In this document: one piece after another, positions 1-32,000 of the stretch
How positions within the stretch are numbered: position 1 is the stretch's first letter
Layout of the letters: the number at the start of each line of letters is the position of its first letter
Source: an archaeon
GTDB taxonomy: Archaea; Iainarchaeota; Iainarchaeia; Iainarchaeales; CSSED10-239
DNA length: 32,000 nt
Direction of reading: 5' to 3'
NCBI GenBank assembly: GCA_035400625.1
Contig: DAOMZT010000001.1
Coordinates: 240,001 to 272,000 of the forward strand
Position numbers and translations under genes: made by a program
The notes under the pieces: generated by a model
The model's input: only the letters and a program-made list of their open reading frames with translations
What the model was told of the DNA's origin: nothing
Database searches by the model: none

Positions 1-134
1 CAGTATTTTTCATGGGCTGGTCAATAAGTCTAATAATCCAAGAGCTATATGTTTTTGGTATCTTAAAACCAGTGCTTCTTGGCAAACGATGGGAGCTCTT
101 TGTTCAAAATAGCTTTAAAAGAAAAAAGAAATAG
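1..134 (+). CDS. 3' end of an unidentified, probably membrane, protein cut by the window edge
   Basis: Frame 3 is open from the window edge to TAG at 132-134 and reads VFFMGWSISLIIQELYVFGILKPVLLGKRWELFVQNSFKRKKK*. This is a hydrophobic stretch followed by a basic tail. It is convergent with cdc48 across a 4-nt gap. No family was recognised. Confidence 0.25.
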   Translation, partial: VFFMGWSISLIIQELYVFGILKPVLLGKRWELFVQNSFKRKKK

Positions 135-138
135 TAAT

Positions 139-2337
139 TTACCTAATTGCATAATCTTTTTCTTCTTTTTTTGGCCTTTCTTTCTTTGACTTGAATTTGT
201 CTATTGCTTTAATAAACGCATCTCTTGTCACTACTGGTCTTTTGTTATCTAGTTTGTTATCTTTTTCTATATCTTCAATAATCATTCTGATCTTGGATAG
301 GCCAGCCTCTCTACAAACAGCTTCTATCTCTGCCCCCGAGAAATCTTCTGTTAATGCTGCAAGCTCTCTTGGCACAACTTTTTTATCAACATTCATTTTT
401 GAAATATGTACTTCAAAGATTTTTTCTCTTGTTTTTTCATCAGGCATTGGAACCAAAAGAAGCTTTTCAAATCTTCCAGGTCTTAAAAATGCAGGATCAA
501 TCAAGTCTGGTCGGTTGGTTGCACCCATAATAACTATGTCTTTAAGATTTGATACTCCATCCATTTCTGTTAACAATTGTGCAACTACATTGTTTCTAAC
601 ATCATTTGTCTCAAGTCCTGTTCTTCCAGAAGTTATGGAATCAATCTCATCAATAAAAATGATGCTTGGCGCAAGTTGTCTTGCTTTCTTAAAAATATCT
701 CTTATCTTTCTTTCTGATTCTCCAACCCATTTATTAAATATCTCTGGGCCTTTTATTGAAATAAAGTTGGCTTTTGTTTCAGTAGCAATTGCTTTTGCAA
801 GCAGAGTCTTTCCTGTTCCTGGTGGTCCATAAAGCAACACTCCACGAGGAGGTGTTATTCCGACCTTTTCAAACAACAATTTATGTTTCATTGGCCATTC
901 AATCATTTCTTTTAGTTCTTGTTTAATCTCTGTAAGCCCCCCTACATCCTCCCATCTTGTGTTAGGGATTTGCACCATTATCTCTCTAATGGCTGATGGC
1001 TCAACAACATTAAGTGCGTCCAAGAAATCCTGTCTTGTAATCACTAATTCATCCATTATCTCTTTAGATAGTTCTGTACCTGTTTCTTTGTTAATCTTAG
1101 GCATTAGCCTTTTTAATGCCTTTAGTGCCGCTTCTTTACAGAGAGCAGAAACATCTGCTCCAGAAAAGCCATTTGTCAGTTCTACCAACTCGTCAATTTT
1201 TACATCATCAATTAATGGCATGCCTCTAGTATGTACTAAAAATATTTCTCTTCTTGCTTCTTTACTTGGAATATTAATTTCTATTTCTCTATCAAATCTT
1301 CCTGGCCTTCTTAAGGCTGGATCAATTGAATCAGGGATGTTTGTCGCACCAATAACAACCACATTTCCCCTTGTCTTTAGCCCATCCATTAATGTAAGTA
1401 ATTGAGCAACAATTCTTTTTTCAGTTTCTCCATGTATGTGTTCTCTTTTTGGTGCAATAGAATCTATCTCATCAATAAAGATAATTGCATTCTCTTGTTT
1501 TCCTGCTTCTTCAAATATGTTTCTTAGGTTCTCTTCTGATTTACCATATACTCCGCTAACAATCTCTGGTCCATTAATTATTGTAAAATAAGAATCAGTC
1601 TCAGAAGCTACTGCTTTTGCAAGCAAGGTCTTTCCTGTTCCTGGAGGGCCATGCAGTAATATCCCTTTAGGCGGGGTTATCCCTAGTTTCTTAAATATCT
1701 CTGGTCTTCTAATCGGTAATTCAACCATTTCTCTAATACTTTCTATTTCTTTTTTAAGTCCGCCAATATCATCATAGGTTATTCCATATTTACTTGTTTC
1801 AATTGGCTTTTCAGAGATTGTCAATTTGGTGTTAGCAGTAATCTTTACTGCTCCTTTTGGCAAGGTTTTTGTAACTGTCAAAGAAAGGTCTCTTGATTCT
1901 TCGTTGATAAATATTTTAATGCCTCTGATTATTACCACATTTCCTTCTAGTATGTTCTTGTTAACAATCCTGTCATGAATATAGCTAATAATGTCGTTTC
2001 TTTTAAGATCAGGAATCTCAACAGGTGGTGCAAGCGTAACTGCGTGTGCGATTAGGCAGTTTATCTTTTCAATATACACTTCATCATCAATCTTAGAACT
2101 AGAGTTTTGTCTTAGGTTTCCATCCATCTTGATAATGTTTAGTCCTGCATCTGTTACTTTGCCTCTTACAGCATAAGCAATAACTGCCTTGTCATTTTTA
2201 AGATTGCTAATTCTTATAGTGTCTCCTGTTGTCAAGCCCATTCTTTCAAATACCACTGGATCTATTTTTGCAATGTCTTTTCCAACATCATAAATTTCTG
2301 CTTCTCTAACAGTAAGCTTTGCTTTTATATCAACCAT
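139..2337 (-). CDS. cdc48: Cdc48/VCP-like AAA+ ATPase with two AAA domains
   Basis: 732 aa with an ATG start. There are two Walker A motifs ([20 protein letters not shown] and [20 protein letters not shown]) and two Walker B motifs (IIFIDEIDS, twice). The N-terminal double-psi-barrel-like region (GDTIRISN...) is typical of archaeal Cdc48. Confidence 0.95.
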
Positions 2338-2399
2338 AATTATACAAATAATATTATATTAGAAATAGTTTAAAAACCCAACCAATTTATTTAAGAAAA

Positions 2400-3884
2400 T
2401 TATGGTGTTCCTTCAGAATTTGAAGACAGTGATCTTTCATAAGTCACGGTTAGCACGCCACTGCTAACCTCGTCCAATATTGCAATTGCCTTTATTGTTG
2501 TTGTTTCTGTAATTTTTATCTCTCTATCATATATAGTAGATCTATCTGTAGGTGTGCTTTCATCTAAGGTGTAATATATTACAGCATTGCTTGTGTTTGT
2601 TTTTAATGTAACGGTTATAGGGTCTCTAAAATTAAAATTTGTAGGGTCTGCAGTAGGTGTTGCTACCTCTGTGTCTTTTAAAGTATAATCAAAAGATGAA
2701 ATTTGGCTTTTATTATCTAATATGGCAATTGCTTTAATATTACATCGATCTGTACACACCTCATTAAATGGTATTGGTGTTTGATAAAAGTTACTCCCAT
2801 CAGGATCGGTTCCATCAGTTGTGTAATAAATTCTTGCTTCTGGAGTTGTTGTGCTTAAAGTCAACGATGCATCTCTAGAAACAAACCCTGATGTTGGCTC
2901 AGCAATCGGGTCAGCAACATGTCCTACAACAGTATATTCTGCTTTTTGCACACCGCTATTAATTCTATCGCCATATGCAATTGCTTTTATTCTTGTAAAT
3001 TTTTCCACAATTCTAATGTCGTCTTCGTAAAGTGTAGAATTCCTCCCATTTCTTTCAGGGTTTGATCCATTAAGAGTATACCAGATTTCATCAGTAGAAG
3101 GTTCAGTGATTATTTTTATTTGTTCTCCTATACCCTCTATAAAACCAGCAGATGGTCTGAAAGTCAAATTTATGTGTGTTGGAGGTGTTATCGTATAAAT
3201 TTCAGTAAGTATGGCGCTATCTGTCATGCCTGCTTTACAAGCAATTGCTTTTAGAGTTGTTGTTTGAGTGATTGATATTGGAGTAGTGTAGGTTGTTGAA
3301 GAGGTGTTTGGATTATTACCATCAGTAGTGTAATAGATTGTAGCGTCCTGTGGATTCGTTTTTAAATTTACACTTTGTGGCTCTGAGTAAGTATCTCCTT
3401 TTGGTGTTGCAGTAGGCTTTTCAACTTGTCCTGTGCCAGGTGGCGGGATCATGCTAGAAACATCCCATCTATATGTATTTGACTTTGCTGATCCGCCATC
3501 TAGGGTGGTAAGAATATAAGCAGAATGGGGTCCTATACCTAATTGGCTATCTAGCGTAATTCTGTTATTTTTAATTTCTTTTCTATTATCTATATCATCA
3601 TCAATTACTAATTCGTTATTTCCATCACTAAAACTTTGAAAAAGAACATCACAATTTATACTTACACAAGCAACAGAATGAAGAACAGCAGGTATTACAG
3701 TCTTTGACATGGTTATTGCTGAGCTGGCGCTTTTTTCAGTAGATTGTTTAGAACTAGAACCTATCCCTACAATTATGACAATTACAATTGTTGCAAGTAA
3801 TACTGCTCCACCAAACAACAACAATGTTTCAATTGAGCCTTGCCCTTTTTTCTTATTTTTATTTTTTAGAGTGTTCTTTTTCAT
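2400..3884 (-). CDS. Class III signal peptide (type IV pilin-like) protein with four tandem chitobiase/hexosaminidase-C-terminal-like (CHB_HEX_C / Fn3_assoc-like) repeats; putative pilus adhesin
   Basis: The N-terminus MKKNTLKNKNKKKG|QGSIETLLLFGGAVLLATIVIV fits the QxSxExxxL motif followed by a hydrophobic helix. Residues about 60-100 are paralogous to the pilin at 15361. There are four repeats of about 70-80 aa (aa about 160-483, nt about 2436-3407), each with an IYYT(T/L)DG..P ... (L/I)KAIA signature. Several N-x-S/T sequons are present. Confidence 0.8.
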   Translation of the reverse strand: MKKNTLKNKNKKKGQGSIETLLLFGGAVLLATIVIVIIVGIGSSSKQSTEKSASSAITMSKTVIPAVLHSVACVSINCDVLFQSFSDGNNELVIDDDIDNRKEIKNNRITLDSQLGIGPHSAYILTTLDGGSAKSNTYRWDVSSMIPPPGTGQVEKPTATPKGDTYSEPQSVNLKTNPQDATIYYTTDGNNPNTSSTTYTTPISITQTTTLKAIACKAGMTDSAILTEIYTITPPTHINLTFRPSAGFIEGIGEQIKIITEPSTDEIWYTLNGSNPERNGRNSTLYEDDIRIVEKFTRIKAIAYGDRINSGVQKAEYTVVGHVADPIAEPTSGFVSRDASLTLSTTTPEARIYYTTDGTDPDGSNFYQTPIPFNEVCTDRCNIKAIAILDNKSQISSFDYTLKDTEVATPTADPTNFNFRDPITVTLKTNTSNAVIYYTLDESTPTDRSTIYDREIKITETTTIKAIAILDEVSSGVLTVTYERSLSSNSEGTP

Positions 3885-4067
3885 AATATTTTATATACAT
3901 AGAATATATTTTAAATGCTATCTTTATAAAGATAAGAACAAATCAATCTCTTAGTGTTTTTGTTTATCTATAATTGCTCTTCCTGCAAAATAAAAATCCC
4001 ATCTTAATTGATAACAAGCTTTTTAAAATGTTATTATTTTATTTAAAATATAAGGGGTAGATTATTT
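3885..4067. promoter_or_regulatory. Divergent AT-rich promoter region, call based on position only
   Basis: This is the only non-coding DNA between two divergent genes. TATA-like TTTATAAAG and TTTAAAATATAT lie on the minus strand upstream of the adhesin ATG. On the plus strand, TTTAAAATATAAGGGG lies 10-25 nt before the 4068 ATG, which suggests a short-leader or leaderless transcript. No experimental support. Confidence 0.3.
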
Positions 4068-4946
4068 ATGGCAAAACCAATGAGATATAGACCAATAGGG
4101 ATGAAAGCTTCAAGAAGATTAATTAACCTGAAAGCACCAGGAAAATTAATGGTCACGAAAACCTCAAGAAGATTAGTAGGGGCGAAATCATTAGTAAAAG
4201 GTGCGAAATCTCCAGGAAAGAAACCAATAGGCGTGAAAGTCCCAGATGTGAAAGTACAACCAAATAGATTGATAGATGCGAGAACACTAAGAAAACCAAA
4301 ATCACAAAAAACCCCCAAAGGAACTATAGGTCATCAGCCAGAAAGAAACATTAATATTTCTGCTTTCATTAGATCAATGAATGAAGTAACTGGTTCTAGA
4401 TTTACAAGTGGTACAAAGATTGAAGATGTAAGAAGAACATTTAAGAAATTAGATGCAGGTAAAAGATTTCCAGAAACAAAAATAAATGTTGTTAAAAAAT
4501 ATTTAAATAATGGCTATTTACTAAATGAAATCCAAAGGTCCCCTGAAAAAGCCAGAGAGGTAAAAAGACAACTTTCAGCAGTAGGAGTTGATGCAAGACA
4601 CATCGTTGCAACAAATATAAATCACCCTGTCTTTAGATTGTTGTTATTAGATTTTTCAAGGGCAGAAATTGAATCTGCTTTAAGAAACAGAACCCTCAGA
4701 ACAAATTACGAAAGCCAATTAAATAGCATAATAGATAATGTTTGCAGTTCCAAAACAATTGACTTATTAGATTCACGTAATTTGCCAGCTACTAGTGCAA
4801 TGGCCAAAAATGCATTTATTAATGCAGTAAAAAATGGCTATAAAGCCGAGATTATCTCGCGAATAAGGAATGGAAGAATTAACATCCCTGAAGCACGAAA
4901 AAAGCAATTAATCCAACAAATAATAAAAATACAACCAGTTAATTAA
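4068..4946 (+). CDS. Hypothetical highly basic protein with an N-terminal K/R/P/G repeat tail and three helical repeats
   Basis: 292 aa with an ATG start preceded by AAGGGGT. The N-terminal 85 aa contain imperfect repeats: RPIGMK/KPIGVK, ASRRLI/TSRRLV and LKAPGK/AKSPGK. The C-terminal part has three modules of about 45 aa with an (N)GY/DFS...EI...(L/I)R.. pattern. No family was recognised. Confidence 0.6.
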   Translation: MAKPMRYRPIGMKASRRLINLKAPGKLMVTKTSRRLVGAKSLVKGAKSPGKKPIGVKVPDVKVQPNRLIDARTLRKPKSQKTPKGTIGHQPERNINISAFIRSMNEVTGSRFTSGTKIEDVRRTFKKLDAGKRFPETKINVVKKYLNNGYLLNEIQRSPEKAREVKRQLSAVGVDARHIVATNINHPVFRLLLLDFSRAEIESALRNRTLRTNYESQLNSIIDNVCSSKTIDLLDSRNLPATSAMAKNAFINAVKNGYKAEIISRIRNGRINIPEARKKQLIQQIIKIQPVN

Positions 4947-4947
4947 A

Positions 4948-7113
4948 TTATTTTTTCTTTTTAGTTGTCTTTGTTTTTGGTTTGTCTGCTTTTGCCTTTG
5001 CAACCATTTCTTTCTTTTGTTTTTCTTTTTCTGCCTTGGCCTTTGCTTTCTCTTCTCTGGCTTCTTGCTTTTCTTTTAGCCTTGCCTCATATTCTTTCTG
5101 CTGTTCAATTCTTTTTGCACATTTGTGATTTAAGCAAACATCAATCCCACCACGCCTTGTTAATATTTTGATCTCTGGGTTACCACACACCTCGCAAACC
5201 TTTCCTGTTCCTTCAACTTTATATTTCTGAGGTAATGGAAAGGTGTTTCTACAAGCAGGATATCCAGAACATGCAGCAAACTGTTTGTTATTTTTACTAA
5301 TTCTTATTATCAGATCTTTTCCACAAATAGTGCATTTCCCTAAAATTGAATCGTTTCTGGTTGCTGCTCTAAGTTCTTGAGATATGTCGTTTTTTTCTGC
5401 AATTAAAATTTTAATTATGTTCTTTAATATCCCTCTAGTCTCATCAACAACCTCTGGCTTTTTCTTTTTGCCAGTAGCGACTAGTTCCATCTCATCTTCA
5501 ATATTAGCTGTTAATTTTGGTTGTGTTATTAATTCACAATGTTTATTAAGAACAGAACAAACAGCAATTGCGATGTTAGTGGCAGATATGCTTTTTGTGC
5601 CTTGAATATATCCCCTGTCTCTTAATTTTTTAATAATCACTGGCCTTGTAGATTTAGTTCCTAGGTTTTGTTCTTCCATTAGTTTGATCAAGCCAGCTTC
5701 TGTATAACGACTTGGTGGTGTTGTTTCTTTGTTCTCCTGGACAATATCAATAACATCTACGATATCCCCTGATTTAAGATCTGGCAAAATCGTCTCGTTA
5801 AGTTTAGAAAAATGATAGATTTTCTTCCAACCAGGCTCAATTATGGTTTGTCCAGTAACAACAAAAGGCTCTTTTTTAATATCAATTAATGCAGAGATAT
5901 TCTGCGTCTTTGCATCTCTATAAAGAGTAGCAAGAAATCTTCTAACAATAAGGTCATAGATTTTTTTCTCCCCGCCAGATAGTTTATTAGAATAACCAAC
6001 AGGGTAGATTGGTGGGTGGTCTGTTGTTTCTTTTGCTCCTCTTGATGGGTGTATTGGTTTAGATAATATTTCTTTAGCAACTGCATTATAATCTTTATCT
6101 TGCAAAACAATTTCTACAATTTCTTTAAGATTTACACTTGCAGGATAAACAGTATTGTCTGTTCTAGGGTAGCTAATCAACCCTTGTTGATAAAGTGATT
6201 CTGCAATATTCATTGCTTGATTAGTGCTGATCCCAAAAACAGAAGATGCTGCTCTAAGAAAGCTAGTTGTATTAAACGGTTCTGGCCTGTTAAGTGTTTT
6301 TTCTTTTTTAGAAACTGCTTTGACAACGCCCTTTTTTTCGTTTTTGATACTTTCAAATATTTTTTTTCCTTTCTCAATATCAAAAAACTTGCCATCTTTA
6401 TGGTTTCCAGAAAACTTGATTTTTGTTTTCTCAAAATTCGCAATTATTTCAATATATTTTTCAGGCACAAATTTTTGTCTTTCAAGTTCTCTTTCTACAA
6501 TAAAGTTTAGTAACGGAGTTTGTACCCTGCCTGCAGAAATGAAAAGCTTGCCTTTTCTGTTTGATACTACTGAAAGATATCTAGTTAGTATTACCCCCCA
6601 CAACAGATCAACTTCTTGACGAGTAAACACAGAATCTGCATAATTAAAATCAACCTTTCTCAAATTTTTAAAAGACTCAGTAACTTCTTTTTCAGTCAAA
6701 GCACTAAAATAAGCCCTGTGTAACTTTGTGTTTTTATTATTCTCAATAACATAATTGTAAGCCTCTACACCAATCGCTTCTCCTTCACGATCAGCATCTG
6801 TTGCCACAATAATGTTTTGTAGATTTTCTCTTTTCTTTTTTAAATTTGCAATTATTCCTTTCTCAACTTGCAGATAAGTAAGTTGTTTGTCTGCTAGAAG
6901 ATCAAGAGTGTAGATATTCCAGTAATTGTTGTCTCCAACAAAATCAACAGTATTGATGTGCCCTCTAAGTGGTATGACTAACATCTCTTTGCCATTAGAA
7001 TTAAATGAAAAGCAGTGCACCCCGTTTTCCACTGTTGTTGTGAAATTATTTTTTGAGAGAATACTTGCAATCCTTTTTCCTGCAATTGCCTTCTCTGAGA
7101 TTATTAAGTCCAT
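4948..7113 (-). CDS. topA: DNA topoisomerase, type IA (archaeal Topo I/III-like)
   Basis: 721 aa. Toprim motif IIVATDADREGEAIG. Active-site tyrosine context GLISYPRTDNTVY. C-terminal Cys4 zinc ribbons (CTICGKDL...CSGYPACRN and CEVCGNPE...CLNHKC). A lysine-rich tail is present. There is no helicase domain, so this is not reverse gyrase. Confidence 0.93.
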   Translation of the reverse strand: MDLIISEKAIAGKRIASILSKNNFTTTVENGVHCFSFNSNGKEMLVIPLRGHINTVDFVGDNNYWNIYTLDLLADKQLTYLQVEKGIIANLKKKRENLQNIIVATDADREGEAIGVEAYNYVIENNKNTKLHRAYFSALTEKEVTESFKNLRKVDFNYADSVFTRQEVDLLWGVILTRYLSVVSNRKGKLFISAGRVQTPLLNFIVERELERQKFVPEKYIEIIANFEKTKIKFSGNHKDGKFFDIEKGKKIFESIKNEKKGVVKAVSKKEKTLNRPEPFNTTSFLRAASSVFGISTNQAMNIAESLYQQGLISYPRTDNTVYPASVNLKEIVEIVLQDKDYNAVAKEILSKPIHPSRGAKETTDHPPIYPVGYSNKLSGGEKKIYDLIVRRFLATLYRDAKTQNISALIDIKKEPFVVTGQTIIEPGWKKIYHFSKLNETILPDLKSGDIVDVIDIVQENKETTPPSRYTEAGLIKLMEEQNLGTKSTRPVIIKKLRDRGYIQGTKSISATNIAIAVCSVLNKHCELITQPKLTANIEDEMELVATGKKKKPEVVDETRGILKNIIKILIAEKNDISQELRAATRNDSILGKCTICGKDLIIRISKNNKQFAACSGYPACRNTFPLPQKYKVEGTGKVCEVCGNPEIKILTRRGGIDVCLNHKCAKRIEQQKEYEARLKEKQEAREEKAKAKAEKEKQKKEMVAKAKADKPKTKTTKKKK

Positions 7114-7119
7114 TTTATT

Positions 7120-7590
7120 CTAAAAAGTAGTTTGTAAAATCTTTCTTGGAAGATTCTTGCTGTTTTTATGTTCTTTTAAAATTGTTAGAATGCTTGCTTT
7201 TGTTATCCCGTCAATCTTAAAGATGCTGTCAAGCAAGGCCTTGAGATCTCCTTTATCAAGAGCCATAACCCTAGCAAGAACATTATATTCGCCAGTAACC
7301 TCTATGACTTCTTTAACATCTTCCATTTCTTTTAGTTTTTTAATAATGTCATTTTGTTTAGATGGGTCAATCGTGATTAATATTTCTGCCTTTTCGTTAA
7401 ATCCAAGTATCTCATAATCAATCTCTGCAGTAATAGATTTGATAATTCCCCTTTGTGTTAATCTGTCTAGTCTTTTCTTTACAGCAACATCTGTTAGGTT
7501 AATCTCCTTTGCGATATTTGCAAAAGATACTCTCCCATTAACAGCTAATTGCTCAATTATATATTTATCAATCTTATCTATTACTTGCAT
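7120..7590 (-). CDS. Lrp/AsnC-family transcriptional regulator
   Basis: 156 aa. N-terminal HTH region DKIDKYIIEQLAVNGRVSFANIAKEINLTDVAVKKRLDRLTQRGIIK is followed by an AsnC/RAM-type C-terminal domain. Confidence 0.9.
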   Translation of the reverse strand: MQVIDKIDKYIIEQLAVNGRVSFANIAKEINLTDVAVKKRLDRLTQRGIIKSITAEIDYEILGFNEKAEILITIDPSKQNDIIKKLKEMEDVKEVIEVTGEYNVLARVMALDKGDLKALLDSIFKIDGITKASILTILKEHKNSKNLPRKILQTTF

Positions 7591-7599
7591 ATTTGATCT

Positions 7600-8313
7600 C
7601 TATTTGAATGGCTTTAATAAATCGTATTTACCAAGATAAACTTCTGTTTTTAAAATCTCAATAAATGGAATAACAAACATTACAAAGAAAACCGTTGCAA
7701 TGATTGGTCCAGCAAACACTCCAAAGATAACATCAATTATATAAGTTAAAAGTGTCAATATAAAAACTGTTACAAACAGATAAACAAAATATACTGGCTT
7801 TTTCTTTATATAATTTATATTTAAAACAATAGAGTATTCTGCACTTTGTTTTTCTATAACAATAATTTGCGGTATAAACCAGAATAACAAGGTTATTACA
7901 AACAATATAATGTTTACAAATATGTTGTTTATAATCCCAAAATCAAAAAGAATACACAACGCTATAAACAAAAGCAAGAAAAAAGAAACATTAAATTTTA
8001 AAAGTTCAATAAACGGTCTTTTTATTTCTCTAGAATTTTTATTATCAAAGTCATACTCTCTTCCCATCTTAAAAACAATGATTGTTTGAAAAAGAGTATA
8101 TGCAAATATTATTGCAATAAAAGCAATAAGTGTTAAAATAATAATTAATGGATCTTGATTTAACAGTTCATAAGTAAGGTTAATACTTCCTCCTGATAGG
8201 CTAAACAATGGATTAACCAAAAACATCGTAAATATAAACAAAAGGCTAGTTGCAAAAACAATTTTTATGTTTTTTACATACTTTTTAAATGCAACAGCAA
8301 TATCCATACTCAT
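7600..8313 (-). CDS. Hypothetical polytopic membrane protein
   Basis: 237 aa with about 6 hydrophobic segments. It is tightly stacked (9 nt) upstream of the Lrp gene on the same strand. No family was recognised. Confidence 0.6.
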   Translation of the reverse strand: MSMDIAVAFKKYVKNIKIVFATSLLFIFTMFLVNPLFSLSGGSINLTYELLNQDPLIIILTLIAFIAIIFAYTLFQTIIVFKMGREYDFDNKNSREIKRPFIELLKFNVSFFLLLFIALCILFDFGIINNIFVNIILFVITLLFWFIPQIIVIEKQSAEYSIVLNINYIKKKPVYFVYLFVTVFILTLLTYIIDVIFGVFAGPIIATVFFVMFVIPFIEILKTEVYLGKYDLLKPFK

Positions 8314-8407
8314 ACTAATTCTCCATTTTATTTTTCTAATTTTTTAATAAATATTACTTTGTTTATATTATATATTAATAGAATTCTTTTTAAATAATTA
8401 ACCTTTG

Positions 8408-9631
8408 CTAAAAAACAAGCTTAGCTTCAAGATATCCTTGTTTTGCAACAGTGATTTTTACTTTTTGTGTTTTTCCAAGAACGAGTTTTTCTTTTGGCAC
8501 CACTACCTGCTTGTAACTTTTTGTTCTTCCTATCAATGTTTTGTTTTTACCAATCTCTGTTAAAAGTATCTCTTGTGTTTTTCCAATAAGCTTTTTGTTA
8601 TTTTCAAGAGCGATATTTGCACAAAGTTTTGTAACAATTCTAGATCTTTCTTTTTTTATTCCTCCGTTCAAATCTTTGTAATTGTTTGCTTCTATTCCTT
8701 TTCTTCTTCCAAACCTAGAAATATTAACCACATCAAATTTGCATTTCTTGATAATTTCAATTGTTTCTAAAAAATCCTTCTCTGTTTCTGTAGGAAAACC
8801 CACAATAACATCTGTTGCTAGTGTCAGGTCTTTTATGTTCTTTCTAAAATAAGATATCAAGTCCAGATATTCTTTCTTAGTATAGTATCTGTTCATTTTC
8901 ATAAGAACAGAATCGCTACCGCTTTGTATTGGCACATGCAAGAAGCTATACATTTTTTCAGATTTAAATATTTCACAAATCTCTTTTTTATATTTTTTGA
9001 AATGTTGGGGGTTTCCCATACCAAGCCGTATCTTAAATTCACCAGGCATTTTTATTATTTCTTTAAGAAGGCAAGAAATATTTGTATTAATGTCAAGGCC
9101 ATAGCAACCAGTATCTTGAGCAGTCAAGAGTATTTCTTTTGTGTTGTTTTTTACAGCTTCTGCTATTTCTTCTTTTATTTTTTTAATACTTTTGCTTTTT
9201 AGTTTTCCTCTCGCAAATTTAACTGCACAATAAGCGCAGTTGCCAAGGCAACCGTTTGCTATAATTATTGCTTTTGTAATTTCGTGTTTTGTTTCTTGTT
9301 TTTTGTTCCTAAATTTGTCCAGATATTTTAATAGCTTTTCTTTGTCCTTGATCCCGTACATCTTTGCTTTTGGCAAAAGCTCTTTTAGTTTCTTAGAATC
9401 AATATCAACAAGACAACCGGTAATTATAATTTCTTTGTCTTTAATTGTTTTTAGGTTATCAGAAATATACTTGTAGATTTTCGTTTCTGTCTGTTCTTTT
9501 ACTCCGCATGTGTTTATAACAACCAGGTCTGCAGATTTCTCGTCCTTGCTTTCTGATATTCCAGAAACAATGTCTTGGCTATCTCTTTGGTTCAAGGTGC
9601 AACCAAAAGTTTTTATAAAAATTGTTTTCAT
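8408..9631 (-). CDS. Radical-SAM tRNA methylthiotransferase, MiaB/MtaB (CDKAL1-like) family
   Basis: N-terminal UPF0004 cysteines are present (FGC, NTCGV, TGCL). The radical-SAM motif is CLGNCAYC (CxxxCxxC). The C-terminus is TRAM-like. The track start at 9649 is a TTG. The ATG at 9631 (MKTIFIKTFGC) sits 1 nt after the upstream gene's stop and is preferred. Confidence 0.9.
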   Translation of the reverse strand: MKTIFIKTFGCTLNQRDSQDIVSGISESKDEKSADLVVINTCGVKEQTETKIYKYISDNLKTIKDKEIIITGCLVDIDSKKLKELLPKAKMYGIKDKEKLLKYLDKFRNKKQETKHEITKAIIIANGCLGNCAYCAVKFARGKLKSKSIKKIKEEIAEAVKNNTKEILLTAQDTGCYGLDINTNISCLLKEIIKMPGEFKIRLGMGNPQHFKKYKKEICEIFKSEKMYSFLHVPIQSGSDSVLMKMNRYYTKKEYLDLISYFRKNIKDLTLATDVIVGFPTETEKDFLETIEIIKKCKFDVVNISRFGRRKGIEANNYKDLNGGIKKERSRIVTKLCANIALENNKKLIGKTQEILLTEIGKNKTLIGRTKSYKQVVVPKEKLVLGKTQKVKITVAKQGYLEAKLVF

Positions 9632-9632
9632 G

Positions 9633-10019
9633 TTATTTTTCAGAAGCAATAATCCCGATTGCGCCAGAAACTATAAATCCCAAAAATGAAGAAGAAATTA
9701 ACTGCTTCCAGATTCCTAGATTTTTAGGTATTGCCATATTATTTAATACAACATAAATTTCATAAGCAAAGATGTAAATTATCAAAATATAGCACAAAAC
9801 GCTTATAGCAACAAAAATAGCAAGAAGAGTCCATTTGTTCCATTTTGTGTATTTTTCAACAACTGGTGTTAAAAGATATAATCCAAAGAATGCCACAATT
9901 GGCAAAAGTATATACATTGGACTTGTAAAGAAATTCTCTTTTGCAAAAAAATAAAATAATCCTTGTGCTAAAACATAGGACAATAGGAAAAATAAAATTA
10001 TTTTAAGGGCTTTTTTCAT
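9633..10019 (-). CDS. Hypothetical small membrane protein with about 4 TM segments
   Basis: 128 aa and strongly hydrophobic. It sits directly upstream of the methylthiotransferase gene on the same strand. Confidence 0.55.
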   Translation of the reverse strand: MKKALKIILFFLLSYVLAQGLFYFFAKENFFTSPMYILLPIVAFFGLYLLTPVVEKYTKWNKWTLLAIFVAISVLCYILIIYIFAYEIYVVLNNMAIPKNLGIWKQLISSSFLGFIVSGAIGIIASEK

Positions 10020-10159
10020 AATATCACTTTCTTTAATATAATATTCTAAGCCCCAAAAGAGTTTTAAATAGTTTAGAAAATTAAAAGAATATATTTAAAA
10101 ACAAGTTGCTAGACTATTAGAATAGTTAAATAATATATAATATTTAATGGAATAATATC

Positions 10160-11122
10160 ATGATTACGAATTCAGCACCATGGACAGAAAAGTATAGGCC
10201 TCAGAGGCTTAATGATATCTCTGGCCAAAAACATGTTGTTTCTAAGCTTAAGAAATATGTGGAGAACAAATCAATTCCTAACATGCTTTTTGCTGGGCCA
10301 CCAGGTGTCGGCAAAACCTGTTGTGCAATTGCCTTAGCTAAAGAGCTATTTAAAGACGGATATTCTCAGGATTTTTTAGAGCTAAATGCTAGTGATGAAA
10401 GAGGCATTGGAGTAGTTAGAGGAGCAATCAAAGATTTTGCAAGAACCATTGCTTTAACTTCAAGTTTTAAGATTATATTTTTAGATGAAGCTGATGCTTT
10501 AACTCCTGAAGCTCAGCAGGCTCTTAGAAGGACAATGGAAAAATACACAAACACAGTCAGGTTTATTCTTAATGCAAACTATTCTTCTAAACTGATCCCG
10601 CCAATACAAAGCAGATGTGCATTATTTAAGTTTAAGCCTCTAATAAAGGAAGACATAAAAGAGCGAATAGAATATATTGTTAAAGAAGAAAAAATAAAAA
10701 TAGACCAAGAGGCAATCATCGCAATTAACGAAGTGTGCGAGGGAGATCTAAGAACTGCGATTAATCTTTTGCAGACTGCTGCTTCAACAACAGACCACAT
10801 AACAGAAAAAGATATCTATGTTGTTTCTAACTCTGCTCAGCCACAAGATATTCTAAACTTAATTGAAGCTTGTCTTTCAAAGGATTTTTTAAAAGCACGA
10901 ACTACATTAGAGACATTGTTGTTTGATCATGGCCTTTCAGGAGAAGACATAATCAGTCACATCTATAAAAAAATAATCGCATATCCAGAAGATAAAATCC
11001 CAATTGACAAAAAACTAAAAATAATAGACAAGATTGCTGAGTTTAATTACAGGCTAGTGCAGGGTGCAAACGACAGGATACAGCTAGAAGCGTTATTATC
11101 TCAAATAATATTAATTGAATAA
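10160..11122 (+). CDS. rfcS: Replication factor C small subunit
   Basis: 320 aa. N-terminal PWTEKYRP, Walker A GPPGVGKT, Walker B FLDEADALT and the SRC motif (IQSRC) are all present. The length shows no intein insertion. Confidence 0.95.
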   Translation: MITNSAPWTEKYRPQRLNDISGQKHVVSKLKKYVENKSIPNMLFAGPPGVGKTCCAIALAKELFKDGYSQDFLELNASDERGIGVVRGAIKDFARTIALTSSFKIIFLDEADALTPEAQQALRRTMEKYTNTVRFILNANYSSKLIPPIQSRCALFKFKPLIKEDIKERIEYIVKEEKIKIDQEAIIAINEVCEGDLRTAINLLQTAASTTDHITEKDIYVVSNSAQPQDILNLIEACLSKDFLKARTTLETLLFDHGLSGEDIISHIYKKIIAYPEDKIPIDKKLKIIDKIAEFNYRLVQGANDRIQLEALLSQIILIE

Positions 11123-11135
11123 AAGGTGAAATTAA

Positions 11136-12890
11136 TTGGCATCATATCTAGATGAACTAAAGGCACAGATGGAAAAATCTGAAAAGCCAACCAAGAAAGT
11201 AGATGCAGATAAACAAGAGCCCTTAAAAACAGAGATAAAAACAGAAGAGCCAAAATCACAACCAGTGCCTGAACCAAAGCCAAAAGAACAGCCAAAGCTT
11301 GATAATCTTAAAGACGCATTTAGTTCTGTTTCTCAGGAATTAAACAAAGTCGCACCTAAACAATCTCAAGAATCTTTAAAGTCTTTAATGGGAGACATAA
11401 AAGATGAAAAAGCAGCAGATGCTTTAATCGCTAAATGGGAAAGAACAGGAACGCTTATTACTAAATATGGCGAGACTGAAGTTTATAGAGTCCCAGATGA
11501 GCCATTACTCTATTATAAAACAAACATCCCAAAACCATCACCTAGTCAAAAATTAATAATAAACACTTTAAAAGAAGCAACGACAAGACTTGTTTCTACT
11601 GATCCTTATAAAATAAGAGACCCAAAACAAAGACAAAATATTTATTATCAAAAGATTTTGGAAATCTTAGAGAATGCTCCAGAGATAAATGTCCCAAAAC
11701 ATTTGTTTGATTTCTATGCTAAAGCAGTTGTTACTGAAATGGTAGGATATGGAATAATAGATACTTTGATAAATGATAATAAGCTTGAAGAAATAATGAT
11801 AATAGGCCCAAAAAAGCCAGTATATATCTATCACAGAGATTATGGAATGATGTATACAAACATTATTTTCTATTCTGATGATGAAATACAAGACATCATT
11901 GATAAAATTGCAAGAATACTAGGCAGAAGAGTAGATATTTCCAATCCTTTGCTTGATGCTAGACTTCCTGATGGCTCTCGTGTTAATGCAACTATTCCTC
12001 CAGCATCCATTGACGGTTCAACAATAACTATTAGAAAGTTTAGGGCTGATCCTTATACCATAGTAGACTTAATTAATTTTGGAACAGTCAATTTAGAAGT
12101 TGCTGCATTTCTCTGGATGGCTGTTGAAGGACTTGGTGCAAAGCCTGCAAACATTTTAATATCTGGTGGAACTGGTTCTGGTAAAACCACTTTTCTTAAT
12201 GTTCTTGCAAACTTTATTCCTGATTCAAGCAGAGTTCTAACTATTGAAGACACTGCAGAATTAAAATTGCCAATCAAACACATTATTCGTTTTGAAGGAA
12301 AGCCTCCTGGTCTAGAAGGAACAGGAGAATTGACCCTTGAAATTCTTGTTAAAAACACATTAAGAATGAGGCCTGACAGAATAATAGTTGGTGAAATTAG
12401 ACATCATGAGGCAAGCACTTTATTTACTGCAATGAACACTGGTCACGACGGGTGTATGGGTACAATCCACGCAAACTCAGCAAGAGAAACTCTTGTTAGA
12501 ATCACCTCTCCGCCAATGGACGTTCCAATGCTAATGCTTGCAGGTCTTGATTTCATTATTGTTGAAAAAAGAATGAACACTTCAAGAGGGCTAGTCAGAA
12601 GAATTGTAGAAATTGCAGAAATTACAGGAGTATTTGAAAATAATCCACAAGCAAGTATAATCTTTAGATGGAATCCTCAAACAGACAATCTTGAAAGAAC
12701 AAAAGAGCCAATAAAGTTCTTTGAGATAATTAAAACATATACTAAATATGGAGATGCAGAAATAAAACGCATTTTAGAAGAAAGGATAAACCTTATAAAT
12801 GATTTAGTTAAAAATAATATAAGAAGCATAAACGAAGTATCTAAAGCAATACAAGAAGTATACACAAATAATGCTAAAAAAAATGAGTGA
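11136..12890 (+). CDS. Type II/IV secretion-family ATPase (FlaI/PilB/TadA/EpdL-like) of a type IV filament system
   Basis: 584 aa. Walker A SGGTGSGKTT, Walker B RPDRIIVGEIR and His-box TGHDGCMGTIHAN are present. The proposed start is TTG at 11136 with GGTGA 7 nt upstream. The first in-frame ATG is at 11169. The first 100 aa or so are a K/E/P-rich low-complexity extension. Confidence 0.9.
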   Translation: MASYLDELKAQMEKSEKPTKKVDADKQEPLKTEIKTEEPKSQPVPEPKPKEQPKLDNLKDAFSSVSQELNKVAPKQSQESLKSLMGDIKDEKAADALIAKWERTGTLITKYGETEVYRVPDEPLLYYKTNIPKPSPSQKLIINTLKEATTRLVSTDPYKIRDPKQRQNIYYQKILEILENAPEINVPKHLFDFYAKAVVTEMVGYGIIDTLINDNKLEEIMIIGPKKPVYIYHRDYGMMYTNIIFYSDDEIQDIIDKIARILGRRVDISNPLLDARLPDGSRVNATIPPASIDGSTITIRKFRADPYTIVDLINFGTVNLEVAAFLWMAVEGLGAKPANILISGGTGSGKTTFLNVLANFIPDSSRVLTIEDTAELKLPIKHIIRFEGKPPGLEGTGELTLEILVKNTLRMRPDRIIVGEIRHHEASTLFTAMNTGHDGCMGTIHANSARETLVRITSPPMDVPMLMLAGLDFIIVEKRMNTSRGLVRRIVEIAEITGVFENNPQASIIFRWNPQTDNLERTKEPIKFFEIIKTYTKYGDAEIKRILEERINLINDLVKNNIRSINEVSKAIQEVYTNNAKKNE

Positions 12891-12898
12891 TTTAGAAA

Positions 12899-14047
12899 AT
12901 GCCAGAAGAAGATAAGAGACTTAAGATTCTAAAGAAAGAGTTAGATAAAGATAACTCTGAAGCACCAAAAGTAGATCTTGATGCTGTACAAAACATAGTT
13001 TCTAAGATTAAAGATAAAGATCGTGCAAAAGGAGTATCTGGTAATATTTCTGAAACACACATGAAAGAACTTAGAGATATAATCTCTGAAGGTAAACTTG
13101 CTAAACTTAATGTTGATACTGAGGCCAAGCTTTTAGCAAATTCTACCTCAGAACTAGATAAAGGCGCAGTAAAGATTTACAAGGCAGTTCCTGGTTTTAT
13201 TAATTATATTGTAAAATCCATAATCAAGAAAAGTATAGGAAGAAAGATTGCATTTTATTTGTATTCTGCAGATATTAAAAAAACTCTTGTTCAACACCTT
13301 GTTCTATCTGTAATTTATTCTTTACTTGTGACTTTTTTTATTGGAATATTAACTCTTGGAATAATTGCTATCATTAACCCGTTGTTTTTGATAATTTGGC
13401 CGTTTATTGTGATTTTTATATTTTTAATGGCTGTTGGCGGGTTTGCATATCTTGTTCCAATGCAAAAAGCAAAGACTAGGGGAGTAATGATTGATACTGA
13501 ACTACCGTATGTTCTAAGACACATTTCTACAGAGTTACAGGCAGGTATTGGTTTGTATAAAACCTTGCAATCAGTTGCAAAGAACGATTACGGAGTTCTT
13601 TCCCAAGAGATGTCAAGAACAATAATGGAAATTGAAAACGGAACAGACACAAAAACAGCATTAAGGCACATGGCATTAAGAAGCCAATCAAAGAGTTTTA
13701 ATATTGCAATATTTCATATTGTTAGAACATTAAATACAGGTGGAAATCTTTCACAAAGTATTGATAGTGTTGCAGACTCGGTTTCTTTTGATTTACTTGA
13801 AGCATCAAAGCAGTTCGGAGAAAAAATGAATTTCTTTGGTATTATTTTTATTTTTGTTGCTATTGTTTTGCCTGTATTTTTGGCAATTTTAAGTGCAATT
13901 GCAAATGCACCAATTGGGCAAGGCGGAGAGCTTTTCCTTCCAGGGATATTAACTCCAACATTGCTTGCAGTTGTTTATGTTGTTGTAATGCCTGCTATAT
14001 TTGTATTTATAGCATATTACATTAAGATGATAGAACCAAAAACGTGA
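12899..14047 (+). CDS. T2SSF-domain platform protein (TadB/TadC/EpdJ-K-like), single domain
   Basis: 382 aa. It has a charged N-terminal region of about 100 aa, then TM segments, then one T2SSF-like cytoplasmic domain (LPYVLRHISTELQAGIGLYKTLQSVA...GTDTKTALRHMALR...GGNLSQSID), then C-terminal TM segments. Confidence 0.85.
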   Translation: MPEEDKRLKILKKELDKDNSEAPKVDLDAVQNIVSKIKDKDRAKGVSGNISETHMKELRDIISEGKLAKLNVDTEAKLLANSTSELDKGAVKIYKAVPGFINYIVKSIIKKSIGRKIAFYLYSADIKKTLVQHLVLSVIYSLLVTFFIGILTLGIIAIINPLFLIIWPFIVIFIFLMAVGGFAYLVPMQKAKTRGVMIDTELPYVLRHISTELQAGIGLYKTLQSVAKNDYGVLSQEMSRTIMEIENGTDTKTALRHMALRSQSKSFNIAIFHIVRTLNTGGNLSQSIDSVADSVSFDLLEASKQFGEKMNFFGIIFIFVAIVLPVFLAILSAIANAPIGQGGELFLPGILTPTLLAVVYVVVMPAIFVFIAYYIKMIEPKT

Positions 14048-14056
14048 TAGAAGAAA

Positions 14057-14962
14057 ATGGGAAAATTAAAAGAGTTGATGGATAGATACCAGATTTATCT
14101 ATATTCACAAAAACTAAAGATAAAAACCTCAACATGGTTTGCATTAGTCATAATTGTTTCATTATTAATTGGTGTTCTTGCGTTTTTGATAAATGCTAGG
14201 GTTGGTATTTTGCTTTTTGCTATAATTTTAGATCTTGGTTTAGGTATGCCATTTTATTTGTATTTTAAAAATCTTGATGAGATAGAGAAGTATTGGCCAG
14301 AAGCACTTAGGTTGATTGCTGACACCATGAAATCAGGATCGTCTCTTGACTATGCTTTAAGAGAAGCAAGTTCTGCAGACTTTGGGCCTCTTTCAAAAGA
14401 GTTTGATGAGGTTATTAGAAGACTTGAGATGGGGGACACAATGTCTCAGTCCTTAGAGCATATGGCCCTAAGAATAGAATCTAAGATTGTTAGAAGAACA
14501 GTTACTTTAATTCAAGAGTGTTTAAAGACAGGTGCTCAGCTTGCTGAGGTTCTTGAAGAAATAGCAAACGACACAAAGCAGATGTTTAGGATCAAAAAGG
14601 AAAGAGAAACAAAGACAATGCTACAAGTTATTTTCATATTTGCTGCAGGTGCTGTGATTGCTCCTTTTATTTTTGGTCTGACAAACGTTATTACTCAGTT
14701 TTTAACAACAATATCTTCAACTGCTGGTGTTGCAACAGAGAGTGCTTTGGCAACTGCCACTGCTACTCAAAAGTCATTAGCTTTTTTACTTGATGTTTAT
14801 TTATTGATAGAGGTTGCAGCTGCTGCTGTTATTATTAGTTTGATGAGACAAGGAAAGTTTACAAAAGCTGTTGTCTTCTTTCCAGTAATGGTTATTGTTT
14901 CTTTTATAATATATATGGTATCACAAGCAGTGATATCTGGAATACTAATAGAGGCTATATAA
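14057..14962 (+). CDS. Second T2SSF-domain platform protein (TadB/TadC/EpdJ-K-like), single domain
   Basis: 301 aa. It has N-terminal TM segments, one T2SSF-like domain (WPEALRLIADTMKSGSSLDYALREA...GDTMSQSLEHMALR...TGAQLAEVLEEIA) and C-terminal TM segments. Confidence 0.85.
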   Translation: MGKLKELMDRYQIYLYSQKLKIKTSTWFALVIIVSLLIGVLAFLINARVGILLFAIILDLGLGMPFYLYFKNLDEIEKYWPEALRLIADTMKSGSSLDYALREASSADFGPLSKEFDEVIRRLEMGDTMSQSLEHMALRIESKIVRRTVTLIQECLKTGAQLAEVLEEIANDTKQMFRIKKERETKTMLQVIFIFAAGAVIAPFIFGLTNVITQFLTTISSTAGVATESALATATATQKSLAFLLDVYLLIEVAAAAVIISLMRQGKFTKAVVFFPVMVIVSFIIYMVSQAVISGILIEAI

Positions 14963-14965
14963 AAT

Positions 14966-15145
14966 ATGAAACTAAAAGAACTATTAAAAGATAAGAGAGG
15001 GCAAGTAAGCCTAGAAGTGTTATTAATTGTTGGTATTGTTGTATTAGCTGCTCTTTTGGTTGGCTATTACCTTAAGCAGACAGCTATGAATCATAACACC
15101 ACAATATTTGGCTATCTTAAAAAGGTAATTTCTGGCACTAACTAG
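14966..15145 (+). CDS. Small class III signal peptide (pilin-like) protein of 59 aa, absent from the supplied ORF track
   Basis: My own translation gives MKLKELLKDKRG|QVSLEVLLIVGIVVLAALLVGYYLKQTAMNHNTTIFGYLKKVISGTN*. The ATG at 14966 lies 3 nt after the platform gene's stop, and the TAG is at 15143-15145. The sequence shows the QxSxE motif followed by a hydrophobic helix. Confidence 0.7.
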   Translation: MKLKELLKDKRGQVSLEVLLIVGIVVLAALLVGYYLKQTAMNHNTTIFGYLKKVISGTN

Positions 15146-15310
15146 CCACACACAAAGCAAGAAATAAGCCACATAGCAATGAGCTTTAAGGGGTCTTTTA
15201 GTTCGGCTAACTAAACAGAAAGGTATATAAATATAATCTATAACAATAATAAATAATTATTTTACAAATAAAATAAATAAAAGATATATTTAAGCAATTA
15301 AATATATACC

Positions 15311-15337
15311 AAACCAAAAAAACAAAAACAAAAAAAC
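15311..15337 (+). promoter_or_regulatory. CA-rich leader motif upstream of pilin gene 1
   Basis: AAACCAAAAAAACAAAAACAAAAAAAC lies just downstream of TATA-like TTAAATATATA (about 15297-15308). It is followed by GGAGG (15349-15353), 7 nt before the ATG. A near-identical motif recurs at 15850-15875 upstream of pilin gene 2. Confidence 0.4.
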
Positions 15338-15360
15338 TAAAATTAAACGGAGGAATAAAA

Positions 15361-15789
15361 ATGAAGTTTAATAAAAAAGGACAGGGTGCACTTGAATACC
15401 TATTATTGATCGGTGGTGCAGTATTAATTGCTGTTATCGTCATCGCATTACTTGTAGGTATGGGTTCATCAAGTAAAAAAAATGCATCTCAAGGCGGAGA
15501 CAGAATCAACCAAGCAATTTCAGGAACTGCAATTGCATCAGTTCTCCAATCAGCAAATTGTGATGGTAATGTACTAAAGATTAGCTATACACACAATGGA
15601 GGAGATGTAAATTTAGTTATTGATGATACTATACAAAATATAACCGCAGACTCAACAACAAGCTCTTACTCAGGAGAGAATGCTGGTGCATGTGAAGTAA
15701 ATAAACAACACAAAATTGCATTACATACAACCGCTTCATCTGGAGCAACAGCATATTCAAATGCAATTTATGTTACTAGAAAGTCATAA
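15361..15789 (+). CDS. Type IV pilin-like protein (class III signal peptide), candidate major pilin
   Basis: 142 aa with N-terminus MKFNKKG|QGALEYLLLIGGAVLIAVIVIALLVG. It has its own AT-rich upstream region, a strong GGAGG site and a hairpin plus T-tract terminator. Two Cys residues and an N-I-T sequon lie in the globular part. Confidence 0.85.
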   Translation: MKFNKKGQGALEYLLLIGGAVLIAVIVIALLVGMGSSSKKNASQGGDRINQAISGTAIASVLQSANCDGNVLKISYTHNGGDVNLVIDDTIQNITADSTTSSYSGENAGACEVNKQHKIALHTTASSGATAYSNAIYVTRKS

Positions 15790-15793
15790 ATTC

Positions 15794-15838
15794 AAAATCC
15801 TGTTTTAAAACAGGATTTTTTTGATTTTTTTTCTTTTT
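15794..15838 (+). terminator. Hairpin plus T-tract terminator after pilin gene 1
   Basis: A perfect palindrome AAAATCCTGTTTT/AAAACAGGATTTT (15794-15819) is followed immediately by TTTGTTTTTTTTCTTTTT. Confidence 0.6.
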
Positions 15839-15849
15839 AAAAACAAAAT

Positions 15850-15875
15850 AAACCAAAACACAAAAACAAAAACAC
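15850..15875 (+). promoter_or_regulatory. CA-rich leader motif upstream of pilin gene 2, a duplicate of 15311-15337
   Basis: AAACCAAAACACAAAAACAAAAACAC matches the motif before pilin gene 1 almost base for base. It is preceded by TTTTTAAAAA. No GGAGG/GGTGA lies before the ATG at 15893. Confidence 0.4.
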
Positions 15876-15892
15876 AATAATTCAATGATAAA

Positions 15893-16345
15893 ATGAGATT
15901 TAAACAAAAAGGACAAGGAGCATTGGAATATTTAATTCTTATAGGCGCAGCAATACTTGTTGCGGTCATTGTTGTTAGCGTTGTTCTTGGAACAAGCACA
16001 AGCGGAAGACAAAGTAGCGAAGAAACCACAAGGTCTTATCAAGAACTAGTAACAAACACAATAATACCACCAACAATCATTAGTGTTACTTGTATTGATG
16101 ATAAAAATGCAACATATGTTATTAATCCTTCTGTAACTAAAGGAGTAACAGAATATTGTGTAGTTGTAAATGGAGATGTTAACATAGACAATTGTGTAGA
16201 GCCAACAAGTAACAACAAAGTGTTAATAACTAATATAAGCCCTGCATTAACATCAAAAACAAAATACAATATGTCATTGGTTGCTAAAAAGGGCAATGCA
16301 TATTCTGCACCAACACTACCAGCACCAGATTGTATAGTCCCATAA
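15893..16345 (+). CDS. Type IV pilin-like protein (class III signal peptide), paralog of 15361
   Basis: 150 aa with N-terminus MRFKQKG|QGALEYLILIGAAILVAVIVVSVVLG. Four Cys residues and several N-x-S/T sequons are present. Confidence 0.85.
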   Translation: MRFKQKGQGALEYLILIGAAILVAVIVVSVVLGTSTSGRQSSEETTRSYQELVTNTIIPPTIISVTCIDDKNATYVINPSVTKGVTEYCVVVNGDVNIDNCVEPTSNNKVLITNISPALTSKTKYNMSLVAKKGNAYSAPTLPAPDCIVP

Positions 16346-16374
16346 ATAATTATAATTTAGAATAAGATAAAAAT

Positions 16375-16557
16375 ATGTTTAGAAAATTACTAGAAGATAA
16401 AAAAGCACAAGTTTCTTTAGAATATCTAGTAATAATTGTTTTTGGAGTAATGCTTGTAATCATTACAGGCCTTATGATAATAAACCTAAATATTCTAGTA
16501 TCTCTTGCTAAAGCAAAAATACTAAACTATAGAGATAATATCTTAACATCTTTATAA
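16375..16557 (+). CDS. Small class III signal peptide (minor pilin-like) protein
   Basis: 60 aa with N-terminus MFRKLLEDKKA|QVSLEYLVIIVFGVMLVIITGLMII. It resembles the 59-aa ORF at 14966 in size and layout. Confidence 0.7.
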   Translation: MFRKLLEDKKAQVSLEYLVIIVFGVMLVIITGLMIINLNILVSLAKAKILNYRDNILTSL

Positions 16558-16576
16558 ATCTATAAAATAAGATAAC

Positions 16577-17680
16577 ATGTTTTATGTAACAATTATAATG
16601 CTTTTTTTTGTATTCTTGTTTTTAGTGCTTGCTTCTTTTTCTGATATCAAAACCAGAACTATTTCAAACAAACTAATTTTGTTTTTTCTGGTTTTTGGAA
16701 TATCATACAACATTACTTTTGCTCTAGTTTCTAAAAACTATAACTTATTATTAACATTATTATATTCAATAATTATCTCATTAGTTGTATTTATTACTCT
16801 CTGGCAATTAGGAGTAATAGCAGGAGGAGACACAAAGCTATTTATTGCGATCTCTGCAATAATCCCAACAATGCAAAGCACTCTTGGTTTGTTTGATATT
16901 GGCTTAGGCAAATTAGAAACATTGCCTATCTTTTCTCTTATCTTGTTTGTGGCAAGTGCATTTATGGTTCTGCCATGGATTCTAATCTATTCTAAATATC
17001 TATTATTAAAAAAAAAGCAATATAGAGAGCTACTACTAAACAAGATGTTTTCTAAAAAAAACCTTGTGTTGCTTCTTGATTCAATATTAGTATTGATTTT
17101 AATTAGTCTTTTGTTGTTGTTATTTAATATAACTAACTTTATTCTAATCTTTACAATCTCCTTTGCCTTTACATTTCTGATATTTAGAATAAAAACAAAA
17201 AGATATTTTTACTATATAGTCTTGGCCTTAAACCTAGTTCTTTTAGCAATATTGTTTTTCTTAAACAAGCTAACAAGCGAACTATTTATTATGTTATTAA
17301 ATATCTCGGGCATTGTTGTTTTGATTTCATTGTTGTTTGTATATTTAAGATATGTAAAAGAAAAAGTGCTAATTGAGAAAAAGAAAATAGCACAACTAAA
17401 AGAAGGAGATCTTCCAGTATACAATTACTATTATATAAATAAAAAAGTAATACAAAAAAAACCAAACATCTTTAACAAAATAAAAGAAATTGCTTTAGGA
17501 ACATATTATAAGGGGTTAAAGATAGATTCTAGCAAAGCCTGTGGCTTATCCAAGAAAGACATAACTTTTTTAAAAGATATGTATAACAATAAATTAGTGA
17601 ACAACACAATATATTTGAGGAAGACACTGGCCTTTACTCCAGCTGTGCTTCTTGCATTTTTGTTGTTAATAATATTTTAA
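16577..17680 (+). CDS. Archaeal A24-family prepilin/preflagellin peptidase (FlaK/PibD/EppA-like) with a long C-terminal extension
   Basis: 367 aa. The first catalytic Asp is in ASFSD23IKTRTISN. The second is in the GxGD-type motif GVIAGGD85TKLFIAI. The protein is polytopic. Residues about 150-367 add extra TM segments and a K/N-rich soluble insert before a final TM (LAFTPAVLLAFLLLIIF). Confidence 0.8.
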   Translation: MFYVTIIMLFFVFLFLVLASFSDIKTRTISNKLILFFLVFGISYNITFALVSKNYNLLLTLLYSIIISLVVFITLWQLGVIAGGDTKLFIAISAIIPTMQSTLGLFDIGLGKLETLPIFSLILFVASAFMVLPWILIYSKYLLLKKKQYRELLLNKMFSKKNLVLLLDSILVLILISLLLLLFNITNFILIFTISFAFTFLIFRIKTKRYFYYIVLALNLVLLAILFFLNKLTSELFIMLLNISGIVVLISLLFVYLRYVKEKVLIEKKKIAQLKEGDLPVYNYYYINKKVIQKKPNIFNKIKEIALGTYYKGLKIDSSKACGLSKKDITFLKDMYNNKLVNNTIYLRKTLAFTPAVLLAFLLLIIF

Positions 17681-17692
17681 ATGTGACAATTT

Positions 17693-18154
17693 ATGAACAG
17701 AAAAGGACAACTTTCAATAGAGATAATAGTACTACTTGCAATATTTTTATTGTTCTTTCAAGCAATGATCCTGCCATCTATTGAATTTTCCGAAAATGTA
17801 TTACAAGACACTCAAGCAATTGTTGTTTCTAAAAAGAACATTGAAGATCTAGCTATTAATATTGAACAATTGGCATCCCAAGACGGCTATGGAAAAAAGC
17901 AATATTACTTTTACTTACCAAGAAACACGAAATTAGATTGTAATGTTGCTGCAAAGAAATTAAATTATAACATAACGATATCAAAGCAACAGCCGTTGCC
18001 ACCAGGTTGTAATAATAGTGTTTGCGAATTCCAAAGAGAGCTCTTTTTGCAAAGCCAGCAATTTGTAGATTGTAATAAAATTGGTCCTGGATTTTCAGGA
18101 ATATTAATGATAGAAAAAAAAGCAGACGGCAATATTACACTAATAAGTGAATAA
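17693..18154 (+). CDS. Class III signal peptide (pilin-like) protein
   Basis: 153 aa. MNRKG|QLSIEIIVLLAIFLLFF is an exact QxSxExxxL match. Four Cys residues lie in the globular part. Confidence 0.75.
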   Translation: MNRKGQLSIEIIVLLAIFLLFFQAMILPSIEFSENVLQDTQAIVVSKKNIEDLAINIEQLASQDGYGKKQYYFYLPRNTKLDCNVAAKKLNYNITISKQQPLPPGCNNSVCEFQRELFLQSQQFVDCNKIGPGFSGILMIEKKADGNITLISE

Positions 18155-18157
18155 ATA

Positions 18158-18508
18158 ATGAATAAAAAAGCACAGATTAGTTTGGAGTTTATAATAATTA
18201 TAAGCTTTGTATTAATCCTTACATTGTTTTTTTCAAACTCTGTGTTTGGCACAACAGACATTAACAAAGCAATTACTAAAGTCAAGCTAAGAACAATGGA
18301 TATTTTTTCAATGGAAGGATCAATTGCACAGCTTGAAAGAATAGATTATTATGTAACAGATACCAATCTACAATTGAATCTTTATATTAATAAAAACAAA
18401 GATAATATTTTACTTACAGAAGATAAATACAATATAACAATAGAAAATTTAAAGCAATCAACAAAATTTACAGATGTTAATTTAGCATTTTATTATGTTA
18501 ACGAATAA
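18158..18508 (+). CDS. Class III signal peptide (pilin-like) protein
   Basis: 116 aa with N-terminus MNKKA|QISLEFIIIISFVLILTLFF. It starts 3 nt after the previous gene. Confidence 0.75.
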   Translation: MNKKAQISLEFIIIISFVLILTLFFSNSVFGTTDINKAITKVKLRTMDIFSMEGSIAQLERIDYYVTDTNLQLNLYINKNKDNILLTEDKYNITIENLKQSTKFTDVNLAFYYVNE

Positions 18509-18520
18509 AGAGAAAATAAC

Positions 18521-19114
18521 ATGAATAGCAAATACCTATTATTTCAATTGTTTTTTATAGCAAGCATATTTGTAAGTTTATTTATTAAACAGAATCTTTT
18601 TTTAAAGATACTTTTGGTTTGTTTGCTTTTTTTATATGGCTTGTTGATTCTTCCTGAGTTTGTATATAACAGGAATAAGTTTTTGTTTATTGGCTCTGGT
18701 TTTACTATTCTTGCTATTCTTTTTGTGATTGCTGGCTATTCAACAAACATCAATTATATGATTGTTCTATCTTGTATATTGGTTGCGTTCTTTTATTCTT
18801 CAAGAGTGTTGTTTGACACTACCTTTGGCGAAGTAATAATAACCACTCCAAAAAATGTGCAAGTTAGGTTATTAGATGATTTCTACAGGCCTGGCAAGAT
18901 CTATACAATAGACACTAAAAAGAAATATCCATTAAAATCAATTGTTTCAATAAGGCTTGTTCAATCAATTTCTAGAAAACCAAAAGAAGTTATTGGCATT
19001 CTTTGTGATAACTCTAAAACTGATTTCAAAACTTCAAAAACACAAAAAAAGCCAAAGAAGGTTATAAAAACAAGAAAAACCACAAACATTTCTAGAAAGA
19101 AAAAGAAAAAATAA
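18521..19114 (+). CDS. Hypothetical membrane protein with N-terminal TM bundle, a small beta-rich C-terminal domain (NfeD-like topology?) and a K-rich tail
   Basis: 197 aa with 3-4 TM segments. A beta-rich region follows (GEVIITTPKNVQVRLLDDFYRPGKIYTIDTKKKYPLKSIVSIRL), then KTQKKPKKVIKTRKTTNISRKKKKK. The family assignment is a guess based on topology only. Confidence 0.5.
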   Translation: MNSKYLLFQLFFIASIFVSLFIKQNLFLKILLVCLLFLYGLLILPEFVYNRNKFLFIGSGFTILAILFVIAGYSTNINYMIVLSCILVAFFYSSRVLFDTTFGEVIITTPKNVQVRLLDDFYRPGKIYTIDTKKKYPLKSIVSIRLVQSISRKPKEVIGILCDNSKTDFKTSKTQKKPKKVIKTRKTTNISRKKKKK

Positions 19115-19125
19115 GACTAATAGAA

Positions 19126-19515
19126 ATGTTTGAAAAGAAATTATTCAAGATACTTATCTTTACAAGTGCCTTTGCCCTTTTGGGCATTCTAACAATTATG
19201 TATTTCTTTGAGGCATCTTTAGTTTCTATTTCTTTTCTTTTATCAGAAGATGCAAAAGTTGGTGTTTATCTTGTTTCTGGAAACCTAAAAAACATAGAAA
19301 TTAAATCAAATGTTCTTTTTTTCGAGCTTTGCGATTCTTATGATTGCATTTCAGGAGTTTATTTTAATCCCACAAACAAAACAGCAGAAAGACTAGAATA
19401 TGCAAGAGAGGCAAACCAAGAGATTACAATAAAATCCAGATTTGAGTATTATTATGGCTCTCCAGAGATTATTGCCTACAAGTTTTATTTTGATAAGTGT
19501 GGAGGTTACTCATGA
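19126..19515 (+). CDS. Membrane-anchored protein with an OB-fold-like domain
   Basis: 129 aa. One N-terminal TM segment is present (ILIFTSAFALLGILTIMYFF). It is followed by a pattern typical of OB folds (KVGVYLVSGNLKNIEIKSNVLFFELCDSYDCISGVYFNP...QEITIKSRFEYYYGSPEIIAYKF). The TGA stop overlaps the next gene's ATG (ATGA at 19512-19515). Confidence 0.55.
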   Translation: MFEKKLFKILIFTSAFALLGILTIMYFFEASLVSISFLLSEDAKVGVYLVSGNLKNIEIKSNVLFFELCDSYDCISGVYFNPTNKTAERLEYAREANQEITIKSRFEYYYGSPEIIAYKFYFDKCGGYS

Positions 19516-20513
19516 TTTTTATAGAGATCTTTTTGGGCGTGTTTCTGGGGTTTTTATTAGGGGTTATTCCTTGCTTTCACCTTAATGTTTTAGCATATCT
19601 TTTGCTTTTTTTAGGTGCATTTTCAATTATTACAAACTCTTTTTATTTTTTCTTTTCTCTTGCAATATCTATGACCATTAGTGGCATAATGCCTTTGCTG
19701 TTTTTCAACGTGTCAACCATTGACAATTACTCACTAAATCTTGGACAGCCCAATTGCCAAAACCCCTCTCTTTATATTTCTGGCTTTCTTTTCGGTTCTT
19801 TGTTTGCTGTTTTTCTCTTGCCTTTATTTTATCTTCTTTTTCTTTTTTTCTCTAATTTCTTTGTTTTTATTTTTCTTGTGTTGTTGTTTGTTCTTGCCTA
19901 TTTTGTTTTATCAGATAGCAATAAGCTTTTGGCATTTGTAATTGTTCTTTTTTCTGGAGTTTTAGGCATAATCACTCTAAAGTACAATTTCTTTTTCTCA
20001 GAGCCCCTTTTGCCTTGTATCTTTGGCCTGTTTGCCTTGCCAACCTTGGTTTTTTCGATTTTTGATAATACAGAAGAAAGGTGTGACTCCAAATCTGTCC
20101 AAGAAATAATGAGTTTTAAGAGTGCGATTTTCTCTTCCTTTCTCGGTTCTCTCTTTTCCTCAGTAATTGCAATTATCCCTTCTTTAAGCCCAGGCATGTC
20201 CCAAGTCTTTCCTGCAACTTTTTCAGAAAGGCTTTCAAAGAACAGCAGAAAAGTTCTTCTTTCAAGCACATTAATTTCTGTTATCCTAATCTATTTTTTT
20301 ATGGCAGCAATCTTTAAAAAATCAAGACTGGGTTTTGTTTCTGTTCTTTTAGAGAAAGGGCTTGTCCCTTCCTTTTCTTTTCCAGACATCTTACTTCTTT
20401 GTTTTGTTTTTGTGTTTGCAGTCTCTCTTTCTTGTATTCTCCTGTATTTTTCATACCCATTGATTTCTAAATTCATTTCTCTTCTTCCAAAAAAACAACC
20501 CTTCTTTGTGTAA
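19512..20513 (+). CDS. Polytopic membrane protein, TctA/DUF112-like; reading frame probably continues to 20674 after a -1 shift at an A7 run
   Basis: The ATG at 19512 has GGAGG 6 nt upstream, whereas the track start at 19497 is GTG. Two internally repeated G..(I/L)P..(S)PG-type segments (FLGFLLGVIPCFHLN and FLGSLFSSVIAIIPSLSPGMS) resemble TctA-family halves. The stop at 20511 is followed by a 59-codon hydrophobic continuation in the -1 frame, with no ATG until near its end. Confidence 0.6.
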   Translation: MIFIEIFLGVFLGFLLGVIPCFHLNVLAYLLLFLGAFSIITNSFYFFFSLAISMTISGIMPLLFFNVSTIDNYSLNLGQPNCQNPSLYISGFLFGSLFAVFLLPLFYLLFLFFSNFFVFIFLVLLFVLAYFVLSDSNKLLAFVIVLFSGVLGIITLKYNFFFSEPLLPCIFGLFALPTLVFSIFDNTEERCDSKSVQEIMSFKSAIFSSFLGSLFSSVIAIIPSLSPGMSQVFPATFSERLSKNSRKVLLSSTLISVILIYFFMAAIFKKSRLGFVSVLLEKGLVPSFSFPDILLLCFVFVFAVSLSCILLYFSYPLISKFISLLPKKQPFFV

Positions 20514-20684
20514 TTCTTTTTTCCGTTCTTTTGATTGTTCTTGTAACAAACATCTATTCTATTTTTCTTATTATTTTGTCTTTTCTGATTGGTCTTTTGC
20601 CAATAGTCTATAATAAAAACAAATTGCTTCTTATGTCTTATTTAATATTGCCAACAATTATGTTTTACATTTAGGTGAAAAGTT

Positions 20685-21056
20685 ATGGAAAACTGGAAAA
20701 TTAAAAAAAATGTGCTCCTCTCAATCATGGAATTATCAAAATCTTCTTTTCCAAACGAGTTTAGTGGAATGCTTGTTGGGGACAAAGACAAAAAGTTAAT
20801 TGATGACATTTACATAATCCCTGCAACCCAAAACCACAGAAACTCTTCAAGCATAAGATTAGATCTGGTACCGATGTCTTTCTCTATAATAGGTACTGTG
20901 CATTCTCACCCATCAGGTTCTGCACACCCTTCAAGAGCAGACCTTAATTTCTTTCAAAGCAAGTCAGTAAATATAATCACCAACTACCCTTTTGGGCTAA
21001 AAGACTTTAAGGTCTATGACAATTCTGGCAATGATATTTTCCTAGAAATAATCTGA
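20685..21056 (+). CDS. Stand-alone JAMM/MPN+ metalloprotease-like protein
   Basis: 123 aa. The JAMM motif is HSHPSGSAHPSRAD (H-x-H-x7-S-x2-D), with an upstream Glu (NEFSGML). GGTGA lies 7 nt before the ATG. Confidence 0.85.
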   Translation: MENWKIKKNVLLSIMELSKSSFPNEFSGMLVGDKDKKLIDDIYIIPATQNHRNSSSIRLDLVPMSFSIIGTVHSHPSGSAHPSRADLNFFQSKSVNIITNYPFGLKDFKVYDNSGNDIFLEII

Positions 21057-21206
21057 TTTTCCCTCAAAACTACCCTAAAAAAGCAAAGTTTAATAAAGGC
21101 GATGGCAAAAAGCATTTATTACTTTTGCAACACAATTCTATTAGAGCAAGAAATAGCAATATTTTCTTTGCCCGAGTTACTAAAACAAAAATTTTAAGGT
21201 ATATCT

Positions 21207-21713
21207 ATGAGTGGTAATGACAAAAATATGACAATTGAAGAAGAAATTGAATTGATTAAGCAAAAGCTTGAAGAGCAAGATAAGTTATCAAAAGAATATC
21301 TTAATCTCTTACAAAGATCTCAAGCAGACTTTATCAATTACAAAAACAGGATAGAGAAGGAAACAAAAGACATTATCTTTATTGAAACAAGCAAAATATT
21401 CTGTGAGTTTCTAGGTTACAGAGAAACACTATTACATGCTCTTGAAAAAGAGCCAGACAAGAAACTAAAAGAAAGTCTTTCTCATCTCCTTACAAGCTTT
21501 GACAATATTCTTAAAAGATTTAAGCTAGAAAAGCTAGATGTCCTAAATAAAGACTTTGACATGAACACAAGCGATTGCGTTTCTAAGCTTGAGGTAACAG
21601 ATGAAAACCAAAACAACAAAGTCATAGCGATTGTTGAGGAAGGTTTTCTTCAAAATAAAAGATTAATAAAACCAGCAAAAGTAGTTGTTGGGACATATGT
21701 GAAAAAAGAATAA
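21207..21713 (+). CDS. grpE: Nucleotide exchange factor GrpE
   Basis: 168 aa. The N-terminus is coiled-coil. The GrpE signature LQRSQADFINYKNRIEKE is present. The gene sits immediately upstream of dnaK. Confidence 0.88.
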   Translation: MSGNDKNMTIEEEIELIKQKLEEQDKLSKEYLNLLQRSQADFINYKNRIEKETKDIIFIETSKIFCEFLGYRETLLHALEKEPDKKLKESLSHLLTSFDNILKRFKLEKLDVLNKDFDMNTSDCVSKLEVTDENQNNKVIAIVEEGFLQNKRLIKPAKVVVGTYVKKE

Positions 21714-21726
21714 ACGGTGGTAAAAT

Positions 21727-23544
21727 ATGGCAAAATCAAAAGTTATTGGAATAGATCTTGGTACAACCTATTCTGCAGTTTCTGTAGTTGAGGCTGGACA
21801 ACCAAAGATTCTAATAAACAACGAAGGCTCAAGAATAACTCCTTCTGTTGTTAGTCTAAGTAATGACGAAATTATTGTTGGTGCTCTTGCAAAAAGGCAA
21901 GCAGTTGTTAATCCAGATAACACCATATATTCAATAAAAAGAAAAATGGGCACAAACGACAAAGTGACTTTAGGTGGCAAGAAGCAAAGCCCAGAACAGA
22001 TCTCTGCTTATATTCTGCAAAAATTAAAAAAAGATGCAGAAGAGCAACTTGGTCAAAAGATTACTCAAGCAGTAATAACAGTTCCTGCTTATTTTTCAGA
22101 CTCTCAAAGAAAAGCAACAAAGGCTGCAGGAGAGATTGCTGGTCTTGAGGTTCTAAGAATAATAAACGAGCCAACAGCAGCAGCTCTTGCCTATGGTCTT
22201 GATAAGAAACATGCTCATACAATTTTAGTGTTTGATTTTGGTGGTGGAACATTTGATGTATCTATTCTAGAATTATCTGATGGCGTCTTTGAGGTAAAAT
22301 CAACAGCTGGTGACAATCAATTAGGTGGTGATGACATTGACCAAAAAATAATTGATTATCTTGTCTCAGAATTCAAGAAAAAAGAAGGCATAGACCTAAC
22401 AAAAGACAAAATGGCAATGCAAAGATTAAAAGACGAATCAGAAAAGGTCAAGATAGAGTTATCAACAACCCTAAAAGCCACTGTTAATATTCCTTACATA
22501 ACTGCAACACCAGATGGTCCAAAACACTTAAACATAGAACTTACAAGAGCAAAGCTTGAAGACTTGTGTACAGATATCTTCAAAAGATTAGAAATACCAA
22601 CAAAACAAGCAATTGCTGATTCTAAATTAGATGTCTCAAAAATTGATGAAGTAATACTAGTAGGCGGCTCAACAAGAATCCCAAAAGTCGTTGAGTTGGT
22701 TGAAAAATTAACTGGCAAAAAAGCAAATAAGTCCATTAATCCTGATGAGGTTGTAGCAATGGGTGCAGCAATACAAGGGGCAGTTCTTGCAGGTGAAGTT
22801 AAAGATATTTTGCTTCTTGATGTTACTCCTTTGTCTTTAGGTATAGAGACATTAGGCGGGGTCTTTACAAAGTTACTTGAAAGAAACACAACAATACCAA
22901 CAAAGAAGTCTCAAATTTTCTCAACAGCTTCAGATAGTCAAACAGCTGTTGACATCCATGTTCTTCAAGGCGAAAGGCCATTAGCCAAAGATAACTTAAC
23001 TCTTGGCAGATTCCAGTTGATAGGTATTCCTCCAGCTCCAAGGGGTGTTCCTCAGATCGAAGTTACCTTTGATATAGATGCTAATGGCATAATCAATGTT
23101 TCTGCTAAAGATCTAGGAACCGGCAAGTCCCAAGCAATCAAGATAACTTCAACAACCTCTCTAAGCAAAGAAGAAATTGAGAGATTAAAAAAAGAGGCAG
23201 AAGAACATGCTGAAGAAGACAAGAAGACCCAAGAAAAAATAGAAATAAAACACAGGGCAGAATCTTTAGTATATTCTGTTGATTCAGTTCTTGAAGAAGC
23301 AAAAGCAAAACTATCTCCTGAAGATATAGAAGAAATAAAAAAGCAAAAAGCAGATCTTCAATCAGCAATAGATAGTGATGCTTCAGATATTGAAGAAAAA
23401 ACAACAGCTCTTCAAAAAAAGCTTTATGAGATTTCAACAAAGCTTTACCAAAATTCAGCTTCTCAAGAAAAACAAGAAGAACCTAAAGGCAAAGATGATA
23501 AAGAAAAAACAGTAGATGCAGATTACACAACTGAAGACAAATAA
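21727..23544 (+). CDS. dnaK: Hsp70 chaperone DnaK
   Basis: 605 aa. Signature segments [24 protein letters not shown] and [13 protein letters not shown] are present, plus a substrate-binding domain and a helical lid. Confidence 0.97.
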
Positions 23545-23559
23545 AAGAGATGAACCACA

Positions 23560-24702
23560 TTGGCAGAAAAGAAAGATCTTTATGAGATCTTGGGTGTTAA
23601 AAAAAACGCAAGTGCTGAAGAGCTTAAACATGCTTACAAGCAACTTGTAAAAAAATATCACCCAGATATCTCTAAAGAGCCAAATGCTGAAGAAAAGCTA
23701 AAAGAAATAACTCATGCATATTCCATCCTAGGCGATGCAGAAAAAAGAAAGCAATATGACATGGTAGGTGATGCGGCTTTCTCAGGTGGTGGTTATCAAG
23801 ATTTCAATTTCTCTGGCGACTTTGATTTTGATCTTTCTAAGATCTTTTCTCGCTTTGGTTTTTCTGAAGATGATTTTTTTGAAACTTTTTCTGGCTTTAG
23901 AAACACAGGTTTTAGTAAACGCCAAGAACAAGCAAACCTTGATCTAAAAACAAAAATTGACATTGATTTTTTAACTTCTGCTAAAGGTGGCAAAAAAGAA
24001 TTTAAAATAGACAAGGATGTTTCCTGTGATGCTTGTGAAGGCACAGGTTCAAAATCCAAATCTAAAACAACCTGCTCCCAATGTAATGGCAGAGGAAGAA
24101 CACTAATAAAAAGGCAAACTCCATTTGGAGTTTTTGCAATTGAAAAGCTTTGTTCTAAATGTCAAGGGGCTGGTACAACAATTACCGATCCTTGTAAGTC
24201 TTGTGGTGGCAAAGGCTATGTCAAAAGATCTACAAATTTAACTGTTGATATTCCTGCAGGTGTCAATAACTGGGATATCATAAGACTTAGAGGAGCAGGC
24301 AATCAGCAAGGCGGGCAAGTAGGGGATTTGTTTATTCAAGTGTTTGTAAAAAACCACGAGTTTTTCAGAAGAGAAGGCTTTGATCTTTATTGTGAGATCC
24401 CAATAATTTATTCTGATTTAATTCTTGGAACAAAAATAAAAATAAAAGGCATTCAAGATGTAATCACATTAAACATTCCTTCTGGCACAAAGCCAGGAAC
24501 TATCTTTAAGGTTGCTGGCAAAGGCGTTCCTGACCCTAACAAAAGAGGTCTTCGTGGCTCTATGTTTGTTAAAGCAATTTTAGCTGAGCCTGTTGACGTC
24601 AATCGCGAGTATAAACTGCTTCTTGAAAAGCTTGCTGGCATTGATGCAAAGACCAAAAAGAAAATACAAGATAAGTTCAAAGATTACATTAGTTTTTTAT
24701 AA
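23560..24702 (+). CDS. dnaJ: Hsp40 co-chaperone DnaJ (type I)
   Basis: 380 aa. The J-domain has KKYHPD. A G/F-rich linker follows. There are four CxxCxGxG zinc motifs (CDACEGTG, CSQCNGRG, CSKCQGAG, CKSCGGKG). The start is TTG at 23560 because no in-frame ATG lies upstream of the J-domain. Confidence 0.93.
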   Translation: MAEKKDLYEILGVKKNASAEELKHAYKQLVKKYHPDISKEPNAEEKLKEITHAYSILGDAEKRKQYDMVGDAAFSGGGYQDFNFSGDFDFDLSKIFSRFGFSEDDFFETFSGFRNTGFSKRQEQANLDLKTKIDIDFLTSAKGGKKEFKIDKDVSCDACEGTGSKSKSKTTCSQCNGRGRTLIKRQTPFGVFAIEKLCSKCQGAGTTITDPCKSCGGKGYVKRSTNLTVDIPAGVNNWDIIRLRGAGNQQGGQVGDLFIQVFVKNHEFFRREGFDLYCEIPIIYSDLILGTKIKIKGIQDVITLNIPSGTKPGTIFKVAGKGVPDPNKRGLRGSMFVKAILAEPVDVNREYKLLLEKLAGIDAKTKKKIQDKFKDYISFL

Positions 24703-24757
24703 TTTTTTTCTTTTTCTTAATTTTATTATAAAATAAGATATATTTAAAAAACAACCC

Positions 24758-24794
24758 ATCACATATTATGTCATATGATGACATATTATGTGAT
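24758..24794. repeat. 37-nt near-perfect palindrome (17-bp stem with 1 mismatch and a 3-nt loop) in a convergent intergenic spacer; possible bidirectional terminator or binding site
   Basis: The sequence is ATCACATATTATGTCAT-ATG-ATGACATATTATGTGAT. It also contains the direct repeat ACATATTATGT at 24761-24771 and 24781-24791. It lies between the dnaJ stop (24702) and the PolD DP2 stop (24815). Confidence 0.5.
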
Positions 24795-24814
24795 AGAATG
24801 AAAACCACAATAAT

Positions 24815-28374
<3,560 letters not shown>

Positions 28375-28378
<4 letters not shown>

Positions 28379-29838
28379 TTATCTTCCTGTTTTTCAAAAT
28401 CTTTTATGCATAATTTTTGGTTCTTCAAATTAAATAAAATTGCTTTAGAAACTGTTGGTATGTGTCCTAGCTCTTTTTGATATGATGTTATTGATTGCCA
28501 ACATGATGTGCTGACAAGATGACAGCTCTTGTATTTTGAATATGCATGATGATGTATATGTCCGCAAACAAACACATCTGGTATTTCTTTCATTGTTAAG
28601 AAGTTTTTCTCTATCGGAATGAATGTTTGTTTTTCCCCAAATTGTGGCATCAAGTCTCTTCTTTTAAGCAGTTCTTTTTGTGCTAAGTCTGGTCGGTCCA
28701 TTTTTTGACCTTTTATTTTTCCAAATATCCCATGTAATGACACGCCATGGTATATGAGAAACATCAGGCCTTCAAGTTCAACCCATGAAGGCGAGCCCAT
28801 AACATGTATATTTTTCTTAGAATAAAGGTTTGGTAAAAACTTCTCAGGAATACTTGGTTGTGGGTCTGATAATCTCACAGCATCATGGTTTCCTGGTATT
28901 AAAAAAACTTCAATGTCTTCTGGTATCTTTAGTATATATTCTTCAAACGCCTTATACTGTTCAAAGATATCTGTTATTGCAAGTTCATTAAGCTGTTTGG
29001 GATATATTCCAATACCATCTACAAGGTCTCCAGCAATAATAACATATTTTATTTTCTCAATAATTTTTTTATCAACTTCAGAAACATTAAAAGCATTTAG
29101 CCATTCAATAAAGTTTGTGAACTCATCTTCTCTAAAAAGCTTGCTTCCAACATGCGTGTCTCCAAGTATTACAACATAGCAATCGTCCTTTAATGTTTCT
29201 GTCTTTGTTTGATAAGGAATGTCAGCATACATTATTTCTCTTGCGATAAATAGATCTTTTGATAAAACAGAACATTTAATGCCAATGACATTATCCATTA
29301 GTATTTCCTTAGGATTAATCTCATCTATGCTATTGTTCTTTTCTTTGTTTTCCATCACCACAACATTTACTTTCCCTGTCGGGTCATCAATAGTTAATAG
29401 AAGGTTTCCATTCTTTGTTGTTCTCTTGTCAAGCACCATTCCAATTACATGCACTTCTTTTCCTTTAATTTCTCTTTTTGCATCAGCAATTGTCTGATAG
29501 CTAAAATCTACTCTTTTTTTAATAATTTCAGAAAGAGTATCATACTTATCTAGAAAAAGAGAGAGAAAGTCTTCAACACTCCCTTGTGATAGTTTTTTCC
29601 CAGTAACATCTAAGCTATCAAGTATCCTGTAGTTTTTTCCATTTGTTGTTATTTCTTGGCTTGTTCCATTAAAAGAGCTGATTACTTTTCTAATATCTTC
29701 AGTACCAACAAATATTTTTTTTTCATCTGCAAGTTTATCAAGTATTTTTTTATAGTTATTATTATTCAAAAGTCTTAAGCAATCCTCGCTAATTATCAGA
29801 TCCTTATTCTGTGCATAACAGATGATTTTGGAATCCAT
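28375..29838 (-). CDS. polB: DNA polymerase II (PolD) small subunit DP1 (3'-5' exonuclease, calcineurin-like phosphoesterase fold)
   Basis: 487 aa. It has an OB-like region and then metallophosphatase motifs (LGDTHVGS, AGDLVDG, GNHD, GHIHH). It is translationally coupled to DP2. Confidence 0.93.
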
Positions 29839-29842
29839 GTTT

Positions 29843-30121
29843 TCATTTTATACTTTCTTTTAAGTTTTCTAATTTACTAATAAGTGACCAGACAGCACTT
29901 CTACAAAACTGTGGAACATTATTGTTATTTGTTGCATCTTCTAGTTCATAGAGAATGCTTGATATTTCTAGGTCGTCGCATTTTTTCTCTAGTCTTTTAT
30001 CTATACTTAATATTAGGGTCTTAAGGTTTTTAGGAATAGACCCGTCTTCTACAAGAAACTCAATTTCTGAAACAATCTCTTGAATCATTTTAGAAGTGTC
30101 AACTTTTTTCTTTTTTGGCAT
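29843..30121 (-). CDS. UPF0147-family small archaeal protein
   Basis: The sequence EDGSIPKNLKTLILSI...LEISSILYELEDATNNNNVPQFCRSAVWSLISKLENL follows the two-repeat helical pattern I recall for UPF0147 (..VPRNIR.. / ..MP.h.Rt.iW...s.LE). The ATG at 30121 is preceded by GGAAGTGA. The track start at 30130 is the GTG inside that SD. Confidence 0.65.
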   Translation of the reverse strand: MPKKKKVDTSKMIQEIVSEIEFLVEDGSIPKNLKTLILSIDKRLEKKCDDLEISSILYELEDATNNNNVPQFCRSAVWSLISKLENLKESIK

Positions 30122-30210
30122 TTTTATCACTTCCTTTATTTTTAATCATAAAAATAGAAAATAAATATATATAGTATCAAAAGCTTTTTTAATAGCTTTC
30201 TTATGCAGAT

Positions 30211-31143
30211 TTATGACCATCTGCTTTTCTTTTTCTTTTCTACAGGATATGTTTCTAGAAGTTCTTTTATACTTATGTTTTCTTGACCTTCCATTTCCTG
30301 ATTTTTTGTGTAAGTGCTAGACACCACTACCTTCTTTTCAGGGTTGTTTTCCTTTATTGTTTTTAACATAGCAATTTGCTTTTCTTTGTCTAAAGTTGGA
30401 TTATATACAAAAACAACCAAGTCAGAGATTGCTTTGATTGCTGCAATTGCTTGCTTTTCAATAGCATTCATTTCTTTAAATTCAGTATGTACTAACCCTG
30501 GCGTATCAATTACTTGATAGATGTCTTGCCTTCTTTTGAAAAAGCCAATATTCAAGGCTTTAGTAGTAAATTCATAGCTGTTAATCTCTGGCGTTGCCTC
30601 AGTAATCTTTGTAAGATAAGTGGTCTTTCCTGCATTTGGTATTCCCACAAGAACAATAGTCCTAAGATTAAAGTCAGGGCTAGCAATTCTTGAAAATTCT
30701 TTTTCAAGATCCAAAAGCTTTGAAAATGTGCTGTCCAGATTTTTAACAATTGAAGCAATTCTTCCAACATATTCTTTCTTTATTCTTACAAACTTCTCTT
30801 TATCAAATTTACTGCTTCTTCTGCTTTGCATTTTCAAAAATAATTTTTTATATTTCTCAGATATCTTGTTAACAACAGTAACAGTGCTAGCAATGTGGTT
30901 CTTGTATTTCTCCATTGTGCTTTTAGGACAGATGTTCTTAAACATCATCTGGTAATATTCGTTTTTTATCTCATAGTCTGGTAGCTTGTTGTTTATTCTA
31001 TTTAGTCTATCAGTTATTGCTATCTGATAAGCAGAGACATACTTGTGAGAAAACTCGTTTTTTTGAAAGTCTTTCATCTTTCTAACATTAGTTATAACAT
31101 TATCAAGTAGTTCTTTTGATTTTTCTATTTTTGGAAAGTTCAT
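30211..31143 (-). CDS. NOG1-like GTP-binding protein (archaeal Nog1/OBG-HflX-like class)
   Basis: 310 aa. An N-terminal helical domain is followed by G1 GIPNAGKT, a G2 Thr in EFTTK and G3 DTPG. No canonical NKxD G4 is visible. The only candidate is TKNQ. Confidence 0.75.
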   Translation of the reverse strand: MNFPKIEKSKELLDNVITNVRKMKDFQKNEFSHKYVSAYQIAITDRLNRINNKLPDYEIKNEYYQMMFKNICPKSTMEKYKNHIASTVTVVNKISEKYKKLFLKMQSRRSSKFDKEKFVRIKKEYVGRIASIVKNLDSTFSKLLDLEKEFSRIASPDFNLRTIVLVGIPNAGKTTYLTKITEATPEINSYEFTTKALNIGFFKRRQDIYQVIDTPGLVHTEFKEMNAIEKQAIAAIKAISDLVVFVYNPTLDKEKQIAMLKTIKENNPEKKVVVSSTYTKNQEMEGQENISIKELLETYPVEKKKKSRWS

Positions 31144-31263
31144 ATTTTTTTCTCTTTTCTTTAATAAAAAAGGTATTTAAAGCAATTGGTTAATAAAATA
31201 TATATAAATATAATATTTTATATATACTTCTTATTTCAAATTAGTAAAACGGTGTAAAAATCT

Positions 31264-32000
31264 ATGAATTTAATTACAGAAAAGAATTATAAAAAACTAA
31301 TGATTCTTCCATTTCTAATGGCAATTATCTGCTTGATATTAGTGTTTGTCACTCCTGGTGTAGAGAAGGGAATAGACCTAAAAGGCGGAAACCAGCTGAT
31401 TATCAGACACGAAAGGGGGGCGCCAATCGATCAATTAAAGCTTGAAGATTCTATAAGAGAAAAATACGGCTTTCAAGAGGTAATTATAAGAGAGACAACT
31501 GGTCCAACAAGCAGTGGACTAATCATAGAATATTCTAATAGCCCGGAGATTGAAATCGCAAGAGCAGAGAAAGCAAAGCTTGATTTTACAAACACTGCCT
31601 TAGTTGATTTAAAAACAAATAGCAAATCTTTATTTGCACCATTACTAGAAAAAAAATATCTTTCTCAAAAAGATATAGACGAGATTGATTCTTTTACAAA
31701 TAAAGAGGATTTAAAAGTATATATTAACGAGACAATAATTCTTGCAAACAATAATTTCAATAATTCAATTATTCATTTTGTAAAATCTGAATTAAACCTG
31801 GAAGATGAGGCAAGAATTCAGACAAGAGAGATTTCTGCAACTCTTGGTTCTGATTTTGTCAAGTCTTCAATAAAGGTTGGTATTATTTCTTTTATATTAT
31901 TGTCATTTGTTTTGTATTTGTTCTTTAAAAAGATTATCCCTACAGGTTTAGTTATCGTTGCAGTAATCTTTGACATTCTGGCAGGCCTTGCAGGAATGGC
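31264..32000 (+). CDS. SecD/SecF-family protein-export membrane protein (SecF-like), 5' part, runs off the window
   Basis: My own translation is open from ATG 31264 to the window end and starts MNLITEKNYKKLMILPFLMAIICLILVFVTPGVEKGIDLKGGNQL.... That gives TM1 plus the GIDLKGG motif. An extracytoplasmic domain of about 170 aa follows. Then comes ISATLGSDFVKSSIKVGIISFILLSFVLYLFF...VIVAVIFDILAGLAGMA, which is TM2/TM3 with the SecF-like hD motif. GGTG lies 9 nt upstream of the ATG. Confidence 0.7.
   Translation, partial: MNLITEKNYKKLMILPFLMAIICLILVFVTPGVEKGIDLKGGNQLIIRHERGAPIDQLKLEDSIREKYGFQEVIIRETTGPTSSGLIIEYSNSPEIEIARAEKAKLDFTNTALVDLKTNSKSLFAPLLEKKYLSQKDIDEIDSFTNKEDLKVYINETIILANNNFNNSIIHFVKSELNLEDEARIQTREISATLGSDFVKSSIKVGIISFILLSFVLYLFFKKIIPTGLVIVAVIFDILAGLAGM

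Follow-up and report, generated by a model that had tools for sequence, protein, structure and literature searches.

The window, by which we mean the whole 32,000-nt stretch of DNA analysed here, carries on its minus strand an ORF with an ATG start (2400..3884 in the ORF listing) that encodes a protein of 494 aa. In Pfam profile searches this protein was matched in four stretches by CHB_HEX_C_1 (PF13290; E=2.4e-61, 204 bits against a cutoff of 22), also in four stretches by Fn3_assoc (PF13287; 1e-55), and at aa 12-37 by Class_IIIsignal (PF04021), the last by the small margin of 25.7 bits over a cutoff of 23.7. The AF2 model (mean pLDDT 82.8, repeats >90) consists of a helix, a seven-stranded pilin beta domain and four beta-sandwiches. 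The parts of the gene, in coordinates of the window, are as follows.

2400..3884, minus strand: whole gene, a 494-aa modular class III signal (prepilin-like) protein by Pfam architecture
3843..3884, minus strand: leader peptide, aa 1-14, MKKNTLKNKNKKKG; PF04021 match, cleavage predicted after Gly14
3753..3842, minus strand: hydrophobic alpha-1 helix, predicted N-terminus of the mature pilin, aa 15-44; Gln at +1, Glu at +5, AF2 helix at aa 17-38
3456..3704, minus strand: globular pilin module, aa 61-143; seven-stranded Fn3/Ig-like beta domain, AF2 pLDDT 88-95
3414..3455, minus strand: Pro/Thr-rich linker, aa 144-157; pLDDT <50 at aa 144-150, lowest ortholog conservation of the segments (58%)
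3186..3413, minus strand: repeat R1 (CHB_HEX_C_1), aa 158-233; Pfam, repeat alignment, AF2
2925..3185, minus strand: repeat R2 (CHB_HEX_C_1), aa 234-320; Pfam, repeat alignment, AF2
2670..2924, minus strand: repeat R3 (CHB_HEX_C_1), aa 321-405, with a Cys377/Cys381 loop; Pfam, AF2
2433..2669, minus strand: repeat R4 (CHB_HEX_C_1), aa 406-484, distal; best conserved repeat among orthologs (mean identity 61%)

The exact 494-aa protein was found on 20+ independent metagenome contigs (ENA, JGI and Logan assemblies), and its orthologs are intact at 51-99% identity, with architecture and synteny retained. TATA-like strings lie upstream of the gene, in a putative AT-rich promoter region of its own, in a genome of ~67% A+T; a promoter scan with a bacterial sigma-70 model, the host being archaeal, gave 13 sites where 9.7 +/- 2.8 were expected, and bacterial-type promoter and terminator scans, whose models are not archaeal, showed no enrichment. 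The protein contains six N-glycosylation sequons, a count that is uninformative because it equals the shuffle expectation (6.0 +/- 2.1). An NCBIfam match to DUF499_antiphage was dismissed, as it reached 48.9 bits against a cutoff of 1200 and covers merely a common beta-sandwich segment.

A first-pass annotation of this DNA had described a textbook class III signal and a genuine pilin domain, aligned by eye with the 142-aa pilin encoded at 15361, and both descriptions agree with the PF04021 match, the AF2 helix at aa 17-38 and the alignments below. The prepilin signal reads KKKG/QGSIE (the slash marks the predicted cut), the leader MKKNTLKNKNKKKG being followed by QGSIETLLLFGGAVLLATIVIVIIVG, and the motif [KR][GA]/Q-x-[SA]-[LI]-E is common to 7/7 class III ORFs of the 32-kb window. 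This agrees with the general class III pattern, in which a short basic leader with Gly/Ala at its end precedes a hydrophobic helix of ~20-25 aa. Gln at +1 and Glu at +5 are also features of the EppA substrates of M. maripaludis (PMC3875500). The corresponding residues, Q15 and E19, do not vary among 10 orthologs, and the alpha-1 segment (aa 15-44) is the best conserved part of the protein among orthologs (83%). In BLASTP comparisons the N-terminal region matched both globular pilins of the window, the 142-aa pilin with 48% identity over aa 9-100 (E=5e-19) and the 150-aa pilin at 15893 with 40% over aa 11-74 (E=5e-9). Moreover, in a multiple alignment the module (aa 1-143) is collinear with the entire 142-aa pilin, and the extension starts at that pilin's end. 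A word-indexed search with aa 1-150 gave only 2 proteins, and therefore an exhaustive HMMER search was needed, in which two standalone 136-aa pilins (P0125 and P0126) matched aa 11-141. Within the globular module Cys73 and Cys78 are invariant. Foldseek with the pilin module alone returned weak full-length matches to Haloferax and Natrinema T4P pilins (8fj5, E=0.04; 8gi2, E=0.059) and nothing at E<=1e-3, and structural kinship with solved archaeal pilins is therefore suggestive at most.

The four repeats had been recognised by their (I/V)(Y/W)YT...KAIA signature and assigned to CHB_HEX_C_1/Fn3_assoc, and the Pfam search recovered four stretches. They are 31-45% identical to one another at the amino acid level and ~50% at the DNA level, and therefore go back to old duplications, as opposed to a tandem array of recent origin. 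The AF2 models point to an Ig/Fn3-like beta-sandwich fold for R1-R4, which was also what Foldseek recovered, with generic tandem Ig/Fn3 arrays (the GhpA grappling hook, contactin, Robo, cadherin and the S-layer protein Sap) as matches at E values down to 9e-13. The sole solved structure reached by sequence was 6q63, an accessory domain of a GH20 hexosaminidase (E=2.4e-4). A CBM or lectin family was absent from the 494-aa protein in Pfam at E<=1, and a CBM from the top 50 Foldseek matches. The first-pass annotation had called the repeats carbohydrate-binding-like beta-sandwiches; the beta-sandwich part is borne out by AF2 and Foldseek, whereas the putative carbohydrate binding has no support beyond the name of the Pfam family.

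A pilus locus lies on the plus strand of the same window, and its genes are the following.

11136..14962, plus strand: assembly core, ATPase and two platform genes (Pfam)
11136-12890, plus strand: T2SSE-type ATPase (Pfam)
12899-14047 and 14057-14962, plus strand: two T2SSF platform genes (Pfam)
14966..16557, plus strand: operon pilin genes (59-, 142-, 150- and 60-aa)
14966-15145 and 16375-16557, plus strand: Flp-like short class III ORFs of 59 aa and 60 aa
15361-15789 and 15893-16345, plus strand: globular pilins of 142 aa and 150 aa, the former a paralog of the pilin module described above
16577-17680, plus strand: prepilin peptidase (Peptidase_A24 and Arc_PepC by Pfam), with DIK and AGGDTK as candidate catalytic Asp motifs
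17693..18508, plus strand: further class III (minor pilin-like) genes of 153 aa and 116 aa, starting at 17693 and 18158

An ATPase with two platform genes is the hallmark of the archaeal TFF 'system 1' (Epd type) (bioRxiv 10.64898/2026.04.22.720090), and by gene content, that is a split platform, several pilins and a dedicated peptidase, the locus is of this type. The Epd/Tad-like locus with an A24 peptidase that had been reported some 7 kb away on the opposite strand is thus present: 7.25 kb separate the start of the 494-aa gene from the start of the ATPase gene. The 494-aa gene is outside the pilus operon, with housekeeping genes in between, and the conserved 7-kb spacing simply reflects overall synteny. 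A pilin gene remote from the machinery is normal in Epd-type systems (PMC3875500).

Fusions of this kind recur. Of 146 representative proteins related at the N-terminus, 12 carry CHB_HEX_C_1, the copy number ranging from 1 to 9, and such arrays are the commonest recognisable graft among these archaeal pilin relatives. Even at the syntenic TopA-X-Cdc48 locus module number differs, with one module in genome L088 and four in the other genomes. A collinear homolog of the 494-aa protein (P0159; 32% identity over 242 aa, E=5e-23) is encoded within the pilus operon of two genomes (L091 and L092), between the two globular pilin genes. In four larger relatives (P0210, P0221, P0202 and P0058) the array is placed between a pilin-like N-terminus and a differing distal domain, and since it separates the N-terminus from a distal head (RCC1 propeller, cadherin-like plus Gly-rich, or Ig_7), a stalk role is suggested for the array. 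When the GTDB species-representative genomes were scanned with the ortholog alignment, only bacterial CHB_HEX_C_1 proteins were found, in none of which the pilin module was covered.

Variation between strains is concentrated in the repeats. Among orthologs conservation is 70-83% in the pilin module versus 51-61% in the repeats. On contig ERZ926538 k127_121572 eight neighbour genes are 100% identical at the nucleotide level and the operon pilins 99.5-100%, while the 494-aa gene is only 80.1% (nt) and 71.5% (aa) identical; the fully identical flanks come from metagenome assemblies, so consensus assembly of co-existing strains could partly explain them. The divergent module differs from strain to strain: R1 is hypervariable in two strains (L094 and L095; 39-59% nt identity), and in a third (L093) R2 has 67-72% nt identity and R3 56-61%. 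The repeat array is the single sharply differing part of the region between otherwise identical strains. A strain-specific 292-aa ORF adjoins the 494-aa gene and was without match in PHROGs and Pfam scans. As a separate candidate, the gene was considered as a DGR target and rejected, with a template repeat absent from the 32-kb window and no RT domain in the scanned window ORFs. Moreover, DGR variable regions are short and adenine-specific, unlike the divergence here, which spans whole modules at 39-61% nt identity.

Taken together, Pfam, BLASTP, AF2 and Foldseek uphold the architecture of class III signal, pilin and four repeats that had been proposed: the repeats match CHB_HEX_C_1 and Ig-like folds, and the N-terminus is a class III signal, predicted to be cut by an A24 peptidase. 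The protein also has what defines a modular pilin, i.e. a pilin module, a short linker and extra domains that are not specific to T4P. We therefore propose, with moderate confidence, that it is a modular minor type IV pilin with an Ig-like stalk, and that it belongs to the Epd/Tad-like ('system 1') pilus in an archaeon of Diapherotrites (DPANN) type. Cleavage, pilus incorporation, filament position and ligand are parts of this proposal that we infer. The preprotein would enter the membrane via its class III signal, and the operon-encoded EppA-like A24 peptidase would cut after Gly14 to leave Gln at +1. The alpha-1 helix and the globular module would then dock the protein into the filament made by the ATPase and platform proteins. 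By analogy with what has been proposed for bacterial modular pilins, the likeliest place would be the tip, or sparse positions along the shaft; it counts against the proposal that a subunit with four domains of such bulk might pack poorly within the filament body. From its place in the filament the Pro/Thr linker could project the four Ig-like domains off the filament, by ~12-16 nm as estimated from typical Ig-domain dimensions. The exposed chain may serve as an interaction surface for adhesion or partner recognition, and may be the target of strain-level diversification through recombination of module-sized segments. Display along or at the tip of the filament in an adhesin role had already been suggested by the first-pass annotation; its class III and pilin basis holds, and display and adhesion keep the conditional standing given to them here.

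It could be argued that the four CHB_HEX_C_1 domains are themselves lectin-like and bind glycans directly, e.g. chitin-type or cell-wall polysaccharides, in which case the pilus would be an adhesin specific for carbohydrates. Such a reading overlaps with the modular-pilin explanation, the sole difference being that glycan binding is assigned to the repeats themselves. PF13290, matched so strongly, is named after chitobiase/hexosaminidase C-terminal domains, the one structure matched by sequence (6q63) belongs to a GH20 beta-hexosaminidase, and bacterial CHB_HEX_C_1 proteins often combine the domain with glycoside hydrolases, e.g. GH16. Moreover, true lectin folds occur in sister class III proteins (Laminin_G_3 in P0157, P0241 and P0260; CBM60 weakly in P0176), so that glycan-binding modular pilins seem to exist in this protein neighbourhood. 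Nevertheless, the best Foldseek matches are generic Ig/Fn3 arrays of stalks and cell-adhesion molecules and include no CBMs, the conserved aromatics (IYYT, KAIA) are placed in predicted beta strands, and in P0210, P0221, P0202 and P0058 the array stands between the N-terminus and another distal domain. The bacterial partners of CHB_HEX_C_1 are promiscuous as well (SLH, LRR, FG-GAP, Kelch, Big_2), as is typical of spacer modules, and nothing that we found in the literature describes a domain of this type as binding carbohydrate. Direct glycan binding by the repeats is thus, in our judgement, rather unlikely.

The place of the protein can be questioned too, since archaeal non-pilin surface proteins also bear class III signals. 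One non-pilin example is mentioned in the work on M. maripaludis, where the larger pilin-like MMP0600, MMP0601 and MMP0709 are dispensable for piliation (PMC3875500). The signal of the 494-aa protein would then serve export and membrane anchoring only, and the protein would be part of the envelope or coat, remaining at the cell surface or in a short pseudopilus much as the class III signal sugar-binders of the Sulfolobus bindosome do; in line with this, the gene is not in the operon, and P0058 and P0210, with similar N-termini and CHB_HEX_C_1 arrays, do not adjoin pilus machinery, an S-layer gene being near P0210. What speaks for a pilin instead is that the entire globular pilin module is kept, not the signal alone, and under stronger constraint than elsewhere in the protein, that this module is paralogous to the operon pilins, and that the collinear homolog P0159 is encoded between pilin genes within the operon of L091. 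An envelope protein seems to us an improbable alternative. As the source is metagenomic, the variability could also pass for chimeric assembly, or the gene for a pseudogene in decay or for two ORFs joined by chance; against the 20+ independent contigs with the exact sequence, the intact and syntenic orthologs and the high-confidence AF2 fold of all domains, an artefact of any such kind has hardly any probability.

Under the modular-pilin explanation, the strain data allow a further speculation: the array may be a strain-specific recognition determinant at the pilus tip, acting in host or partner choice or as a virus receptor, that is diversified by module-sized recombination between co-existing strains. 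We offer this as a long shot. If true, archaea would have an equivalent of pilin antigenic variation or tail-fibre host-range cassettes, with the remaining pilus invariant. Cell-cell contact is thought to be essential to most DPANN archaea, and the 494-aa gene is a concrete candidate for a molecule that makes or specifies such contact: its product, a candidate pilus subunit, joins a conserved assembly module to an Ig-like chain that would be exposed and is the sole strongly variable element in an otherwise identical neighbourhood. The principle of grafting functional modules on a pilin has, to our knowledge, been documented experimentally in bacteria only, and our proposal would extend this 'modular pilin' design to archaeal Epd-type pili. 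New here are the module number of 1 or 4 at one orthologous locus, the operon-embedded pilin-plus-module gene in a related lineage, and the module-wise strain divergence beside neighbours and operon pilins that are 99-100% identical.

The architecture itself is less novel than the first-pass annotation held when it called it not commonly described in archaeal pili. In bacteria, modular pilins have been described at length (PMC8179133), and surveys of archaea have recorded both long Ig-like minor pilins of variable length and class III proteins that bear binding domains (PMC4858521; bioRxiv 10.64898/2026.04.22.720090); the 494-aa protein is an archaeal example. Among known structures, Aureispira GhpA (PDB 9fly and related), with the best Foldseek matches (E down to 9e-13), is likewise a chain of small beta-sandwiches forming an extended extracellular stalk. 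The likeness is one of fold class only, as identity is 12-16%, GhpA is not a pilin and is secreted by another route, and TM-scores of ~0.2 are low because domain orientations are free. A further known kind is the arCOG02911-type proteins, ~250-550 aa and all-beta Ig-like, for which a role as minor pilins in euryarchaeal T4P has been hypothesised (PMC4858521). Likened by description, they resemble the 494-aa protein in being long and rich in beta structure, in testing positive with FlaFind and in a tendency to duplicate and to vary in length, whereas the 494-aa family has a recognisable small pilin module and Pfam-defined CHB_HEX_C_1 units.

The pilus locus most resembles the Epd pili of M. maripaludis, for which the EppA peptidase, the minor pilins EpdA-C, the major pilin MMP1685 and the larger MMP0600/0601/0709 have been described (PMC3875500); reports of system 1 come from methanogens and DPANN (bioRxiv 10.64898/2026.04.22.720090). 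Both have an ATPase with two platform genes, a dedicated A24 peptidase, +1 Gln/+5 Glu, very short Flp-like and globular (~130-156 aa) pilins, and scattered pilin genes. In M. maripaludis, however, ATPase and platform genes are at separate loci (PMC3875500), while here they are contiguous with pilins and peptidase, and the host is Diapherotrites-like instead of belonging to the Methanococcales. In the literature on M. maripaludis Epd and system 1 pili we found no description of a 494-aa pilin with CHB_HEX_C_1 arrays.

For the protein itself the nearest counterparts are the bacterial modular pilins, such as PilB (pilin with vWA) and PilC (pilin with a ConA-like lectin) of Streptococcus sanguinis and CofB of ETEC (pilin with beta-repeat and beta-sandwich) (PMC8179133, PMC9934059); extra domains in many copies are also known there, as in a 12-repeat Falkowbacteria pilin (PMC8179133). 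The common plan is an N-terminal pilin module, a short linker and non-pilin modules for display by the filament, and the bacterial proteins are minor, of low abundance, with a proposed tip location and a function in adhesion. The published set is defined by IPR012902, and archaea are absent from its main text (PMC8179133). The 494-aa protein has an archaeal class III signal (PF04021, +1 Gln) in place of the IPR012902 N-methylation motif and would thus fall outside that survey. It further differs from the bacterial modular pilins in that its extra part is a four-domain CHB_HEX_C_1 array of putative binding function, in that its pilin module is all-beta and Ig-like, as in archaeal pilins, and in its documented strain-level module mosaicism.

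The 494-aa ORF at 2400-3884, which the first-pass annotation had taken for a pilin fused to four tandem repeats, is real, and shares the window (G+C about 33%) with archaeal chromosomal genes for PolD DP1/DP2, the RFC small subunit, Cdc48, a NOG1-type GTPase, TopA and DnaK/DnaJ/GrpE. In NCBI the closest ortholog is assigned to a ‘Candidatus Diaphe[rotrites]’ MAG, which makes the source a DPANN-type archaeon. The pilus locus was also confirmed, with ATPase, platform, pilins and A24 peptidase all present.

2400-3884, minus strand: fusion gene, 494 aa
11136-12890, pilus locus: T2SSE ATPase
12899-14047 and 14057-14962, pilus locus: two T2SSF platform genes
14966-15145 (59 aa) and 16375-16557 (60 aa), plus strand: two Flp-like short ORFs with class III (prepilin-type) signals
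15361 (142 aa) and 15893 (150 aa), pilus locus: globular pilins
16577-17680, pilus locus: A24 peptidase with archaeal Arc_PepC domain
pilus locus: a 153-aa and a 116-aa ORF, also class III

Pfam places a Class_IIIsignal match (PF04021) at aa 12-37 of the fusion protein, with 25.7 bits where the gathering cutoff is 23.7, and bears out the domain family named for the repeats, with four CHB_HEX_C_1 stretches (PF13290; E=2.4e-61) overlapped by four Fn3_assoc stretches (E=1e-55). The repeats R1-R4, counted from the pilin module, occupy approximately aa 158-233, 234-320, 321-405 and 406-484, and due to the fact that they are only 31-45% identical in protein and ~50% in DNA, they are old, diverged duplications. 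They also match NCBIfam NF042962 ‘DUF499_antiphage’ below threshold (48.9 bits; cutoff 1200); the match does not point to a defence role, and likely reflects a similar beta-sandwich segment within that defence-associated protein. The likeness to the 142-aa pilin noticed by eye is confirmed by BLASTP, with 48% identity over aa 9-100 (E=5e-19); identity to the 150-aa pilin is 40% over aa 11-74 (E=5e-9). Moreover, in a multiple alignment aa 1 to ~143 are collinear with the whole 142-aa pilin, and the extension starts where that pilin ends.

An AF2 model built on a 14-sequence alignment (mean pLDDT 82.8) predicts a low-confidence N-terminal helix (aa 18-38) and, after it, a module rich in beta structure (aa 60-143). 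A linker predicted to be disordered (aa 144-150) leads to four beta-sandwiches with pLDDT above 90. Foldseek comparison of the full model with the PDB returned tandem Ig/Fn3 arrays, the best being the Aureispira grappling hook GhpA (E=9e-13); next came contactin, Robo, gp130, cadherin and the Sap S-layer protein. The predicted repeats are Ig/Fn3-like, and what the model matches are molecules of stalks and of adhesion rather than carbohydrate-binding modules. By sequence, the sole solved relative of the repeats is the accessory domain of a GH20 beta-hexosaminidase (6q63, E=2.4e-4). Glycan binding by the CHB_HEX_C_1 modules, which would be compatible with a role in a pilus, is in our opinion doubtful: its sole backing is the family name, and no report of ligand binding by a domain of this type was found in the literature searched. 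The architecture proposed by the first-pass annotation stands, and its glycan binding was overstated. Modelled alone, the pilin module gave a seven-stranded domain (pLDDT 88-95) with weak matches to Fn3 domains (best E 6.5e-3) and weak full-length matches to the archaeal type IV pilins of Haloferax (8fj5, E=0.04) and Natrinema (8gi2, E=0.059).

Archaeal TFF ‘system 1’ (Epd type), reported from methanogens and DPANN, is recognised by an ATPase, a dedicated peptidase and a platform divided between two genes (bioRxiv 10.64898/2026.04.22.720090). The motif [KR][GA]/Q-x-[SA]-[LI]-E (slash, predicted cleavage site) is common to all seven class III proteins encoded in the window, fusion protein included, and EppA substrates of Methanococcus maripaludis have Gln at +1 and Glu at +5 (PMC3875500). 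In that species pilin genes are spread over at least four loci, with the major pilin apart from the operon (PMC3875500), so that a distance of 7 kb between a pilin gene and the machinery is ordinary for an Epd system. The 59- and 60-aa class III ORFs have no globular domain (cleavage motifs KRG/QVSLE and KKA/QVSLE) and are similar to MMP1685, the Flp-like major pilin of M. maripaludis; by this analogy they may be the true major subunits, and the 142- and 150-aa pilins and the fusion module would then be minor-pilin types. Directly 3′ of the minor pilins lie two plus-strand genes, 18521-19114 for a multi-pass membrane protein of 197 aa whose tail is Lys-rich, and 19126-19515 for a 129-aa protein with a sub-threshold OB-fold match; neither has a Pfam match above cutoff. 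The equivalent positions in the operon of locus L091 are occupied by genes of comparable size (187 and 118 aa), and both proteins may be uncharacterised pilus accessory components.

The order TopA-fusion-Cdc48 is kept in a more distant species (L087, ortholog P0008) and at locus L088, where the same position holds the 237-aa, single-module P0122; thus module number changes at the orthologous locus. In L091/L092, a related lineage whose overall synteny is the same, P0159, a 339-aa class III protein with CHB_HEX_C_1, is encoded inside the pilus operon, between genes for 146- and 148-aa pilins and upstream of the A24 peptidase. P0159 and the fusion protein are collinear from leader through pilin module to first beta-sandwich (32% over 242 aa, E=5e-23), and this operon-embedded relative is the best available evidence, from gene order and alignment, that the fusions would belong functionally to the pilus. 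Unlike P0159, the relatives P0058 and P0210 are encoded by genes that do not adjoin pilus machinery, the latter being near an S-layer gene. A bindosome-like surface protein outside the filament is an unlikely alternative for the fusion protein.

Full-length orthologs (P0001-P0010; 472-506 aa, 51-99% identity) keep the architecture, with conservation of 83% in the N-terminal helix, 70% in the pilin module and 51-61% in the repeats, and with Cys73 and Cys78 invariant. Orthologs of conspecific strains are segmental mosaics. Against P0002, R3 is 95-100% identical and R1 only 26-50%; against P0003, R1 is 85-90% identical and R3 26-48%, a pattern that tree-like divergence cannot yield. The DNA flanks (TopA side, Cdc48) are 96-100% identical, whereas 90-nt windows within the gene drop to 39-61%, in the linker and R1 in strains L094/L095 and in R2 and R3 in L093. 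As a single-contig control we used ERZ926538 k127_121572 (21,919 nt), on which T2SSE, T2SSF, RFC, MiaB-like, Lrp, Cdc48 and two unnamed ORFs are 100.0% identical to the window in nucleotides and the operon pilins 99.5-100%, while its fusion allele (P0272) is 80.1% identical in nucleotides and 71.5% in amino acids. The exact fusion sequence occurred in 23 collection blocks, fewer than the 142-aa pilin (39) and T2SSF (49). Flank identities come from metagenome assemblies, and consensus assembly may account for part of the perfect identity; nevertheless, it is in the fusion gene that population variation is concentrated. The window contains no template repeat or reverse transcriptase, and therefore there is no indication of a DGR mechanism.

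Between TopA and the fusion gene, 4068-4946 (plus strand) encodes a 292-aa Lys-rich ORF with no Pfam or PHROG match, flanked by intergenic regions at 3885-4067 and around 4947. It sits on a ~955-bp segment present in window-type strains L001-L006 and absent from conspecific L093, L094, L095 and L105 and related L087 and L088. The adjoining TopA C-terminus differs too (721 versus 732 aa), and thus the variable island reaches beyond the fusion gene.

Searched exhaustively by HMMER with aa 1-150 as query, a set of 1.84 billion representatives gave 146 relatives, mostly standalone pilins of about 80-200 aa; in some, for instance P0125 and P0126 (136 aa), the match spans the entire pilin module. 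A class III signal was scored in 137 relatives. The commonest recognisable partner domain is CHB_HEX_C_1 (12 of 146), in 1 to 9 copies: one in P0121, P0122, P0124 and P0159, two in P0208 and P0221 (792 aa), four in P0058, six in P0210 (970 aa) and nine in P0202 (1433 aa). P0221, P0210 and P0202 have N-termini related to the fusion pilin, that of P0210 scoring as a class III signal. Beyond the array, P0221 carries an RCC1 propeller, P0210 a cadherin-like and a Gly-rich domain, P0202 Ig_7 and P0058 a weak DUF1554 match, and these distal domains in several larger relatives suggest that the array often acts as an extender. Three relatives with class III signals (P0157, P0241, P0260) carry the ConA-like lectin Laminin_G_3. 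A profile search of contigs for the pilin module (pattern NELVID[DK][DN]) found no match in species-representative genomes of a GTDB-based collection, even though metagenome assemblies commonly contain the fusion-bearing lineage. The representative set may be missing this clade, or the clade's representative may be without the gene.

With artefact effectively excluded, we consider it probable, and the most likely reading, that the fusion protein is a modular minor pilin of an Epd-type filament with an exposed, diversifying Ig-like chain. An EppA-like peptidase would process the preprotein, the conserved pilin module would dock it into the filament, and the flexible four-domain chain would project from it, surface-exposed and under diversifying pressure, serving adhesion or partner recognition, or varying under virus pressure.

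The same design is found in the bacterial modular pilins PilB and PilC of S. sanguinis and CofB of ETEC. A survey based on the bacterial IPR012902 motif collected >1,200 such proteins in 264 architectures, with archaea unmentioned in its main text (PMC8179133). The RCC1 propeller of P0221 recalls PilY1, the beta-propeller adhesin of bacterial T4P, and Laminin_G_3 is the module type of PilC, suggesting that the use of lectin grafts on archaeal pilins is either convergent or shared. In archaea, long, variable-length Ig-like minor pilins (arCOG02911) were described by Makarova et al. (PMC4858521), and class III proteins with binding domains are mentioned in system 1 (bioRxiv 10.64898/2026.04.22.720090). 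Given these precedents, the fusion protein belongs to an already known kind and its novelty had been overstated, while the literature searched appears to contain no description of the specific family joining a pilin with CHB_HEX_C_1, or of its strain mosaicism at the level of modules. The fusion protein is not a new kind of system, but it is a solid and testable candidate for a molecule of contact or recognition in DPANN.
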